64,000 nucleotides of DNA. Origin: an uncultured bacterium (GTDB lineage Bacteria; Bacillota; Limnochordia; DTU080; JAAYLA01). The first letter of the stretch is position 1; every line of letters begins with the position of its first letter. The DNA lies in contig CALKAQ010000031.1 in assembly GCA_937983075.1 (NCBI GenBank), forward strand, positions 1,717 through 65,716. Reading direction: 5' to 3'. Positions 1 through 64,000 of the stretch are shown here, in pieces. Under the pieces are notes generated by a model that was not told where the DNA came from, did no database searches, and saw only the letters and a list, made by a program, of their open reading frames with translations. The translations under genes were made by a program, and so were the position numbers.

Positions 1-8
1 GGGCGGAG

Positions 9-299
9 GTGCTGGCACGGGCATCGGAATTGCGTACTCTCGATGTAATTAATATCACCGACGGTCGGCGTTTGGGTCACGTGTTTGACATCGCGCTCGA
101 TGTGGATTCCGGTCAAATACGGGCTCTTGTGGTCCCGACGGAGAAACCGTCATGGTTTTCGTTTTTGCGTCAAGGCACCGATGTCGAGGTGCCTTGGGAT
201 TGTGTCGTCAAAATCGGTATTGACGTCATCCTCGTTGAGTTGCCTGAACACCAAGCAGGCAGTCCATGGCGACGCCGAGAAGACCTCTCCTTACGCTAG
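9..299 (+). CDS. ylmC: YlmC/YmxH-family PRC-barrel sporulation protein
   Basis: N-terminus SELRTLDVINITDGRRLGHVFDIALD aligns with Bacillus YlmC; GTG start at 9 with GGAGG just upstream; about 15 aa C-terminal extension. Confidence 0.7.
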   Translation: MLARASELRTLDVINITDGRRLGHVFDIALDVDSGQIRALVVPTEKPSWFSFLRQGTDVEVPWDCVVKIGIDVILVELPEHQAGSPWRRREDLSLR

Positions 300-330
300 C
301 CTTGCCGACTTTCAAAGGAGGTCTTCTCGG

Positions 331-1140
331 ATGCCTGCTGCATCTTCCCTTTCATTCATCCAATCGCCACTGCTGCTCACTAACCAACATATTATCCACG
401 GTTTTACCACGCGCGTCGGGGGCTTCGGCGCATCTCCCTTCGATTCGCTCAATCTGGGCCTTCATGTAGGCGATCATCTCCAAACGGTCATCGACAACCG
501 ACGTCTTGTCTGTGAGTCGCTCGGATTCACGCTGCGCGATTGGGTGAGCGGTGAACAAGTTCATGGGATAAACGTTGCCGTCGTGGGAAAAGAGGCTGCG
601 GGACGAGGCGCTCTATCCATAAAGACCGCGCTGCCTGCAACCGATGGTTTGATCAGCCGTACTCCGGGACTGTTGCTCGCAGCTTGTTTTGCGGACTGTG
701 TGCCGGTGTTTTTTGTCGATCCTGCCGTTCCCGCGGTTGGCATCGCGCACGCGGGCTGGCGCGGCACGTTGGGCGGAATCGTCGAGCGCATGGTGGATCA
801 GTTTCAAGCTGCTTTCGATACGCCGCCCCATCGTCTGAAAGTTTGGTTGGGACCCGCCATCGGGCCGTGCTGCTATCAAGTGGATCAATCGCTGGCTGAG
901 CAATTCAGCCGTCTGCCCTCTGTTTCCGGCGGAGCTGCGATTGTGCGGCGGGGTGGAACCTATTGGCTTGACCTGCGGCTCGTCAATCGAATGCGTCTGC
1001 TGGCGGCAGGCGTAGATGAAGCGAATATTGACGTCTCGCACCATTGTACAAGCTGCGAACCCGTGCTCTTTTTCAGCCATCGCAAAGCCGGGCCCGCGAC
1101 CGGTCGGATGGCTGGGCTAATCGGAATCTCCCCTTCCTAA
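331..1140 (+). CDS. pgeF: YlmD/PgeF laccase-domain (DUF152) purine nucleoside phosphorylase family protein
   Basis: HGFTTRVGG ... HVGD ... CADC motif series typical of YfiH/YlmD; ATG at 331 preceded by AAAGGAGG; upstream part of ORF 85..1140 is probably not translated. Confidence 0.75.
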
Positions 1141-1213
1141 GTCAGCAGGACTCGGTATATCGAAAATAGAATTTGTAACCAACTGCCCAAATGGCAGGGA
1201 GGGGAGCCTCGAT

Positions 1214-3841
1214 ATGATGGAACGTACACCTGTCGAATCGGGTGAACCATCCCGCAAGATTGAAATCACCACAATAATCGTCATCGGGCTCGCTTCATTT
1301 GCACTCGTCAGCCTCTATTCCCAAGCGGCAGGCACGATTGGATCCTGGCTGTCTTCCGCTTTGCGTTATATTTTCGGACAATTTGCCGCCGTACCACCGT
1401 TGTTTCTCGGTATCGTTTCCATTGTGACCATTCGCAAGAGAACGACGTCTTTTGTTCGCAAAGTTCTCGCAGCTGCGCTTTTCTTTTTTGTGCTCATGGT
1501 TGCCTGGCACATGATCAAAGGACGTCCGATCGGCTTTGTGTGGGAAGATGTCCGCTCTTTCTCGTCTGCCGAACCAGGGGGCGGCATCATCGGGGCTTTG
1601 TCCAGCTACGCTCTTCTGACCGCATTCGGCCAGGACGGTTCCGTTGTGATCTTGATCGTCGCTGCGCTCATCGCCGTTTCGCTTTATTTGGATACGCCGC
1701 TGTCTCGTTTTGTCGCCGCGGTTGCCGGTGGAGTTTTGAAATTGGCGACGAACTTCCGAGCGACGGTCGGGGAGTGGTACCATCGCGCCCGAGCCGATGT
1801 CAGCGATCTGTTTGCTGCTTTGCGCGATCGCTGGGTACTGTTTCGCACCGGCCGTACGGAACGGCGGGAGCGGTACAGTCGAGAAACCGACGACGCTGCG
1901 GGCGAAAAGAGCACGTTGTGGGCAAAAATCCGATCGTTGAGCATTTGGGATAAGCTCTTGCGCTCCAAAAGTAATGAGGAGGAGCGGGATTGGGCCGTTG
2001 ATCGTCCTCAGCTGAGGCGGAAACGCGCAGATGAGGCGGCCTACGAGCATGCAGACAAGGTGTCGGAGTTTGTATCCGCAAGTGTCGTGACGAGTTCTGA
2101 ACCCGAAACGGAAGCGGATCTCGTGGTTGAATCCCTGCATCCTCCTGCGCTGCGGGAAGCGGCCGGTGCGCTGGAGATCGTTCAGGAAGACGAAGAATTG
2201 GACGAGATCGACGACGCGGCAGTGAGCGTTGAAGCGAGTCCGCAGCGACATCTTGAGCGCGGCAAGGTGCGGAGAAGCAGCACGTCGCTTGGCGCCGTGC
2301 CGTCGGACGCCGATGAGCCCCAAACCATCGCCGCCGATGCCGCAGCCGCAAACGACGAAACGGAAGACGAGCCGAAACCTCGGCGACAGCCTGTTTATCG
2401 CTTGCCGCCTACGGCACTCCTCGAGCGGCCGCGTGGCAGCAGGAACGGCCGCTACGGTGAAGGAGACGGGCAAGCGGCCCTTTTGGAGGAAACGCTGTCC
2501 AGCTTTGGCATCGACGCCAAAGTTGTGCAAGTGCAACACGGGCCGGTTATCACCCGGTATGAAGTTCAGCCGCCGCCCGGCATCAAAGTCAATCGCATTA
2601 CGAGCCTCGCAGACGATATAGCGCTTGCATTGGCGGCGACGGGCATACGCATTGAAGCGCCGGTGCCCGGAAAATCCGTTGTCGGCATCGAAGTGCCGAA
2701 CCGCGAAACGAGTACCGTGTATTTGCGGGAAGTCATTGAATCCGAGGAGTTCCAAAAGTCGTCCTCGCCTCTCGTCGTCGCACTCGGCAAAGACATTGCT
2801 GGCAAACCTGTAGTCGCCGATCTGCGCAAACTGCTGCACGTTCTCATCGCGGGAGCGACCGGTTCCGGCAAATCCGTGTGCATCAATACCATCATCGTCA
2901 GTATTTTGTACAAAGCGCTGCCGCACCAAGTCAAACTGTTGATGATCGATCCGAAGCGGGTCGAGCTTTCCGTGTACGACGGCATCCCGCACCTTGTATC
3001 GCCTGTAGTCACCGATCCCAAGCAGGCGGCCGCGGCACTCAAATGGGCCGTCCGTGAAATGGAGCAGCGCTACAATTTGTTCTCCGAAGCAGGCGTGCGC
3101 AACATCGACGGATATAATCGGTACGTAGAAGCGGTGCGTGAGGGAGCCGAAGCGGCCGGCGGCGACGCGGAAGAGCGCGCTTCGCTGCCGCAGCGGATGC
3201 CGTATATCGTCGTCATCATTGACGAGCTCGCCGATCTCATGATGGTCGCCCATCAAGAAGTCGAAGAGAGCATCAGCCGGCTTGCTCAGATGGCGCGGGC
3301 GGCGGGCATTCACTTGATTGTCGCAACCCAACGGCCGTCGGTTGACGTCATCACCGGGCTGATTAAAGCCAACGTTCCTTCGCGCATAGCGTTTGCTGTG
3401 GCGTCTAGCCATGATTCACGCACCATTCTCGACATGGCCGGAGCAGAACGCCTGATCGGCAAAGGCGACATGCTTTTCTATCCCGCGGGTGCGAGCAAGC
3501 CTTGGCGTGCTCAAGGCGCGTTTATAGCCGATCGCGAAGTACACGATGTCGTTGAATTTTGGAGAAGCCAAGGGGAACCCGAATACCGCGAAGAAGTCGT
3601 GGCCCAAGCGACTGCGGTTCAGAATTCGGACGAGCCTGACGATGAATTGTTTGAGGACGCGGTGCGGCTCGTCGTCGAAACGCAAAACGCTTCGATCTCT
3701 ATGCTCCAGCGTCGTTTCCGCATCGGTTATGCCCGGGCGGCCCGGTTGATCGACATGATGGAGATGCAGGGGATTATCGGCCCTTATCAAGGCAGTCGGC
3801 CGCGCGAAGTGCTGTGGACGAGCTATGAACGAGAATCATGA
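1214..3841 (+). CDS. FtsK/SpoIIIE-family DNA translocase
   Basis: N-terminal TM segments, linker, then Walker A GATGSGKS and the FtsK alpha/beta domain ([23 protein letters not shown]), C-terminal gamma winged helix; GGGAGGGGAG RBS before ATG 1214. Confidence 0.9.
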
Positions 3842-3925
3842 CCTGGAGTGCACGAAGGAGTTTGGACCGAAGGCCAACCGAACCAAGCTGAACCGGGGCT
3901 TGTTCGGGAGGGGAGGAACAATTTT

Positions 3926-4921
3926 GTGGAAGAGTTCGGGCGATATTTAAAAGAAGAACGATTGGCCCGCGGCATTTCCCTCAGTGCCGTCCAAGTGACG
4001 ACCCGAATCCGCACGACGTATCTCGAGGCCATTGAGGCGGGTGATTTTGCCTCGCTTCCCGGGAATACTTATGCGCGAGGATTCCTGAAACTGTACGCCA
4101 AGGCCATCGGTTTGGATCCCGAGGAAGTGGTGAAGCGCTATGACGCCTTGCAGAGCCAAAAAATGGCGGAGGTTCAGGAGCTGCTGCAGACACCTTCTCG
4201 CGAGCGGATTTCCGAACGGCTCGCGCGTCGCCGCAGGAAGCGCCGGATACAAACCTTGCGTCTGGCCGGAATACTGATTCTTCTCGTTGCTCTGATTGTC
4301 TTTGGCCGCGAGTTGTTGTTCGCTCCGGAATCTGATGTGACACCGGACGGTGCCAATGGTCTGGAAGTCGGAGTTTTGATTGACAACCCGTCTCCATCCG
4401 CTCAACAAGAGGCCCCGGGCGAAACCGAAAGCGAGGGCGATGACATCTCCGTTGCCGACTCGTCCGTCCAAGGTTCGGATGGAGAAGATGCAGCGAGTGT
4501 AGAACCCGCAAGCGAAGAACCCGTCGATGAGGTGCGAAATGCTGGCGAAGATGCCGCCGCTGATCAGTTGGCTGGTCAATCCGACGATGTTGCCGTGGGG
4601 GAACCGGGCTCCGGGGCCGATGACGAAGCAGCCGTTCCCGCATGGGTTTCTGGGGAAAATGAAATTCAAGTTACGTTGACGTTTGAAGGATTGTCGTGGA
4701 CCGCTGTGTGGGTTGACGGAGAACGGGTGGTTTACCAAGAGGTCCCTGAAGGCACGGTCATGAGTTGGACGGCGCAGGAAAGCATTCGGGTGCGCCTCGG
4801 GCGGGGCAACGAAGTTCGCATTGAGCTCAACGGGGAAGATCTCGGCCTTGCAGGGAACGGTGTGGTTGACCGGGAATTTACCATCGAAACAGTCATGGCA
4901 TTACGGAGGCAAGAAGATTGA
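3926..4921 (+). CDS. rodZ: RodZ-like cytoskeleton protein (HTH_XRE N-terminal domain, DUF4115 C-terminal domain)
   Basis: LGEYLKEERLARGISLSAVQVTTRIRTTYLEAIEAGDFASLPG is the RodZ HTH; membrane anchor plus acidic linker; GTG at 3926 has GGGAGG 9 nt upstream; the ORF track starts earlier at 3848. Confidence 0.7.
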   Translation: MEEFGRYLKEERLARGISLSAVQVTTRIRTTYLEAIEAGDFASLPGNTYARGFLKLYAKAIGLDPEEVVKRYDALQSQKMAEVQELLQTPSRERISERLARRRRKRRIQTLRLAGILILLVALIVFGRELLFAPESDVTPDGANGLEVGVLIDNPSPSAQQEAPGETESEGDDISVADSSVQGSDGEDAASVEPASEEPVDEVRNAGEDAAADQLAGQSDDVAVGEPGSGADDEAAVPAWVSGENEIQVTLTFEGLSWTAVWVDGERVVYQEVPEGTVMSWTAQESIRVRLGRGNEVRIELNGEDLGLAGNGVVDREFTIETVMALRRQED

Positions 4922-5835
4922 GTGAAAGCCATTTCAACGGAATGAGTTCATCTCCGCTCGACTCCATCAGCATTGCTGTTGCCGCTGAAGGAGCTTTGCG
5001 AGCATACGCCGCGGTGACGACGCAGCTCGTTGAAGAGGCGCGTCGACGCCACGGACTCTACCCGACGGCTGCAGCGGCCGTGGGCCGAACGATGACGGCC
5101 GCAGCGATCATGGGGATGATGCTCAAAGAAGGTCAAAACGTCATGGTCCAACTCACCGGAGACGGGCCGATCCGCCAGATCTTGGCTCAAGCGGACGCTG
5201 AGGGAAATGTGCGAGGTTATGCAGCCAATCCGCATGTACACCTTCCCTTAAATCGCGACAAGAAACTTGATGTAGCCGGCGCCATCGGCCAAGGGCGTTT
5301 GGATGTCATCAAAGATCTCCAGCTCAAGGAACCGTATCGGGGCATGGTACGCTTGATTTCGGGTGAAATTGCCGAGGATGTCGCCTACTACTTCGTTCAG
5401 TCCGAACAAGTGCCGTCAGCCGTGGCACTTGGTGTCCGTGTTGAAGCGGAGGGCCGGGTCAGCGCAGCAGGTGGTTTGATTATCCAAGCGCTTCCCGGGG
5501 CCGATCCCCAAGCTTTGGAGGCATTGGAGCAGCGTTTGCAAACGTTGCAGAACGTATCGCGCATGGTTGCGTCCAATATGGGGCCGAATGATATTTTGCG
5601 AGCGGCATTGGGCGACCTCGACATTACCATTCTTAAGGAACATCCGCTTCGTTTTGCGTGCAACTGTTCCCATGAGCGCTTTTCGCGAGGGCTGCTCGCG
5701 CTCGGACCCGACGAGCTGCGGGACATGATTCAGCAAGATGGCGAAGCTGAGTTGACGTGTCACTTCTGTTCGGAGCAATATCACTTTACCAAAGAAGATT
5801 TGCAAGAGCTCCTGCGCAATTTTGAAGAGGCTTAG
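4918..5835 (+). CDS. hslO: Hsp33 redox-regulated chaperone
   Basis: Hsp33 fold motifs and C-terminal CxC...CxxC zinc centre (FACNCSHERF ... CHFCSEQY). Confidence 0.9.
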   Translation: MSESHFNGMSSSPLDSISIAVAAEGALRAYAAVTTQLVEEARRRHGLYPTAAAAVGRTMTAAAIMGMMLKEGQNVMVQLTGDGPIRQILAQADAEGNVRGYAANPHVHLPLNRDKKLDVAGAIGQGRLDVIKDLQLKEPYRGMVRLISGEIAEDVAYYFVQSEQVPSAVALGVRVEAEGRVSAAGGLIIQALPGADPQALEALEQRLQTLQNVSRMVASNMGPNDILRAALGDLDITILKEHPLRFACNCSHERFSRGLLALGPDELRDMIQQDGEAELTCHFCSEQYHFTKEDLQELLRNFEEA

Positions 5836-5954
5836 TGGTCTTCCGCCTCGTTTGCGGCCTGGTTCGGCGGCTTACGGGTTGACCCGTTTTCGGACTGGCA
5901 GTCATAATGCCACAGCTCCCCGTAATAGAATGGTTCTGAGACAAAGGGGGGCTG

Positions 5955-6770
5955 TTGCCAGTGAAAAGAGGACAACGCCGTCGAACCACCGTGCCAAACG
6001 AAAATGGGCCTGGCCTCTTATTTATTTTGGTCGCAATCGGAGCCGTGGCCCTCATCAGCGCTCGCTTTTTCGGTTTCACGCCCGGCGATTGGCTGGCTTC
6101 CACAGGCGGCCCGGTTTCGGTGCAGCAACCGTGGGAAAGCCCGGCGTCGTCAGGGCCGGACGGCAATGACGAATCTGCGCCGATTGTGTTGATTTATCAC
6201 ACACACGCCAGTGAAAACTATGTGCCCAAGGAGGCCCATGCAAGAGCCGGCCAAACCGGCGATATCGTCGAAGTGGGCAGGGCCTTTGCGGCGGCGCTTG
6301 AGGCCGAGGGCATTCGCACGGTTCACCTGACTGGTGCATACGACGCATCATGGTCGGATTCGTACAATCAAGTACGTCCTGCAGTGGCCCAAATGATCGA
6401 GAACTATGGTGAAGTAGCGGCTGTGTTTGATATCCACCGCGATGCAATCGAAAATTGGCATCCCGGTGTGACTACAGCGCAGCTGAATGGCAGCGATGTG
6501 GCGAAAATCATGTTTGTCGTGGGCGAGACGGGCAATAACCGGATTCAGGAAAACATCGCCTTCGCCACCAAGCTCAAAGATCACCTCGGAGCAGTTTATC
6601 CCGAACTCGTTCGGGGCGTGCGCACCATGCAAGGCGATTTCAACGGCGATCTGCATCCCAACGCGGTGCAGGTATATATCGGCGAGCATCGAGACAACAG
6701 TTTAACGGAGGCAAAACTAGCAGCCCAGTATTTGGCCAAAGCTGTGGCAGAAGTCCTCCTGGCCGAATGA
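5955..6770 (+). CDS. SpoIIP-family protein (short paralog of stage II sporulation protein P)
   Basis: N-terminal TM then IVLIYHTHASENYVP ... VFDIHRD ... GDFNGDLHP motifs of the SpoIIP amidase family; TTG at 5955 after AAGGGGGG. Confidence 0.65.
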   Translation: MPVKRGQRRRTTVPNENGPGLLFILVAIGAVALISARFFGFTPGDWLASTGGPVSVQQPWESPASSGPDGNDESAPIVLIYHTHASENYVPKEAHARAGQTGDIVEVGRAFAAALEAEGIRTVHLTGAYDASWSDSYNQVRPAVAQMIENYGEVAAVFDIHRDAIENWHPGVTTAQLNGSDVAKIMFVVGETGNNRIQENIAFATKLKDHLGAVYPELVRGVRTMQGDFNGDLHPNAVQVYIGEHRDNSLTEAKLAAQYLAKAVAEVLLAE

Positions 6771-6836
6771 CGGGAAAACCGCCAGCATCGCAAGCGCCGT
6801 GCCAACAATTGCTGGAGGTAGGGAGGCAGTCCACGT

Positions 6837-8216
6837 TTGAAGATTCCGCAACACGTTCATCTCATTGGAATTGGCGGCACAGGCATGCGCTCCATCGCCA
6901 AGGTGCTGCTCGAGCAAGGATTGCGTGTCACGGGTTCGGATGTCGCAGAAACGGACGCTATCAGTGCCTTGCGTGAGCTCGGGGCGACCATCAACATCGG
7001 GCACAAGGAGGAACATCTCAACGGGGCGGAAATGGTCGTCGTATCGACGGCCATTCTCGCCGACAATCCTGAATGGACCGCGGCCAAGGCGCGCGGGATT
7101 CCCGTGGTGCATCGTTCAGAGCTGTGGGCACACCTGCTCAACAACGGGAAAGGCATCGCCGTTGCGGGCACACACGGGAAGACAACCGTCACGAGTTTGA
7201 TTTCTTGGGTGTTATACCGAGCGGGGCACGACCCTACCTTTCTGATCGGAGGCGAAATTCCCGGGATCGGTGCAGCGCGTTACGGCAAGGGGCCCCTTGT
7301 GGTGGCCGAAGCCGATGAGAGTGACGGATCGTTCGTTCGTTATCGGCCATGGTGCAGTGTCGTAACGAGCATCGAACCCGATCATATGGAATTTTACGAA
7401 GGCGACTTCAAGCGCCTTGTCGCCACGTATCGGCAGTTCCTCCGGAACACGCATCCCGACGGTTTGGCGGTTCTTTGCTGCGACGATGAACGTGTGCGTG
7501 ATGAATTGGCGGAACTCGACTGCCGTCGAGTCACTTACGGATTTCATCCCGAAGCCGAATGGCGTGCGACGCATATCCGACTGCACGAATTTCACTCGAC
7601 ATTCCGGGTGGAGAAAAATGGCGAGCCCGTCGGGGAAGCACGGTTGTCGATCCCCGGCCGTCACAACGTACAGAACGCCCTTGCCGTGATTGCGGTATGT
7701 ACGGAAGTCGGTATCGACTTTGCCCACATTGCTGAGCATATGCCTGCTTTTTCAGGGACGCGGCGCCGTTTTGAACGTGTTGCCGAGCATAACGGGATCC
7801 TGGTGATCGACGACTATGCTCACCACCCGTCGGAAATTCGGGCCACGTTGCAGGCGGCTCGTCGTGGCTGGCCAAATCGGCGGCTCATCGCGGTTTTCCA
7901 ACCTCATCGCTATGCGCGCACGCACGCGCTGTTCGAAGAGTTCGCTGCGTCTTTTGCTGAAGCTGACATGGCAATCATCACGGAAATTTATTCGCCTCCG
8001 CCTGACAAGCCAATCCCCGGCATCACCGGGGAACGCCTGGCGCGGGAGATCCAGGCCGCGTCGCCGCAAGTTCACGTCGCTCACGTACGCGATGTCACTT
8101 CCGTGCCGGACTATTTGTTCGAGCAAATTCGTCCCGGCGACATGATTGTCACGATGGGCGCGGGCGATGTGTGGCGGGCGGCAAAAGCATTGGCCGAACG
8201 GTTGCAAGCCGGTTGA
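6837..8216 (+). CDS. murC: UDP-N-acetylmuramate--L-alanine ligase
   Basis: HLIGIGGTGMRSIAKVL Rossmann motif, GTHGKTTVTSLIS P-loop, DDYAHHPSEI; TTG at 6837 after GGAGGTAGGGAGG. Confidence 0.9.
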   Translation: MKIPQHVHLIGIGGTGMRSIAKVLLEQGLRVTGSDVAETDAISALRELGATINIGHKEEHLNGAEMVVVSTAILADNPEWTAAKARGIPVVHRSELWAHLLNNGKGIAVAGTHGKTTVTSLISWVLYRAGHDPTFLIGGEIPGIGAARYGKGPLVVAEADESDGSFVRYRPWCSVVTSIEPDHMEFYEGDFKRLVATYRQFLRNTHPDGLAVLCCDDERVRDELAELDCRRVTYGFHPEAEWRATHIRLHEFHSTFRVEKNGEPVGEARLSIPGRHNVQNALAVIAVCTEVGIDFAHIAEHMPAFSGTRRRFERVAEHNGILVIDDYAHHPSEIRATLQAARRGWPNRRLIAVFQPHRYARTHALFEEFAASFAEADMAIITEIYSPPPDKPIPGITGERLAREIQAASPQVHVAHVRDVTSVPDYLFEQIRPGDMIVTMGAGDVWRAAKALAERLQAG

Positions 8217-8331
8217 TGCAGCGTGGTCGCACTGCATGCCCAGTTTTCATTTCCATGAAAGCACCTGGGTTTTATGCGCTTCGTTGGGGAATCCTACGGA
8301 TCGAGCCAGACGCTCCGTGGGGTGAGCCCCG

Positions 8332-10032
8332 ATGTCCGACGTTCTCTATGACCTCGACTATATCCCCATATTGCGCGCACTGTCCGATCAAGCATTTGAC
8401 ACGAAACAATGGTTCGATCTGGGAGCCGCCGCCAATGAACTGTCACTGACCGATGGCTTTGACCGGCTGCTTTCACTTGAGGATCTGTCCATTCAGCTGT
8501 TTGAACATCAACGCAAAGCGGTATTGCGTGTCCTGCGCGAGATGCGTGGACGGGCCGTCCTCGCCGATGAGGTCGGTCTGGGGAAAACGATTGAAGCCGG
8601 GGTGATTTTGCGGGAGTATATGGTCCGCGGCTTGGTCAGCCGTGTACTCATCCTTGTCCCGGCGCTTTTGGTCAATCAATGGCGGAACGAACTTCAAGAA
8701 AAGTTTCGCATTCATGCGGCTGTAGCAGTTGCTCCGAGCGATTGGCAACGGCATGATGTCATCGTCGCGTCACTCGATCGTGCGAAACGTTCTCCACACG
8801 CCGCCAACGTTTTGGCGAAAGCGTGGGATCTCGTCATTGTTGACGAGGCGCATCACCTGAAAGACCGGGCGAGCAAGAATTGGCAGTTGGTGAACGGACT
8901 CAAAAAGAAGTATTTGCTGCTGCTCACCGCGACCCCGGTGCAAAACGATCTTCGTGAGCTTTACAACTTGATTACCCTCCTTAAGCCTGGCCATTTGATG
9001 ACCTACTCGGAGTTTTGCCGTGAATTCACCATCGATCGCCACTCACCGAAAAACCTCAAGCTGCTTCGGCAACGACTCGATGAAGTGATGGTTCGAACGT
9101 CCCGACGGGAAACGCTGCTGCGTTTTCCCAAGCGCCGCATTCATTCTTGGTCCGCAGCTTTACGAGGAGCGGAGCGCCGCTTTTACAATCGCCTGGTGGA
9201 TGTGCTGCGGGCGGCCTACCAGCAGGCGCCAAAGAGAGAACGCAATATTTTGCCTTTTATCCTCATTTTGCGCGCGGCGAGCAGTTTGCCACAAGCCGCC
9301 GTCCGCACGCTGCACTCCATGACTCGGCGTGGGACATTGCCCGGCGTTGACACGGAGCACGTGAGCGAGCTGGCGGAAATGGCCACTGAACTCATTCCTG
9401 CCAAATTTACACTGTGCCGCCGCTTGCTGCGGGAAGATCTGCGCGGGGAAAACGTCATCGTTTATACAAATTTCCGTTCGACATTGCGCCGGCTTGGGGA
9501 CGCTTTGGAGGATCTCGGCAAAGAAGTGCATCGATTTCACGGCGGTTTGAGCGATGCCGAGAAAGCTTCCGTGATTGACCGCTTCCGGCGCCATGGAGGT
9601 GTGCTCATCAGCACGGAGACGGGTTCGGAAGGAATGAATCTGCAGTTTTGCCGCTGTCTGATCAACTACGACTTGCCGTGGAATCCTTTGCGCCTTGAGC
9701 AGCGGATCGGCAGAATACACCGCTTGGGACAAGAGAACGATGTCCGCATTGACAATTTGGCAGCGGAAGGCACGGTCGAAGGTTACATTCTGTATTTGCT
9801 CGAGAGAAAAATAGCCATGTTTGACCAGGTGATCGGAGAGTTGGAAAGTATCTTGGGGAACTTTGCCGGTTCTTTCGAGCAGCGCGTCGTCCAAGCGTTT
9901 TTGGCTGCTGACGATTTCGAGACGACAAGGCGTCACATGGAGCGTTTGGGGCAAGAACTCAAGGCAGCGGTGCAAATGTACGGCAGACAAAGGAGCTTTG
10001 TCCAGCAGCTCTTTCAGCCGATTGACGTGTAG
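8332..10032 (+). CDS. SNF2/SWI2-family helicase (YqhH-like), module 1
   Basis: LADEVGLGKTIEAG (motif I), VIVDEAHHLK (DEAH), LLLTATPVQNDLRELYNL, helicase-C motifs ending QRIGRIHRLGQ. Confidence 0.85.
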   Translation: MSDVLYDLDYIPILRALSDQAFDTKQWFDLGAAANELSLTDGFDRLLSLEDLSIQLFEHQRKAVLRVLREMRGRAVLADEVGLGKTIEAGVILREYMVRGLVSRVLILVPALLVNQWRNELQEKFRIHAAVAVAPSDWQRHDVIVASLDRAKRSPHAANVLAKAWDLVIVDEAHHLKDRASKNWQLVNGLKKKYLLLLTATPVQNDLRELYNLITLLKPGHLMTYSEFCREFTIDRHSPKNLKLLRQRLDEVMVRTSRRETLLRFPKRRIHSWSAALRGAERRFYNRLVDVLRAAYQQAPKRERNILPFILILRAASSLPQAAVRTLHSMTRRGTLPGVDTEHVSELAEMATELIPAKFTLCRRLLREDLRGENVIVYTNFRSTLRRLGDALEDLGKEVHRFHGGLSDAEKASVIDRFRRHGGVLISTETGSEGMNLQFCRCLINYDLPWNPLRLEQRIGRIHRLGQENDVRIDNLAAEGTVEGYILYLLERKIAMFDQVIGELESILGNFAGSFEQRVVQAFLAADDFETTRRHMERLGQELKAAVQMYGRQRSFVQQLFQPIDV

Positions 10033-10045
10033 GAGATGAGCGCAG

Positions 10046-11395
10046 TTGACGGAGCCGGAAAAAGTAGAACATTTTGTGTTGACGTTCTTCGCTGCGACCG
10101 GATGTCGGGTGCAGCGAAGAGATCGAGTCTGGATCGCTCATTTACCGGAACACATGGCGAAGGCTTTCGGAGTGGATGAGCGGCTTGTTTTCACGTTTCA
10201 GCCTGAACAAGCGTCTTCCAACGTTGAAGTCCTGACACGTGGTCATCGACTTGTCGACGTCATGGTGCAGTACGCTCAGCAGCGTGGGCGTTCATGCAAC
10301 GTCATTTACCTCGGGTCTCAATGGAACGAGATCGTCCGACAAGCTGCCGCTTCTGATCCGTGGCAGATGGGATACCGTCCGGCAGTGCCGCGGCTCGTCC
10401 GGATGGTCGAAACCCTGCGTTCGCTGCGGTTCGTCAACGCCCGTCAGCGTATCATTCAGCGGCGGGTTCTCTATCAACGGCAAGCCTTGTTTCGGTTTCG
10501 GGTCGCGTTTTGTGCCGATGAGAAGCGAGAGATGTTGTATTCCGTGCTCGCCGACCCGAGTACGGAAACAATCGACAGCGTGGTCGACATCGGCGGCGGC
10601 GTCGCCATGCCGGCGGTATGGCGGGGAAAAAACGAAGCTTCCCAACGTGTGCAAACGAAGTTTTTTCCCACGCCGCCATTCGGCCGCCGAAAGAATTTCA
10701 TGTCCAGAGAGGCGAGTTGGCAAGCAGGTGAGGCGGCTTTGCGTCAAGGCAATGCGTATGTGTGGCTTCGGTTGTATCGCAAGGCGTGTGAATACTTGGA
10801 GAATCACATGCTCACGGAAAAACTTCGTTTCGAAGCAGAAGCAGCCGCTCGGCTTGCCGCTGAAAAAAATCGTCTCGACGCGTACTACCGCGGCTTGGCT
10901 GCCGAAACCGTTGATCCGCTGCGCCGGGTATTTAGCCGCATGGCAGCTGCAGAAATGCGGATGGGGTGGGGGGGAGAGCGCGGTACGTGGGAGACACGGC
11001 TGGAACGATTGCGCGCTGAAGCCGTGAGACTGCGACATCAACACGTGGACGAATTGGAAAACTTGGCAGCCGAACGGGAACGCAGGCTCGAAGAACTGCT
11101 GGACCGATATCGAGTCAAAACTGAAATATCGCTGGTGCAAGTTTCGCTTATCCACGTGCCTCGCATCGCTTGGAATTTGCGCCTCACTGGTCCGAGCCGA
11201 CGGGAAGTCACCGTACTTTACGACATCATTCGGGAACGAATCTTGGAACCGCTGTGTGATGCTTGTGAAAACATGTTGACGGGCAACGCGTTGTTGAGTT
11301 GCTGCGGCGATGTCGTGTGCCAAAGTTGCGGAAAGGCCTGTCCAACTTGCGGTGAGTCCGTGGGTGCGACCGCGCCGCGTGAAGTCGGCGGATGA
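10046..11395 (+). CDS. YqhG-like helicase partner protein with C-terminal coiled coil and Cys-rich zinc-ribbon-like tail, module 1
   Basis: N-terminal FVLTFFAATGCRV resembles the Bacillus YqhG N-terminus (from memory); 14 nt after helicase stop; Arg/Glu-rich coiled coil; C-terminal CDACEN...CCGDVVCQSCGKACPTCGE. Confidence 0.55.
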   Translation: MTEPEKVEHFVLTFFAATGCRVQRRDRVWIAHLPEHMAKAFGVDERLVFTFQPEQASSNVEVLTRGHRLVDVMVQYAQQRGRSCNVIYLGSQWNEIVRQAAASDPWQMGYRPAVPRLVRMVETLRSLRFVNARQRIIQRRVLYQRQALFRFRVAFCADEKREMLYSVLADPSTETIDSVVDIGGGVAMPAVWRGKNEASQRVQTKFFPTPPFGRRKNFMSREASWQAGEAALRQGNAYVWLRLYRKACEYLENHMLTEKLRFEAEAAARLAAEKNRLDAYYRGLAAETVDPLRRVFSRMAAAEMRMGWGGERGTWETRLERLRAEAVRLRHQHVDELENLAAERERRLEELLDRYRVKTEISLVQVSLIHVPRIAWNLRLTGPSRREVTVLYDIIRERILEPLCDACENMLTGNALLSCCGDVVCQSCGKACPTCGESVGATAPREVGG

Positions 11396-11411
11396 TCCGG
11401 TGCCTTCAACG

Positions 11412-12281
11412 CTATTCGATTCGGCGCAGTTCCGTCTCCGGGCAGTAGAGCAGCAGACCGAGCCGAGCCCGAAGTTGAATCCGGGGTTGAAATCGACGGT
11501 ACACCTCGGCGATCGCCTGTTTTTGCAGTTGTTCAAGGTTTTCGTCTTTGTTCGGTCCTTCAGCCGCACGTGTTGCAAAGTACTGGTTTACCTGGTCCAG
11601 TTCGGTGTAGAAACGATCGATTGCCTGGTGATACCAGCGCCACAAGGCCGGATCTTCAACGAGGGCTTGTTTGATCGCTTCGCAAGCGATATCAAAAGCG
11701 TGTTGGTAACGCAATTCCCGGCGGCGGCGTTGCGAACGCGGTACACGCTGTTCATCAAGCGGAAGAGTGAGCAATGCTTCGGCTAAGGTTCGGCTGGCTG
11801 ACCCGTCCACCAAATCGACGGCCATAGGACAGGAACGGGTTACCCGCAGGCTGCAGCAGCGTCCGATCTCGAATCCAAACAGGGCGATGGGCCGATAGAA
11901 CTCGCTCTTCTCGGTGTGCCGCGGCACGATTCTCAGGCGGCTCAAATGACCTATGCGCCAAGCGGATGCGAGCATTTGACGCAGCCGCAGAGCGTGAAGG
12001 CCAATGTGCTCAATGCGGTCGTCTTGCCGATCGACCGGTTGCGTTGGGTCTTGAATTCCCAGATACAAGGTGGTCCAGTCGGGAATGGACTGCATGGTGT
12101 ACCAAGTTCCCAGCGGCCGATTTTCCAGTTCGCACACTTGATCGCGACTTAGTTCGGCGCGTATGATTCCCGGCTCGGGGTGTTCAACTCGCGCTCCCAG
12201 CGCCTTCAGGTAAGCCAATGCAAATTCCGTGGTTGCGTCTGGGGGGTGAGTGGACTGCGTCAACAGAGACATGATGATCAC
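11412..12281 (-). CDS. YqhG-like helicase partner protein, module 2
   Basis: N-terminal EFALAYLKALGARVE parallels partner 1 and YqhG; sits 13 nt downstream of helicase 2 on the minus strand; no zinc-ribbon tail. Confidence 0.5.
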   Translation of the reverse strand: MIIMSLLTQSTHPPDATTEFALAYLKALGARVEHPEPGIIRAELSRDQVCELENRPLGTWYTMQSIPDWTTLYLGIQDPTQPVDRQDDRIEHIGLHALRLRQMLASAWRIGHLSRLRIVPRHTEKSEFYRPIALFGFEIGRCCSLRVTRSCPMAVDLVDGSASRTLAEALLTLPLDEQRVPRSQRRRRELRYQHAFDIACEAIKQALVEDPALWRWYHQAIDRFYTELDQVNQYFATRAAEGPNKDENLEQLQKQAIAEVYRRFQPRIQLRARLGLLLYCPETELRRIE

Positions 12282-12293
12282 CAGCCTCTTCTT

Positions 12294-14138
12294 TTAACTG
12301 AGGAATTGATCGATCGTCGGTCGGCTGCGCAGCTCCTCACGGTAAGCTTCAAACGCAGCGGCCAAATCATCGAGTTTGCGTCGAATCTCACTTGGATCAT
12401 CGGCTTCGGCCAATATTTGCGCCAATGCCTCTTCCCACGAGCGCTTGAGGGGCATGCCGGTCAGAATGTCATCGAGCTCGCCGACGGCCATTTCAAACAG
12501 CCGAATCTTGTCTTGCAACAGGTACATGATGTGTTCTTCGATCGTGCCGCGCAAAGTGAAATTATACACATGAACCGGCCGGGTTTGGCCAAGCCGGTGG
12601 ATGCGCCCGATCCGCTGTTCGAGCTTCATCGGGTTCCATGGCAAATCGTAGTTGACCACGTGGCAGCAAAATTGGAAGTTCAACCCTTCGCCACCCGATT
12701 CAGTGCTCACCAGCACTTGACCGTGCCGACGAAACAACTCCTTCGTCCACTCTTTCCGGCTGGAAGAAAGATCTCCGCTGAAGCCCATGGCTACGATGTT
12801 ATATTGCTGCAGTTTGCTCAGCAGCCATTGTTGTGTGGCGCGATACTCGGTAAACACGATGACTTGCTCGCCCAGTTTGCGAATGAGGTCGAGGAGGGTG
12901 TGCAGTTTAGCTTGCTCTTCGAGGGCGAGCGCCTGGGTCATCAACGCGGTGTATTGATTTGCCGCGTCATCGTGAGTGCTTCGTTGTGCCAGGCGATGCA
13001 GCGTCACGGCACATGCTTTGCCGCTTGAACACGCTTCGCGGAGCAGGAGAATGCGTGTGAGAGCGACTTGAATCGGATCGCCGAGCTCCCGGTTGCCACG
13101 CGAAAAGCTTTGCGAGAGATTTTGATAAAATGCTGCCTCGGCCGGCAGTGGATCGAGATGGAAAAAATGTACATGTCTCGGCACGAGTTCAACGGTCTCC
13201 GGTCCCCGCCGATTGCGAATGATGATGCGTTCCAGCTGCGAACGCAGCGCTTCAGGATGACGCACGGTCCTCCGGTCTTCCATGTGGGTGCGGCGGAATT
13301 GCCGATACGTGCCGAGCATTCCGGGGGCGATCAGCTGCACGAGATTATACAGCTCACGGAGATCATTTTGGATGGGGGTGGCCGTGAGAAGCAAACTGAA
13401 TGTCTTGGTGAGACTTCGAAAAAAACGGTAATTGTGGGTCCGTTCATTTTTGACGCGGTGAGCTTCGTCCAAGATGATCATGTCGTATGGAATCGAACGC
13501 AAAATTTCAGCGTGGGGAGGACGTTTCGCCGTGTCGAGCGAGGCAATGAGGACATCGGAACGTTCCCAGTCGTATTCGCTGCGTTGAATACCGGCGGAAA
13601 TCAAGAATTTGTCTTTGAGTTCCTGGTACCATTGCCACATGAGCGCTGCGGGGCAGAGAATCAGCGCTTTCCGGACTTGGCCGCGCAAAATATATTCTTT
13701 AAGAATCAGACCGGCTTCGATGGTTTTGCCGAGTCCCACTTCATCGGCGAGAATGGCCCGTCCACCCATCTCCGTAATCACGCGTTCGGCGGCACGCAAT
13801 TGGTGCGGATAGGGAACAACCCCCACTTTGCGCCAATGGCTCGCCAAGTAATGAGGAGCAATGAGCGTATCCTCAGGCAGGCATTCGAGCTCCAGCGCTT
13901 TCCATGCCAACATGGTCCAAGGGTGGCGAGCATATTTATGTTGGCGTTTGCGTGCCAGCAGGTTGGTCGGGGAGCTCTGCGAAATTTCCACCGCAAGTTG
14001 ATCAGCCAAGATTTCAGGGCTGCTCCATGTTTCATGGGGGGCCATAGGGGTTGGCTTGAAGTCGGTGAAGCCGAGAAGGGGTACTGTGATCGTGATATCC
14101 GAGAAAGCTTCCATCGTCACCGTCCTTACCGTTCTCAA
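12294..14138 (-). CDS. SNF2/SWI2-family helicase (YqhH-like), module 2
   Basis: ILADEVGLGKTIEAG, ILDEAHRVKN, LLLTATPIQNDLRELYNL, QRIGRIHRLGQ; roughly half the residues identical to helicase 1 across the ATPase core by eye. Confidence 0.85.
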   Translation of the reverse strand: MRTVRTVTMEAFSDITITVPLLGFTDFKPTPMAPHETWSSPEILADQLAVEISQSSPTNLLARKRQHKYARHPWTMLAWKALELECLPEDTLIAPHYLASHWRKVGVVPYPHQLRAAERVITEMGGRAILADEVGLGKTIEAGLILKEYILRGQVRKALILCPAALMWQWYQELKDKFLISAGIQRSEYDWERSDVLIASLDTAKRPPHAEILRSIPYDMIILDEAHRVKNERTHNYRFFRSLTKTFSLLLTATPIQNDLRELYNLVQLIAPGMLGTYRQFRRTHMEDRRTVRHPEALRSQLERIIIRNRRGPETVELVPRHVHFFHLDPLPAEAAFYQNLSQSFSRGNRELGDPIQVALTRILLLREACSSGKACAVTLHRLAQRSTHDDAANQYTALMTQALALEEQAKLHTLLDLIRKLGEQVIVFTEYRATQQWLLSKLQQYNIVAMGFSGDLSSSRKEWTKELFRRHGQVLVSTESGGEGLNFQFCCHVVNYDLPWNPMKLEQRIGRIHRLGQTRPVHVYNFTLRGTIEEHIMYLLQDKIRLFEMAVGELDDILTGMPLKRSWEEALAQILAEADDPSEIRRKLDDLAAAFEAYREELRSRPTIDQFLS

Positions 14139-14234
14139 AATTGACGCAGCCGCTGAAGCGGCGGTGGGACCGGATGTTAGTTTGGCACATGCAGCTTCGA
14201 ACTATAATCCGGTTATAATCCGGCAGAAAGGGCT

Positions 14235-14263
14235 TGGCGTCCGGCGAATTATGCGGTATAATA
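14235..14263 (+). promoter_or_regulatory. Sigma-A type promoter for the tRNA-Ala gene (-35 TTGGCG, 17 nt spacer, -10 TATAAT)
   Basis: TTGGCG 14235-14240 and TATAAT 14258-14263, about 27 nt upstream of tRNA 5-prime end. Confidence 0.6.
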
Positions 14264-14289
14264 GGTGTCGTGCGGAACGGCAAAGCCTT

Positions 14290-14365
14290 GGGCCTGTAGC
14301 TCAGTTGGGAGAGCGCTGCGTTCGCAACGCAGAGGCCACGGGTTCGAATCCCGTCAGGTCCACCA
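14290..14365 (+). tRNA. tRNA-Ala (anticodon CGC), CCA encoded
   Basis: Cloverleaf folded by hand: acceptor GGGCCTG/CAGGTCC with G3-U70, D-arm GCTC-AGTTGGGA-GAGC, anticodon loop TTCGCAA, T-arm ACGGG-TTCGAAT-CCCGT, 3-prime ACCA. Confidence 0.9.
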
Positions 14366-14494
14366 TATAGCAAGTCGGCGTCACGTCGCGGAACCATGCC
14401 ATTGAGGTATATACGCTTGAATTTTTGGCTAAACTGATAGCGGCGCTGACGTCGTCGCATGCATGACTCAAACGGAGATGCATTTGCTTTTGGA

Positions 14495-14526
14495 GGTCGG
14501 CGTTCTTACGCCGGCTATTTTTTTTA
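14495..14526 (+). terminator. Rho-independent terminator downstream of tRNA-Ala
   Basis: GTCGGCG-TTCTTA-CGCCGGC hairpin followed by TATTTTTTTT. Confidence 0.65.
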
Positions 14527-14692
14527 TCAAGCAAAAGATATGTTTCACTATTTTAAGGTGGGAAAGATGACAAAAGGTTCACTTGACGATGATGATTCTA
14601 AGTTGACGCGAAAGGAAGCTTGTGGTATTCTATAATCGGCGTAGCTTCAATTGCTTCTCGCCGGAAATTTGCTTAGGAGGCTTCTTTGACTC

Positions 14693-14935
14693 ATGGAGCG
14701 TGGCAAGGTCAAATGGTTCAGCAACGAGAAGGGCTATGGGTTTATTGAAAGAGACGGCGGGGAAGACGTTTTCGTACACTACTCTTCGATTGAGCAAGAA
14801 GGGTTTAAGACCTTAGATGAAGGGCAAGAAGTGGAATTTGAGATTGTTCAGGGCGCTCGCGGTCCTCAAGCCGCTAACGTCCGGAAACTCAACGGATCAT
14901 CGTCAACGTCTCTTCGTTACGATGACGACCTCTAA
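14693..14935 (+). CDS. Cold-shock protein (CspA family) with short C-terminal extension
   Basis: [19 protein letters not shown]1 and [11 protein letters not shown]2 motifs; AGGAGG 12 nt upstream; 80 aa versus usual 66-67. Confidence 0.9.
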
Positions 14936-15013
14936 ATTTGCAGCCGATGCGACAACGGTAACATGAAGACGTTCCTTGACGGCATTCGAGCGGTTACACC
15001 CTTCGGATAAACA

Positions 15014-15044
15014 AAAGACCCCGTGCTTTGGGCACGGGGTCTTT
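15014..15044. terminator. Bidirectional intrinsic terminator shared by csp (plus) and nuoN (minus)
   Basis: Perfect 13-bp inverted repeat AAAGACCCCGTGC-TTTG-GCACGGGGTCTTT flanked by A-tract and T-tract. Confidence 0.8.
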
Positions 15045-15054
15045 GGCTTGTCAA

Positions 15055-16479
15055 TCAAGGAGTAAAGCTGATCGCTGAAACGATGCCGACAAGAGGTTCG
15101 GGGAACACGCCGAACAACACGGAGCTGATCACAGCAAGCACAAGCACCACCGTGATCGGTATGCCCGCCGCAAGACGAGTTCCGGGTTCACGTTCACGCA
15201 AATACATGTTCCGGATGATCCTAAAGTAGTACGCCACCGACAGTACACTGTTGAGGACAACCGCTGCACCCATCCATACGAGCCCAGCGTCTACCGCTGC
15301 GCGGAACAAGAGGAACTTGCCGAAAAATCCGGCGGTCGGCGGAATGCCCGCTAGGGAGAGCATGAGAATCGTCATTGCTAAAGCGACTCCCGGCGAGCGC
15401 TGGGCTAGACCGATGAAATCCTTGATTTCATCGGCCGGTACGTGGTTGGAGAGGAAAATGACGACTCCGAACGCTCCGATGGTCATAATGGCGTAGACAA
15501 ATAGGTAAAACAGCATGGCCGATGCGCCCGCAGGCGTGGCAATCGCGAGACCGACCAGCACGTAACCGGCCTGAGCGACGGCCGAATAAGCCAGCATACG
15601 CTTGACTCGATGCTGCGCAAGCGCGCCGATGTTGCCGAAGGTCATCGTGGCGAGGGCAACCAACGCCAAAACGATCTGCCAGTCTTCCGCCAGCTGCGGC
15701 AAAGCGACAAACAAAATGCGCAGCAGAACCGCAAAGCCGGCTGCTTCGGACGCCGTGATTAAGAACGCACTCACCGGGGTGGGGGAGCCGTCGTATACAT
15801 CAGGTGCCCACATATGCAGCGGGAAAGCAGCTACTTTGACGCCGAGACCGACAAGGAGGAAGAGACCCGCGGCACTGAGCAGCGCGAGTTGCCCACCGGC
15901 AAGGCTCGGAATGCTTTCGGCGATAGCTTGCAAATTTGTCGTACCTGCGGCGCCGTACAACAGCGAAATGCCGAAAAGCATGATGGCTGATGATACGGCA
16001 CCGATCAAGAGAAATTTGATGGATGCTTCGTGCGACCGAATGTCGTTTTTGCGCATGCCTGCGAGTACGTATGACGGCAGCGCAAGCAATTCGAGGCCGA
16101 GGAAAATGGTAATAAAATCAAGTGACCCGGCCATGAGAATGGCTCCGAGAGTAGCCAGCGTAATCAACACGTAAAATTCGCCGGTACGAACCCGATGCTT
16201 CCGCAAGTATTCACCGGAGCTGAGAAAGACAAGGCCAAGAATGATCAAGAAAACGATCTTAAAGAAAGAAGCAAAGGGGTCGTGGCGAAGCTGCATACCC
16301 CAAAGATCGGTCGGTTCTTGCCCGTAGTTGGCTACCACCGCCGCAAGTGCGGCGATGGTACCCAACACACCGACAATGACCACGGGGCGTTTGCTCTGCC
16401 GGGCAGCGAGATCGACTCCGATAAGGATCAACCCCAGCCCTGCCAAGATGAATTCAGGCAGGATCAGCATGAGGTCCAA
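15055..16479 (-). CDS. nuoN: NADH-quinone oxidoreductase subunit N
   Basis: 14-TM antiporter-like subunit; last gene of the nuo operon. Confidence 0.85.
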   Translation of the reverse strand: MDLMLILPEFILAGLGLILIGVDLAARQSKRPVVIVGVLGTIAALAAVVANYGQEPTDLWGMQLRHDPFASFFKIVFLIILGLVFLSSGEYLRKHRVRTGEFYVLITLATLGAILMAGSLDFITIFLGLELLALPSYVLAGMRKNDIRSHEASIKFLLIGAVSSAIMLFGISLLYGAAGTTNLQAIAESIPSLAGGQLALLSAAGLFLLVGLGVKVAAFPLHMWAPDVYDGSPTPVSAFLITASEAAGFAVLLRILFVALPQLAEDWQIVLALVALATMTFGNIGALAQHRVKRMLAYSAVAQAGYVLVGLAIATPAGASAMLFYLFVYAIMTIGAFGVVIFLSNHVPADEIKDFIGLAQRSPGVALAMTILMLSLAGIPPTAGFFGKFLLFRAAVDAGLVWMGAAVVLNSVLSVAYYFRIIRNMYLREREPGTRLAAGIPITVVLVLAVISSVLFGVFPEPLVGIVSAISFTP

Positions 16480-16482
16480 GGA

Positions 16483-17943
16483 TTACACCCCTCCCAGGCG
16501 GCTAACCAAGCTTACCACAGCGGGATTCATGAGCCCAAGCAGCAGCGCCGGATAGACGCCGAGTACAACCGTCAAAATCATGAGGGGGACGCCGACAACG
16601 AGTTCCCGTCCGGTAATGTCCGCCAGCGCTGCTTCGGTTTTCGGCTGGCCCATGAGAACACGTTGCATCATCCACAAATGGTAGCCGGCGGTAATGGCCA
16701 GACCGATAGCCGCGACAATGACCACTGCGCGCAAGGCTTCAAAGCTGCCGACGAACGTGAAGAATTCGCCGACGAAGCCGGACAGACCCGGCAGGCCGAG
16801 ATTGGCGAATGCTGCGAAAGCCAAGATGGTAGCAGCCACCGGCATTTTCACAAACAGCCCGCCCATATCGCCCATCATCCGCGTGTGTACACGATCGTAA
16901 AAGACACTGCCAACCAGGAAGAACAGGAGCGGCGAGATGACCCCGTGCGAGATCATTACGTACATCGCGCCGTTCATGGACATTTCGGTACCCGCGGCCA
17001 AGCCGAGCATGACGAAGCCCATGTGGCTGATCGAAGAATAGGCGACCAGCTTCTTGAGGTCCTTTTGCGCCATGGCCGCCAGAGCGCCGTAGATGATGTT
17101 AAAGGCGGCAAGAATGCCAATGACCAGAGCGAACTGAGAGGCGGCTTCCGGGAACGTCGGATAGGCGATCCGGAAAAATCCGTACGTACCCGTTTTCAGC
17201 AGCACGCCGGCGAGAATCATGGAGCCACCCGTAGGAGCTTCAACGTGAGCATCCGGCAGCCACGTATGGAACGGCCAAACGGGTACTTTGACCGCAAAAC
17301 CGAACGCAAACGCCAAGAAGAACCAGAAGGCAAGGCGTGGATCGATGCCTTGAGCAGCTTCGGCAAGCGCTAGAATGTTGAACGTCTGCGCACCGGTGGA
17401 CAGATACAACGCGAGAATGCCTACGAGCATGATCGCGCTGCCGACCAAGGTGTAGATGAAGAATTTGATGGCAGCATACTCTCGGCGCTCTCCGCCCCAG
17501 ATGCCAATGATAAAGTACATCGGTACGAGCAAGAGTTCCCAGAAAATGAAGAAGAGGACGTAGTCAAGCGCAAGGAACACCCCGTACATGGCCGTCTGCA
17601 GGGTGAGCATCCAGGCGTAGAATTCTTTGACGCGGTGGTCGATGTTCCAGGATGCCACGATGGCCAACACGCTGACAAGCGCCGTCACCCACAAGAGAGG
17701 GAAGCTGATGCCGTCGACTCCGACGTGGTACTCGGCGCCAATGGAAGGGATCCATTGAACTTGCTGCACGAGCTGCATGGCCGGATTGGACGGGTCGAAG
17801 GCTCCCCAAATTACGAACAGTAATGCCAGCGGAATCAACGAAACGATCAAAGCGAATCCCTTGATCGTGCCCGGTTTGTCTTTGGGTAGCAAAAGCGTTA
17901 CCAGGGCACCGATGAGCGGGATGAAGATGAGTGCGGTAAGCAT
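16483..17943 (-). CDS. nuoM: NADH-quinone oxidoreductase subunit M
   Basis: Antiporter-like subunit with conserved LAYSSISHMG motif. Confidence 0.85.
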   Translation of the reverse strand: MLTALIFIPLIGALVTLLLPKDKPGTIKGFALIVSLIPLALLFVIWGAFDPSNPAMQLVQQVQWIPSIGAEYHVGVDGISFPLLWVTALVSVLAIVASWNIDHRVKEFYAWMLTLQTAMYGVFLALDYVLFFIFWELLLVPMYFIIGIWGGERREYAAIKFFIYTLVGSAIMLVGILALYLSTGAQTFNILALAEAAQGIDPRLAFWFFLAFAFGFAVKVPVWPFHTWLPDAHVEAPTGGSMILAGVLLKTGTYGFFRIAYPTFPEAASQFALVIGILAAFNIIYGALAAMAQKDLKKLVAYSSISHMGFVMLGLAAGTEMSMNGAMYVMISHGVISPLLFFLVGSVFYDRVHTRMMGDMGGLFVKMPVAATILAFAAFANLGLPGLSGFVGEFFTFVGSFEALRAVVIVAAIGLAITAGYHLWMMQRVLMGQPKTEAALADITGRELVVGVPLMILTVVLGVYPALLLGLMNPAVVSLVSRLGGV

Positions 17944-17947
17944 TTGC

Positions 17948-19888
17948 CTAGAAACCTCCTATGGCTATGATGAGCAAGCCGGCAACAACCGTCAGGAAGA
18001 TCACGAGGATGTACGACTGAATGTAACCGCTCTGAATTCGGCGGAACAGTCCGCCACCCGCTTGAACTCCTGTCGCAACGCCGTGGACTGCACCATCGAC
18101 CACATCTTTGTCGAATTCGCCTGTCGACCCGGCAGCTCTTGATGCGCCGAGGCCAATGGCGTTGACAATTCCGTCGACGACGACGCGGTCGAACCACCCG
18201 ACCACCCGGGCAAGCAAGACGGTGCCTTTCACAAATACGAGGTTGTAAAAATCGTCAACGTAATAACGTTCCAACAAGAGTCGGTGGATCGGTCGAAGAC
18301 GTTCACGGACGACTTCCGTGGGAATGATGCGATATCCGTATGCGACGACGGCCACACCTACACCGATGATCCAAGCCAACGTCGCAATGGTCATAACAAA
18401 ACCGGATTGCAGCGGTTCACCGGGCTGGTTGAAGAAGACGAAGCTGCCGAACCAGTAACCGGACAATCCCGAATTCATGAAACCGACGACGACGGTGAGC
18501 GCACCGAGAATAATGAGCGGAATCGTCATGGATGCCGGAGATTCTTTGGCCGCATTGTATCGATCGGCATCGCGTGGCGTTCCAAAGAACGTGAGAACGG
18601 TGGCTCGTGTGATGTAAAAAGCCGTCAACGTCGCTGCGGCGACGGAAATCCAAAACAGTGCCGGATGGCCGTGGAAGAAAACATCGAGCATAATTTCTTC
18701 CTTGCTCCAGAATCCAGCGAGCGGGGGAATACCCGCAAGAGCCGCAGCACCAATGAGCCAAGTCCAAAACGTCGTCGGCATCTTGTGGCGCAAGCCGCCC
18801 ATTTCCCGCATGTCTTGGGTGTTCGTGCCGTGGATGACCGAACCCGATGCGAGAAAGAGCAGCGCCTTGAAAACGGCGTGGGTAACGAGGTGGAATATCG
18901 CCGCCGTATAGCCGCCTACGCCTAAGGCCAGCATCATGAAGCCGAGCTGGCTGATGGTGGAAAACGCCAGCACGCGTTTGATGTCATTTTGTACGAGAGC
19001 GATGCTCGCTGCGAAAATCGCCGTGAATCCGCCTACCCAAGCTACGGAAGTCAGCGCCAATGTGGAAGGCTCGAAGATGACGTATGACCTCGCGACGAGA
19101 TACACACCGGCTGCTACCATGGTGGCCGCGTGAATCAACGCACTCACTGCCGTCGGACCCGCCATGGCGTCGGGAAGCCATACGTGCAAGGGAAATTGAG
19201 CCGATTTTCCGACGGCGCCGAGGAAGATCAGAATCGCGGTGATTCCAAGCGCGATTCCCGCCAGATCTCCGGCTTGAACTGCATTCGCCACGGCGGAAAA
19301 CTCAAACGATCCGGTATGGACCCAAAGCAAAATCAGGCCAATCAGCATGCCGATGTCACCAACGCGCGTGGTCAAAAACGCTTTCATGGCGGCATGGCCG
19401 ACTTCCTGCTGTTCAAACCAATGACCGATCAACAGGAACGAGCAAAGGCCTACGAGCTCCCAAAAGATAAAGAGTAAAAGGAAGTTGTCGGCCAGAACGA
19501 GGCCGAGCATGGAGAACGAAAAAAGCGACAAAATGCTGTAGTAGCGCTTGTAACGCCGGTCACCGTGCATATAGCCGAGTGAGTAGACTTGGACCAGCAG
19601 GCTGATCAAGGTGACAACGACGAGCATGGTCGCCGTCAGCGCGTCGACCTGGAAACCCATGTAAAACGCTGAGTCTCCGAACTCGGCCCAAAGAAAGCTG
19701 CGCGAGACCGTGGACCCGCCCACGACGTCGAAAAACACGCCGAGGGAGAGGAGGAAGGATACCGCAATGGCGGCGATGCCCAAGCGATCGCCATTGCCGG
19801 GGAACTTATGCCCGATCAGGGCGATGATAAGCCATGCGGCCAAGGGTAACGTTGGTATAAGCCACGCTAATTCAGCCACGGTTCCCAC
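17948..19888 (-). CDS. nuoL: NADH-quinone oxidoreductase subunit L
   Basis: 646 aa antiporter-like subunit with long C-terminal lateral-helix region. Confidence 0.85.
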   Translation of the reverse strand: MGTVAELAWLIPTLPLAAWLIIALIGHKFPGNGDRLGIAAIAVSFLLSLGVFFDVVGGSTVSRSFLWAEFGDSAFYMGFQVDALTATMLVVVTLISLLVQVYSLGYMHGDRRYKRYYSILSLFSFSMLGLVLADNFLLLFIFWELVGLCSFLLIGHWFEQQEVGHAAMKAFLTTRVGDIGMLIGLILLWVHTGSFEFSAVANAVQAGDLAGIALGITAILIFLGAVGKSAQFPLHVWLPDAMAGPTAVSALIHAATMVAAGVYLVARSYVIFEPSTLALTSVAWVGGFTAIFAASIALVQNDIKRVLAFSTISQLGFMMLALGVGGYTAAIFHLVTHAVFKALLFLASGSVIHGTNTQDMREMGGLRHKMPTTFWTWLIGAAALAGIPPLAGFWSKEEIMLDVFFHGHPALFWISVAAATLTAFYITRATVLTFFGTPRDADRYNAAKESPASMTIPLIILGALTVVVGFMNSGLSGYWFGSFVFFNQPGEPLQSGFVMTIATLAWIIGVGVAVVAYGYRIIPTEVVRERLRPIHRLLLERYYVDDFYNLVFVKGTVLLARVVGWFDRVVVDGIVNAIGLGASRAAGSTGEFDKDVVDGAVHGVATGVQAGGGLFRRIQSGYIQSYILVIFLTVVAGLLIIAIGGF

Positions 19889-20245
19889 CTACCATTTGAG
19901 GAGATTCATCTTGTTGATGTCGATGCTGTCCCGTCTGCGGGAGATCATCAAAATGATGGCTAAACCAATTGCCACCTCGGCCGCAGCCACAGTCATAACG
20001 AAAAGCGTAAAGACTTGGCCGGTCGCCGCCTCGGGAGTCAAATAACGTCCAAAGGCGATCAAATTGATATTTACGGCGTTCAACATGATTTCAACGCACA
20101 TCAAAATGCGAATGGCATTGCTTACGGTGAGGGCACCGAAAAGCCCGATGCCAAAGAGCAGGGCGCTGAAACCAAGCACATAGGTAAGTGGTAATTCCAT
20201 AGTGCTACTCACCCTCCTCCCTCGTCGCCAAGACAATGGCACCAA
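19889..20245 (-). CDS. nuoK: NADH-quinone oxidoreductase subunit K
   Basis: ~100 aa 3-TM subunit between nuoJ and nuoL. Confidence 0.8.
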   Translation of the reverse strand: MVPLSWRRGRRVSSTMELPLTYVLGFSALLFGIGLFGALTVSNAIRILMCVEIMLNAVNINLIAFGRYLTPEAATGQVFTLFVMTVAAAEVAIGLAIILMISRRRDSIDINKMNLLKW

Positions 20246-20756
20246 CCAGGCCGACGAGCAAGACTAACGACGCGACCTCAAAAGGAATCACGTACGTGTC
20301 AAAGAGCGCCAAACCGATGGCGTGAGGTGTATCCGTAATCACCGACTCGGCCGGATAAATCCGCAGATCAGCCAAGTGATACAATACAATCATTAAGACG
20401 GCAAAGGCGGAAGCGGCCAAAAGCGGCAGAATTGCACGGACAGGGTTTCCGCCTTTGCTTTGCGTGATCCGTTCCCAAAAGGTCATATTCGTGTCGCCGC
20501 GGACTTCGGTAGCGCCGGAGAGCATCACGCCGAATATGAGCAAAACGGTGATCGCACCGACATATACCAGCACTTGTGCTGCGGCCACGAAATCAGCGTT
20601 GAGCATTAAGAAGGCGACCGCCGTGCCGAAGAAGGTGAGCGCAAGCCAAAGCGCTGCATGCATGATGCGTTCGCTGACAACGACGCGCCAAGCGGCGACG
20701 AGTGTGATCAATGCGACGAATAAAAACAGGACGCCGGAAAGATTCATCGTGTCCAT
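20205..20756 (-). CDS. nuoJ: NADH-quinone oxidoreductase subunit J
   Basis: Small membrane subunit; position and hydropathy. Confidence 0.75.
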   Translation of the reverse strand: MDTMNLSGVLFLFVALITLVAAWRVVVSERIMHAALWLALTFFGTAVAFLMLNADFVAAAQVLVYVGAITVLLIFGVMLSGATEVRGDTNMTFWERITQSKGGNPVRAILPLLAASAFAVLMIVLYHLADLRIYPAESVITDTPHAIGLALFDTYVIPFEVASLVLLVGLVGAIVLATREEGE

Positions 20757-21301
20757 TCGCCTCCGGTTTTGATGCCGAAGTTTATCGTAGCCGTTGTCTG
20801 ACGGCGTCCAATTTCCGCCAAGCGTTCCTTGTCGTAGACAAGGTTGCGCAAGTCGTAATCGGCAAGTTCGTATTGGTCAGACATAGCCAGTGCATCGAAT
20901 GGGCATGCTTCTACACAAAGACCGCAATACATGCACCACGTTGAATCGAGATTGTACACCTCGAGAATTTTCTTGCGGTTGGGGCCGCGATAAGACTTGA
21001 TTTCGATGCAATTGACCGGGCAAGCTTTGGCGCAAAGCTCACACGATACACACTTGAGGTTTCCGTCTGCGTCTGACAGCAGGACGGGAAGGCCTCGCGT
21101 ACCAACCGGTACGTCGAGTTTCTCGTCGGGATAATGTATCGTGATGCTCGGTGAGATCATGTTTCGAAAGGTGACACCCATGCCGATGGCCAGTGTCTTC
21201 AGCGTCTTCAGGATCTCTCGAATGTATCGAACCATTTGACGGCACCGTCCTTTACTGGTGAAATGTACCGCTCTTGGCTCTCGTCTAACCCCACACCACA
21301 A
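20744..21301 (-). CDS. nuoI: NADH-quinone oxidoreductase subunit I (2x[4Fe-4S] ferredoxin)
   Basis: CVSCELCAKACP and CMYCGLCVEACP cluster motifs. Confidence 0.9.
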   Translation of the reverse strand: MWCGVRREPRAVHFTSKGRCRQMVRYIREILKTLKTLAIGMGVTFRNMISPSITIHYPDEKLDVPVGTRGLPVLLSDADGNLKCVSCELCAKACPVNCIEIKSYRGPNRKKILEVYNLDSTWCMYCGLCVEACPFDALAMSDQYELADYDLRNLVYDKERLAEIGRRQTTATINFGIKTGGEWTR

Positions 21302-22295
21302 CGATGATCGCCGTGATCAACAACTGTACGACAGCGAGGGGGAGCAGTACTTTCCAACCAAGGTTCATCAAGTGATCGACACGGATGCGCGGGAAACTCC
21401 AACGTATCCACATCGCGAGAAACACAAATCCGTAAACTTTAATGAGCATCCATACGGCAGGGGGGAGGAACGGCCCGGACCAGCCGCCCCAGAACAGCAC
21501 GGCATTCAAAGCGCCTGCCGCCAAAAGCGCGCTGTATTCGGCGAGCATGAAGTATGCCCAGCGCATTCCACTGTATTCCGTGGAGTAACCGGCAACGAGC
21601 TCGGATTCGGCTTCGGGCATGTCGAACGGCGCACGATTGAGCTCAGCCAACGTAGCCGTCAAAAACACGAAAACGCCAATGGGTTGAAGGACGACGAACC
21701 ATAGACCCCATTCTTGCTGTGCCTGCACGATACCGTTCAAGCTCAACGTTCCGGCGAGAAGTGCGACCGATACAATCGACAAAACCAAAGACACTTCGTA
21801 GCTGATCAATTGCGAGGCGGAGCGCATGGCCCCGAGCAACGACCATTTGTTGTTCGAACTCCATCCTGCGGACAGCAGCGCAAGCGTGAGCAGCGAACTC
21901 ACGGCCGCAATGTAAATAAGGCCGATGTTCAGGTCCTGTACAATGAGATTCGGGCTCCAAGGAATCACAACATAAACTAACATGGCGCTCGCGAAAGCGA
22001 TGATCGGCGCGATCACAAAGACGGCCCGATCGGCTGAACTCGGGATAATGTCTTCTTTGCCGAGCAGCTTGAGGGCGTCAGCCAGCGTTTGGAGCGCTCC
22101 GTGGAAGCCGGTGCGCATGGGGCCGACCCGCAGTTGAATGTGCCCGGAGACTTTGCGCTCGAGCCAAATGAGAAACAGCGCGTTGAATAGGATAAACACC
22201 AGGACCAGAAGACCTTGGATGAGTGCCCATACTACGTTGAATGTCCACTGGGGTAGACCCAACGCCATGATTTGGTCGCTGATGAACTGCTGCAT
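21285..22295 (-). CDS. nuoH: NADH-quinone oxidoreductase subunit H
   Basis: NuoH/ND1 family 8-TM protein; conserved LAEYSA... region. Confidence 0.85.
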   Translation of the reverse strand: MQQFISDQIMALGLPQWTFNVVWALIQGLLVLVFILFNALFLIWLERKVSGHIQLRVGPMRTGFHGALQTLADALKLLGKEDIIPSSADRAVFVIAPIIAFASAMLVYVVIPWSPNLIVQDLNIGLIYIAAVSSLLTLALLSAGWSSNNKWSLLGAMRSASQLISYEVSLVLSIVSVALLAGTLSLNGIVQAQQEWGLWFVVLQPIGVFVFLTATLAELNRAPFDMPEAESELVAGYSTEYSGMRWAYFMLAEYSALLAAGALNAVLFWGGWSGPFLPPAVWMLIKVYGFVFLAMWIRWSFPRIRVDHLMNLGWKVLLPLAVVQLLITAIIVVVWG

Positions 22296-23453
22296 TTACC
22301 GGTCCACCTCACCCATAACGATATCAAGGCTGCCGATATTCGCGACCATATCAGCGATCAAGCTGCCCCGGCTGAGTGTGCCCAGAAGCTGCAAGTGAAC
22401 AAAGCATGGGGAGCGCCACTTGACCCGATAGGCTACATCGGTGCCGTCGCATACCAGGTAGCAGCCGACTTCGCCGCGCGGCGATTCAATACGGGAATAC
22501 GTATCACCAGACGGACTGAGACGGCGGGGAACGTCGGCCATGATATCGCCGCCACGCGGAAGGTCTTCAAGGCCGTGACGCACCAATTTGATGCTTTCGG
22601 CGATTTCCGCCATGCGGACTCGATAACGATCGTAAACGTCGCCGTTGGTGCCAACCGGGACGTTGAAATCGTAGCGGTCATAGAGGAGGTAAGGATCGGC
22701 CTTACGGATATCGTAGGGGATTCCGGAAGCCCGCAGCACCGGACCGCTCGCTCCCCAGGCGATGGCTTCTTCCGCCGTGAGCACACCGACTCCGACCGTC
22801 CGTGTTTCGAAAATCTTATTGCTGGTAATCAAATTGTCGAATTCAACAAGCCGCTTCTCGAGGTCGTCCATCAAGCGCAGAACCGTGTCGCGAAAGCCTT
22901 GGTAAAGATCGTTGCGCACACCGCCAATGCGAAAATAATTGTAAAGCATGCGTGCGCCACAAAGCGATTCGTAAACGTCGAGGATTTTCTCACGATCCCG
23001 AAAAGCGTACAAAAAGCCGGTGACGGCACCGAGATCGAGGCAGAAAGCGCCGAACCACAGGAGATGACTGGCGATACGCTGCAACTCATTGGTGATAAAT
23101 CGGATATACACAGCTCGTTCGGGCACTTCAATGTTCAGCAGCTTTTCGACGGCCAGTACATACGTCAATTCCATCGAAAGGGCTGCGAGGTAGTCCGTGC
23201 GGTCCGTGTAGGGAATAACCGCCGGCAAGGGACGCTTTTCGGCGATTTTTTCGAAACAACGGTGAAGATACCCGATGTCGCCCCACGCGTCGACTACTTT
23301 TTCACCGTCTAGACGCGCCATGACCCGCAATACCCCGTGGGTACTCGGGTGCTGCGGTCCCATGTTGATAAGAAGTTCTTCGGTGCGAATACGCGGTTCG
23401 CCCGAACCTGTTTCCTCAAGCTGTGTGGATATGTTCATCTCGCTATCGGCCAT
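22296..23453 (-). CDS. nuoD: NADH-quinone oxidoreductase subunit D (49 kDa)
   Basis: INMGPQHPSTHGVLR signature of the 49 kDa/NiFe-hydrogenase large subunit fold. Confidence 0.9.
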   Translation of the reverse strand: MADSEMNISTQLEETGSGEPRIRTEELLINMGPQHPSTHGVLRVMARLDGEKVVDAWGDIGYLHRCFEKIAEKRPLPAVIPYTDRTDYLAALSMELTYVLAVEKLLNIEVPERAVYIRFITNELQRIASHLLWFGAFCLDLGAVTGFLYAFRDREKILDVYESLCGARMLYNYFRIGGVRNDLYQGFRDTVLRLMDDLEKRLVEFDNLITSNKIFETRTVGVGVLTAEEAIAWGASGPVLRASGIPYDIRKADPYLLYDRYDFNVPVGTNGDVYDRYRVRMAEIAESIKLVRHGLEDLPRGGDIMADVPRRLSPSGDTYSRIESPRGEVGCYLVCDGTDVAYRVKWRSPCFVHLQLLGTLSRGSLIADMVANIGSLDIVMGEVDR

Positions 23454-23495
23454 GCAGAGTCCTCCTCAACAATGGTTGCGAGCGTACGCAAGACG

Positions 23496-24203
23496 TCACG
23501 ATTCGTCGTGGCGCACGCCACGATCGGACGGCGGGGCCCAGGTTTCCTTGTACTGTCGCTCTCTCGGTGGTCGGCTGTCGACGTAATCCTTGCGCAAAGG
23601 ATGGCCGATCCAATCTTCACGGAGCAAAATGCGTTTCAGATTCGGATGGCCGTCAAAACGAATCCCCAGCAAGTCCCAAGCTTCTCGCTCATGCCAGTTG
23701 GCCGTGGGCCAAATATCCACGACGGACGGAACATGAGCGTTATCTCGGCCGCCTTCGGCATTGACTTTCATAATCAATTTCGGCCGACCGGCGGGAATGG
23801 ATATGAGGTGATAGACGACCTGCAGCCCAGCGTCTCGGTAGTCGACACCTGAGAGGGACGACAAAAAATTCAACTTGAGGCGTTCGTCATCGCGCACAAA
23901 GCGAGCGACATCTTTAAGAAGTGCGGCCGGCACGACGACTTCGGTCCAATCGTCTTCCTTGTGAAAGGGCTTCAGCGACGGAAACGCCTCTACAAGAGCA
24001 GCAATCGTTGTTTTCACCTCATCAGGCGCATCAGGTGAGACGGCATGCTCACGCTGACTGGGTTCCGCCTTGGGCCGCTCCGGTTGAGTTTCCGCTGGCT
24101 GGTCGGCAGCCGTAGGAGTCGGCTGGGGAGTTTCGTGAACTCCGTTGCCGCTGTCGTTCATGTTTTCCGACTGCCCATGGGATTCCTTTTCGTTGTAAGC
24201 CAT
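23496..24203 (-). CDS. nuoC: NADH-quinone oxidoreductase subunit C (30 kDa) with low-complexity acidic/Pro-rich N-terminal extension
   Basis: NuoC core from about IAALVEAFP onward; ATG at 24203 has AGAAAGG RBS; the track start at 24278 is GTG without RBS; either way about 65-90 aa of disordered sequence precedes the fold. Confidence 0.75.
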
Positions 24204-24327
24204 ATCGCCTGTACCTTTCTTACCCAAATCCGGCGCGAGAACGCTTTGGGTCAAATAGTCTGAAGTCTCGTCACGCACACGTGATGCGAGGAAAAGCCGT
24301 CACATGCCCATGGAATCATTGAAGCGG

Positions 24328-24819
24328 CTACACTCGTACGAGTGGCCGCTCGATTCCTTCACGAGCAATTTTTTCTTGCAGCATCAATACACCGTGCATG
24401 AGCGATTCGGGTCGGGGAGGACAACCGGGAACATAAACATCGACGGGAATGACTTTGTCGATTCCGTCGACGATGTTGTACTCGCCATGATAAGGACCGC
24501 CGTTGATTGCGCAGCCGCCCATCGCGATGACCCAACGCGGTTCCGCCATCTGGTCGTACAGCAAGCGCACGCGATCGGCGATCTTCTCATTTACGGTGCC
24601 GGGTACAATCATCAGATCGGATTGGCGTGGCGAAGCACGAAAGATCATGCCGAAGCGGTCAAAGTCGTAGCGCGAAGCTCCGGTAGCCATCATTTCGATG
24701 GCGCAGCAGGCAATGCCGAAGAGAAGGTACCATAAAGACGACTTTCGGCTCCAGTTCACCAAGCGCCGCAGCGGCAGGGTGATAATTCCCGGGAGATGCT
24801 GGTTGTCGATCAAACCCAT
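24328..24819 (-). CDS. nuoB: NADH-quinone oxidoreductase subunit B (20 kDa, N2 cluster)
   Basis: CCAIEMM ... GCPP cysteine motifs. Confidence 0.9.
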
Positions 24820-25199
24820 TTCAATGCCCCCTTTTTCCAGGCATATACAAGGCCGTCCAGGAGCATTACGAGGAAAATAAACATCAAAATGAATGCATAA
24901 AGCCCGAGCTCACGCAAAACAACGGCCCAGGGATACAGGAAGATGGTCTCGACGTCAAAAATGACGAACACGAGAGCGTAAATGTAATATCGGGAATGGA
25001 AGTTGATCTGTGCTTCACCGATGGGATCTTCGCCGCATTCGTACGGTGACAGCTTGGCAGGGTAAGGGCGGTGAGGCCGAATCAGTCTGCCGATAAGCAA
25101 GTTGATGACAACGAAAGCTGCGCCGAGCACCAAAAACACGGCTACGTCTGTATAGGCTTCAAGCACGAGGATAGGCCCTCCCCATACATGGTATGGCAC
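24810..25199 (-). CDS. nuoA: NADH-quinone oxidoreductase subunit A
   Basis: 3-TM protein with PYECGEDP motif; first gene of the operon. Confidence 0.85.
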
Positions 25200-25478
25200 A
25201 ACGTGAAACTTGCCGCTAAAGATATAATGAATGAATTCACAAAGCGATTCGCGCCAAAACTAGTCCCTTAGTCCGTTTTGCCGCCCTCATTATACTGGCT
25301 GCCTATAGCAGTGTCAACAACTCGCACAATGCCGTGGAGCCTTTCTGAAAGGCATTTTGACGATGTCCTGCCTGGAATTGCCAGCGTTGGCAGGACTGCC
25401 TTGGCAGGTACGCCGTTCATCGCTTATGGTAAGATATTGGAATGAAGCGTTGGCTCTTAAAAGACGGGAGGTTCTTTT

Positions 25479-25994
25479 GTGACGCTGGCCTCGGTGATCA
25501 CCCTCGGGCGAATTTTTTTGGTCCCGGTCTTTCTCGCACTGCTGTTGACAGCGGAGCAGTTGACGTATCGCGTACCTCTCGCTGTCGCCGTTTTTGTTTT
25601 GGCCGCGGTTACCGACGGTCTTGACGGTTATGTGGCCCGTGCGCGCCGTGAGGTGACCAAGTTCGGTGCCTTAATCGATCCGGTCGCGGACAAATTGCTC
25701 ATATCGTCCGCGCTCATTGCTCTAGTCGAGCTCGGTGAAGTGTCGGCTTGGATAGCCGTGCTGATCATCGGACGCGAATTTGCGGTTTCCGGTTTGCGAA
25801 TCGTCGTAGCCAGTGAGGGCGGAGAAATCCCGGTGAGTCGCTGGGGCAAAATCAAAACCTTTTCGCAGATCATCGGTATCGTCGGCGTACTTCTCGGAAT
25901 TCCGGGGGGAACCGTCATTTTGTGGATTGCATCGGGAATAACCGTCATTTCCGGTATCGATTATTTCATTAAAGCACAGATACACCTGCGCTGA
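25479..25994 (+). CDS. pgsA: CDP-diacylglycerol--glycerol-3-phosphate 3-phosphatidyltransferase
   Basis: CDP-alcohol phosphatidyltransferase motif DGLDGYVAR...G...DPVADK; GTG at 25479 after GGGAGG; conserved position relative to rodZ/cinA/recA. Confidence 0.85.
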   Translation: MTLASVITLGRIFLVPVFLALLLTAEQLTYRVPLAVAVFVLAAVTDGLDGYVARARREVTKFGALIDPVADKLLISSALIALVELGEVSAWIAVLIIGREFAVSGLRIVVASEGGEIPVSRWGKIKTFSQIIGIVGVLLGIPGGTVILWIASGITVISGIDYFIKAQIHLR

Positions 25995-26113
25995 CGACGA
26001 CAGGGACAGGCTGCTTCGCCTGTCCCTGTCGGTTTGGGTTTCTGCATGTACAAACGTGCCGGGCGTATCGAGTGGGGATTCGTACGTCGCAGAGGCCGAA
26101 GGTGAGGAACGCC

Positions 26114-26836
26114 CTAAACGGCTTCTTCGTCCAGTGAGGCGTCGGATGGCGTACTGAGATTCGCCTGTAGTTCATTCTCTAGCTGCTCGAAGAACGCGTC
26201 TTTGTTCCCGAAAGCATAAACGATTTGTCCGTACTTTAAACCTGCCTCCCGAGCAACGGCAGCGAGCGTCAGCCGCTTGCCTTGTTTGCGCATGCGTATG
26301 CCGGCTTCCAAGGCAAGTTTCGCAGCTTCCTCCTTGGCCAGGCGGCCTCGATCCGGCTCGTACGGCATCGGAATGCGACCGCCACGATTGGAGGCTAAGG
26401 GGCTCGCCATTTGCTTGACGTTGTCGAGATCTCGAAAAGCTTCAAGAGTAAAGCGATCGATGCGTTTGATGCCGGCTTCGATCGCACCGAGACGGGCTTC
26501 AAGCCGATCCAGTCGTTCATGTAACGAATCGAGACGTTCGAGCACTGCGGCGGTCTCCTCCTTATTCTCAGCATGTTTCTTGTAGCTCTGGCGATTCGAG
26601 GCATCGCGTGAGCCCAGCTGAATGAGCCAATCGAGGCAGTTGCTCAGGGCTGAGAAAGTTTTGATCCCTAATTCTTGATAAAGCGCGTCTGTAGAACGGA
26701 AATCGTAAGGCGTTTCTGTCGCTGCTGTCTCCTTGGCTGCCGGAAAATTGCTCGTTCCAAAATGTCTGTCGAGTACACGCTCCGCCGTCGCTTGTCTCTC
26801 CAGTGATTCATAGTAACGCTGTTTGGCTTCTCTCAA
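26114..26836 (-). CDS. Hypothetical protein with coiled coil and C-terminal HTH-like segment
   Basis: Heptad-rich LERLDSLHERLDRLEARLGAIEAGIKRIDR; C-terminal LTLAAVAREAGLKYGQIVYAFGNKDAFF resembles a TetR-type HTH; coherent codon usage on minus strand. Confidence 0.45.
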   Translation of the reverse strand: MREAKQRYYESLERQATAERVLDRHFGTSNFPAAKETAATETPYDFRSTDALYQELGIKTFSALSNCLDWLIQLGSRDASNRQSYKKHAENKEETAAVLERLDSLHERLDRLEARLGAIEAGIKRIDRFTLEAFRDLDNVKQMASPLASNRGGRIPMPYEPDRGRLAKEEAAKLALEAGIRMRKQGKRLTLAAVAREAGLKYGQIVYAFGNKDAFFEQLENELQANLSTPSDASLDEEAV

Positions 26837-27073
26837 GGGGGATACTCCTTTCGGAAGAGCTAAAGCGCCTTTTCATTCATTGTATGTGCGGCTGACGGGG
26901 TTTCTATTCCTAACGAAGGATATTTCATTGAAACAGTTGATATAGAAACAGGTGTAAAATCTAGCGAAATGGGGCATACGGAGGTGTGGGTGAGCATCCC
27001 GCTAACCTATGGGATGGCGGGATGCTCCATTCGAGGCAGAGTGCGGGCCGGCGCTTCCATTGGTGATCCCGCC

Positions 27074-27601
27074 TTAACCCAGCTGTTTCGAGAGGAAATC
27101 GGCAGCCGTCTGGCACAGAGTTCGTTCCAGTTCCCCCATGGGCTTTTCTTTTGAAAGAAGGATGACGCTGCCAACCAGGTCGCCTTCGTGAATGATGGGG
27201 ACGACAAGCTGGTGGGCGTCCTCAAAGCCGGGGATAGGCAAGGTTTGATTGGCCTCCGAACTGTTGAATATAGTACGCTCCTCAATGAGATCGGAAAGCT
27301 CATCGGGCAGGTTTTTTCCGAGATACGCTTTTTTCCCTGTACCTGCTACTGCAATGTACGAATCCCGGTCGGTAATCAAGCAAACGTGTTTGGTCGATTC
27401 GAACAGGGACTCGGCATATTCCTGGGCGAAGTCTTCGAGATCGGCGATCGGCGAGTATTTCTTGAGAATGACTTCGCCGTCGCGATCCGTGAATATCTCT
27501 AGTGCATCCCGCTCACGAATGCGGAGGGTGCGCCGGATCTCTTTGGGGATCACAATGCGCCCCAGGTCATCGATGCGTCTTACGATACCCGTTGCTTTCA
27601 T
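27074..27601 (-). CDS. spoVT: Stage V sporulation protein T (AbrB-type N-domain plus GAF domain)
   Basis: N-terminus MKATGIVRRIDDLGRIVIPKEIRRTLRIRE matches the SpoVT/AbrB swapped-hairpin domain; C-terminal GAF-like domain; GGGAGGA RBS. Confidence 0.85.
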   Translation of the reverse strand: MKATGIVRRIDDLGRIVIPKEIRRTLRIRERDALEIFTDRDGEVILKKYSPIADLEDFAQEYAESLFESTKHVCLITDRDSYIAVAGTGKKAYLGKNLPDELSDLIEERTIFNSSEANQTLPIPGFEDAHQLVVPIIHEGDLVGSVILLSKEKPMGELERTLCQTAADFLSKQLG

Positions 27602-27939
27602 TGGTGCATTCCTCCCGAGACTAATTTTTAGCAGGGAGTAGTGAAGTATCCATGCGCTGACCAGGAAAGTTGTGCCGCCAATGCCTAAAGCGCAGGTCAG
27701 AGCGGGGAGCGCATGAGAAAAAACGCACTCGGCACGTGTGCCGGAACGACGTCCCGTTCCACGGAAAAGCTTTCGTAGAGCCTGTTTACGCTAGTGTGTC
27801 CAATGAGCTGACCGATGAGTAGCGTGAGTCGATGCGGCGGGGGTATGGAAAAATTTTATAGGCCGCCGGTACCGACAGCTGATCTAGTGAGAACAGGTTT
27901 TGTCGTGAGCTTTTGCCAGCCCAGACCAGGCGGTCCCTA

Positions 27940-27948
27940 TGGTATAAT
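27940..27948 (+). promoter_or_regulatory. Extended -10 promoter element (TGgTATAAT) facing the membrane-protein/FtsH-like operon
   Basis: TGGTATAAT at 27940-27948 with weak -35; leaves about a 170 nt 5-prime leader. Confidence 0.4.
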
Positions 27949-28118
27949 GAGCGTGCTGGTGGAGGCTCGCACGGAGCAGCCAACGCTGGCCATTGATAAA
28001 GATTACAACTTCATCCTACTGGTGGAACGGAATCTGTAAGGAATGCAACGCTTGGGATCCCTTGGACGCGACGGAACGCGCTCGATGGTTTCCAGGCGTT
28101 TTATTTTGCGAGGTGAAG

Positions 28119-28673
28119 ATGGTGCTGCAGGGCCTGCGGATTCCCGTCATCGTCGCCGTGTTCGTGGTCAGCCTGGGTCTTGCCCTCCTCGGCCAGCAGG
28201 TGCTGTATGGGAAGCACGTAACGTCACCGATGATTCAAGAGCTCGAGGCCTATGACGGAGTCGTCTCGGTTGAAGTGTTGTCGACCGGAGGAAAATCGGA
28301 GGTCTGGATTTCAATCGACCAAGGTGTCAATCTGCTGCAAGTTTATCCCGAGTGGGAACAACTTGCTTTGGCCAGGTTGGGAGACGATTTTGGCGGCATC
28401 CGAATTGTCGACCGTCGTGATGAGCAGCTGTCCGAGGCGTATTACCAGCTGCATTTCGGTATTGCCGAGGCCGTGATGACGGGAAGGTTCCGTGAGTTGA
28501 ACGAAGAGGCGGCTCAAATTGCCGCGGACTGGGGACTCGATCGGTATCGCATCGACATCGATGCGACGCGAGTCTATGTCCAGCTCGAACGAGGCGAGGC
28601 ATATTTGGTCGAAATCGTTCCGCGCGTATTCTGGCAAAATCATCAGGCAGAAAGGGGGACGGCACTTTGGTAA
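28119..28673 (+). CDS. Hypothetical membrane-anchored protein (single N-terminal TM, soluble C-domain), first gene of FtsH-like operon
   Basis: ATG at 28119 after GAGGTGA; N-terminal LRIPVIVAVFVVSLGLALLG TM; stop overlaps downstream FtsH-like start by 7 nt; the track start 27993 is TTG without RBS. Confidence 0.5.
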   Translation: MVLQGLRIPVIVAVFVVSLGLALLGQQVLYGKHVTSPMIQELEAYDGVVSVEVLSTGGKSEVWISIDQGVNLLQVYPEWEQLALARLGDDFGGIRIVDRRDEQLSEAYYQLHFGIAEAVMTGRFRELNEEAAQIAADWGLDRYRIDIDATRVYVQLERGEAYLVEIVPRVFWQNHQAERGTALW

Positions 28674-30208
28674 GGGAAGTTCTCATTGGCTTGGCGGCTG
28701 CCGCTTTTGTGTTTCTCGTGCTTCAAGGTGTCGATGTCGTGCCGTTCCTCCTTGTCGGCGGCTTTCTCTTGCTGCTGCGATTCATGATGGAACAGCGAGA
28801 GCAAGGCAAGCGTTTTGAACTCGTAAATGCCGGAAGCGACAGGCGGGAATCGACCGGCGTCACTTTTGCCGACATCGGCGGTCAAGAGGTTGCCAAAAGG
28901 GAATTTCTCGAGGCCCTCGATTTTCTCAAAGACCGAGAATCCGTACAGAAGCTCGGAATTCGCCCGCTCAAGGGCATTTTGCTCGCCGGGCCTCCCGGAA
29001 CCGGGAAAACGCTGCTTGCCAAGGCGGCCGCGAGTTATGTCGACGCCGTTTTTATTTCGACTTCGGGCAGCCAATTTGTCGAAATGTACGCCGGAGTCGG
29101 CGCGCAGCGCATCCGCAAACTGTTCCGCCAGGCGCGGGAGATGGCGCAAAAACAAGAAAAGCCGTACGCGATCATATTCATCGACGAGATCGAAGTGCTC
29201 GGCGGCAAACGGGGGAAGCACACCAGCCATCTCGAATACGACCAGACACTCAACGAACTGTTGGTTCAAATGGATGGGATGGCATCTCAGTCGAGCGGCG
29301 TACAAATTTTGGTCGTCGCTGCCACGAATCGCCCGGACTTGTTGGACAGTGCCTTGCTGCGGCCGGGTAGATTCGACCGGACCGTATATGTCGAGTTGCC
29401 TGACCGGGAAGGTCGGAGACACATTTTAAACATTCACACGCGGGGACGTCCGCTCGCCGATGACGTCGACTTGGATATGCTTGCCCAAGAAACGTACGGG
29501 TTTTCCGGAGCGCATTTGGAAAGCTTGGTCAATGAGGCGGCCATTCTTGCCTTGCGCGAGAAGAAAGACCGCATTGAGATGCATCACTTCAAAGAAGCCG
29601 TAGAAAAAGTGATGATGGGCGAAAAGCTGGATCGCAAACCCCGACAGGAAGAGCGGGAACGCATTGCGTATCACGAGGCGGGACACGCGCTGTTGAGCGA
29701 AGTCGTGCGCCCGGGATCCGTCTCGTCCATCACCGTTACATCGCGAGGCAAAGCGCTCGGATATATGCGGCAAGCCCCGGAAGACGACCCGTACCTTTAC
29801 ACGAAGGATGAGCTGCTCGATCAAATCGCCGTTTGCCTGGCCGGTGCGGTGGCCGAAGAAGTCTTTTTTGGCAGCCGCAGCACAGGTTCGATCGGTGACT
29901 TTGAACAAGCGGTCGATATTGCTGAACGCCTGATTGCGGCAGGCATGTCCGATCTGGGGATCATCAATCCCGAGACGATCGGCGCCCAGCGGCTTCACGC
30001 ACAAGTACAGCGCATTTTGCGCGAGCAGGAGCAATTTGTGCGGCGCCAAATCGAGGCATGCCGCGACAAGCTGCAGGCGGCTGCCTGCCTTCTGCTGGAA
30101 AGGGAACGACTTTCGGGCGACGAATTCCGCGAGATCATCGGAGATCTTGTGCCGCTGCCGCGTGAAAAGGCGGCGCAAGGCAAAGATACACCGAGCGATG
30201 CAGCGTGA
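28667..30208 (+). CDS. FtsH-like AAA+ ATPase / M41 zinc metalloprotease, short form lacking the periplasmic domain
   Basis: Walker A GPPGTGKT, Walker B IIFIDEID, SRH ATNRPDLLDSALLRPGRFDR, then HEAGHAL zinc motif; only about 40 aa of N-terminal TM; TTG start after AAAGGGGGA. Confidence 0.8.
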   Translation: MVREVLIGLAAAAFVFLVLQGVDVVPFLLVGGFLLLLRFMMEQREQGKRFELVNAGSDRRESTGVTFADIGGQEVAKREFLEALDFLKDRESVQKLGIRPLKGILLAGPPGTGKTLLAKAAASYVDAVFISTSGSQFVEMYAGVGAQRIRKLFRQAREMAQKQEKPYAIIFIDEIEVLGGKRGKHTSHLEYDQTLNELLVQMDGMASQSSGVQILVVAATNRPDLLDSALLRPGRFDRTVYVELPDREGRRHILNIHTRGRPLADDVDLDMLAQETYGFSGAHLESLVNEAAILALREKKDRIEMHHFKEAVEKVMMGEKLDRKPRQEERERIAYHEAGHALLSEVVRPGSVSSITVTSRGKALGYMRQAPEDDPYLYTKDELLDQIAVCLAGAVAEEVFFGSRSTGSIGDFEQAVDIAERLIAAGMSDLGIINPETIGAQRLHAQVQRILREQEQFVRRQIEACRDKLQAAACLLLERERLSGDEFREIIGDLVPLPREKAAQGKDTPSDAA

Positions 30209-30221
30209 GGCAGCGAGCACG

Positions 30222-30250
30222 TTGCCTCTGCTTGCCCCTTACGGTATAAT
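30222..30250 (+). promoter_or_regulatory. Sigma-A type promoter upstream of argS (-35 TTGCCT, 17 nt, -10 TATAAT)
   Basis: TTGCCT 30222-30227, TATAAT 30245-30250. Confidence 0.5.
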
Positions 30251-30266
30251 ACGGAAAGCGACGGAG

Positions 30267-30312
30267 GGCCCTTCGCTGGAGCGTGCAAGCTCCCGAAGGG
30301 CCGCTCCCTTTT
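30267..30312 (+). other. Strong leader hairpin (about 14 bp stem) followed by CUCCCUUUU, between FtsH-like gene and argS
   Basis: GGCCCTTCG(CT)GGAGC-GTGCAA-GCTCCCGAAGGGCC; may be a terminator for the upstream operon, a 5-prime stabiliser or an attenuator. Confidence 0.45.
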
Positions 30313-30357
30313 ATGCTGTGAAGCTTGCAACAGCGTGAAAGTGGGGGAAAATATCGG

Positions 30358-32076
30358 ATGACATCATTCAAAGAACAGGCGATTGAACTTGTTGCCGCCG
30401 GACTCGATCGCCTCGACCCGGGCATTCGGGCGGACAACGGAATCGACGTTGCCCAAATGATTGAGGTGCCGCCGAGCGGCGAGCTGGGCGATTATGCCTT
30501 CCCTTGCTTTGCTCTTGCCCGAATTTTGCGCCGCTCACCCGTGGAGATCGCCCAACAGCTGGCGGAAGTCGTCGAAAAACCGCCGTGGCTCGCGAAGGTA
30601 GAGGCCGTTTCGGGTTATGTCAACTTGACGCTCGACCGCGGTCAGCTGGCGGACGCCGTGCTGCGGGCAGCCATTGAGGAAGGGCGTTCGTTCGGTTCGG
30701 CTCCTGATCGAGGAAAAACCGTAGTCATCGATTATTCCTCGCCCAACATAGCGAAGCCGTTCACGCTCGGACATATTCGCAGTACGGTCATCGGTGAATC
30801 TTTGGCGAGAATTTTCGAGCACCGCGGCTACAAAGTCGTGCGCGTCAATCACCTCGGCGACTGGGGCACGCAGTTCGGGCGGCTGATTGTCGCCTATAAG
30901 CGCTGGGGCGACGAAGAGCGATTGGCGGAAGGGGCTATCAAAGAGCTGTTCCGCCTGTACGTTCGTTTTCACGAAGAAGCGGAAAAAGATCCGTCCCTCG
31001 AAGACGAAGGTAGAGCGTGGTTTCTGCGACTGGAGCAAGGAGACCGGGAAGCGACGGAGCTTTGGCGTCGTTTTCGCGCTTTGAGCCTCGAAGAGTTCGA
31101 GTCCATGTATCAACGTCTGGGGATTCGTTTTGACGATTACACCGGCGAAAGCGGGTACAACGACGTTCTCGAACAGACGGTGCAGGCGCTCGAGGATAAG
31201 GGCTTGCTGACCGAAAGCGACGGCGCATTGGTCGTGGAGCTCGGCGACGATATGCCGCCTTGCATCATCCGCAAGAGAGACGGCGCTACGCTGTATGCCA
31301 CGCGTGACATCGCAGCGGCCATTCGCCGTTACGAAAAAACCCGGTTTGATTGGATGTTTTATGTGGTAGACAGCCGTCAGAGCCTTCACTTTCAGCAGGT
31401 ATTCGCCGTGCTGAAAAAGCTCGGCATGGAATGGGCCGACGGCATGGAGCACATTGCGTTCGGGACGCTGATATTCGGGGAGGAAATCATGTCGACCCGC
31501 AAAGGGAACGTCATTTTCCTGGAAGACGTCCTGAACGAAGCGGTGGAACGAGTGCGCCAAATCATTGAAGAGCGCAATCCGACGCTTACCGACAAAGAGC
31601 AAGTCGCCGAGATGGTCGGGGTCGGTGCCGTCGTATTCAACGATCTCGCCCACAACCGGATCAAAGACGTCGTGTTTGAATGGGATCGGCTGTTGAACTT
31701 TGACGGCGATACCGGACCTTATGTGCAATATACGCACGCTCGGGCTTGCAGTGTGCTCAGCAAAGGACGGGAGCAAGGAGAACTGCCGCTTGAGAGCGGT
31801 TTCGCCGCATACGAATGGGAAGATCAGGAAATCGACCTCATCCGCCTCCTCGGACGTTTTGGCGATGTCGTGGAAACCGCTAAAGAAGCACGTGAACCGT
31901 CCACCGTTGCTCGCTACGTTCTCGATCTCGCCCAGAAATTTAATGCTTTTTATCACAGCAATCGCATATTGGGGAATGAGCGGGCACCGCTTCGGCTGGC
32001 CATTGCCCGGGCGGTCAAAGAAGTGCTCGCGGCCGGTTTGTATCTGCTGAACGTGCAGGCACCGGAAAAAATGTAA
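30358..32076 (+). CDS. argS: Arginine--tRNA ligase
   Basis: Class I HIGH-region PNIAKPFTLGHIRSTVIG and KMSK-type IMSTRKG; ATG 30358 after GTGGGGGA. Confidence 0.9.
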   Translation: MTSFKEQAIELVAAGLDRLDPGIRADNGIDVAQMIEVPPSGELGDYAFPCFALARILRRSPVEIAQQLAEVVEKPPWLAKVEAVSGYVNLTLDRGQLADAVLRAAIEEGRSFGSAPDRGKTVVIDYSSPNIAKPFTLGHIRSTVIGESLARIFEHRGYKVVRVNHLGDWGTQFGRLIVAYKRWGDEERLAEGAIKELFRLYVRFHEEAEKDPSLEDEGRAWFLRLEQGDREATELWRRFRALSLEEFESMYQRLGIRFDDYTGESGYNDVLEQTVQALEDKGLLTESDGALVVELGDDMPPCIIRKRDGATLYATRDIAAAIRRYEKTRFDWMFYVVDSRQSLHFQQVFAVLKKLGMEWADGMEHIAFGTLIFGEEIMSTRKGNVIFLEDVLNEAVERVRQIIEERNPTLTDKEQVAEMVGVGAVVFNDLAHNRIKDVVFEWDRLLNFDGDTGPYVQYTHARACSVLSKGREQGELPLESGFAAYEWEDQEIDLIRLLGRFGDVVETAKEAREPSTVARYVLDLAQKFNAFYHSNRILGNERAPLRLAIARAVKEVLAAGLYLLNVQAPEKM

Positions 32077-32094
32077 AGTAGGGAGCGGTGTTCC

Positions 32095-32712
32095 ATGGCA
32101 CAGAGCGCGACGCGCGTGGCCCTCATTCGGCATGGCATGACCGATTGGAACATAGCCGGCAAGCTGCAAGGCAGGACCAACGTTCCGCTCAACGACGTTG
32201 GTCGCCATCAGGCGAAGCAGACCGCTGAGGCGTTGCGGACTGAGCCATGGGACGCTCTTTATACAAGCCCCTTGGCGCGCGCGTATGAAACGGCGGAAAT
32301 TATCGGCGGGATCCTCAAGCTGCCGCCGCAAGTCGTGTCCGACTTGACCGAACGAAATTTTGGGCATCTGGAGGGGTTGACCCGCGACGAGCTCAATCGA
32401 GCTTATCCCGATCGTGCGCATGTTGTTCCGGACGGCGTTGAGCCGCCTGAAGCTTTGCGAACACGGGCTGAAACGTGTCTCAGGCGTCTGGCCGGCGCAC
32501 ATCCCGGCGGCGGAGTTGTCGTCATATCCCACGGCGCATGGATCAACGCCTTCTTGTACCGTGCCTCCGGCGGCAGGCATGGCACGGGCGTCACCAACTT
32601 GTCCAACGGGGGCATTACTCGCATCGAATTTGACCCCAAGTTCGGATGGAAAATACTGGCGGTCAATTTGACGGCCCATCTCGACTACATTCACGGAATA
32701 ACGGATCGTTGA
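32095..32712 (+). CDS. Histidine phosphatase (phosphoglycerate mutase) family protein
   Basis: RHGMTDWN catalytic motif and downstream His. Confidence 0.8.
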   Translation: MAQSATRVALIRHGMTDWNIAGKLQGRTNVPLNDVGRHQAKQTAEALRTEPWDALYTSPLARAYETAEIIGGILKLPPQVVSDLTERNFGHLEGLTRDELNRAYPDRAHVVPDGVEPPEALRTRAETCLRRLAGAHPGGGVVVISHGAWINAFLYRASGGRHGTGVTNLSNGGITRIEFDPKFGWKILAVNLTAHLDYIHGITDR

Positions 32713-32776
32713 GAGTTAACAGGAAGGTTGTGGGAAGAAGGCGAAATGAAAAAGATGCGCCGAGGGGGTAGCATCT

Positions 32777-33940
32777 TTGAAATTCGGGTTCGGTTTTACA
32801 CTACTTTTGCTTATTTTGGGTGGATTTGCAGCCTACCAAGGCGATCGCGTGGGGATGATTGTAGGAAAGAGAAAATTATCCCTATTCGGAATCCGGCCGC
32901 GGTATTTTTCCCGCATCGTCAGTGTCGTCACGGGCATCGTCATCGTCATGATCACCATGGGCGGTGTGCTGCTGATTTCCGACACGGCCCAAAAAGCGAT
33001 CTTTGGAATCGAGGCGCTGCAAAGTGACTTGGCTCGTCTCAATTCGCAAGTCAACGAATTGAGCGAGCTTCAGGAGCGGCTGAATGAGGAAAACGAACTC
33101 TTGCGTGCCCAAAACGAGGCTCTTCACGCAGAAAATGCTGAACTTTCGGCGATCCAAGCCGAATTGGCTGCCGCCAACGCCGAACTGCGGAGCGAGCAAG
33201 AGATGCTCGAAGCGATACTCGAAGAGTTGGAAGGGCGTTTTGACACGTTGCAGGTAAGCGGGGCGTGGATGTGGGAAATCCTTCTGCAGACCCCGCTTGT
33301 TTACGAATACGGTGAGTTGATAGGGAATTATGTGGTTGCGGTCACCGATGACCGCGAACAAGTCACCGCGGAAGTTGAACGGGTCCTTGCCGAAGTGAAC
33401 GAAACGTTATGGGCCGCGGGTGCAGGAGATTCGGGCACCGGCACTGGCAAGGCCTACACCCTCGAGCGCTACATTCCCGGCCTCATCGACCTTACGGAAG
33501 AAGAGCACATTGCGTTTGTGGTCGATGGCCTCATGGCCGTACCTGATCTTGAAACCGCAGTCATTCAAGTCGTCGCAAATCGACATACGCCGGCGGGTGA
33601 ACAGGTCAGCCTGGTATTTAACCTCGGCGTGAACCAAAAAGTATTCGACGCGGGCGAAATCGTGGTGCAGCGCGCCTTTGACGGCAGCAAGCCGGGAGCC
33701 GAATTATTTGGTGAATTGTGGCTCTGGCTCGAATCCGACGTTCGTGCAGCCGCCCGCGCTCGGGGCCTGATTGAAGGCCCCGACGGCACCGTGACGGGGG
33801 ATTTGAGCCTCACCACTCTTTTTGCCGTCGTCGAGGAAATTCGTCGACATGGAGGGCTCGTCGACGTCTACGCGATCTCGGCAACGGAAGCTTGGACAAG
33901 TGACGAGCTGCATTTGGAATTTCGTGTGGGAAACTACTGA
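32777..33940 (+). CDS. Hypothetical membrane protein with extended coiled coil (DUF3084-like)
   Basis: Two N-terminal TM segments, then LNSQVNELSELQERLNEENELLRAQNEALHAENAELSAIQAELAAANAELRSEQEML; family assignment from memory only. Confidence 0.45.
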   Translation: MKFGFGFTLLLLILGGFAAYQGDRVGMIVGKRKLSLFGIRPRYFSRIVSVVTGIVIVMITMGGVLLISDTAQKAIFGIEALQSDLARLNSQVNELSELQERLNEENELLRAQNEALHAENAELSAIQAELAAANAELRSEQEMLEAILEELEGRFDTLQVSGAWMWEILLQTPLVYEYGELIGNYVVAVTDDREQVTAEVERVLAEVNETLWAAGAGDSGTGTGKAYTLERYIPGLIDLTEEEHIAFVVDGLMAVPDLETAVIQVVANRHTPAGEQVSLVFNLGVNQKVFDAGEIVVQRAFDGSKPGAELFGELWLWLESDVRAAARARGLIEGPDGTVTGDLSLTTLFAVVEEIRRHGGLVDVYAISATEAWTSDELHLEFRVGNY

Positions 33941-33975
33941 TCCCAAAAAAGGCGAATGAAGCTTTGGAGGCAGGA

Positions 33976-34452
33976 ATGGGAACTCATGAGCGTCCATCGT
34001 GGGAAGTTTATTTTCTTCGCATGGCTCGCCTGGTAGCAACTCGAGCCACATGTCCACGGCGGCAGGTAGGCGCCGTCCTCGTACGTGACAACCGGATATT
34101 GGCCACAGGATATAACGGAGCCGTACGTGGTGCCCCGCATTGCGCGGACGCAGGCTGCATCTTGGTACGAAACGGTGATCGTGAAAGCTGCGTGCGTGCC
34201 GTCCACGCCGAAATGAATGCGTTGCTTCAATGCGCCCTCAACGGCGTCAGCAGCCGTGAGGCCGTCATGTTTTGTACAGACTTTCCCTGCGTCGCGTGTG
34301 CGAAGGCACTGGTGCAGGCGGGGGTTCGGGAAATTATCTATTTGGCGGATTACCCGGATGAAAATTCGCTGACGGTGTTGAAACAAGGACAGGTGATCGT
34401 CCGCCGGGGAGATCGAGCGGCGGTAGACGGAATGACGGTAGACGCACCTTAG
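33976..34452 (+). CDS. dCMP deaminase (ComEB-like cytidine/deoxycytidylate deaminase)
   Basis: HAEMNAL ... PCVACAKAL zinc-binding motifs; ATG 33976 after GGAGG; the track start 33964 is TTG. Confidence 0.8.
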   Translation: MGTHERPSWEVYFLRMARLVATRATCPRRQVGAVLVRDNRILATGYNGAVRGAPHCADAGCILVRNGDRESCVRAVHAEMNALLQCALNGVSSREAVMFCTDFPCVACAKALVQAGVREIIYLADYPDENSLTVLKQGQVIVRRGDRAAVDGMTVDAP

Positions 34453-35360
34453 TCCGGAGGGGTGCCCAGGCGGATGATGTCCGTGTCCGGATGCACGGGA
34501 TCAATGTGCACGAATGCCGATTGAACCTCCGGCAGCGCTTCGAGCCTTCTTTGCACATTCACTCCGATGTCGTGGGCCTCGCGCAGGCTGAGCGTATCGT
34601 CCAGTTCGATATGAATTTCGACGTGGATTTTGTCGCCGACGTAATGCGCGCGCAGTTCATTGAGACCTAAAACGGCGGGTGTCGCTGCAGCGGTTTTGCG
34701 AATTTCCAAGAGCTTTTCGTCAGAAGGTGCTACCCCCATCAAATACCCCAAGTTCTCCATGCCGATGCGGCCGCCCGAATAGATGATCCAAACACCGATC
34801 AGAAGAGCGGCCACGTCGTCGAACGGACGGCCTATGGCAAAGCCGATCAGAGCGATAGCCGACGCAAGCACGTCGTTGCGCGAATCGATGTAGCTCGCAT
34901 GCATGGCCGGACTGCCCGTGCTGCGGTTTTCGAGTGCGTACCGCCGGGCCAGGACGATTTTTACGGCGATGCTTAGAAGCAGTATGATCACCGGGCTGAG
35001 GGAAAACTCAGGGGTATGAGGCTCGACAAACAGACTGACCATCGCGTCTTTGATCAGCGTGGAGCCCAAGATGGTCGCGAAAATTGCGACCAGCAGTCCC
35101 GCCAGCGGTTCAGCGCGACGATGGCCGAAGTGATGATCGGCATCGGGCTGCCTCTCTTGTATGCGAACGCTGATATAAACTGCCGTATAGGTGACGACGT
35201 CGAGCAAGGCGTTGAGCGCGTCGGAAATAATCGCTATACTTCCCGAGACAAGGCCTGTGATGAACTTGAGAACGCAAAAGACGACCGAAGTGACGACTCC
35301 GATTGCGGTAAGGCGTTCTTTGCGTTCGTTTCCATGCCTCATCGTCCGTCGCCTCCGCAA
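34449..35360 (-). CDS. Cation diffusion facilitator (CDF) family metal efflux transporter
   Basis: Six TM segments with HxxxD motifs plus cytoplasmic C-domain. Confidence 0.75.
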   Translation of the reverse strand: MRRRRTMRHGNERKERLTAIGVVTSVVFCVLKFITGLVSGSIAIISDALNALLDVVTYTAVYISVRIQERQPDADHHFGHRRAEPLAGLLVAIFATILGSTLIKDAMVSLFVEPHTPEFSLSPVIILLLSIAVKIVLARRYALENRSTGSPAMHASYIDSRNDVLASAIALIGFAIGRPFDDVAALLIGVWIIYSGGRIGMENLGYLMGVAPSDEKLLEIRKTAAATPAVLGLNELRAHYVGDKIHVEIHIELDDTLSLREAHDIGVNVQRRLEALPEVQSAFVHIDPVHPDTDIIRLGTPPD

Positions 35361-35410
35361 CTAGAATACAACATACCGTAGAGCAAGACCTCTTCGAAAG
35401 GATGAGCTTC

Positions 35411-36685
35411 ATGCCAGCGAGGGCAGAAATCATCACCGTGGGAACGGAGTTGCTTCTCGGGGAAATCGTCGATACGAACGCCGCGCATCTTTCGCGCCGT
35501 TTGGCGGATATTGGCATCGATGTATATCATCGCTCCACCGTCGGCGATAATTGGACCCGTTTTGCCACCGCTTTGGGTCAAGCGCTCCAACGAGCGGACA
35601 TCATTTTTCTCACCGGTGGCTTAGGGCCGACCGACGACGATTTGACCCGTTCCATTGTCGCCGCCGTTACGGGCAGAAAGATCCAGGTGAATGATGAAGC
35701 CCTGCGACACATTGAAGATTATTTTCGTGCTACTGGCCGTGTCATGAGTGCCAACAATCGCCGTCAAGCGATGTTCCCCGAAGGCGCGGAGGCTCTGTTC
35801 AACGGTGAAGGCACCGCACCCGGCATTTGGCTTGAACACGACAACCGCCTGATCATTTGTCTTCCGGGTCCGCCGGCTGAATTGCGCCCGATGTTTGAGA
35901 AGCAAATACTGCCTCGGCTGCGTGAGCGTTTTGGCGGACGGGAGTCATTAATCACACGGGTGCTGCGTTTTGCCGGCATCGGGGAAGCCGCCTTGGCGGA
36001 AGCGCTGGATGATCTGATTGCAGCGCAAACCGATCCGACGCTTGCTCTATACGCTGGGCGTGGTGAGGTGCGCTTGCGGTTGGCCACGCGCGCGCTAAGT
36101 GCCGAAGAGGCCCAAAGCCGTTTTGCTCCAATCGAAGCCGAAGTACGAAAGCGTGTGGGCAGCCACCTATACGGTTATGACGATGATACCTTGGAAGGCG
36201 TGATCGGGAAGCTGCTTGAGCAAGAAGGCGCCACGCTCGCTGTGGCCGAGTCCTGTACAGGCGGCTTTCTTGGACATCGGCTGACCAACGTGCCCGGAAG
36301 TTCCAGATATTTCGTCGGTGGCGTGATCGCCTACGCCAACGAAATCAAAACGGGCCAACTCGATGTACCGGAAGCTGATTTGGAGAAGTACGGCGCCGTC
36401 AGTGCCGTCGTGGCTGAAGCGATGGCCAGAGGTGTTCGAAATCGACTCGGTTCGACATTCGGCATTTCCATCACGGGGATAGCCGGACCGGACGGAGGAA
36501 CCGAAGACAAGCCGGTAGGCACCGTTTACATCGGCTGGGCGGGTCCGGATGGATGCGACGCCCGGCGCTTTATGTTTCCGACGAGTCGGGAGACGTTTAA
36601 GATCCGCACGACGACGGCCGCTTTGGATGGACTGCGGCGGCGTTTGCAAGGTTTGGAGCCTTGGAGCGGCGACGACAGATCATAA
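35411..36685 (+). CDS. cinA: Competence/damage-inducible protein CinA (MoCF-binding plus CinA C-terminal domain)
   Basis: AEIITVGTELLLGEIVDTNA N-terminus; conserved position before recA; ATG 35411 has AAAGGA 10 nt upstream (alternative ATG at 35402). Confidence 0.85.
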   Translation: MPARAEIITVGTELLLGEIVDTNAAHLSRRLADIGIDVYHRSTVGDNWTRFATALGQALQRADIIFLTGGLGPTDDDLTRSIVAAVTGRKIQVNDEALRHIEDYFRATGRVMSANNRRQAMFPEGAEALFNGEGTAPGIWLEHDNRLIICLPGPPAELRPMFEKQILPRLRERFGGRESLITRVLRFAGIGEAALAEALDDLIAAQTDPTLALYAGRGEVRLRLATRALSAEEAQSRFAPIEAEVRKRVGSHLYGYDDDTLEGVIGKLLEQEGATLAVAESCTGGFLGHRLTNVPGSSRYFVGGVIAYANEIKTGQLDVPEADLEKYGAVSAVVAEAMARGVRNRLGSTFGISITGIAGPDGGTEDKPVGTVYIGWAGPDGCDARRFMFPTSRETFKIRTTTAALDGLRRRLQGLEPWSGDDRS

Positions 36686-36798
36686 GGGGCAAGCAAACCG
36701 TCATACGCGCATGTGTTCGTTTTTTGACGCGTTGCGCTCGTCTCGCAACAAGGAAAGCGGAGCGTCGGCGTCGAATACGGCTGTGGAAAGGGAATTTC

Positions 36799-37365
36799 AT
36801 GCTTTCGACATCAGCCATGCCAAGAATTTTTGTTGCCATTCCCGTTTCAAATCATTTGCAGCTTGCTCTGAGTCGGGTCAAACCGCATTCCTCGGCCGGA
36901 ATGCGTTGGGTCGCTCCGAAAAACCTGCACCTGACAATACGTTTTTTGGGCGAAATCAGTGAAGAGCAGTTGGGGCGCGTCTTTTCGGCTGTGTCTCAAG
37001 CCGCACGGGAGGGCCCTGGCCCATTTACGCTTCATGTCGAAGGCATCGGCGCGTTTCCTTCGACGAATCAGGCGCGGGTAATCTGGGCGGGCGTATCCGG
37101 CGATCACAAGCCGCTGACTCAGTTGTATGAACGGGTACAAGCTCGTCTGCACGACGTTGGATTTCCCGTCGAAAAGCGGCCGTTCCGACCCCACATCACG
37201 TTGGCTCGATTGCGGAATCCAGCGCCTTTGTCTCCTGAACTTCGACGGTTGGCCAAGCAATCTTTCGGTTCGTGGCGCATCGATACACTGCAGGTGATGG
37301 AAAGCAAGCTGAAACCAACGGGAGCAGAGTATATCGTGCGGCAGCAGTACGCCCTCGAATCGTAA
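36799..37365 (+). CDS. thpR: RNA 2',3'-cyclic phosphodiesterase (2H phosphoesterase, LigT/ThpR)
   Basis: Two H-x-T/S-x motifs HLTIRFLG and HITLARL; ATG 36799; upstream part of ORF 36661.. not supported. Confidence 0.75.
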
Positions 37366-37427
37366 AATTGCCGCACTTTCGGATGGTTCGTTTGGGATTT
37401 GGGTGGTCATTCCGAGAGGAGCGAATT

Positions 37428-38486
37428 ATGAATAGCGACAAGCTGAAAGCTTTGGACATGGCTTTGCATCACATCGAAAAAACGTATGGCAAAGGCTCGG
37501 TCATGCGCCTCGGTGAAGCCAGCGCCAAAATGGCGGTTGAAGTCATTCCGAGCGGTGCACTCTCCCTCGACATTGCGTTAGGTGTCGGAGGCATCCCGCG
37601 GGGGCGCGTCATCGAGGTGTATGGCCCCGAGTCGTCCGGGAAAACCACATTGTGTCTTCACGTCGTCGCAGAGGCACAAAAGCGCGGTGGAATCGCCGCC
37701 GTCATCGATGTCGAGCACGCCTTGGATCCGAGCTATGCTGAGCGTTTGGGTGTCGATGTCGACAATTTGCTGATTTCCCAGCCGGATGACGCGGAAAGCG
37801 CCCTCGAGATCGCCGAAGCATTGGTGCGCAGCGGCGCCGTCGACGTCATTATCGTCGATTCGGTCGCAGCGCTCGTACCGCGCGCCGAAATTCAAGGCGA
37901 AATGGGCGACGCGCACGTGGGACTGCAAGCGCGTTTGATGTCACAAGCTTTGCGCAAGCTGACCGGCGCCATCAGCAAGTCCAAGACATCCGTCATCTTC
38001 ACCAACCAAATTCGCGAAAAGGTTGGCGTCATGTTCGGATCGCCCGAGACGACTCCGGGTGGACGGGCGCTTAAGTTCTACGCCTCGGTTCGTCTGGATA
38101 TTCGCCGTGTCGAAAGCTTGCGTCAAGGGTCAGACAACATCGGCAACCGCGTCCGGGTGAAGGTGGTCAAGAACAAGGTATCACCGCCTTTCCGTGAAGC
38201 GGAGTTCGACATCATGTTCGGCGAAGGCATCTCCCGTGAAGGCAATATCCTCGATGTCGGGACGAACTATGACATCATCCAAAAAAGCGGTGCTTGGTAT
38301 TCTTACGGCGACATTCGCCTCGGTCAAGGCAGAGAAAACGCCAAGGACTTTCTCAAAGAAAATCCGGATTTGGCCGATGAGATCGAGCGGAAAATCCGCG
38401 AGCATGCGGGGTTGCCGGTGCCTCGCGACCCGGTGGCGGAAGCCGGAGCCGAAGCCGATGTAGAGGGTGAAAAGCTGGCGACGTGA
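37428..38486 (+). CDS. recA: Recombinase RecA
   Basis: [24 protein letters not shown], Walker [10 protein letters not shown]; ATG 37428 after GAGAGGA. Confidence 0.95.
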
Positions 38487-39121
38487 TGGAGCAGACCGAG
38501 TCAGTGATAACCGCCATCACAATCGATCCTCGTGATCCTGACAAAATGCGCGTCACCGTAGACGATCGCGTTTACGTGGTCGATGCACATCTTCTCTCGG
38601 CGCTCGGACTGTGCGAAGGAAAGTACATCAGTTCAGCCGACATGAAAAAACTAAGCGGAGCAGCTGCTGAATCGGCTGCCAAGGCGAAGGCTTTGCGCTT
38701 GTTGGCGGGACGGGCATACACGGAATATGAAATGCGGCAGCGCTTGCTCCGCGCGAACATTCCTGAGGCCGCAGTTGAGCGTGTGATCGCTTGGCTGCTC
38801 GAACTCAAGTACATTGACGACCGTGCATTTGCCAAGGCATGGGTTGAGGACCGGGCCGAACGAAAAGGGACCGGTCCTCTGCTATTGAGCCATGAACTTT
38901 CGCAGCGCGGCGTCGCTCCGGAACTCATTCGCGAAGCAATCGACGCCTACATGAATGAAGAGCGCATGGAGGCCATAGCTATTACGCAGGCGGAACGCCG
39001 GCTCTCGCGTTGTCAAAATCTCGGAAGGCGCGAGAAGTGTGCGAAAATATATGCGTTCCTGCAGCGGAAAGGATTTCCTGCGGACGTCATTCGGCGTGTT
39101 CTCAATCGGGTGATCGACTAA
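38483..39121 (+). CDS. recX: Regulatory protein RecX
   Basis: Three-helix repeat architecture, overlaps recA stop. Confidence 0.8.
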
Positions 39122-39130
39122 GGTGTTCGC

Positions 39131-39160
39131 TTGACAAGGGATTTACGGAAAAGATACAAT
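39131..39160 (+). promoter_or_regulatory. Near-consensus sigma-A promoter (-35 TTGACA, 18 nt, -10 TACAAT) between recX and rny
   Basis: TTGACA 39131-39136, TACAAT 39155-39160. Confidence 0.5.
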
Positions 39161-39201
39161 GGGACTCGAATATAAGGCGTTTTGACGCCGGAACAACGTG
39201 T

Positions 39202-39239
39202 GGCCGATAGAGGTCGAGTTTTGCGCTCGGCCTTTTTTT
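39202..39239 (+). terminator. Intrinsic terminator-like hairpin plus T7 tract upstream of rny
   Basis: GGCCGA...TCGGCC stem with internal CGAG/CTCG pairing followed by TTTTTTT. Confidence 0.55.
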
Positions 39240-39322
39240 CCGACAGTTTGACCACGATGCTCTCAATTTCTGTTACCCAGCCTCTGTCTTCCGAATAATT
39301 ATACGCGGTAGCGTATGGCTCA

Positions 39323-40900
39323 TTGGGCGTTCGTTTTGTCTTTGCCGAGAAAAAGGGGGTGGCCTTCATCCTCGAGTATCTCACCTACGTGGTAGTCGGT
39401 TTGGTGCTCTTTGTTGCCGGCTACCTGACACGGCGCATGATCATTGAAGCACGCGTACGGATGGCTAGGGATGAATCCAGCCGTATCTTGGAGGATGCAA
39501 GACGCGAAGCGGAAGCAGTTTTACGAGAAGCTACGGTAGAGGCAAAAGAAGAAGCGCACCGGATGCGCCAGGAAGCAGAGGAAGAAATCAGGGAAAGGCG
39601 TCGCAGTCTGCAGCAGATTGAACGCCGTTTGATGCAGAAAGAAGAAAATCTAGATCGGAGGCTCGATGGACTCGAGAGAAAAGAAGAAGATTTGGCTAAA
39701 AAGTCTGAAGAACTTGCGAAGGAGCGGGAAGAACTTCAGTTGATGCTTGAACGGCAGCGGCTTGAGCTCGAACGACTTGCCGGAATGACAACTGAAGAAG
39801 CCCGAAACTTGCTGCTCCGGCGAACCGAAGAGGAATTGCAGCACGAGATGGCGGTGATGATTCACGAGATTGAATCGAAAGCACGTGAGGAAGCGGAACG
39901 CCGTGCCCGCCAAATCATTTCGTTGGCCATTGAGCGGTGTGCTGCAGATCACGTCGCTGAAACAACCGTCTCGGTGGTTTCGTTGCCGAATGACGAGATG
40001 AAAGGCCGCATCATTGGGCGGGAAGGGCGCAATATTCGTACGCTGGAAACGCTCACGGGCATCGATTTGATCATCGATGATACGCCGGAAGCGGTGATTT
40101 TGTCGGGATTTGACCCGATTCGCCGCGAAATTGCGCGCATTGCCCTCGAAAATCTGGTTGCAGACGGTCGTATTCATCCGGCTCGAATTGAAGAAGCAGT
40201 TGCCAAAGCTCAAAAGGAAGTGGAGAACGTCATCCGGGAAGAAGGTGAGCAAGCAACCTTCGAGGTTGGTGTACACGGCCTTCACCCGGAATTGGTCACG
40301 CTGTTGGGCCGGCTCAAGTTCCGGACGAGTTACGGCCAAAATATCCTGCAACACAGTATCGAGGTCGCACATCTCGCCGGAATTATGGCCGCCGAATTGG
40401 GGGCGGACGTAAAAGTAGCCAAGCGTGCAGGGCTGTTGCATGACATCGGCAAAGCCGTCGATCACGAAATGGAAGGCACGCACCTCCAGATCGGGATCGA
40501 GCTGCTGCGCAAGTACAATGAGTCCGAAGAAGTCATTCATGCAATGGCTTGTCACCATGGCGATTACGAACCGCAGACGGTTGAAGCGGTGCTCGTGACA
40601 GCCGCCGACGCAATTTCCGCGGCTCGGCCGGGTGCTCGGCGTGAGTCGTTGGAGAACTACATTCGGCGGCTGGAGAAGCTGGAAGCAATCGCCGATTCGT
40701 TTGACGGCGTTGCAAAAGCGTATGCCATTCAAGCTGGCAGGGAAATTCGCATCATGGTCAAGCCCCACAAGCTTGATGACAAAGCCGCTGCGAAAATGGC
40801 TCGCGACATCGTCAAGCGAATTGAAAACGAAGTCGATTATCCCGGACAGATTAAAGTTACGGTCATCCGCGAAACACGTGCGATCGAATATGCTCGTTGA
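39323..40900 (+). CDS. rny: Ribonuclease Y
   Basis: N-terminal TM, coiled coil, KH domain ([15 protein letters not shown]), HD domain ([12 protein letters not shown]); near-identical stretches to B. subtilis Rny; true start may be GTG at about 39359. Confidence 0.9.
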
Positions 40901-41591
40901 TTCTTTCGACGGCAGCATTCGTGACCGCGTACGTCGAGGCTGTCCCAAAACGGGGCAGCCTCATTTCATTCGGTGCCAAGCAGGAGTGAACCTCGACAGC
41001 GTAGAACCTTTTGCGGACACGCCGGGGGGAGGTCTAGGAAACGTGACATACCTCAATGGAAATTCACGCCTCGTAGCGGAGGGAGGAACGTCGGCTCCCG
41101 CGGGACTTTTTGTCTCCCTTTTGGTTCGCTATCCTGAACTGGGATCGGTGAAATTCATACCCGAAACGCGTACGCTGGTTTTAACGTTTTTGCTGCGGCC
41201 ATCGCCGGATTCCAGCTTGTTCAAAGCGTTTAGCAAACGTCTTTATCAAAGCCTGGAAGCATACTCCTATTTATCAGGCAGCCCGGTTCACGTCATCAAC
41301 GTCTCCCGAACCGATCACGAATCATGCACAGTGATCGAAGCAACAAGGGACATCGATACGTTGACGCAAGAGGAGCTGTCACTGATCGTCGCTCTCGTGC
41401 GCGAATGGTTCAGCGATCGCCTTGTTCCCGAAGCCGCGGAGCCCATGACCGAGGAGGATATCCAAGTGCAAGACGAGATCATCGGGCATATGCTCGAAGA
41501 CATGCGGAAGTCTTCTTCTCTCGGCGATTTGATCGGATTCCGTGAAGGCGACAGGGTACTTCTATTCAACCGGGGAGAAGCCAAGCGATGA
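40891..41591 (+). CDS. Hypothetical protein in the position occupied by ymdB in B. subtilis
   Basis: Open frame with coding-like codon usage; no metallophosphoesterase motifs; start uncertain (ATG 40891 overlapping rny stop, or GTG/TTG near 41115-41150 after a palindromic TCCCGCGGGA plus T5). Confidence 0.35.
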
Positions 41592-42583
41592 CGGCAGGTA
41601 GGCAGATGCTAACGACTCTTCGCATCGTCGATGCCCACTGCGATACCATATGGGCGGCACCTAAACAACAACGGGATTTCACCCGGCGTTCAAATCGAGG
41701 TCACCTGGATATCCCCCGTTTGCGGGAAGCGGGTGTCGTCTTGCAGTTTTTTGCGTTGTTTTCGGATCCCGCGCACGGAAGCCACGGATATACCCACAAG
41801 GCGCTCGAAATGATCGACGCGTTTTATCAAGCGGTCAGTAAGGCGAAAGGCCTATGGCCGCTTTTTTGGCGTCATCAGATCGCAAAGGTGAGAGCCGGAG
41901 ACGGTGTGGCCGGATTGTTGGCGATCGAAGGTGGCGAAGCTCTCGGTGGAAGCGTCGAAATTTTGCGCTGCTTTTTCCGCTTAGGTGTCCGGTCGGTCGG
42001 TCTCACGTGGAACGGACGGAATGAGCTGGCTGACGGTCAAATGGAAACAGGGTCCGGCGGCGGCCTCACCCGGGCGGGTATCGAAGTCGTCACCGAAATG
42101 GAGCGGCTTGGGATGTTGATCGATGTCTCGCACCTATCGGACCACGGATTTTGGCATGTGCTTGAAGTGACGACAGGGCCGGTGATTGCGTCGCATTCCA
42201 ACGCCCGCAGTCAATGCAGCCATTTGCGCAATTTAACGGACGAGCAAATTCGTGCGTTGGCCCAGCGCGGAGGCTTCATCGGCATCAATCTCATGCCGGA
42301 TTTTTTGCGGGAAGGCGGCGAGGCGCAAATCGATGATATCATACGGCACATTGATCACATGGCGAGTGCAGTCGGGAATACGGCACACATTGCAATTGGA
42401 TCGGATTTCGACGGGGTGGAAAAATTGCCGGCAGGGATCGAACATGTGGGTGATCTGCCACGAATTGCTGAAGCTCTCTCGCGGCGGGGCTACTCCGATG
42501 CCGATGTGAGGGGAATCATGGGCGAAAATATTTTGCGGGTCTTGGAAAGAGTGCTGCCCGAATCCGACGCCATGAGCGGATAG
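41588..42583 (+). CDS. Membrane dipeptidase (peptidase family M19)
   Basis: HCDT ... EGG ... DVSH ... SHSN ... DFDG motifs of renal-dipeptidase-like enzymes. Confidence 0.8.
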   Translation: MTAGRQMLTTLRIVDAHCDTIWAAPKQQRDFTRRSNRGHLDIPRLREAGVVLQFFALFSDPAHGSHGYTHKALEMIDAFYQAVSKAKGLWPLFWRHQIAKVRAGDGVAGLLAIEGGEALGGSVEILRCFFRLGVRSVGLTWNGRNELADGQMETGSGGGLTRAGIEVVTEMERLGMLIDVSHLSDHGFWHVLEVTTGPVIASHSNARSQCSHLRNLTDEQIRALAQRGGFIGINLMPDFLREGGEAQIDDIIRHIDHMASAVGNTAHIAIGSDFDGVEKLPAGIEHVGDLPRIAEALSRRGYSDADVRGIMGENILRVLERVLPESDAMSG

Positions 42584-42647
42584 GCTGAATATCGCTTGGT
42601 TAGACTACGTACGCTTAGATTTTTCGTGGTAAAGGGGGACAGCGTAC

Positions 42648-42860
42648 GTGGCCGTAATCAAAGTGATTGAACTCGTCGGGGAATCCCATGAAAGCTGGGA
42701 TGACGCAGTGCGTCAGGCGGTTCGTGAAGCCGCCCGTACCATCCGAAATATTAGCGGTGTTGAAGTGCTCAACATGACCGGCAGCATCGACGAAAATGGC
42801 GAAATTGTTGACTATAAGGCCGATGTCCAGATTGCATTTCGTGTCGATCCGGACCGTTGA
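42648..42860 (+). CDS. Dodecin-family flavin-binding protein
   Basis: 70 aa; KVIELVGESHESWDDAV...VEV...VQIAFRV pattern of dodecin; GTG start after AAAGGGGGA. Confidence 0.7.
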   Translation: MAVIKVIELVGESHESWDDAVRQAVREAARTIRNISGVEVLNMTGSIDENGEIVDYKADVQIAFRVDPDR

Positions 42861-42885
42861 GCCACGCAGCTGCGTTGGCAGCACA

Positions 42886-42918
42886 GGAGCTGTCCCAAGA
42901 GGGGCAGCTCCTTTTTTT
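42886..42918 (+). terminator. Rho-independent terminator after dodecin gene
   Basis: AGGAGCTG-TCCCAAGAGGGG-CAGCTCCT followed by TTTTTT. Confidence 0.7.
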
Positions 42919-43061
42919 GAACGCGCCGCCGAAAGCCTGCCTAGTTCCATTGTTCCATTTTCTGCACCGTCGTATTTATGCATACCTTCTTTCCCGCTAC
43001 GGACAGAATACACGAGAGCGTGATCCAATCCAGTGGATACGGTGTTGGAGGTGAGGTTGCA

Positions 43062-43394
43062 GTGGATTGGCTAGGGGTCATTGTGCGTCTCGTCGTGTCT
43101 GCCCTGGTGTTGATGTTGGTTGGATTGATTCTGCCTGGCTTTGCCGCTATGGGATTCTGGACTGCCTTGCTGGCAGCAGTGGTCATCGCAGCAATCGGTT
43201 GGGTTGTCGAATCAACCTTGGGGAAAGATATTTCTCCTTCGAGGCGAGGCCTCGTAGGCTTCATCGTTTCGGCCATTGTCATCTGGGCAGCTCAGTTTCT
43301 CGTTCCGGGAATGTCAGTCACCGTATTAGGCGCGCTATTGGCTGCGTTCGTTATAGGAATTATCGATCTCTTTGTGCCTACGGCGGTGAGATAG
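43062..43394 (+). CDS. DUF360 / phage-holin-4-like small membrane protein (YvlD-like)
   Basis: LILPGFAAMGFWTALLAAVVIAAIGW ... FLVPGMSV ... four-TM pattern; GTG 43062 after GGAGGTGAGG. Confidence 0.6.
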   Translation: MDWLGVIVRLVVSALVLMLVGLILPGFAAMGFWTALLAAVVIAAIGWVVESTLGKDISPSRRGLVGFIVSAIVIWAAQFLVPGMSVTVLGALLAAFVIGIIDLFVPTAVR

Positions 43395-43479
43395 TGCACA
43401 TAGGGCTCTGGAACTGAAGACCCAGGCCGATGACTCGGTCTGGGTCTTTCATTCGATCGGCTGGCAGGAGGCTCGAGCG

Positions 43480-44925
43480 GTGAAACTCTCCAAGCGGCTG
43501 GACAGCAATTTAGAGATCATCAAGGAACGTTTAGGCTATAACATAACCTTCGACCTGATGATTCGCGAAATCGAGATTGGCGGCCGACGTTCTGCCATGG
43601 TGTTCCTGCAGAACTTCATGTCTGAAACCGACACCATTTTGATTATGCGCGAGCTTCAGAAGGTCGAACGGGACCAAATCGTGCCCAACACGATTGAAAA
43701 AGTGCTCCGGCGCGTCATCCCGTTTATGGAAACGGAATCCGAGTCGGATATGGATAAGATCATATATCAAATATTGGCAGGTCCTATCGTTGTCTTCATC
43801 GACGGGCAGGATGAGGCCATCATTATTGATGTCAGGAAATATCCCGTTCGCGGCGTGGAGGAACCCGAGCTTGAGCGGGTGACGCGCGGATCACGCGAAG
43901 GTTTCGTTGAGACGCTTGTATTCAACGTCCTCCTGATACGTCGACGGCTGCGCGACCCGTATTTGCGTGTGGAAATGCAACAGATGGGTGAAAGGAATAA
44001 GAGCGATGTCGCCATTGTCTATTTGGAAGGCGTCGCCGATCCGAAGCTCATCGCGGACATCAAAGAGCGGCTTCGGGAGAGTAAGGAGGATATGCTTCCT
44101 TTTGGCAGCCGAGCCCTCGAAGAGTATTTGGTCAACAACCGCTACAGCATCATTCCGACGATCCGATACACGGAGAGGCCGGACGTAGCCGCCGCACATC
44201 TGCTCGAAGGGCACGTTATTCTTCTCGTTGATACGACGCCGACCGCATTGATACTTCCTTGTACCATTTGGCACTTTACGCAGCATGCGGAAGAGTTTTT
44301 CCAAAATCCCGTCATCGGTACGTATTTGCGGTGGGTGCGCACTTTCGCGACATTCATGGCGCTCATTTTGACACCGCTTTGGCTCGCTCTCTTTCTGCAA
44401 AAGGACAGCCTGCCGGAATGGCTCCAGTTTATCGGCCCATCCGAAACCAACTATACGGTGTCGGTGATATTGCAGTTTTTCATCCTGGAAGTCGGGATCG
44501 ACTTTATCCGCATGGCGCTGATCCATACGCCGAACGCGTTGGCGACATCGTTAGGTATTGTCGGCGCCATTCTCTTGGGGGATTTGGCCGTCAGTGTCGG
44601 CTTGTTCATACCGGAGACGATCTTATACACGTCATTGGTTGTAATCGGTTCGTTTGCGATTCCCACGATCGAATTTTCGCTCGCCGTCCGTCTTGGTCGA
44701 TATCTCCTGCTGGTATTCGCGGCAATCGGCAAGCTGCCGGGGTTCATTGTCGGGCTGCTTGTCATCTTTCTCGCTTTGGTGTCGAAGCGCTCCCTGGGCG
44801 TACCTTATTTGTGGCCGCTCATCCCGTTCAACTGGGAGGCGCTGAGCTCACTGCTGTTCCGTTCGCCGGTGCCGAAAGCGATGCACCGGGTGAATATATG
44901 GCCGCCCCGAAAAGATCGAACATGA
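43480..44925 (+). CDS. spoVAF: GerA-family spore germination protein, SpoVAF-like (lies directly upstream of lysA as in B. subtilis)
   Basis: Soluble N-domain plus C-terminal multi-TM domain typical of GerAA/SpoVAF; synteny with lysA. Confidence 0.7.
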   Translation: MKLSKRLDSNLEIIKERLGYNITFDLMIREIEIGGRRSAMVFLQNFMSETDTILIMRELQKVERDQIVPNTIEKVLRRVIPFMETESESDMDKIIYQILAGPIVVFIDGQDEAIIIDVRKYPVRGVEEPELERVTRGSREGFVETLVFNVLLIRRRLRDPYLRVEMQQMGERNKSDVAIVYLEGVADPKLIADIKERLRESKEDMLPFGSRALEEYLVNNRYSIIPTIRYTERPDVAAAHLLEGHVILLVDTTPTALILPCTIWHFTQHAEEFFQNPVIGTYLRWVRTFATFMALILTPLWLALFLQKDSLPEWLQFIGPSETNYTVSVILQFFILEVGIDFIRMALIHTPNALATSLGIVGAILLGDLAVSVGLFIPETILYTSLVVIGSFAIPTIEFSLAVRLGRYLLLVFAAIGKLPGFIVGLLVIFLALVSKRSLGVPYLWPLIPFNWEALSSLLFRSPVPKAMHRVNIWPPRKDRT

Positions 44926-45006
44926 TGTGATCAGTTAGGCATTGGCGCACATCTGAAAACCTTGTTGTTTCACAAAAGAGGCGATTTGAAGATATGAATC
45001 GACGGT

Positions 45007-45321
45007 TTGCTTGCAGCGGGTATTGATGTGGCAGTACTCAACGAATACCTTCTCCGAAGCACCAGGATGCTGCCTACCGGGATAAGTGAAGCCGATCTCG
45101 ATGATTATGTCGCGTACGTCGACGAGCTGTTGTCAGCGTGCCTTGATGTCGCCGCATTCAACCAGTATATGCTCCAAACATTCCCGAACTGCTTTACTGT
45201 GAGGGGTGGACTGCCGTCTGCGAAAGCGATGAACCGGGCCAACCTTGCTGCCGCAATTGCTTCAGCGAATCGAGCGGTGAAGAATACCAACGCCACCATT
45301 GGGGTGGTCGTCGTAGATTGA
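45007..45321 (+). CDS. Hypothetical small protein (weak call)
   Basis: 104-aa ORF, TTG start without RBS, low GC3 relative to neighbours. Confidence 0.25.
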   Translation: MLAAGIDVAVLNEYLLRSTRMLPTGISEADLDDYVAYVDELLSACLDVAAFNQYMLQTFPNCFTVRGGLPSAKAMNRANLAAAIASANRAVKNTNATIGVVVVD

Positions 45322-45514
45322 TTGCGCATATCGCAAAGTGAGCGACGTTGTCCGTCAAACATACATCTTTCAACGCAACCGCGGCCGCCTTGACCCTTTT
45401 TTTCCGCCCGTGCTAAGATAAACGGGTATGTGAGGCGCTTGTGGCAGCTTTTCGGAATACGCTTTTTTGATGAGTATGATCCGAATGCGCCTCATTTGAA
45501 AGGGGAAGGTCGGC

Positions 45515-46858
45515 TTGCGGTTGTTTGGAACGATGCGGGTGAACGAACGCTCACATTTGGAAATCGGCGGATGCGATGCCGTCGAACTGGCGAAAGAATT
45601 CGGAACACCGGTGTATGTCATCGATGAAAGCCTTGTAAGAGAAAAGTGCCGCAAGTATCGCCAAGCTTTCGCCGAGCATTATCCAAACAGTGAGGTCGTC
45701 TACGCCGGCAAAGCGCTGCTAACCACGGCGATTTGCCGCATTATGGACGAAGAAGGGTTAAGCCTCGACGTCGTTTCCGGCGGAGAATTGTATACGGCGC
45801 TGAAAGCGGACTTTCCAGCCGAGCGAATTTATTTTCATGGCAACAACAAGTCGCCGGCTGAAATTCGTGAAGGCGTGGAAGCCGGCGTCGGCCGGTTCAT
45901 CGTCGATAGTTTGTACGAGCTCGAATTGCTCCAAACGACCGCCGAATCGCTCGGTCGCACGGTCAACATTTATCTCCGCATTACTCCCGGTGTCGAAGCA
46001 CATACACATACGTACATTCGCACGGGCCAAAGAGATTCCAAATTCGGGTTCGACATTACGGGCGGCGTAGCCATGACGGCCGTTCGCCGAGCACTCGAAC
46101 TACCCCGCATTCGGCTCCGAGGTTTTCACTGTCACATCGGCTCGCAAATATTCGATGTCGAATCGTTTCGCGTCGCGACCGAAGTCATGTTTGAATTCAT
46201 GGCAGCCGTCCGTGATGAAACCGGTTTTGTCGCCGAAGAGCTCGATATGGGCGGCGGCATGGGCATTCGCTACACGGAAAAAGACACGCCCGTTGAACCC
46301 GAGGCGTATGTATCGCTTTTGGCCCAAGCCGTGGAAACCGAGGCGAAGCGGTACAATCTCCCGAAGCCGCGCATTCTCATTGAGCCCGGGCGTTCGATCG
46401 TCGGAGAAGCAGGAGTCACGTTATACACCATCGGCGCTATAAAAGAGGTACCGGGCATTCGCACGTACGCAGCCGTCGACGGCGGCATGACCGACAATCC
46501 CCGAGTCGCCCTCTATGAGGCTGAGTACGAAGCGGTGGTTGCCAATAAGATGGGGGCCGCCAAGGACAACGTCGTTTCGATAGCAGGCAAGTGCTGTGAA
46601 TCGGGAGATATGTTGATTTGGGATCTGGCCGTCCCCACCGTGGAGCCGGGGGATATATTGGCCGTGTTTTCAACCGGTGCTTATAATTTTTCCATGGCGA
46701 GTCACTACAACCGCATTCCCCGTCCACCGGTCGTTCTTGTTAAGGAAGGGCAGGCCGACCTCATCGTGCGACGCGAGACATACGACGATTTGATCGCCTG
46801 CGATATCATTCCCGAGCGGTTGGCTCGGGGAGCGGTGGGTGCGAAGGCTCCGAAGTGA
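45515..46858 (+). CDS. lysA: Diaminopimelate decarboxylase
   Basis: HLEIGGCDAVELAKEFGTPVYV N-terminus, PLP-fold and beta-barrel domain motifs (GGGMGI, CESGD); TTG 45515 after AAAGGGGAAGG. Confidence 0.9.
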   Translation: MRLFGTMRVNERSHLEIGGCDAVELAKEFGTPVYVIDESLVREKCRKYRQAFAEHYPNSEVVYAGKALLTTAICRIMDEEGLSLDVVSGGELYTALKADFPAERIYFHGNNKSPAEIREGVEAGVGRFIVDSLYELELLQTTAESLGRTVNIYLRITPGVEAHTHTYIRTGQRDSKFGFDITGGVAMTAVRRALELPRIRLRGFHCHIGSQIFDVESFRVATEVMFEFMAAVRDETGFVAEELDMGGGMGIRYTEKDTPVEPEAYVSLLAQAVETEAKRYNLPKPRILIEPGRSIVGEAGVTLYTIGAIKEVPGIRTYAAVDGGMTDNPRVALYEAEYEAVVANKMGAAKDNVVSIAGKCCESGDMLIWDLAVPTVEPGDILAVFSTGAYNFSMASHYNRIPRPPVVLVKEGQADLIVRRETYDDLIACDIIPERLARGAVGAKAPK

Positions 46859-47604
46859 AACCCTATCACGTCCGGCTGCCACAGTATGAAGGTCCTCTGG
46901 AACTGCTCGTCCATCTGATCGAATCACAGCAATTCGATATTTGGGACATCCCCATTTCTCGAATTACCGACCAATACATGGCGTATCTGGCACAGATGGA
47001 CCAGTTGAACCTCGACATCGGCGGCGAGTTCATTGTAATGGCTGCCACGCTGTTGGCGATTAAGGCGCGCATGCTGATGCCGAAGCCGCCGCGTGAAGAG
47101 GACGCAGCACACGATGAGGAACCTATCGATCCGCGCGAAATACTCGCACGCAAGCTGGCCGAGTACAAGAAATTTCGCAAGGCGGCGCATGCACTCGATG
47201 CACTTTTGGCGGAACGGGGAATTGTCGCAGGGCGAGGATGTCCACCACCGCCTGGACGCGTTCGTTATGAGCCGCCGGCAGGCAAAGCGACGTTAAACGA
47301 TCTCGCACGTGCATACCGTCAAGCGATCGAAGCGCTGCAAGCGAAGGCGCCTGAAATTGTGCGACCGGCCCCTGTGGAAATCACCGTCGAAGAGCGTTCC
47401 GAGCAACTGATGGAACGCATACGGAAAGAATTGCGTGTCCAGTTCGACGCTCTCTTTGGGAGCGAAAAGCACAGCCGTCGCTACATTGTCATCACATTCT
47501 TGGCGGTACTCGAATTGGTACGCCACGGCTTCATTGTCGCTGAGCAAAACGAACCATTCGGTCCCATTTGGTTAGAACAGCCTCAAGGGGGTTCAAGTGC
47601 TTGA
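46855..47604 (+). CDS. scpA: Segregation and condensation protein A
   Basis: YEGPLELLVHLIESQQFDIWDIPISRITDQYMAYL kleisin N-domain. Confidence 0.9.
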   Translation: MKPYHVRLPQYEGPLELLVHLIESQQFDIWDIPISRITDQYMAYLAQMDQLNLDIGGEFIVMAATLLAIKARMLMPKPPREEDAAHDEEPIDPREILARKLAEYKKFRKAAHALDALLAERGIVAGRGCPPPPGRVRYEPPAGKATLNDLARAYRQAIEALQAKAPEIVRPAPVEITVEERSEQLMERIRKELRVQFDALFGSEKHSRRYIVITFLAVLELVRHGFIVAEQNEPFGPIWLEQPQGGSSA

Positions 47605-48119
47605 GTTTGTCTCCGATTGCCCGACTGCAGGCTGTTTTGTTTGCAGCACCTCATCCGCTGGACAAGGATGAGCTTGTGCAGCTTTTGAACGCTGCACCGG
47701 ACGAGGTGGACACCTGGCTAGCTGAACTGCAAAAGGAGCTGCTTGAAAATGAGCACAGCGGCCTTTTCTTGGAACGCGTAGCCGGCGGCTATCGGCTCGC
47801 AACGAAACCCGAGTTAGGAGCGTATGTTGAGAACGTCACATCGGTAGTCAAGGCTGGCACGTTGTCGCCTGCCGCTCTGGAAACATTGGCAATCATTGCC
47901 TACAAGCAGCCCATCACGCGCGCTGAGATCGAAGCTATTCGCGGCGTGCGGGTTGAGCGAGCGCTGACGTCTTTGTTGGAAAGAGACCTCATTACGGAAG
48001 TGGGCAGAAAAGACGCACCCGGACGGCCCGTTCTATTCGGCACAACCGAAACGTTTTTAGCGCACTTCGGCTTAAACACGTTGAACGATCTACCTCCACT
48101 GGACGAAAACGATTCATAA
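47601..48119 (+). CDS. scpB: Segregation and condensation protein B
   Basis: LQAVLFAAPHPLDKDEL and two winged-helix repeats; TTG 47601 after AAGGGGG (the track start 47568 overlaps scpA). Confidence 0.8.
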   Translation: MSLSPIARLQAVLFAAPHPLDKDELVQLLNAAPDEVDTWLAELQKELLENEHSGLFLERVAGGYRLATKPELGAYVENVTSVVKAGTLSPAALETLAIIAYKQPITRAEIEAIRGVRVERALTSLLERDLITEVGRKDAPGRPVLFGTTETFLAHFGLNTLNDLPPLDENDS

Positions 48120-48230
48120 CGAATCCCTCGAGCGGGAATCCTTACCACAAACATGTTGTTTCTTGCAAGGCAACACAAGGGGCCCTTGTCCAAATCTCGA
48201 GCGCTGTGTCAGTGAGAGGCGGCGGATGCC

Positions 48231-48947
48231 GTGCTGTTCGGAAGCCTCGTCGTTTTAACCGCTCTAGCTCTCCTAGTCATTCTCCTTTTTCCATTTCGTG
48301 TGCGAATCCGTTATCGGCGAAACGAAGACGGCGGGCATGAAATCGCCGTGATGATTCGCTTCCGTGGGGCCGTTCATGCGGGGTGGGAAATTACCGTATT
48401 TCGTTATTCTTCTGAACAAAAACGGACGGCTTCCGGTGAATCCAATGAATCCAAGCTCGAAGAGGAGCAGCAGGCTGATCACCATCTCGAAAGTAGTCCG
48501 GTGCACACACTCCTCAACGGCGTCAACACATTGCAAACGCTGTTCGACGGCGGTGGAAACGAAGCTCAAAGCCAATCGCTTTTGAAAACCTTGCAATACC
48601 GTGTTGATACCCCCATGCGTTTTCTCCAATACGTACGCGACTGTGAAGCTTTGATTTGGGAAACGCGCTTCGGAACGGGAGACGCCGCTTCAACGGCCGT
48701 CTTGTACGGCGTGATCTGGGGGGTCAAAGCGACCGTGTACAGTACGTTGACACGCTGGGTTCACTTTCGGTCCGTACCGCACTTCTTGGTTGTTCCTGAT
48801 TACGACAAAGCCACTCTGGCCGTAGTCTTCGACGGTATATTCCGTTTTCGGCTTGGACAGATTATCGTCATGGAGACGCTTGCCATGCTGCGCAAATGGA
48901 AAAAGGGAGTGGGACGCATTGGAGTCAGGCAAGAAACATCCTATTGA
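48231..48947 (+). CDS. ytfI: DUF2953-family sporulation membrane protein (YtfI-like)
   Basis: N-terminal TM LVVLTALALLVILLF, gene order ytfI-ytfJ conserved. Confidence 0.55.
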   Translation: MLFGSLVVLTALALLVILLFPFRVRIRYRRNEDGGHEIAVMIRFRGAVHAGWEITVFRYSSEQKRTASGESNESKLEEEQQADHHLESSPVHTLLNGVNTLQTLFDGGGNEAQSQSLLKTLQYRVDTPMRFLQYVRDCEALIWETRFGTGDAASTAVLYGVIWGVKATVYSTLTRWVHFRSVPHFLVVPDYDKATLAVVFDGIFRFRLGQIIVMETLAMLRKWKKGVGRIGVRQETSY

Positions 48948-48954
48948 GGGCTTG

Positions 48955-49362
48955 ATGCAATCGGCCATGGAAAGCATCAAGGAAATTGTCGATGTCAACA
49001 CCATTTTAGGTGACCCGGTTGAAACACCCGATGGCACGGTAATATTGCCGATTTCCAGGGTGAGCCTCGGATTTGCGGCCGGAGGCACGGAATTTGAGAC
49101 GGAGCAGCGGCGGAGCGGCGACAACCATCAGAGGAACGGTTTTCCGTTCGGTGGCGGAAGCGGAGCGGGCATCTCCGTCAATCCGGTAGCATTTCTTGTG
49201 GTCGGCCAAGGACAAATCCGTTTGCTGCCGGTTGACTCCAGTGTTGTCGCAGATCGTTTGATCGACCTGGCACCCAAGATGTTCGACCGCATTCAAAACC
49301 TATTTGACAGCCGGAACCGCAATCAGTCCTACGGCAGCCACATGCAAGACCACCCCATTTAA
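48955..49362 (+). CDS. ytfJ: Sporulation protein YtfJ (GerW family)
   Basis: ILGDPVETPDGTVILPISRVSLGFAAGGTEF ... GGGSGAGISVNPVAFLVV signature; start chosen at internal ATG 48955. Confidence 0.7.
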   Translation: MQSAMESIKEIVDVNTILGDPVETPDGTVILPISRVSLGFAAGGTEFETEQRRSGDNHQRNGFPFGGGSGAGISVNPVAFLVVGQGQIRLLPVDSSVVADRLIDLAPKMFDRIQNLFDSRNRNQSYGSHMQDHPI

Positions 49363-49499
49363 ACGCCGGCAGATGGAACGTCTGAGCCGGAGCGTCGCCG
49401 GAGTATTCGTCCGTAGGCAGGAAGAGGCAGTGCCAACAGCGAACTCACTGGGCCCGGTGGCAGTTCGCTTGCAGATGGGAAAGGGCGGAACAGCGTCAG

Positions 49500-50222
49500 A
49501 TGGCGACTATGCGTTTGCAAAAGGCTTTGGCTCAGGCTGGTGTCGCTTCACGGCGTGCGGCTGAAGCGTTGATCGCTGCAGGGCGAGTCAGTGTAGACGG
49601 GCAAATCGTGCGAGAGCTTGGCACCAAAGTCGATCCCCGACGCCAAGTGATCGCAGTGGACGGGCAGATCATACAGACCGAAGTTCAAGTGCATTATGCA
49701 CTCCACAAGCCAAGCGGTGTGGTCAGTACCGTGCGCGATCCGCAAGGGCGGCCTACAGTGCGTCAGCTCTTGCGTTCCGTCCCGCAGCGGATTTACCCCG
49801 TCGGTCGTCTCGATGCGGATACAACCGGCCTTTTGCTGCTGACCAATGATGGCGAGTTAGCCAACCGATTGATGCACCCGCGCTACGAAGTCAAAAAAGA
49901 GTATATCGCCACCGTGCGCGGCAGCGTATCCGACTCTGCTTTGGAGCGCCTGGCTGCGGGCATTGAATTGGATGACGGTCCGACTGCTCCGGCACGCGTG
50001 CGGCGGCTCGGCAAGAGCGCAGGCGCAACGCGGGTCAGCATCGAGATCCACGAAGGACGAAATCGGCAGGTCCGCCGCATGTTTGCTGCCGTCGGACATC
50101 CCGTGATCGCACTGCATCGAGTGCGTATCGGTCCCATCCGTCTTGGTCATCTTCCTCCTGGGGCTTATCGCCCGCTTACCCCCGATGAAATTCGCAAGCT
50201 GTACCAGCTGGTCGGCCTGTGA
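49500..50222 (+). CDS. rluB: Pseudouridine synthase, RluB/RsuA family, with S4 domain
   Basis: S4 RLQKALAQAGVASRR; catalytic YPVGRLDADTTGLLLLTNDG. Confidence 0.9.
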   Translation: MATMRLQKALAQAGVASRRAAEALIAAGRVSVDGQIVRELGTKVDPRRQVIAVDGQIIQTEVQVHYALHKPSGVVSTVRDPQGRPTVRQLLRSVPQRIYPVGRLDADTTGLLLLTNDGELANRLMHPRYEVKKEYIATVRGSVSDSALERLAAGIELDDGPTAPARVRRLGKSAGATRVSIEIHEGRNRQVRRMFAAVGHPVIALHRVRIGPIRLGHLPPGAYRPLTPDEIRKLYQLVGL

Positions 50223-50468
50223 ACCATCCGCTTTTCGTGGAAATAGGGTTTACGATATGACAGCGTTATGCTATATTTAACAGGTAATCACATAGCAGTG
50301 ACGGCCTCGTGCGCCCAGCTGGCAGGACGGTAGGATGGAAGTGGGCATTTCGATTCGGCGGCTGTCGAGTGCAGTACAGCTACGTGCACCCGCAGGATGC
50401 TGTTTTGTTTGAAACTTCCGGTTTCCCCATTTCACACCTATAACCGTACGTCATAGAACTCAGCGTGA

Positions 50469-50500
50469 TGCGACAGGCCGGTATGCCGAGTCGCTTTTTT
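50469..50500 (+). terminator. Intrinsic terminator 27 nt upstream of the HutP-family start codon (candidate attenuator)
   Basis: GCGAC-AGGCCGGTATGCCGA-GTCGC followed by TTTTTTATTTTT. Confidence 0.6.
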
Positions 50501-50526
50501 ATTTTTATAGGCTTGGGGGGATCACG

Positions 50527-50964
50527 TTGGAGCATAGTCTTAGCCGCATTACTGCCCGAGCCGCGCTTCGCTTGGCATTGACGAGCAGTCGTGAAGAAGA
50601 AAAAACTTTTCGGCAGGAGCTTGAAGCCGAAGGCATCAGGACGGCGGCGGCGGACTACGGCGGTGACTTTACGACCGCGGTCCGGAGCATTGTGGAGCGG
50701 GCCGTGGTGGCGGCCAAACGCGAGGGCGTTATTGAAGATACCCACCCCGACGAAGGGGCGGTTGCCGGGGCCGTTCACGAAGCTTTGGGACAAGTGCTGC
50801 CAAAAGCTTTCGGGTTGAACGTCGGCGGCAAAATCGGCATCGCACGCAAGGGAGAGCACATTGCGGTCGCCGTATACTTCGGAATTGGACTATTGCACTT
50901 GGACGATGTGGCGGTAGGCCTTGCGCATCGAGCCGTACCCGATGTTATGGCTGCAAACGAGTAA
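50527..50964 (+). CDS. HutP-family RNA-binding antiterminator-like protein
   Basis: 145 aa; GVIEDTHPDEGAVAGAVHEALGQV and GEHIAVAVYFGIG align with the Bacillus HutP core (from memory). Confidence 0.6.
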   Translation: MEHSLSRITARAALRLALTSSREEEKTFRQELEAEGIRTAAADYGGDFTTAVRSIVERAVVAAKREGVIEDTHPDEGAVAGAVHEALGQVLPKAFGLNVGGKIGIARKGEHIAVAVYFGIGLLHLDDVAVGLAHRAVPDVMAANE

Positions 50965-51048
50965 ATTCCGGCTTATGCCACTCATCAAGGTGGTCATAGG
51001 CGACGTCGATCTTTCAGCGAAAGCGTGAACCGACAGGGGTGAAACAAT

Positions 51049-51426
51049 GTGGCGGACATGCTGGTTGTCCGGGGAATCCGCGGGGCGATAACAGTGGATG
51101 CTGACGAGCCGGATCAGATTATCGCCGCTGCGCGCGAACTCGTCGAAGAGATGATTAGGGTGAACGATGTCGATATCGAGATGATCGCCAGCGTGGTGTT
51201 CTCGGCAACGCCAGACCTCAAATCGGCGTTTCCGGCTGTAGGCGGGCGCGAAGCGGGACTCACCAACGTGCCTTTGTTCTGCACCACGGAAATCGACGTA
51301 CCGGGCGCGCAGCCTCGCTGCTTGCGAGTGCTCATGCACGTCAACACGACTAAAAAGCAACATGAAATTCAGCATGTGTATTTGCGGGATGCAGTCAATC
51401 TCCGCCCTGACCTCGAGAGGAGATGA
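51049..51426 (+). CDS. aroH: Chorismate mutase, AroH class
   Basis: VRGIRGAITVDADE ... FSATPDL ... RVLMHVNT pattern of B. subtilis AroH. Confidence 0.85.
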   Translation: MADMLVVRGIRGAITVDADEPDQIIAAARELVEEMIRVNDVDIEMIASVVFSATPDLKSAFPAVGGREAGLTNVPLFCTTEIDVPGAQPRCLRVLMHVNTTKKQHEIQHVYLRDAVNLRPDLERR

Positions 51427-52544
51427 TGAGGATGCTGCGCCACCGACCGACTATTGAGCGTCTGACACCGTATTCACCTGGAAAGTCCATTCAAGAAGTT
51501 CAAGAGGCTTTCGGTCTCGAGTCCGTGGTAAAGTTGGCGTCCAATGAAAATCCATTGGGGCCGTCTCAACGGGCGCAATCGGCCGCCGAGGCGGCTCTGC
51601 GGGACATTCATCGTTATCCTGACGGTGCTCACCGCCGGTTGATTCGGCGCTTGGCATCGCATCTCGATGTACCCGAAGATTTCCTTGTCGTCGGCAATGG
51701 TTCCGATGAAGTTTTGAAACTCATCGGTGAAGCGTACCTGGATCCTGGCGACGAGGTTGTCTACGCGGATCCCACTTTTTCTGAGTACGCTTATGTGGCA
51801 CGTCTCTGTGGTGCCACGGAACGTGTGGTACCGCTTACATCCGACGAGCGCCACGATCTTCAGGCCATGGCTGAAGCCGTCAATCCTCGTACCAAGATCG
51901 TTTTCGTCTGCAACCCGAACAACCCGACGGGTACGATTGTTCACCACGACGAGCTTCAGTCGTTCTTAGACAAGTTGCCCGAAAGCATTCTGGTCGTCAT
52001 CGATGAAGCCTATTTTGAGTACGTCACCGACCCGCGTTATGCGGATACGGTAAGCTGGATTCGTGAAGGGCGCAACATCATTGTTTTGCGCACGTTTTCT
52101 AAAGTTTATGGGCTTGCCGGTTTGCGTGTCGGCTACGGAATTGGTTTGCCTGAAACGATCGCCATGGTGCGCCGTGTCAAAGAACCGTTTAATGTCAACA
52201 GCATTGCGCAGGCCGCTGCTGAAGCCGCTCTTGACGATGCCGACCACTTGCAGGCGAGCCTTCGTTTGAACAGCGAAGAACGCGAGCGCGTCTCAAGCCG
52301 CTTGCGGGAGCTCGGATTGCGTGTGACCCCGAGTCAAGCCAATTTCATTTGGGTTGAACTTGACGGCCCTGCCGATCCGGTTTATCGAGGACTGCTCCGG
52401 AGAGGCGTGATCGTGCGGTCCGGTGAAGCTTTCGGTCGGCCGAGGCACTTGCGCATCACCATTGGAACACCTCAGGAAAACGACTTGTTTTTGGACCTTT
52501 TGCCACAAGTGTTGTCGACGTTGGAAAGGAGTGCAACTTCATGA
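51423..52544 (+). CDS. hisC: Histidinol-phosphate aminotransferase
   Basis: [14 protein letters not shown]-lysine region [14 protein letters not shown]. Confidence 0.9.
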
Positions 52545-53554
52545 TCGTTGTTATGGAACCCGGAGCCTCACCCGAGAAGATAGAACGAGTGGTCCAGCGC
52601 TTAAAGGAGCTCGGCTTCGATACGCACCTTTCAGAAGGAGTTGAGCGCACCATCATCGGCGCCATCGGTCAGCGAACCGAAGAGAAAGTGTATCAAATCG
52701 AATCCATCGAAGGAGTCGAACGGACACTGCCGATTACTCAGCCATTTAAGCTTTCGGGCAAGGAATTCAAGGCGGAGCGGACTCAGGTGCGGGTCGGCGA
52801 CGTCGTCTTCGGTGGCGAGTTGGTGCCGGTCATCGCCGGTCCGTGTGCCGTGGAAAGCGAGGAGCAGATCATCGAAACCGCCCGGGCCGTGAAGGAGCAC
52901 GGTGCTCATTTGCTGCGCGGCGGTGCGTACAAGCCTCGCACGTCGCCGTACTCTTTTCAGGGATTGGAAGAGGACGGCCTCAAAATGCTGGCCGCCGCCC
53001 GTGCAGAAACGGGCTTGCCCGTTGTGACCGAAGTCGTCGATCCGAGAGACGTAGAGCTCGTTTGCGAATACGCTGACCTGCTGCAAGTAGGCGCCCGGAA
53101 CATGCAGAACTTCGCCCTCTTGAAAGAGTTGGGGCAGTGCAGGCATCCAGTGATGTTGAAGCGTGGTTTGGCGGCGACCATTTCGGAATGGCTCCAAGCG
53201 GCGGACTACATTATTTCGGGCGGCAACCGCAACGTGATCTTGTGTGAACGCGGGATTCGCACGTATGAAACCGAAACGCGCAACACGCTCGATCTCTCGG
53301 CCGTTCCGGCGGTACGCGAGCTTTCGCACTTGCCCATTGTGGTCGATCCGAGCCACGGAACCGGTAAATGGCGCTATGTAACGGCCATGGCGCGGGCCGG
53401 TGTAGCGGCCGGCGCGGACGGCATTATCGTTGAAGTGCATCCACGGCCGGAAGAGGCGGTTTCCGATGGTCCGCAGTCACTTCGCCCGGAGATCTTCGGT
53501 GAAATGATGCGTGAATTGCGAGCGGTAGCCTCAGCGGTCGGTCGACGGATATGA
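52541..53554 (+). CDS. 3-deoxy-7-phosphoheptulonate (DAHP) synthase, type I-beta with N-terminal ferredoxin-like regulatory domain
   Basis: [12 protein letters not shown] ... [11 protein letters not shown] ... catalytic barrel related to KDO8P synthase. Confidence 0.85.
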
Positions 53555-54738
53555 CGGAGATGTCGAACGGAGAGGAAGGGAGTCCGGATATGTCCACGTA
53601 TGATGCCGAGGAACCTAACTTCCAACACCACGTTGACTCGGGTTGGACGGTGGCGATCATAGGACTCGGATTAATTGGCGGCTCGCTGGGCATGGCTTGG
53701 CGAACCGCTCCTTCCGTTCGGCGAGTCATCGGTGTGGTCCGGCGTCCTGAAGCAGTCGATGAAGCGGTTGCTCTCGGTGCTTGTGACGAGGCGACGCTGG
53801 ATGCGCGGGCGGCGGCAGCACAAGCGGACATTGTCGTCGTCTGCACACCGATATCCTCTATTATATCGACGGTCAAGGACATTTTGCCGGCCGTCAGGCC
53901 GGGAACCATTATCACAGACGCCGGCAGCACGAAAGCAGCCGTGTGCAACGCTTTGTGGAGTGTATGTCCTTCTGGCGTTTACTTTATAGGCGGCCATCCG
54001 ATGGCCGGTTCGGAAAAAGACGGCATTCGTGCGGCCGACCCTTATTTATTTGAAAACGCGGTCTATGTATTGACACCGCATGCGGAACAGATCGGGTCAG
54101 AAGCCGTGGCGCGATTGACTCAGCTCGTCCGAGAGCTCGGAGCGCTGCCGATGTTGATGGATCCCGAACGGCACGACACCATTGTAGCTGCGGTGAGTCA
54201 TGTGCCTCACTTGGCGGCGGCCGCGCTTGTTCATGCTGTCGACCAGGTCAACCGTGAGGTGCCGGATACATTGACGCTGGCTGCTGGAGGGTTTCGCGAC
54301 ACCACGCGCATTGCCTCGGGACTGCCTTCGCTTTGGCGAGAAATTTGTTTGAGCAACCGCGAATCCATTAAGCAAGTGCTCCAGCGTTACATCCAGGTGC
54401 TGGAAGAAATGATGCGGAGCATCGATCAAGCAGACGGCGGTGCGCTGGAAGCGTTGTTGAAGCACGCCAGGGATGTCCGGCAGAAGGTCCCCAACCGCTC
54501 GAAGGGAATCATCGCTTCCTTATTCGAACTTGTAGTTGAGATGGTCGACAGGCCAGGAGAAATTGCCGCGGTGACAACGCTTCTCGCCAAGGAGCATGTC
54601 AACCTGATCGACATTGAAATTTTGCGTGTGCGCGAGGGCGAAGGGGGAACCGTTCGCCTTGGTTTTGAATCCGACACGGAGCGTGATCAGGCGATGAGGA
54701 TTCTGCGCGCTAACGGCTACCGTGCTCGAGCGAGATAA
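53551..54738 (+). CDS. tyrA: Prephenate dehydrogenase with C-terminal ACT domain
   Basis: [12 protein letters not shown] Rossmann motif, GHPMAGSE catalytic region, C-terminal ACT; start may be a downstream in-frame ATG. Confidence 0.85.
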
Positions 54739-54768
54739 GAAGGACTATCCCCGGACGGGGAGAATTTA

Positions 54769-55545
54769 GTGGCGGATTTTCGAGGGCCGAATAGGATCAC
54801 GATGAGGTATGCAGCAATGAAGGAGGTCACACGATTGCCCGCGGAAGCAAAGGCGCTGGTTATCGCAGTCGACGGGCCAGCCGGGGCCGGCAAAAGCACG
54901 GTGGCCCAAGCGGTTGCCAAGCGTCTCGGCTACGTATATATCGATACCGGGGCAATGTACCGTGCGCTGACTTTGCAGGCGGCACGATGCGGGGTTTCAC
55001 CTGAAGACGGCCAAGGGTTGGTTCGTCTTTTGCAAAACACGGATATTCGCCTTGTGAACCATCCGGATGACAAAGGAAAAAACCGCGTGTTGTTAAACGG
55101 AGAAGACGTCACTGAGGCCATTCGCTCGCCCGATGTGTCGCAAGCCGTATCAAAAGTTGCTTCCCATCCGGAAGTTCGCAAGCATATGGTAAGAATGCAG
55201 CAAGCGCTGGCGGCCGAGGGCGGTGTGGTGATGGACGGTCGAGACATCGGAACCACCGTGCTTCCCAACGCCGAGTTGAAGGTGTACTTAACTGCAGACG
55301 CAAGTGCGCGGGCTGAGCGTCGCTGGCGCGAACTCCGTGCGGCAGGACACGATGCCGATCTCGAAGACGTTTACAAGTCCATTCTCGAACGGGACCGGCA
55401 AGACAAGGAGCGAGCCGAATCGCCGCTGCGTGCGGCGGACGACGCCGTAGTCATCGATTCGACCAACTGCCCGATCGACGAAGTGGTCAATAAAGTGTTG
55501 GAACTCGTAGCGGAACGAACGAGCCAACATGCTTCAGGGAGGTGA
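54769..55545 (+). CDS. cmk: Cytidylate kinase
   Basis: IAVDGPAGAGKSTVA P-loop; start uncertain (in-frame ATGs at 54802 and 54817). Confidence 0.85.
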   Translation: MADFRGPNRITMRYAAMKEVTRLPAEAKALVIAVDGPAGAGKSTVAQAVAKRLGYVYIDTGAMYRALTLQAARCGVSPEDGQGLVRLLQNTDIRLVNHPDDKGKNRVLLNGEDVTEAIRSPDVSQAVSKVASHPEVRKHMVRMQQALAAEGGVVMDGRDIGTTVLPNAELKVYLTADASARAERRWRELRAAGHDADLEDVYKSILERDRQDKERAESPLRAADDAVVIDSTNCPIDEVVNKVLELVAERTSQHASGR

Positions 55546-56213
55546 GAGGGATGTTGCTGTACCGTTTCGCGCGTGCGTTTTGTCGAGCCTATTTTGCTCT
55601 GAGATACGGCTGCCGCATTGAAGGGCTCGAAAACATCCCGTCGGAAGGCCCCGTCATTCTCGTAGCTAATCATATCAGCTATCTCGATCCGCCGCTTATG
55701 GGGGCTGCCGTGGAGCGCCCGGTTTATTTCATGGCGAAAGCCGAACTGTTTCGCAACCGTTTGATCGCCAAGATTTTGCACCGGTTCAACGCTTTCCCGG
55801 TTGAAAGGGGCGCGGCGGACCGCAAGGCCATTCGCCGTTCGCTCGAAGTTTTATCGGAAGGAAATGTTTTGGTGATGTTTCCGGAAGGAACTCGGAGCCG
55901 CACGGGCGAACTCCTGCCAGGACAAAGCGGCGTGGCCATGCTCGCTTTAAGGAGTCGGGCCACCGTCATTCCGGCCGGTATTTCCGGAACGTCGAAAGAG
56001 GACAGAAAATTGCATCCTCCAACCGGTCGGCCCATCATTGCTCTTCATTTCGGACCTCCGGTTCCTCTCGACGACTTATACGAGGCAGAAGATCGGCGTG
56101 GTGCCATGCGCGAAGCGGTCGACAGGGTAATGAAAGCCATTCGAAATCAGGTGAAAATTTCCCAACAAGGCAGGATTCCTGTTGCAAACGTCGAACGAGA
56201 ACAGCGTGTATGA
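55542..56213 (+). CDS. plsC: 1-acyl-sn-glycerol-3-phosphate acyltransferase
   Basis: NHISYLD (HX4D) and FPEGTRS motifs. Confidence 0.85.
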   Translation: MRGMLLYRFARAFCRAYFALRYGCRIEGLENIPSEGPVILVANHISYLDPPLMGAAVERPVYFMAKAELFRNRLIAKILHRFNAFPVERGAADRKAIRRSLEVLSEGNVLVMFPEGTRSRTGELLPGQSGVAMLALRSRATVIPAGISGTSKEDRKLHPPTGRPIIALHFGPPVPLDDLYEAEDRRGAMREAVDRVMKAIRNQVKISQQGRIPVANVEREQRV

Positions 56214-56484
56214 TATTGGCAGGCATAGCCCCGCTCATGGGCAGCGCCTTGCCGTTGCATACTACAATGGATCGAAAGACCGAATTGTCACGGCAGACAC
56301 CAGCAATTTGCACCCATTGATTCGAAACCGTCAGCCAAGGATCTTCCGATCCAAAGGGATTACGGCACATCGGTTTCAATGAGCAGCTGCCATGGGATTG
56401 CATGCACCCATGGAAAGCTTTTATTCTTTTCGCAGTACTTGTGCATGCGAGTTTGTGTTCGATGTTAGGAGGTACATTTGAACT

Positions 56485-57915
56485 ATGACGGAAAACCACG
56501 AGGAGCGCGCGCGTCAATCCCAGGTGGCGGCTGCCAAAGAAACTGAGGAAGCGCTTCAGGCGGTTGCGTCTGAAGACAATCCGATCGAAGAGGCTGACGT
56601 GACGCCGCAGGGCGAGGCCCAATCCGAGGAAGCCCCTGCCGGGGATAACGATGCCTCGTTGACGGATGCGCCCCATGTCGCGGACACGGGTGCATCAACT
56701 GATGAGGGAGAAGTTTCCCCTTCTATCGACCAAAGCCAACAAATGCAAGAGTACGACCAAACGTTCATCGAGCTCGAGCCTGGCACGATTATCCGGGGCA
56801 AGGTCGTACAAATCAGCAACGACGAAGTCATGGTCGATGTCGGCTACAAATCAGAGGGACGCATTCCTCTCCATGAATTGGGTCTCAGGCCGGGTGAGAC
56901 GCCTGACAGCGTTCTCTCCGTGGGTGACGAAATCGACGTCTACATTCTCAAGGTAGAAGACGCTGAGGGCAACGTCCTTCTCTCGAAGAGACGTGCGGAC
57001 GCACGCGCGGCTTGGGAAAAGTTGACCGCTCTCAAGGAAAGCGGCGGAGTCATTGAAGCCGTGGTAACGGAACGTGTAAAGGGCGGTCTTCTCGTCGACG
57101 TTGGCGTCCGTGGATTTGTACCCGCCTCCCACGTCGATCGCAACTATGTTGAGGATCTTGAAAGCTATGTCGGCCAGACAATTCGCATGAAAGTGATCGA
57201 GCTCGACCGACAGCGCAACAATGTCGTCCTCTCGAGAAAAGAAGTTATCGAAGAAGAGTATGAGCGGGCCAAGGAGGAAGCCTTCAGCACGCTGCGTGAA
57301 GGCGATATCGTTAAAGGCGTCGTCCGCCGCCTTACGGATTTCGGTGCGTTCGTCGATATTGGCGGTGGCGTCGAAGGTTTGCTGCACGTATCCGAAATGG
57401 GATGGAGCCGTGTCGAGCATCCGCGTGACGTCCTGTCCGAAGGCGACGAAATCAATGTCATGGTGCTCGCTGTTGACAAAGAAAAGGAACGCATCTCCTT
57501 GAGCCTGAAAGAAACGCTCCCCGATCCGTGGGACACGGTCGACGAGCGATTCCATGTCGGCGACATCGTCGAGGCTACCGTTACACGGGTTGTTGACTTC
57601 GGTGCATTCGTCAAGCTCGAAGACGGTGTCGAAGGTTTGGTTCACATTTCCCAACTGGCCAATCGGCACGTGAACACACCGTCGGAAGTCGTTCAACCCG
57701 GTGATGAAGTCAAAGTCAAGATCGTCAGCCTTGACAAAGCGGCCCGGCGAATCGGCTTGAGCATCAAAGACGCGCAGCCGAAGCCGCAGCGCCAAGAAAA
57801 GGCGCCTCGTGAACAAACGTTCAGCGATCCGAATCGCGATGATTCGATTACTCTGGGCGACGTTTTCGAAGACTTGCAAAGCTATTTCCGCACCGTTGAC
57901 AGTGACGACAATTAA
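56485..57915 (+). CDS. rpsA: 30S ribosomal protein S1 homolog (four S1 domains) with 86-aa acidic N-terminal extension
   Basis: S1 repeats GxV...DxGAFV; ATG 56485 has AGGAGG 12 nt upstream; B. subtilis YpfD aligns from internal Met87. Confidence 0.85.
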   Translation: MTENHEERARQSQVAAAKETEEALQAVASEDNPIEEADVTPQGEAQSEEAPAGDNDASLTDAPHVADTGASTDEGEVSPSIDQSQQMQEYDQTFIELEPGTIIRGKVVQISNDEVMVDVGYKSEGRIPLHELGLRPGETPDSVLSVGDEIDVYILKVEDAEGNVLLSKRRADARAAWEKLTALKESGGVIEAVVTERVKGGLLVDVGVRGFVPASHVDRNYVEDLESYVGQTIRMKVIELDRQRNNVVLSRKEVIEEEYERAKEEAFSTLREGDIVKGVVRRLTDFGAFVDIGGGVEGLLHVSEMGWSRVEHPRDVLSEGDEINVMVLAVDKEKERISLSLKETLPDPWDTVDERFHVGDIVEATVTRVVDFGAFVKLEDGVEGLVHISQLANRHVNTPSEVVQPGDEVKVKIVSLDKAARRIGLSIKDAQPKPQRQEKAPREQTFSDPNRDDSITLGDVFEDLQSYFRTVDSDDN

Positions 57916-57965
57916 GCACTTGAACGATACGACAACCGTCTAGAGAACCATCTTAAGGCGTACAA

Positions 57966-58004
57966 GGCCGGAAACCCCATATTCGGGTGGGGTTCCGGCC
58001 TTTT
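57966..58004 (+). terminator. Rho-independent terminator after rpsA
   Basis: GGCCGGAAACCCC-ATATTCGG-GTGGGGTTCCGGCC followed by TTTTCG. Confidence 0.8.
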
Positions 58005-58071
58005 CGCGCGCATAGCGCGAGTGGAGTGGTGACAGGATAAGAGCGGTTCTAATGGGAGAAGAGGTGTTCAC

Positions 58072-58782
58072 ATGCCTTGGGGACTGCTCTTACTGTTTGC
58101 GTTGGCCGCAATCATCTTTTTCGGACTCGCAGAGCGAGTCTTGGATCGCATGCGGTTGACGGACATCCAAGCTTTGGTGTTCATCGGTTTGATGATCGCA
58201 GGAAGTTATATCGAGATTCCCTTTTTCCGGGGATCCAGCCTCAACGTCGGTGGTGCTCTCGTACCACTTGGACTGGTGATTTATTTATTGTCTCGCGCGG
58301 GAACACCCCGTGAACGCTGGCGAGCCGTCATCGCCGCCGTCATCACCGGCATCGCCGTCCTCGCCGTTGGCATGCTCATGCCGAATGCGCCTCATACCGG
58401 TTCCATGATGTTGATCGATCCGGTCTGGCTCTTCGGTATTACCGCCGGGATAGTCGGCTACTTGTCCGGTCGATCGAGGCGATCGGCTTTCATTGCCGGT
58501 GTGGGTGGCATTTTATTGGCCGATTTGTTCGACGTATTGGTGCGCGGCGCTGCCACGGAGATCGGCGGTGCCGGCATGTTCGATCAAATCGTATTGGCGG
58601 GGATCATCGCGGTCGGTCTCGCTGAGCTGATCGGTGAATCGCGTGAGCGGTTGCAAGGGGGACCGGAACAAGAAACGGAGCGTCCGCTAGCATTGCGGCA
58701 AGAAGATAAGGTGGAGGCGAACGTTGTTACGGATGGCCATGTCGGGGAGAGTGGTGCGGATGACGATGACAAGCCGAATTAA
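58072..58782 (+). CDS. Hypothetical integral membrane protein (DUF1614-like) with acidic C-terminal tail
   Basis: Multiple TM segments; precedes the SpoIIP-family gene. Confidence 0.5.
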   Translation: MPWGLLLLFALAAIIFFGLAERVLDRMRLTDIQALVFIGLMIAGSYIEIPFFRGSSLNVGGALVPLGLVIYLLSRAGTPRERWRAVIAAVITGIAVLAVGMLMPNAPHTGSMMLIDPVWLFGITAGIVGYLSGRSRRSAFIAGVGGILLADLFDVLVRGAATEIGGAGMFDQIVLAGIIAVGLAELIGESRERLQGGPEQETERPLALRQEDKVEANVVTDGHVGESGADDDDKPN

Positions 58783-59947
58783 GCGCTTCGGGATGATCGG
58801 GAGCCTCGTTGCTTTGACGTTGTGGTACGGTGCGGCGGCTCCCGGACTTGCACAAGCCGATTCGTTGGTTGACATACCCCCCTTGCCGTCCGGTGTAGGT
58901 GAAGAGCTCGGACACGACATCAACACGGTGTTGGATTTGGTTGATGAGGCGGGGCGGTTGATCACGCAGACATCACTCAGCCTCGCGGTGGGCGATACGT
59001 ATATCAATCAAAACAACGAACTGTATGAAATCGTGGCGATTGAGGGCAGTGAAGCACGTGTCGAACTGCGCGGACAAGTTGAAATGCCCGATGTGAGCGA
59101 TGTCTTCCCCTTGGAGCGGACGCCGACGTTTTTGGATCGCGTCGTACGGGCCTTGCCGCTTCAAGCACGATCCAACCGTGGCACGATTGCCATTTACCAT
59201 TCCCACGGAGCTGAATCGTATGAACCGACGAGCGGGACAGCCTTTGACGAAAACGGCGGCGACGTTCTTCTTGTCGGTCAAGCCTTAAAGGAAGCGTTGG
59301 AAAGACAAGGGTACCACGTCGTCTTTTCCGATGAGCTTCACACGCCGCACGACGGCGGAGCGTATCAACGCTCACGTCGGACCGTGGCTGAGCTGAACCA
59401 AGAAGCGAATCCGGTGACCATGGTCGATGTTCATCGAGACGGCGTGCCAGATCCGAACATGTATCGAACGGAAGTCAATGGCGTGCCGATGACCGGCGTG
59501 CGGCTCGTCGTCGGGCGGCAAAATCAAAATCGCGACGCAAACCTCGAATATGCCAAACGGATTAAGGCCATTGCGGACGAGGAGTACCCGAATTTGATCA
59601 CAGGGATCTTCCATGCCCAGGGCAACTACAATCAGGATTTCGGGCCGCGCATGATCTTGATGGAGTTTGGCACTCACCTGACTTCGCTCGAAGAAGCACA
59701 ACGTTCCGCAGAGCTCATTGCTCGGGTTCTGCCCGCGGCAGCCGGCTTGGCTCCGGGTACCGGAGCCGCAGCAGGGTCACAAATCGGCCAAGCAGCGTTG
59801 ACGACGTTTTATTGGCTTCTCGGGCTTGCGGCTGTGGGAACTCTTGCGTGGCTGTGGATGAACCGAGAAGGACTGGGACTCGACAAATACTTGAGACGAT
59901 TGGGGATACGCGGGGGAGATCAAGGCGATCGAGACAACCATGAATAA
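58760..59947 (+). CDS. SpoIIP-family protein (stage II sporulation protein P-like), second paralog
   Basis: Signal peptide ...AAAPGLAQA; IAIYHSHGAESYEP ... MVDVHRD ... GNYNQD motifs; ATG 58760 after GGGAGAG; C-terminal TM. Confidence 0.7.
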   Translation: MTMTSRIKRFGMIGSLVALTLWYGAAAPGLAQADSLVDIPPLPSGVGEELGHDINTVLDLVDEAGRLITQTSLSLAVGDTYINQNNELYEIVAIEGSEARVELRGQVEMPDVSDVFPLERTPTFLDRVVRALPLQARSNRGTIAIYHSHGAESYEPTSGTAFDENGGDVLLVGQALKEALERQGYHVVFSDELHTPHDGGAYQRSRRTVAELNQEANPVTMVDVHRDGVPDPNMYRTEVNGVPMTGVRLVVGRQNQNRDANLEYAKRIKAIADEEYPNLITGIFHAQGNYNQDFGPRMILMEFGTHLTSLEEAQRSAELIARVLPAAAGLAPGTGAAAGSQIGQAALTTFYWLLGLAAVGTLAWLWMNREGLGLDKYLRRLGIRGGDQGDRDNHE

Positions 59948-59976
59948 AACGTAAGACAGGCAAACCTCATGGGGGG

Positions 59977-60513
59977 ATGTGTTTGCGGATTGTTTATTCG
60001 TGTTATGGCGGCGCTCACTCGTCACCCGTAGCTGCCGCCATTCATTTGGGGCAGTTGCCGAGGCAGACCATCCCGCCAAAGGAAAAGTTTTTGGAGCTTC
60101 AGCTTTTTGATCAAGCTACATCAGAGCAGCACGGCCAGCTGAGGCATTTGGGTGTAGATGAAAAAGGAAACCACGTGTATGTACTCGGACGCGGTCCGCG
60201 AGGTTCGGCAGTGGTCCGTGCGTTGCTGAGCGGGGTGCATTTGATGGGCGGAAGGACGCATGACATTAAAATCATCGACACGCTGCCGACGGTCAATCTT
60301 TGGATGCGAATTGGGGGTCTTTTTTCACGCCGCTTCGGCTGGGTGTCCATCGGGCGTCCATTGGTTCTACATGGAATTCGACGGGCGTATCCGCGGCTCG
60401 TGCGTTTGGTCGAACTGGTGGAACGCAACTTAGCGGCAGGGTGGCCCGTCGAACTGAGCTGCCACACGAAAGTACTCAAGGACTTTCTTTGCACCCCGGA
60501 GAAGACAAAATGA
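59977..60513 (+). CDS. DUF3189-family protein
   Basis: VYSCYGGAHSSPVAAAIHLG N-terminus typical of DUF3189 (from memory). Confidence 0.45.
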   Translation: MCLRIVYSCYGGAHSSPVAAAIHLGQLPRQTIPPKEKFLELQLFDQATSEQHGQLRHLGVDEKGNHVYVLGRGPRGSAVVRALLSGVHLMGGRTHDIKIIDTLPTVNLWMRIGGLFSRRFGWVSIGRPLVLHGIRRAYPRLVRLVELVERNLAAGWPVELSCHTKVLKDFLCTPEKTK

Positions 60514-60535
60514 CGGTTATGGGGTAAAATGTGCA

Positions 60536-61951
60536 TTGGATTTGCCGGAGAGCCCGTTATCGGGCTCCTCTAACTTAGAAAAGGAGTCTCCGGAACGATT
60601 GCCAACCCCAAACAATCACCGATCAACAACAAAGACACCGCGTCCCACTGTGGCTATTATCGGAAGGCCTAATGTTGGGAAATCGACACTGTTCAATCGC
60701 ATTGCCCAGCGGCGTATTGCTATTGTTGAGGGTCAGCCGGGTGTAACGCGCGACCGGCTGGTCGTACCGTGTCGCTGGCTCGAACATTCATTTTTGCTTG
60801 TCGACACCGGCGGAATCGAAAGCAGTCCGGGAAGCGACATTGAGTCGAATACTCGCAAGCAAGCCGAAATTGCCATCGAAGAAGCCGATGTCATTCTTTT
60901 TGTTGTCGATGCGCGTGCCGGCATCACGGCGGGAGACGAAGAGGTTGCCGACCTTCTGCGCCGTTCCGGCAAACCGGTCATTGTAGTCGCCAACAAGGCC
61001 GATCACCGGGATGCCGAACTCGCCAGCGCCGAATTTCACGCACTCGGCATGGGAGACCCTGTTCCCGTCTCTGCCGAACACGGCCGCAACATCGGTGATT
61101 TGTTGGATCGTGTCGTGGCTTATTTTCCCGAGCCGCAAGAAGTTGACGATGACGACGATGCCATCGCCGTCGCGGTACTCGGACGTCCCAACGTCGGCAA
61201 GTCGTCTCTCGTCAACGCGCTGATCGGCGAAGAACGCATGATTGTCAGCAACGTACCCGGGACGACGCGTGATGCCATTGATACCGACATCGTCTGGAAC
61301 GGCCGTACGATCAAGCTGATCGATACGGCGGGCTTACGGCGAAAATCACGCATCGATTCCGACGTCGAACGCTACAGCGTTCTCCGGGCATTGCGAGCGG
61401 CGGAACGCAGCAACGTCTGCGTGCTCGTCATTGACGCAACCGAAGGTGTGACCGAGCAAGACAAACGCATCGCGGGCATTCCGCATGAAACCGGTAAAGC
61501 GGTTGTCATCGTGGTCAACAAGTGGGATCTGATTGAGAAGGACAGCAACACCATGCAGCAGTTTGACGAACACATACGGTGGGAGTTGTCTTTCATCCAA
61601 TATGCGCCCACGGTGTACATCTCGGCGCTTACCGGACAGCGTGTCCACAAGGTCCTGGAAACCGTCGAATATGTGGCGGAACAAGCGGCGATGCGCGTGC
61701 GCACGAGCAGGCTCAACGAAGTCATTCAAGAGGCGATGCTGTTGCACCAGCCTCCGTCCCATAAAGGCAAAAGCCTCAAGGTGTTGTACGCGCAGCAGAT
61801 TGGCGTCAATCCTCCGCATATCCTTTTGTTCGTCAACGATCCGGATCGGCTTCATTTTTCCTACAAGCGCTACCTCGAAAATCAGTTGAGAGAAGCTTTT
61901 GGCTTTGTCGGCAGCCCGATCATCATTTCGGCTCGGCGCCGAGGAGAGTGA
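60536..61951 (+). CDS. der: Ribosome-biogenesis GTPase Der (EngA), tandem GTPase domains plus KH-like domain
   Basis: Two G1 motifs VAIIGRPNVGKST and VAVLGRPNVGKSS, DTAG, NKxD; about 35-aa N-terminal extension if TTG 60536 is used; alternative TTG near 60599. Confidence 0.9.
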   Translation: MDLPESPLSGSSNLEKESPERLPTPNNHRSTTKTPRPTVAIIGRPNVGKSTLFNRIAQRRIAIVEGQPGVTRDRLVVPCRWLEHSFLLVDTGGIESSPGSDIESNTRKQAEIAIEEADVILFVVDARAGITAGDEEVADLLRRSGKPVIVVANKADHRDAELASAEFHALGMGDPVPVSAEHGRNIGDLLDRVVAYFPEPQEVDDDDDAIAVAVLGRPNVGKSSLVNALIGEERMIVSNVPGTTRDAIDTDIVWNGRTIKLIDTAGLRRKSRIDSDVERYSVLRALRAAERSNVCVLVIDATEGVTEQDKRIAGIPHETGKAVVIVVNKWDLIEKDSNTMQQFDEHIRWELSFIQYAPTVYISALTGQRVHKVLETVEYVAEQAAMRVRTSRLNEVIQEAMLLHQPPSHKGKSLKVLYAQQIGVNPPHILLFVNDPDRLHFSYKRYLENQLREAFGFVGSPIIISARRRGE

Positions 61952-62568
61952 ACAGTTTGTCCGAATTCAGTTGGATCGCTTTGCTGTTGGCGGCATATCT
62001 TTTAGGGTCGGTGCCGTTCGGATACATCGTCGGCCGAGTGAGGGGAATCGATGTTCGCCAACACGGCAGCGGCAACGTTGGCGCGTCCAATGTGATGCGC
62101 CTGTTCGGTGTACCTGCAGGCATTTTGGTTTTGTTGCTTGATGCACTGAAGGGCTATATGGGAGTTGCCATGATGCGAATGGCCGGGTATGACACGCCTG
62201 AACTGCTTTTGCTCGCCGGGCTGTGTGCTGTTGCCGGCCATACGTGGTCGGTTTTTCTGCGTTTTCGTGGAGGCCGTGGCGTGGCAACTTCGCTCGGTGT
62301 GCTCATCGCGTTGGCTCCTGCGGTTGCCGCAGTGGCCTTTTTCACCTGGGTCGTGGTTCTTTTGCTGACTCGCTATATTTCTTTGTCGTCAGTCGTCGCC
62401 GGGGCTGTCCTACCGATTGCCATGATCCTCTTCAAACAACCCGGTGTATATATCTTGGGCGGCTTTGTCATTTTTATGCTTGATGTTTATCGTCACGTAC
62501 CGAATTTCCGGCGACTTTTGGCAGGAACGGAACCCAAAATCGGCCACAGGGTGGAAGTAACCAAGTGA
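61948..62568 (+). CDS. plsY: Glycerol-3-phosphate acyltransferase PlsY
   Basis: GSGNVGASNVMR motif, 5-TM. Confidence 0.9.
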   Translation: MNSLSEFSWIALLLAAYLLGSVPFGYIVGRVRGIDVRQHGSGNVGASNVMRLFGVPAGILVLLLDALKGYMGVAMMRMAGYDTPELLLLAGLCAVAGHTWSVFLRFRGGRGVATSLGVLIALAPAVAAVAFFTWVVVLLLTRYISLSSVVAGAVLPIAMILFKQPGVYILGGFVIFMLDVYRHVPNFRRLLAGTEPKIGHRVEVTK

Positions 62569-63599
62569 TTACAGTATCCGTTGTCGGCGGCGGAGGATGG
62601 GGAACAGCTTTGGCTGCATCTATCGGCGGGCAAGGCGTTCCCGTTAGACTCTGGGTGCGCCGATCCGAACATGCTGAACAAATACAGATTGAAAGGGAAA
62701 ACAAAGCCCATCTGCCGGGCGTGTTTTTGCCGCCCGCCGTTTCAGTTACGGATCAACTGGAAGATGTGGCCAGTTTTTCAAATTACATCATTTTGGTCGT
62801 TCCATCGCAAGCGGTTCGTTCGGTCGTCGGACGCTTGGCGCCTTATTTGACACCGGAACATCGCCTTCTCAATGCAGCGAAGGGACTAGAAATCGGCACG
62901 CACCTTCGCATGTCGCAAGTCATCGCAGAGTCCGTGCCGTGCATCGATCCAAAGCGCATTGCCAGTATTTCCGGGCCGAATCACGCCGAAGAAGTAGGGC
63001 GCGGAATTCCAAGTGCAACCGTCGTTGCAGCGCCGGATGAATCCGTGGCGGCTGAATGGCAAGACATTTTAATGACGGAATCGCTGCGAGTCTATACCAC
63101 GGATGACTTGATTGGCGTCGAACTCGGTGGTGCATTAAAAAACGTCATCGCTCTTGCAGCCGGTATTTCCGACGGACTTGGCTTCGGCGACAACACACGG
63201 GCGGCGTTGGTAACCCGGGGATTGGCAGAGATGGTCCGATTGGGAACTGCTTTGGGCGCTCGCCCTTTGACGTTTTCCGGCTTGGCCGGCATCGGCGATC
63301 TCATGGCGACTTGCAACAGCCGGCACAGCCGCAATCGCTCCGCCGGAGAAGCCATCGGGCGTGGCATCCCCCTCGAATCGATAGTGGAAAATACGGTCAA
63401 CGTCATCGAAGGCATCCCGACGTGTAAAGCAGTGCTGGGCTTGGCCCAGCGCTTCGGAGTCGACATGCCGATTTCTGAAAGTGTGTACGGCATTTTATAT
63501 CGGCGGGAAGACCCGCGCCTCACCGTTTCGGCTTTGATGTCCCGCGGTCCAAAGAGCGAATGGGAGCCGATTCCGATCATCCCGAGACAATCTCGTTAG
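62565..63599 (+). CDS. gpsA: NAD(P)H-dependent glycerol-3-phosphate dehydrogenase
   Basis: ITVSVVGGGGWGTALA Rossmann motif, GALKNVIALAAG. Confidence 0.9.
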   Translation: MITVSVVGGGGWGTALAASIGGQGVPVRLWVRRSEHAEQIQIERENKAHLPGVFLPPAVSVTDQLEDVASFSNYIILVVPSQAVRSVVGRLAPYLTPEHRLLNAAKGLEIGTHLRMSQVIAESVPCIDPKRIASISGPNHAEEVGRGIPSATVVAAPDESVAAEWQDILMTESLRVYTTDDLIGVELGGALKNVIALAAGISDGLGFGDNTRAALVTRGLAEMVRLGTALGARPLTFSGLAGIGDLMATCNSRHSRNRSAGEAIGRGIPLESIVENTVNVIEGIPTCKAVLGLAQRFGVDMPISESVYGILYRREDPRLTVSALMSRGPKSEWEPIPIIPRQSR

Positions 63600-63730
63600 T
63601 TTTTCACGGTCCAGCGGTTCTGAACCGGACATTCCCTCCATATAGATGTACCGTGTTCTGCGAAAGCGCGACGGCCGCGTAGACGGCCTGGTTGCGGGCC
63701 AAGCAGCACGACTTGGAGGAGGGACCGGTT

Positions 63731-64000
63731 TTGGCCGAGCGATTCGATATCTTTCGCGACATTACCGAACGCACCGGAGGCAGTATCTACATCGGTGTCG
63801 TTGGCCCCGTGCGTACTGGTAAGTCGACATTCATCAAGCGCTTCATGGACCTGCTGGTGTTGCCGAACATCCCGGATGAAGGGGCGCGAGCGCGAACACA
63901 AGATGAGCTGCCGCAAAGCGGTGCAGGCCGCAGCATCATGACGACGCAGCCGCATTTCATTCCGGACGAACCGGTATCCGTTCGCTTTGCGGACAACTTG
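63731..64000 (+). CDS. spoIVA: Stage IV sporulation protein A (5-prime partial, continues beyond window)
   Basis: TTG start after GGAGGAGG; LAERFDIFRDITERTGGSIYIGVVGPVRTGKSTFIKRFM matches the SpoIVA N-terminal Walker A region; missing from the ORF track because no in-window stop. Confidence 0.85.
   Translation, partial: MAERFDIFRDITERTGGSIYIGVVGPVRTGKSTFIKRFMDLLVLPNIPDEGARARTQDELPQSGAGRSIMTTQPHFIPDEPVSVRFADNL

Follow-up and report, generated by a model that had tools for sequence, protein, structure and literature searches.

Why would a bacterium keep what looks like a complete FtsH-type protease that has lost the part normally held outside the cell, and what is the small membrane protein encoded immediately ahead of it? 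FtsH is near-universal in bacteria and is, to our knowledge, their sole membrane-anchored AAA+ protease, and it is on this near-universality that our label of FtsH paralogue for the protein described here rests. The window, meaning the whole 64,000-nucleotide stretch of DNA that was analysed, comes from an uncultured bacterium of the Limnochordia, and the features of the locus are collected in Table 1.

Table 1. Features of the two-gene locus, in coordinates of the window.
Feature	Coordinates	Strand	Evidence
Extended -10 element TGGTATAAT of the promoter, 170 nt 5' of the ATG of the small gene	27940..27948	+	Sequence; motif count
Long imperfect hairpin (28047-28100), then UUUUAUUUU (28099-28107), directly 5' of the RBS; possible attenuator	28047..28107	+	RNA fold of 27951-28125
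184-aa partner gene, family without a name	28119..28673	+	ORF list, homologues, gene calls
Partner TM helix, residues 9-28, with a mostly conserved basic R7 before it	28143..28202	+	Hydrophobicity scan of 154 members, AlphaFold2
Partner soluble alpha/beta domain, residues 44-170	28248..28628	+	AlphaFold2
513-aa FtsH-like AAA+ zinc metalloprotease gene	28667..30208	+	TTG start; RBS AAAGGGGGA at 28651-28659; 7-nt overlap
Two-helix membrane hairpin, residues 2-44, no extracytoplasmic domain	28670..28798	+	Alignment, AlphaFold2, TIGR01241
AAA+ module: Walker A (28988-29011), Walker B D173/E174, pore loop MYAG, SRH 220-238, lid	28976..29596	+	Pfam, invariant columns, 7tdo_A alignment
Peptidase M41 domain: HEAGH (29672-29686), third zinc ligand D411	29642..30136	+	Pfam, 31-relative alignment
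GC-rich hairpin (30263-30307), then CUUUUAU; probable terminator	30263..30314	+	RNA fold of 30195-30330

The gene structure is clear. The upstream ORF ends at 28673, and an in-frame ATG at 28119, preceded by GAGGTGA, gives a protein of 184 aa, while the downstream ORF opens with a TTG, behind AAAGGGGGA, and encodes 513 aa. Because the TAA of the small gene occupies 28671-28673 and the protease starts at 28667, the two genes overlap by 7 nt. Independent gene callers, working on four metagenome contigs, called identical genes of 184 and 513 aa, and with these calls and the coordinates we confirm the overlap between a single-pass protein and the protease that an earlier note on this DNA had described. 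Neither ORF is a product of chance, as each protein belongs to a large conserved family, and the pair is conserved across many anaerobic Firmicutes. By scanning species-representative genomes with an alignment of the protease, we find its family in at least 594 of them, ranging from Limnochordia and Moorella to Negativicutes and Halanaerobiales. Of the best 80 of these loci, which span several classes, 79 have a small-protein homologue as the gene immediately upstream, on the same strand, and in 58 of 86 loci the two genes share 1-17 nt at their junction. The association also holds in reverse: three of three distant homologues of the small protein are followed by an AAA+M41 protein, or by a cut ORF in its place (one contig end), and the small family never occurs without the protease among these cases. 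The same two-gene arrangement is present in Limnochorda pilosa and in two MAGs. Together, the adjacency, its reverse and the overlapping junctions strongly support the suggestion, made earlier from this one stretch, that the protease has a dedicated partner.

The protease itself has the hallmarks of its family. Pfam finds AAA at residues 104-243 (E = 9.9e-39), AAA_lid_3 at 266-310 (E = 5.4e-14) and Peptidase_M41 at 326-490 (E = 7.6e-35). Invariant among 31 relatives are GPPGTGKT (108-115), D173/E174, the pore loop M-Y141-A-G, the SRH TNRPDLLDSALLRPGRFDR (220-238; TNRPD..RPGRFDR) and the zinc site H336-E-A-G-H340 together with the third ligand D411. The best PDB sequence match is a full-length FtsH chain (7tdo_A, E = 6.9e-105), to which the protein was aligned residue by residue. 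We thus find every feature of the FtsH / peptidase M41 family, namely an AAA+ module, an M41 domain and two predicted N-terminal TM helices; the scores fall below the cut-offs of TIGR01241 FtsH_fam (464.1 bits against an equivalog cut-off of 600 bits) and NF008004 (315 against 1008). Since it carries every AAA and M41 motif, the protein is likely to be catalytically competent.

What the protease lacks is an extracytoplasmic domain, since its TIGR01241 alignment begins only at profile position 112 of 598, and a Pfam search of the 513-aa protein gave no match to FtsH_ext (PF06480). Two hydrophobic segments, residues 5-20 and 24-40, are conserved in 78 loci, and AlphaFold2 models them as a hairpin of helices 2-19 and 25-52 joined by a turn at 20-24 (pLDDT about 89-92 for residues 1-30 and 86 for 31-40), with residues 45-61 after the hairpin forming a disordered linker. 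The alignment and the model both give the turn a length of 5 residues, and the protease therefore exposes almost nothing outside the cell. The hairpin is conserved: none of the 31 aligned sequences departs from E4, G8 or G21, and over 78 loci G8 and G21 remain invariant, with E4 kept in 71, D or N at residue 23 in 75, and P26 in 72. The Pfam matches and the alignment of relatives thus bear out the proposal that all FtsH catalytic motifs are present in a protein that has no ectodomain.

The small protein defines a family of its own. A word-indexed homologue search returned only 5 matches and a 60-sequence profile 10, and it took an exhaustive profile search to reach 630 cluster representatives at E<=1e-3, all of about 170-200 aa. 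Searches of Pfam, NCBIfam and PDB sequences bring up no relative of the protein, and every NCBI and UniProt record checked calls it a 'hypothetical protein'. SPFH/Band_7 is not among the Pfam/NCBIfam matches of the window protein nor among the first 25 families shown for 60 members at E<=0.1, we see no resemblance in sequence to the family of FtsH ectodomains, and Pfam and NCBIfam give no match to a known FtsH-modulator family. The literature searched, where most subscription journals fell outside coverage, likewise holds no description of the pair, in keeping with the earlier impression that this is not a described family.

AlphaFold2 predicts the small protein with good confidence (mean pLDDT 91, pTM 0.77) as a long N-terminal helix (8-43), which contains the hydrophobic stretch (residues 9-28), followed by an alpha/beta domain of the order strand-strand-helix-strand-helix-helix-strand-strand-strand. 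Position 7, just ahead of the hydrophobic stretch, is R or K in 52 of 78 sequences, and P37, V48, Y76, D98, L104, G122 and R169 are nearly invariant. Foldseek, run against PDB structures, matched only ribosomal protein uS3, and weakly so (TM about 0.3, rmsd about 14 A). Ferredoxin-like proteins (HMA, CopZ, RND porter subdomains, DUF6286 and a de novo alpha/beta protein) were considered as relatives and set aside, the sequence hints being too weak. Among longer database entries we find no natural fusion of partner and protease and no informative N-terminal extension. The longer entries of the small family look like miscalled starts or C-terminal low-complexity tails.

Covariation gives a hint as to where the two proteins may meet. 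With about 70 effective sequences, one inter-protein pair rises above the shuffled level and all others are noise: the strongest mutual information among all 184 x 513 column pairs joins partner residue 22 to protease residue 16, both within membrane helices, at a z of 9.2 that exceeds all 20 shuffled pairings (maximum 7.6). TM-TM pairs are enriched among the top 50 couplings (5 observed against 0.84 expected). The G/L and I/S combinations at 22/16 occur in loci whose protease N-termini otherwise look dissimilar, an appearance that we read as more than one lineage. When applied to the protease hairpin as an internal control, this method failed to show the antiparallel pattern that would be expected there. 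The outer turn is 4-5 residues away from protease residue 16, and the partner's helix ends, on its C-terminal side, 6 residues beyond residue 22; a contact at this depth therefore fits a partner that is N-in/C-out.

Other indications of topology point mostly the same way. When net charge is compared on either side of the partner's TM in 154 members, the N-terminal flank is the more positive 115 times and the less positive 14 times, with 25 ties; because a simple count of K+R instead puts the C-terminal flank ahead (77 against 33 of the same 154), the positive-inside evidence is mixed. Where members have longer N-tails, these are basic, and signal-anchors at the N-terminus whose n-region is basic usually lie N-in. 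The cysteine content of the partner's soluble domain is 0.24%, against 0.48% for the cytoplasmic part of the protease and 0.99% for neighbouring ORFs, and 61 of 82 partner domains have none, against 39 expected. Relative to the protease, the depletion is just about two-fold. It is conceivable, if unlikely, that the partner instead sits N-out/C-in, where its domain would be cytoplasmic and could act as an adaptor or inhibitor of the AAA or protease rings, or where the whole protein could be a regulated substrate whose C-terminal tail is the start of degradation. Such an arrangement would account for the higher K+R of the C-terminal flank in 77 of 154 members, for the last ~15 residues, which are variable and of low confidence (pLDDT ~62) as expected for a degradation tail, and for second-tier couplings between the soluble domain and the protease's cytoplasmic linker, which are at noise level (z 5-6.6). 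It fits poorly with the net charge, the basic N-tails and the depletion of cysteine, and the sole coupling above noise sets partner residue 22 at the depth of an outer-leaflet residue of the protease.

Upstream of the pair, the extended -10 element TGGTATAAT begins at 27940, the very base at which the earlier note had placed the start of its region. A strict TGnTATAAT on the coding strand, at most 250 nt upstream of the small gene, is found in 66 of 82 loci, compared with a background of 0.008 per 250 nt, which suggests that the pair has its own sigma-A-type promoter. There is no recognisable -35 at the window promoter and none is conserved in the anchored alignment of loci; a two-hexamer promoter scan missed TGGTATAAT because it requires a -35. 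The leader hairpin is a possible attenuator whose place in the unit is uncertain: the fold of the whole leader (27951-28125) has a z-score of only -1.46, an Rfam search of the leader gave no match, and the hairpin is lineage-specific, as the leaders of close relatives are much shorter (~50 nt). The downstream hairpin is probably the intrinsic terminator of a two-gene operon, with a fold z-score of -4.65 and none of 200 shuffles as stable (30195-30330), and a hairpin with a U-run also lies 3' of the protease gene at the related loci L007 and L008.

The genomic setting bears on when the pair might act. It sits in a conserved one-strand array, rimO (53 of 79 loci), pgsA (33 of 79), the pair, cinA (48 of 79) and recA (37 of 79), and the same setting is met at loci of distant small-protein homologues. 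The view that the pair belongs to a block inserted between pgsA and cinA had matters the wrong way round, as the pair is the conserved resident there and the insertions in the window lineage are its neighbours (a 240-aa ORF, spoVT, argS, His_Phos_1, DUF3084, a deaminase and a CDF transporter). The proximity to spoVT holds for the window and its close relatives, where spoVT is divergent from the pair, and fails elsewhere, with spoVT adjoining the pair in 6 of 80 loci.

From that proximity had come the proposal of a regulated protease specific to sporulation, with an adaptor or substrate of its own; it would be switched on in spore formation and degrade one or a few developmental membrane proteins. 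We regard this as improbable. The window organism does have spoIIP, spoVT and gerA, most named genera with the pair belong to endospore-forming lineages of Bacillota, and canonical FtsH has known sporulation roles in Bacillus subtilis. The link with spore-forming taxa is, however, confounded by phylogeny, and in Bacillus and Clostridioides difficile pgsA presumably adjoins cinA without the pair. Because adjacency to spoVT is rare and a perfect extended -10 of sigma-A type precedes the pair in most loci, within a housekeeping array, sporulation specificity is unsupported; by eye, no sporulation-sigma motif was noticed in the promoter alignment, and the two Galperin surveys of sporulation genes contain no such gene. 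A sigma-A promoter does not exclude additional regulation at a sporulation stage. The pair is more likely a vegetative protease of membrane proteostasis or membrane biogenesis than a sporulation-specific one.

Could it be that the two genes only happen to lie side by side and their products do unrelated things, or that the FtsH-like ORF is what remains of a decayed ftsH? The pairing is read from sequence, and the protease does score below the equivalog cut-off of TIGR01241, yet we find either idea very improbable and already largely refuted. A family of constant length (about 490-525 aa), with catalytic residues invariant in 31 relatives and with members in at least 594 genomes, is not a pseudogenised fragment, and adjacency and overlapping junctions persist across classes whose neighbourhoods are otherwise rearranged, with the small family never seen apart from the protease in the cases checked. 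A mobile module, or one for anti-phage defence, with an AAA+ protease at its core is the least credible reading of all, for although PADLOC gives generic AAA matches (IetA, TRIP13), these are far weaker than the FtsH matches and cover the AAA module only, the small protein has no PADLOC match, and the locus is syntenic and apparently vertically inherited amid core genes, with no compositional anomaly (GC 0.55-0.57 across the region) and neither patchy strain-level presence nor flanking integrases seen.

Our best explanation, which we hold with evenly balanced confidence, is a translationally coupled bicistronic operon with a sigma-A-type promoter, encoding the two subunits of one membrane AAA+ zinc protease, whose partner subunit is N-in/C-out, and which is a vertically inherited housekeeping resident. 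By homology, the catalytic subunit would form a hexamer that spends ATP to thread proteins of the membrane, or associated with it, through its pore for cleavage in the M41 chamber. The small protein, most likely N-in/C-out, would pack its single TM helix on the first helix of the protease and hold its ~150-residue alpha/beta domain on the extracytoplasmic side of the membrane, where canonical FtsH has its extracytoplasmic domain; from there it might control the assembly, substrate access or activity of the protease. The module would be ancestral and vertically inherited in the rimO-pgsA-cinA-recA region of clostridial-type Bacillota. More tentatively, this may be an unrecognised two-component FtsH, in which the ectodomain was lost and an unrelated bitopic protein puts its helix into the membrane ring and supplies an outer domain in trans. 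Such an ancestral module, beside pgsA and sometimes pgpA, may couple the state of the envelope or of membrane lipids to membrane proteolysis.

Control of substrate access by the outer domain of FtsH and by accessory proteins (HflK/C) is under active structural study. The module would offer a natural case of a protease without an outer domain but with a separate, translationally coupled protein always present, and thus a genetically separable system in which to ask what the FtsH outer domain does. At least several hundred species of Firmicutes, anaerobic and mostly thermophilic or syntrophic, have the pair, among them the acetogens Moorella and Thermoanaerobacterium, both of which can be genetically manipulated, and in these species its annotation goes no further than 'AAA family ATPase' and 'hypothetical protein'; a family as large as that of the small protein has had no Pfam or NCBIfam model. 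Should the two proteins not interact, the protease would be one more FtsH paralogue, and an ordinary one.

Compared with canonical FtsH (E. coli, B. subtilis, Thermotoga maritima; MEROPS M41, TIGR01241), the protease shares the classic-clade AAA+ module (Walker A/B, a pore loop with an aromatic residue, SRH arginines), a C-terminal M41 domain in which Asp is the third ligand beside HEXXH, and two N-terminal membrane helices. It differs in lacking the extracytoplasmic domain between those helices, which in canonical FtsH comprises ~70-80 aa, in its family's own signatures (the MYAG pore loop, HLEYDQTLN and E4/G8/G21), and in being preceded by a dedicated small membrane protein. A comparable extra FtsH copy is known from Pseudomonas aeruginosa clone C, where FtsH2 is described as horizontally acquired and non-essential, with a narrower substrate range, and its behaviour is reported to be set by the membrane-proximal region (PMC10850787). 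FtsH2 apparently keeps a periplasmic domain (PMC10850787). Such horizontally acquired copies are not known to have a dedicated partner gene, and, unlike them, the family described here is syntenic and vertically inherited. The mitochondrial i-AAA (Yme1) and m-AAA proteases are likewise FtsH-family enzymes with a varied membrane anchor and accessory membrane proteins such as prohibitins, but these eukaryotic enzymes differ in topology and in their N-terminal domains, and no homologue of the partner accompanies them.

SpoVM, YccA, YqgP/GluP, MgtR-type peptides and LapB/YciM are membrane proteins that attach to FtsH and adjust or steer what it degrades, as we infer for the partner. None of these has an architecture of a TM plus a 150-aa alpha/beta domain, we detect no sequence relationship to them, and they act on full-length FtsH. 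Another analogy is the holoenzyme of FtsH with the SPFH proteins HflK and HflC, which also joins a membrane FtsH to bitopic accessories that are N-in/C-out (predicted here) and encoded by conserved genes, and in which large outer domains modulate access to FtsH, a role that we propose by analogy for the partner. The partner is about half the size of HflK or HflC and has no Band_7/SPFH domain (0 of 60 members with a Pfam match to it at E<=0.1), and its gene, unlike theirs, is translationally coupled to that of the protease. HflK/C contact the periplasmic domain of FtsH, the very domain that this protease does without.

The small gene and the protease gene form a real, widespread two-gene module that is apparently undescribed. 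The structure reported in the earlier note, that is, the ORFs, domains, motifs, anchor and the 7-nt overlap seen in both the ORF list and the sequence itself, is confirmed in full, and gene callers predict the identical two genes on four independent metagenome contigs with an identical protease. No description of the pair was found in the literature searched, the coverage of which is incomplete, so an earlier description is possible; canonical ftsH is the sole ftsH mention in the later of two Galperin surveys, and by term counts the FtsH term is absent from the earlier one.

Positions of the pair and of nearby features in the window
Feature	Position	Strand	Details
240-aa ORF	26114-26836	-	between pgsA and spoVT; coiled-coil middle; no family assigned
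Leader hairpin	28047-28107	+	long, imperfect, ending in UUUUAUUUU; within 170-nt leader 27949-28118
Small gene	28119-28673	+	in-frame ATG at 28119, GAGGTGA just before start; 184 aa
Protease gene	28667-30208	+	TTG start, AAAGGGGGA before start; 513 aa
Intergenic region	30195-30358	+	3' of protease gene; strongly structured, z -4.65
Promoter-like element	30222-30250		TTGCCT-17-TATAAT, 5' of terminator hairpin
Terminator-like hairpin	30263-30314	+	strong hairpin with U-run, 3' of protease gene; z -4.65

The protease matches Pfam AAA, AAA_lid_3 and Peptidase_M41. Walker A, Walker B, the aromatic pore loop (MYAG), SRH, HEAGH and D411, the third zinc ligand, are all invariant among 31 relatives, and in the AlphaFold2 model five residues link helix 2-19 to helix 25-52 in a membrane hairpin, ahead of a disordered linker and the FtsH body. 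By homology, its assignment as an ATP-driven, processive, membrane-anchored zinc protease is well supported. The closest named relatives are Limnochordia (Limnochorda pilosa, 63% identity), and the many relatives at about 55-75% identity keep a steady length of about 490-525 aa. Two peptide patterns specific to this family, EYDQTLN[QE] and SGS[EQ]F[VI]E[MV]Y, matched at least 594 species-representative genomes, and among the carriers of the best 80 loci are Moorella, Thermoanaerobacterium, Caldanaerobacter, Tepidanaerobacter, Pelotomaculum, Desulfotomaculaceae, Desulforudis, Thermincola, Syntrophomonadaceae, Negativicutes (Dendrosporobacter) and Halanaerobiales (Fuchsiella). The protease thus belongs to a family of its own kind and is no decayed ftsH.

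The small protein is predicted to comprise one long N-terminal helix and a compact alpha/beta domain (AlphaFold2, pLDDT 91), and it evolves far faster than the protease. Word-indexed search returned five relatives; exhaustive profile search returned 630 cluster representatives at E<=1e-3 (352 at E<=1e-10), all about 170-200 aa long. Sixty diverse members gave no meaningful match in Pfam or NCBIfam, no relative turned up when PDB sequences were searched by profile, and Foldseek against the PDB found no useful fold relative of the soluble domain. All seven members found from named genomes are labelled 'hypothetical' or 'uncharacterized' in NCBI and UniProt.

The two genes are almost invariably found together. 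In 79 of the 80 best protease loci, the small-family profile detects a homologue of the small gene immediately 5' of the protease gene and on its strand; the one exception has just 578 nt of upstream sequence, from which the small gene is absent. The genes overlap by 1-17 nt in 58/86 loci and are mostly no more than 30 nt apart in the remainder, and gaps of hundreds of nucleotides occur in L032 (1293), L060 (487), L064 (291) and L022 (246). Starting instead from the small protein, three distant homologues (25-28% identical) were checked: two precede an AAA+M41 protein about 495 aa long, and for the third an ORF cut by the contig end starts at the protease-gene position. The suggestion of a dedicated partner thus holds up; the near-absolute co-occurrence, the translational coupling and a single covariation signal point to the small protein as a subunit or a dedicated modulator of the protease.

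That covariation signal comes from all 184 x 513 column pairs in 78 paired sequences, a depth at which the method is weak: partner residue 22 and protease residue 16 are the most strongly coupled (z 9.2, against a shuffled-pairing maximum of 7.6 and a second-best real pair of 6.6), both inside membrane helices. G/L and I/S combinations at this pair occur in loci with otherwise differing protease N-termini, which suggests that they may have arisen across more than one lineage. One turn separates protease residue 16 from the outer loop, and six residues separate partner residue 22 from the C-terminal end of the partner's helix, so that if the two are in contact the helices run parallel and the partner is N-in/C-out. 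The net-charge bias at the partner's membrane flanks fits this orientation in 115/154 family members, as do the basic tails of members with longer N-tails and a roughly two-fold depletion of cysteine in the soluble domain, whereas plain K+R counts at the flanks point in the opposite direction. The soluble domain probably faces outside.

Unsupervised clustering of ORFs around the pair recovered a single conserved same-strand array of ftsK, a rodZ-like gene, rimO, pgsA, the pair, cinA, thpR, recA, recX and rny (rimO 53/79, pgsA 33/79 by single-sequence query, cinA 48/79, recA 37/79). This backbone recurs in the window (ftsK, rodZ ... pgsA ... cinA, thpR, recA, recX, rny), with additional genes on either side of the pair. 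It follows that the pgsA-cinA interval was ancestrally occupied by the pair and that the neighbours are insertions, instead of the pair itself lying in an inserted block as first proposed. In some genomes (L088, L089, L091), pgsA is separated from the pair by pgpA (phosphatidylglycerophosphatase A) and a 76-aa DUF2905 gene, which puts the pair directly after two consecutive phosphatidylglycerol-synthesis enzymes. The pgsA/pgpA linkage suggests, through guilt by association only, a role in membrane-lipid or membrane-protein homeostasis. rimO, shortly 5' of pgsA in other genomes, was not seen in the window, which has a minus-strand nuo operon there. The 240-aa ORF has a weak C-terminal TetR-type helix-turn-helix (E=3.9e-5, below cut-off) and homologues in the same six Limnochordia-like loci where spoVT adjoins the pair. 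Elsewhere in the window, two opposite-strand SNF2-family helicase genes flank a YqhG-like gene (E=6.7e-6; 8332-10032, +; 11412-12281, -; 12294-14138, -), near spoIIP (5955-6770), hsp33 and a Mur-ligase gene, and two long overlapping ORFs at 10046-11578 (449 aa, +; 428 aa, -) have no Pfam hit at E<=1e-5.

In 66/82 loci, the 250 nt 5' of the small gene contain a strict extended -10 element, TGnTATAAT, on the coding strand, usually 30-100 nt from the gene's start codon, against a background expectation of 0.008 per 250 nt; no conserved -35 element was found across the aligned promoters. This element is a hallmark of sigma-A extended -10 promoters in Firmicutes, not of sporulation sigmas. The sporulation-specific role proposed earlier is not supported, given this sigma-A-type element, the housekeeping-type array, and spoVT being adjacent in only 6/80 loci, all close relatives of the window. 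Position 27940, from which the earlier note began the locus, is the first base of TGGTATAAT. The pair has its own -10 element and a terminator-like hairpin 3', also found in L007 and L008, so that in the window's lineage it forms an autonomous operon of two genes. The leader hairpin, which lies 3' of TGGTATAAT and directly precedes the ribosome-binding site of the small gene, resembles a terminator or attenuator in a leader. Rfam has no match to it, and it is missing from close relatives, whose leaders run to only about 50 nt. In 13/66 loci, TTATGT[A/T]AAC(T) occurs 1-22 nt 3' of the -10 element (background 0.0017 per 30 nt): L015, L019, L035, L036, L038 (Dendrosporobacter), L045 (Syntrophomonadaceae MAG), L049 (Negativicutes MAG), L057, L058 (Tepidanaerobacteraceae), L063, L074, L082 and L083 (Thermosediminibacteraceae). 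It may be an operator or conserved transcript start, and is missing from the window. Downstream of the protease gene, a transcript from the promoter-like element would hit the terminator hairpin at once; the argS start is ambiguous (TTG 30325, 583 aa, versus 30358 by gene callers, 572 aa).

The protease shares the defining features of the FtsH/M41 family, namely the AAA module, the M41 site and two membrane helices. Unlike the housekeeping FtsH equivalog, it lacks the extracytoplasmic domain and falls short of the curated score, with a TIGR01241 alignment that begins at profile position 112 of 598 and scores 464 bits against a 600-bit cut-off. The small protein showed no similarity to FtsH_ext and matched no known modulator, and in architecture the pair resembles an FtsH in which a separate protein has taken the place of the outer domain. 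FtsH with HflK/C is the closest functional analogy. HflK/C are SPFH proteins; the small protein, by the Pfam and NCBIfam searches of 60 members of its family, is not.

Follow-up and report, generated by a model that had tools for sequence, protein, structure and literature searches.

Aromatic amino-acid synthesis in Bacillota is controlled, in the textbook account, by TRAP and T-boxes. To our knowledge, no regulator is known for most of the Clostridia that have neither TRAP nor a T-box upstream of aroH and DAHP synthase. The HutP fold is not known to operate beyond a single catabolic operon in Bacillus. In the hut operon of B. subtilis the HutP sites start at U498 and C532 (PMC2425495), and the spacers between triplets are 2-4 free nucleotides (PMC12591593). 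Here we describe a locus from a 64,000-nt stretch of DNA of an uncultured bacterium (hereafter, the window), in which a gene for a HutP-like protein follows a terminator-containing leader and precedes aromatic biosynthesis genes. We favour the reading, with a probability of roughly 0.6 and no binding data, that an amino-acid-activated HutP-like hexamer binds a repeat in the leader, termed R, and represses the operon. As part of this reading, the gap upstream of the HutP-like gene would be the 5' leader of an autoregulated operon comprising hutP-like, aroH, hisC, DAHP synthase and tyrA.

The closest described system is HutP of B. subtilis (PDB 1VEA, 1WPV, 1WMQ, 3BOY). The two systems have in common the Pfam family, the fold, the size of about 145 aa, three NAG triplets per site, often with two sites and a linker of some tens of nucleotides, and a regulator encoded within the controlled operon. 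The proteins are only about 23% identical, however, and the histidine and Mg2+ ligand residues of HutP are not obviously kept in the HutP-like protein. The repeat has a period of 8 nt and a partly conserved spacer, N-A-Y-G-G, whereas HutP sites have a period of 7 nt and free spacers. R is placed at genes for aromatic biosynthesis and transport rather than histidine catabolism, and the HutP-like gene lies downstream of the terminator, in contrast to the hutP gene, which lies upstream. Many sites of the HutP-like system lie over ribosome-binding sites, with repression as the likely outcome, whereas the outcome of HutP binding is antitermination.

If the model holds, the system would resemble TRAP (mtrB, Bacillus subtilis) in using an amino-acid-sensing oligomer on NAG-type triplets in nascent RNA, in attenuation by preventing an antiterminator, in covering the ribosome-binding sites of other genes, and in controlling part of the aromatic pathway. 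In contrast, TRAP belongs to an unrelated fold and family and uses 11 triplets spaced by 2-3 nt. The window leader is not of this type; it has 3-4 triplets spaced by 5 nt, and the adjacent regulator has the HutP fold. The pyr operon controlled by PyrR has the same layout of a promoter, a terminator leader, the regulator gene in first position and then the biosynthetic genes. If the model holds, it would also be alike in end-product-dependent binding that favours the terminator and in negative autoregulation. PyrR differs in having a PRTase fold that binds a structured anti-antiterminator hairpin, whereas R is a single-stranded repeat.

Anatomy of the operon and its leader

The gap between the end of rluB (50222; Pfam S4 and PseudoU_synth_2) and the TTG start codon of the next gene (50527) is 304 nt long (50223-50526); all features described below are on the forward strand. 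The HutP-like gene (50527..50964, 145 aa) is the first gene of the operon and encodes the proposed RNA-binding regulator (Pfam HutP, PF09021). Its ribosome-binding site, GGGGGGA at 50514-50520, and TTG start (together 50514..50529) were read from the sequence, and its N-terminus MEHSLSR is also present in the homologue P0001. It is followed, according to Pfam, by aroH for a type I chorismate mutase (51058-51426; the ATG at 51058 was chosen by gene callers on strain variants), a hisC-type class I/II aminotransferase gene (51423-52544), a gene for DAHP synthase with an FXD regulatory domain (52541-53554), and tyrA for prephenate dehydrogenase with an ACT domain (53551-54738). The cmk-plsC-rpsA genes come after tyrA. 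The first-pass annotation had placed a leader of about 300 nt, with a terminator at 50469..50500 and 27 nt from the start codon, directly before a HutP-family gene heading aroH-hisC-DAHP synthase-tyrA; both the leader and the gene content held, and the hairpin coordinates and distance were essentially right.

The gene order of the operon is repeated in related loci (L044-L055 and L107). The hut genes are absent from the neighbourhood, where the neighbours are aroH, hisC, the DAHP synthase gene and tyrA in the window, and trp genes and transporters in relatives. In nine of the 43 species loci the HutP-like gene is directly followed by cmk-plsC-rpsA, with the aromatic genes and R absent nearby, so the linkage to aromatic genes could partly be inherited gene order.

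A sigma-70-like promoter is located at 50249..50277 (-35 TTTACG, 17-nt spacer, extended -10 TGcTATATT), with 9/12 consensus matches plus the TG in a consensus scan, and transcription is inferred from it to start, in all likelihood, at about 50283-50286. An equivalent promoter (TTTACA/TTGCTA...TATAAT-like) is found 5' of the repeats in L050, L045, L046, L051, L052, L107, L056, L001, L005 and L010. In the comparison of the window with L050, its closest relative, the promoter is kept whereas the sequence upstream of the -35 element cannot be aligned. Because this promoter sits upstream in the same leader, the terminator lies within the HutP-like gene's own transcription unit. The position of the promoter between rluB and R speaks against the case that would have refuted the first-pass annotation, a hairpin that merely terminates rluB.

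The intrinsic terminator (50470..50508) consists of the hairpin GCGAC-a-GGC / cgguau / GCC-ga-GUCGC (50470-50494) and the U-run UUUUUUAUUUUUAU (50495-50508), and is followed by the ribosome-binding site and the start codon. A simple terminator scan missed the hairpin owing to its interior loop. At -13.4 kcal/mol (z = -0.16) the hairpin's folding energy is unexceptional, and by this measure alone it is no better than chance. In L045, L046, L051, L052, L056, L001, L005, L010 and L178, a hairpin with a U-run and a stem of unrelated sequence occupies the equivalent position directly upstream of the HutP-like gene; it is this comparison with relatives, not the energy, that supports the hairpin as more than a chance structure. 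The block 50457-50504 is 100% identical in L050 whereas the middle of the leader has diverged; the conserved blocks as a whole extend over 50246-50373 and 50457-50530, amid diverged adjoining sequence. This anatomy of the leader is shown. A separate terminator of rluB is not evident in the sequence.

The repeat element R and its recurrence in relatives

R (50316..50346; CAGcugg CAGGACGG UAGGAUGG AAGugggc) comprises 3-4 NAG triplets with a period of 8 nt, in units NAG-N-A-Y-G-G, and is a candidate binding site of the HutP-like protein, for which there are no binding data. A search for UAG/NAG repeats, suggested in the first-pass annotation, was run and found the repeats at 50316-50346. The leaders of relatives with 64-92% protein identity have the promoter, R and the terminator in common and little else. 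R is the sole leader element conserved in distant relatives, where it stays in register while its flanks differ; the repeat and its conservation are shown. It is also the best match in the window to a leader-trained matrix (30.3 bits, starting from 50320; the next matches score about 12.5-12.9 bits), and the exact pattern AGGAYRGNAGGAYRG is present once in the window. A second copy of R was sought in the window, near aroH, and none was found, every other match being below 13 bits.

Across 23 sites the A and G of the triplet are nearly invariant, the first base is C or U, and the 5-nt spacer is partly conserved. Substitutions within R in L050 are confined to the N and Y positions. The sequence AGGAUGG is similar both to a ribosome-binding site with its AUG and to a GGA site for CsrA. 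A possible weak upstream site (50293..50306, AUAG CAG UGACGG) was read from the sequence, its assignment as a site being inferred. Its start is some 29 nt upstream of the main repeat (50323), resembling the two-site leaders of relatives (L019, L020, L042, L182, L178, L106), in which the start-to-start distance is about 28-53 nt, and the segment 50293-50306 is invariant in L050. Such two-site leaders are consistent with a HutP-like homohexamer that has two RNA-binding faces (the hexamer is inferred; only a monomer was modelled).

To assess recurrence, a matrix trained solely on 11 hutP-like leader sites was applied to both strands of 43 species-representative loci (324 kb) with a cut-off of >= 14 bits. 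It yielded 22 sites, compared with 2.9 in shuffles (about 7-fold), and 22/22 are on the gene strand. Twelve are at the start of aroH, five are 100-200 nt before DAHP synthase, and one precedes an ABC permease/ATPase operon whose last gene is hutP-like. No high-scoring site is more than a few kb from a hutP-like gene, and all share the strand of that gene. More R sites were found before a hisC-like aminotransferase (L178), a DctP solute-binding protein (L106), and DAHPS-pheA-tyrA-aroA (L182). Hence R is specifically associated with aromatic-pathway genes in genomes carrying the HutP-like paralogue; the comparative genomics of HutP paralogues near aro genes proposed at the outset was run in this way, and R recurs before aroH, DAHP synthase, aminotransferase and transporter genes.

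The sites fall at two kinds of position. At aroH, R covers the ribosome-binding site and AUG, for example in L014 (ggUAGGAUGGUAGUAUGGUAGUAAGG; RNA sequence of the aroH start, GGUAGGAUGGUAGUAUGGUAGUAAGG), and in L180 R spans the start of the hutP-like gene itself. Elsewhere, R sites occur in leaders that contain a terminator, upstream of DAHP synthase, aminotransferase and transporter genes. The terminator type and the ribosome-binding-site type are combined in one operon in L056 and in one locus in L042, the latter with a weaker ribosome-binding-site type. A pattern scan of metagenome DNA with GGYAGGAYGGYAGGAYGGNRG, intended as an unbiased test of the regulon, was swamped by unrelated tandem-octamer arrays from high-GC soil contigs, and only 3/120 matches were informative (L106, L107, L142).

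The HutP-like protein and predicted leader folding

The AF2 monomer model (pLDDT 86, pTM 0.83) and Foldseek show that the protein has the HutP fold, in which helices flank a four-stranded antiparallel sheet, and is far from the HutP of hut operons in sequence: PDB ranks 1-11 are all HutP chains (TM 0.63-0.75, E down to 2e-8, 20-28% identity). The match to PF09021 covers 127/128 model positions (E 2.7e-48, 163.9 bits), and no NCBIfam model matches the protein. Alignment to B. subtilis HutP with hhalign gives E 1.3e-4. HMMER searches against PDB sequences, both with the single protein and with a 24-sequence profile, returned no HutP match, so the link to HutP rests only on profile-profile and fold comparison. 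Homologues across Clostridia are 64-92% identical, with 48 invariant columns in a 24-sequence sample. In HutP, activation by L-histidine and Mg2+ is reported to run through His73, His77 and His138 (Kumarevel et al. 2005), of which His73 and His77 are metal ligands. Gly, not His, is placed by hhalign opposite His73 and His77; His138 may possibly match the invariant H124, which lies outside the alignment. Besides H124, the family has invariant His and Glu residues at H73, E76, H111 and H134. Judging from hhalign, without a structure-based residue alignment, the effector site has likely been remodelled relative to HutP.

In six leaders R is predicted to form the antiterminator strand. Excluding R from pairing raises the predicted terminator probability from 0.01 to 0.98 in L010, from 0.00 to 0.75 in L019, from 0.01 to 0.64 in L020, from 0.32 to 0.96 in L042, and from 0.01 to 0.99 in L182; when a block was slid along the RNA as a control, the terminator was restored solely by blocks that covered R. 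No antiterminator was predicted in five of the 13 leaders tested first (L001, L005, L045, L051, L052), and almost none in the hutP-like leader of L178 and in L106.

The predicted antiterminator of the window has its 5' strand at 50302..50314 (CGGCCUCGUGCGC), which pairs with the terminator 5' arm at 50470-50480. In RNAfold predictions for 50284-50494 or 50284-50484 the pairs 50304-50307:50475-50478 have a probability of 0.89-1.0. The terminator probability is 0.28 in the free RNA, and becomes 0.94-0.97 upon blocking 50289-50328 and 0.99 upon blocking 50293-50346 with the local hairpin H1 kept. Blocking R alone in the equilibrium model takes the terminator from 0.28-0.49 to 0.00, because a long-range duplex of 50351-67 with 50471-93 forms, and this result reverses only if H1 is assumed to stay folded, which is a kinetic assumption. 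When the RNA is cut before the terminator 3' arm, the 5' arm remains paired with or without R blocked. Equilibrium folding therefore does not settle the direction of control in the window, since the answer hinges on allowing a duplex with a 120-nt range. The antiterminator strands are identical in L050 and in six strain variants, whose leaders differ by one SNP; as both strands are invariant, the helix has no support from covariation.

H1 (50353..50370, AUUCGGC ggcu GUCGAGU) is present in the MFE structures and invariant in L050, and its role is unexplained. Its 5' arm is also complementary to the terminator 3' arm, and the alternative pairing 50351-50367:50471-50493 dominates when R is blocked. 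Pairing of R with pyrimidine-rich anti-repeat segments at 50412..50441 (ACUUCC; CCCCAUUUCACACCUAUAACC) is predicted, and it would close a domain of several hairpins. This architecture appears in both the MFE and the centroid structures, and likewise in L045, L046, L051 and L052. The pairing is not established, because L050 has diverged from the window in this segment and two registers are possible. An apparent compensatory change in this helix between the window and L050 was rejected as unreliable, as the register GGAAGU:ACUUCC fits equally well.

The first-pass annotation had left open a riboswitch or an attenuator and had found no T-box GGGTGG core. Rfam 15 agrees on the latter, with no T-box or other family in 49000-52000 at E <= 10 and nothing relevant at gathering score in the whole window or in 12 related loci. 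The z-score of the full-leader fold is -0.86. With no Rfam match and a conserved part that is a simple repeat and not a folded domain, a riboswitch is without support; the attenuator part of the claim is supported. Leader-peptide attenuation was rejected, since leader ORFs lose their start or gain a stop in L050 and none is conserved. The MTALCYI ORF (50258-50281) lies 5' of the probable transcription start and overlaps the hexamers of the promoter. The AUG of a 25-codon ORF (50335-50412) lies within the repeat and is ACG in L050, and a GUG ORF with W-K-W-A-F-R-F (50309-50443) is interrupted by UGA in L050. The small leader ORFs noted at first are thus irrelevant.

Proposed mechanism and rival explanations

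In the proposed mechanism, transcription would start at about 50284, and the nascent RNA would expose R first and the terminator (50470-50508) afterwards. The HutP-fold protein would presumably be hexameric and, like HutP, have three NAG pockets on each face; it would bind R once it carries an aromatic amino acid, with Tyr and/or Phe the likeliest. In terminator leaders R and the neighbouring RNA would serve as one antiterminator strand, so that the terminator would form once R is occupied; in the long leader of the window this coupling of R to the terminator is inferred. In other genomes, binding to R over the ribosome-binding site or AUG of aroH or hutP-like would block translation.

That the protein binds R is only an inference, drawn from co-localisation in cis and from a motif that looks like HutP sites. 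The initial claim of control by a HutP paralogue is supported computationally, by the repeats, their co-occurrence with the gene and the HutP fold, with nothing experimental. The direction of control is likewise an inference; we read it as repression, not HutP-style antitermination, because R covers the ribosome-binding site and AUG of aroH and is the predicted antiterminator strand in several leaders. The identity of the effector is inferred as well. A TRAP-type leader, made up of about 11 (G/U)AG triplets spaced by 2-3 nt plus a terminator, precedes trpE in L056 and L180 (Thermincola ferriacetica), where it directly follows hutP-like and aroH. Since these loci use it for trp beside the HutP-like/R system, the effector of the latter is probably not Trp, which suggests Tyr/Phe. 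The coexistence of a TRAP-type leader before trpE with R for hutP-like/aroH also suggests a division of labour between systems with different effectors.

The rival that survives best, which we nevertheless regard as unlikely, is HutP-style antitermination, in which the protein binds R, and maybe also NAG-like units in the terminator 5' arm (CAGGCCGG, 50474-50481), and, by destabilising the terminator, switches the operon on, the effector being a precursor or the binder being the apo-protein. In its favour, no other mechanism has been shown for the HutP family (PMC2425495, PMC12591593), and blocking R abolishes the terminator in the equilibrium model of the window. Several short leaders (L001, L005) offer a repressor no predicted antiterminator to disrupt, and a CAGGCC unit is present in the terminator 5' arm in the window and L046. 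Against it, R covers the aroH ribosome-binding site and AUG in at least 12 species and the hutP-like start in L180, where binding can only inhibit; both site types occur together in one operon (L056) or, with a weaker ribosome-binding-site type, in one locus (L042); and R is the predicted antiterminator strand in six leaders. Moreover, an end product inducing its own biosynthetic operon makes no physiological sense, and an activator encoded behind its own terminator could not get started without leaky expression.

It is also improbable that R is read by another factor, such as CsrA through GGA motifs, or acts as an RNA structure, with the HutP-like gene a syntenic neighbour that has another target. 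AGGAUGG resembles the CsrA SELEX core. This similarity, shared with ribosome-binding sites, the lack of any binding data, and the nine of 43 loci where the gene stands beside cmk-rpsA without aromatic genes or R speak for such a factor. However, in many lineages R is placed in the leader of the HutP-like gene or over the start of that gene, and the high-scoring sites are all within a few kb of that gene and on its strand. The invariance of A and G, the grouping of triplets in threes and the distance between paired sites fit HutP and not CsrA (PMC2425495), and the targets are limited to aromatic-pathway genes and transporters, unlike a global regulon.

An ordinary arrangement, in which the hairpin would stop rluB transcripts and lower operon expression as a constitutive terminator or insulator and the repeat would be due to chance or low complexity, is very unlikely. 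It would fit the unremarkable hairpin energy, the lack of an evident separate rluB terminator and the fact that unrelated tandem octamers, for example (GGCAGGAC)n, recur in many soil contigs. Against it stand the conserved promoter between rluB and R, the occurrence of R in register across distant relatives and about 7-fold above shuffles before aromatic genes, and the blocks 50246-50373 and 50457-50530 kept between the window and L050 amid diverged neighbours.

Returning to repression by the HutP-like protein, a bolder form of this reading seems to us as likely to be wrong as right. We speculate that this HutP branch is an unrecognised Tyr/Phe-sensing attenuation protein, which would act through NAG repeats of 8-nt period by both transcription attenuation and translational repression on an aromatic regulon of DAHP synthase, chorismate mutase, aminotransferase, tyrA/pheA and transporters. 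With the same reservation, it would be a convergent counterpart of TRAP, which would handle only trp genes where the two share a genome, and HutP-type wrapping of RNA round a hexamer would be applied to the antiterminator and not the terminator, inverting the output. No description of a HutP-like aromatic system was found in the open literature searched by full text, subscription-only papers being outside the coverage. If true, this would add a second attenuation system mediated by a protein, with the HutP fold as its basis and a reversed output, and would be a clean case of convergent evolution with TRAP. It would also provide a new RNA-recognition code (NAG plus AYGG, 8-nt period) and a new amino-acid sensor usable as a synthetic-biology part, and thousands of genes labelled "hut operon positive regulator" would be misnamed. 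The conserved HutP branch is large, with about 6000 clusters at 90% identity, and spans Clostridia-type Bacillota including Thermincola, Desulfitobacterium, Pelotomaculum and Syntrophomonas.

Leader of the hutP-like operon and its conserved repeat

The rluB gene ends at 50222 and is separated by 304 nt from a hutP-like gene of 145 codons with a TTG start at 50527 (Pfam HutP PF09021, E 2.7e-48). According to Pfam, it is followed by aroH (chorismate mutase type I), hisC (class I/II aminotransferase), DAHP synthase, tyrA, cmk, plsC and rpsA. The DAHP synthase carries an FXD regulatory domain, and the prephenate dehydrogenase TyrA an ACT domain. A sigma-70-type promoter with an extended -10 (50249-50277) is kept in relatives and lies upstream of the terminator, which is therefore inside the transcription unit. 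Downstream of the terminator hairpin (GCGAC-a-GGC/cgguau/GCC-ga-GUCGC, 50470-50494) come a U-run, UUUUUUAUUUUUAU (50495-50508), then the ribosome-binding site GGGGGGA and the start codon. The hairpin was missed by a simple terminator scan because of its interior loop, and its folding energy is ordinary (z = -0.16); thus the support for a real terminator is comparative. In relatives, a hairpin and a U-run occupy the equivalent place before the hutP-like gene, with unrelated stem sequences.

The first-pass annotation had reported this hairpin and U-tract, and both the sequence and the same arrangement in relatives bear it out. Its small leader ORFs did not fare as well: MTALCYI overlaps the promoter, and the closest relative lacks the start codon of the others or has a stop codon in them. 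The Rfam search that it suggested gave no match to the leader, even at E <= 10; in the whole window Rfam found a single tRNA and nothing else. The segment CAGCGUGAU (50463-50471), which directly precedes the terminator, can base-pair with GAUCACGUUG (50518-50528), which covers the spacer and the TTG start. This helix, predicted in the minimum free energy fold, could possibly hide the start codon in read-through transcripts; the sequence is the same in the closest relative, L050, leaving no comparative test.

For comparison, 43 loci, each representing one species and coding for a relative of the HutP-like protein, were used together with closer relatives from assemblies. Their leaders, not alignable elsewhere, have one common in-register element, here termed R, composed of NAG-N-A-Y-G-G units with an 8-nt period and preceded by GG. 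The window element is CAGcugg CAGGACGG UAGGAUGG AAGugggc (50316-50346). Its counterparts in related loci include UAGGACGG UAGCAUGG GAGAUGGG (L045), UAGCACGG UAGCAUGG (L046), UAGGAUGG CAGGUGGG (L052), CAGGAAGG CAGGACGG (L056), UAGGAUGG UAGGAUAG (L010) and CAGAAUGG AAGGAUGG (L001). Across 23 aligned sites, the first two triplets hardly vary in their A and G, the triplets begin with C or U, and YGG closes the spacer. The earlier suggestion of UAG/NAG repeats thus held for their presence; protein binding is inferred only.

Between the window and L050, conservation is confined to a block with the promoter, R and a local hairpin H1 (50246-50373) and a terminator block (50457-50530), whereas the sequence 5' of the -35 box and the middle of the leader have diverged. 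Changes within R affect only degenerate positions. In another relative with the same operon (L107, 6137-6346, ~70% identity), R lies 8 nt downstream of the promoter. No recognisable hairpin with a U-run precedes the gene there, and CCUCCC, immediately 3' of R, is the predicted pairing partner of the ribosome-binding site.

R elements before aromatic-pathway genes

A position matrix trained solely on 11 hutP-like gene leaders was used to scan both strands of the 43 species loci (324 kb; cut-off >= 14 bits), with shuffled controls. It identified 22 sites, compared to a shuffle mean of 2.9 (maximum 7), all 22 in the orientation of the hutP-like gene. Three are training sites, 12 are at the aroH start, five are 100-200 nt upstream of DAHP synthase, and one precedes an ABC permease/ATPase operon whose last gene is hutP-like. 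The window has one strong match (30.3 bits), all others being at most about 13 bits. In Thermincola ferriacetica (L180), R covers the starts of both the hutP-like gene and aroH. A Desulfitobacterium hafniense MAG (L178) has two-site leaders with terminators ahead of the hutP-like gene and of a hisC-like aminotransferase gene. A Metallumcola-type contig (L182) has R over the aroH start and a two-site leader with a terminator ahead of the DAHP synthase-pheA-tyrA-aroA genes, and a metagenomic contig has a two-site leader ahead of a DctP-type solute-binding protein gene.

At aroH, R overlies both the ribosome-binding site and the beginning of the reading frame (AUG and first codons), e.g. ggUAGGAUGGUAGUAUGGUAGUAAGG in locus L014, where AUG GUA GUA AGG encodes M V V R. 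Across L013-L018, valine and alanine codon choices preserve the third triplet as YAG. The aroH and/or DAHP synthase genes lie just downstream of the hutP-like gene in 28 of 43 loci. In nine others the gene directly precedes cmk-plsC-rpsA without R; if these genomes have targets, they must be located elsewhere, and inherited gene order may explain some of the linkage with aromatic genes.

Several further observations concern these loci. On the reverse strand of a high-GC contig (L142, about 459-570), R lies ~100 nt upstream of aroH and an exact anti-repeat, CCGUCCCUAC, adjoins the AUG; judged from sequence alone, this would be a third arrangement, in which pairing of R with the anti-repeat involves the translation start region. 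L014 also has a 20.8-bit match to the R matrix, UGGUAUGAUGGCAGGAGGGG, at 4904, 3.4 kb 3' of aroH. The only match of a 167-aa ORF between aroH and the DAHP synthase leader of L182 (6822-7325) is to PRA isomerase and falls short of the Pfam cut-off (E 2.9e-4). A conserved ORF of 150-170 aa without a Pfam family, ending in ...GKIIVK or ...GKVKFK and often preceded by an HI0933-like flavoprotein gene, lies immediately 5' of the hutP-like gene in many lineages (L180 5501-5950; L178 5209-5688; L182 5194-5715; also L001, L003, L005, L007, L010-L016); the window's clade has ytfJ-rluB in its place. Most returns of a metagenome scan for R (L058-L177) were perfect tandem arrays of an octamer, (GGCAGGAC)n, (GGTAGGAC)n or (GGCAGGAT)n, on soil and sediment contigs of high GC content (e.g. 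L077 4734-4818; L087 2920-3001; L101 6519-6584; L119 8783; L129). These are often two inverted arrays flanking a short spacer, and have no link to HutP-like or aromatic genes.

The HutP-like protein and the putative direction of control

Both sequence and fold place the HutP-like protein in the HutP family, and it is highly conserved. Its best 120 database matches are 64-92% identical and include proteins source-labelled Pelotomaculum, Thermincola, Desulfitobacterium and 'Formimonas'; a 24-sequence sample has 48 invariant columns. The family comprises 5986 clusters at 90% identity, which collapse to 322 at 50%. PDB sequence searches with the protein alone and with its profile both failed to find HutP, and hhalign against B. 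subtilis HutP gave a weak match (E 1.3e-4). The 11 best PDB structure matches of the AF2 model (pLDDT 86) are all HutP chains (TM up to 0.75, 20-28% identity). Given these structure matches and the poor sequence similarity, it is a protein of predicted HutP fold in a distinct branch, far from hut-operon HutP. His73 and His77 are the Mg2+/L-His ligands of HutP. Their positions do not align with histidines in the HutP-like protein (hhalign), and this branch has its own invariant set of His, Glu, Lys and Arg; sequence alone does not reveal the effector site.

HutP is a hexamer whose subunits each recognise the A-G of a single NAG (three NAGs per face); RNA wraps around it with two sites separated by about 17-20 nt, and binding, which requires L-His and Mg2+, melts the terminator (PMC2425495, PMC12591593). 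Like hut sites, R has three triplets per site, invariant A-G and frequent two-site leaders, with a start-to-start spacing of 28-53 nt (34 nt in hut). We propose, without a binding experiment, that the HutP-like paralogue binds R, and that the outcome would be repression. This direction, also without experimental support, is inferred because sites over the ribosome-binding site and AUG can only inhibit, and because R is predicted to be the 5' antiterminator strand in several terminator-type leaders. Both site types occur in one operon in L056, and in one locus in L042, where the start-covering site is weaker. A further reason is that the hutP-like gene of Thermincola has its own start covered, which implies negative autoregulation.

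The predicted terminator probability, P(T), was taken at the decision point, with the RNA ending at the terminator 3' arm. Blocking R raised it from 0.01 to 0.98 in L010, from 0.00 to 0.75 in L019, from 0.01 to 0.64 in L020, from 0.32 to 0.96 in L042, from 0.01 to 0.99 in L182, and from 0.67 to 0.96 in the hisC leader of L178. With a sliding 16-nt block as a control, P(T) rose only when the block lay over R.

The proposed logic resembles TRAP, and the operon layout PyrR. The effector is inferred, without experiment, to be tyrosine and/or phenylalanine, because the regulated genes encode chorismate mutase, aminotransferase, DAHP synthase, TyrA and PheA, and because a separate TRAP-type leader precedes trpE in L056, from an uncultured Bacillota genome (GCA_022735835.1), and in Thermincola ferriacetica. 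This leader (L056 4851-5045; L180 6815-6985), directly 3' of the hutP-like gene and aroH, consists of a promoter, about 11 (G/U)AG triplets at 2-3 nt spacing and a terminator; Rfam at gathering score reports nothing at the L056 copy.

A 2025 review of RNA-binding antiterminators describes HutP solely as the Bacillus hut regulator (PMC12591593). Our full-text literature search found no account of a HutP paralogue on aromatic genes, nor of the R repeat, and no Rfam 15 family matches the leader or the related loci searched. Compared with HutP, the HutP-like protein would have another regulon, another repeat code and translational sites besides, and its output would probably be opposite; these functional differences are inferred without experiment.

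Possible coupling of R to the terminator in the long leader

The window, L045, L046, L051 and L052 have long leaders, in which predicted folds pair R with downstream pyrimidine-rich segments, closing a multi-hairpin domain ~30 nt upstream of the terminator. In the free window RNA, this rod is predicted to extend outward, with 50302-50314 pairing to the terminator 5' arm (50470-50480), and P(T) is 0.28. Blocking 50289-50328 gives a predicted P(T) of 0.94-0.97. With R alone blocked, a long-range duplex (50351-67:50471-93) prevails in the prediction and P(T) falls to 0; when H1 (50353-50370) is retained and 50293-50346 blocked, it is 0.99. H1 might stay folded co-transcriptionally. In RNA cut before the terminator 3' arm, the 5' arm is predicted to be paired with R either blocked or free.

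We speculate that AUAG-CAG-UGACGG (50293-50306) could serve as the first, weak one of two sites, the linker between them holding the antiterminator strand. The hexamer would then peel away this strand, a HutP action directed at the antiterminator. This hypothesis is no more than possible and lacks support from covariation, as L050 and six strain variants do not differ from the window in this segment. The predicted folds of L045, L051 and L052 contain no antiterminator at all.

HutP-style antitermination at the window leader, with the bound protein melting the terminator, is an unlikely alternative that still cannot be dismissed. That R is recognised by a different factor, CsrA for instance, or acts as structure alone is less plausible still: many lineages have R in cis to the hutP-like gene, and its occurrence is limited to aromatic targets. 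The hairpin is very unlikely to be a purely constitutive terminator.

Apart from the repression model, H1 and the terminator (50351-50367 and 50471-50493) resemble diverged copies of each other. The H1 5' arm, CGAUUCGGC, has a better pairing partner in the terminator 3' arm, GCCGAGUCG (9 bp), than in its own hairpin. The two regions, both invariant in L050, could form a duplex of about 17 bp.
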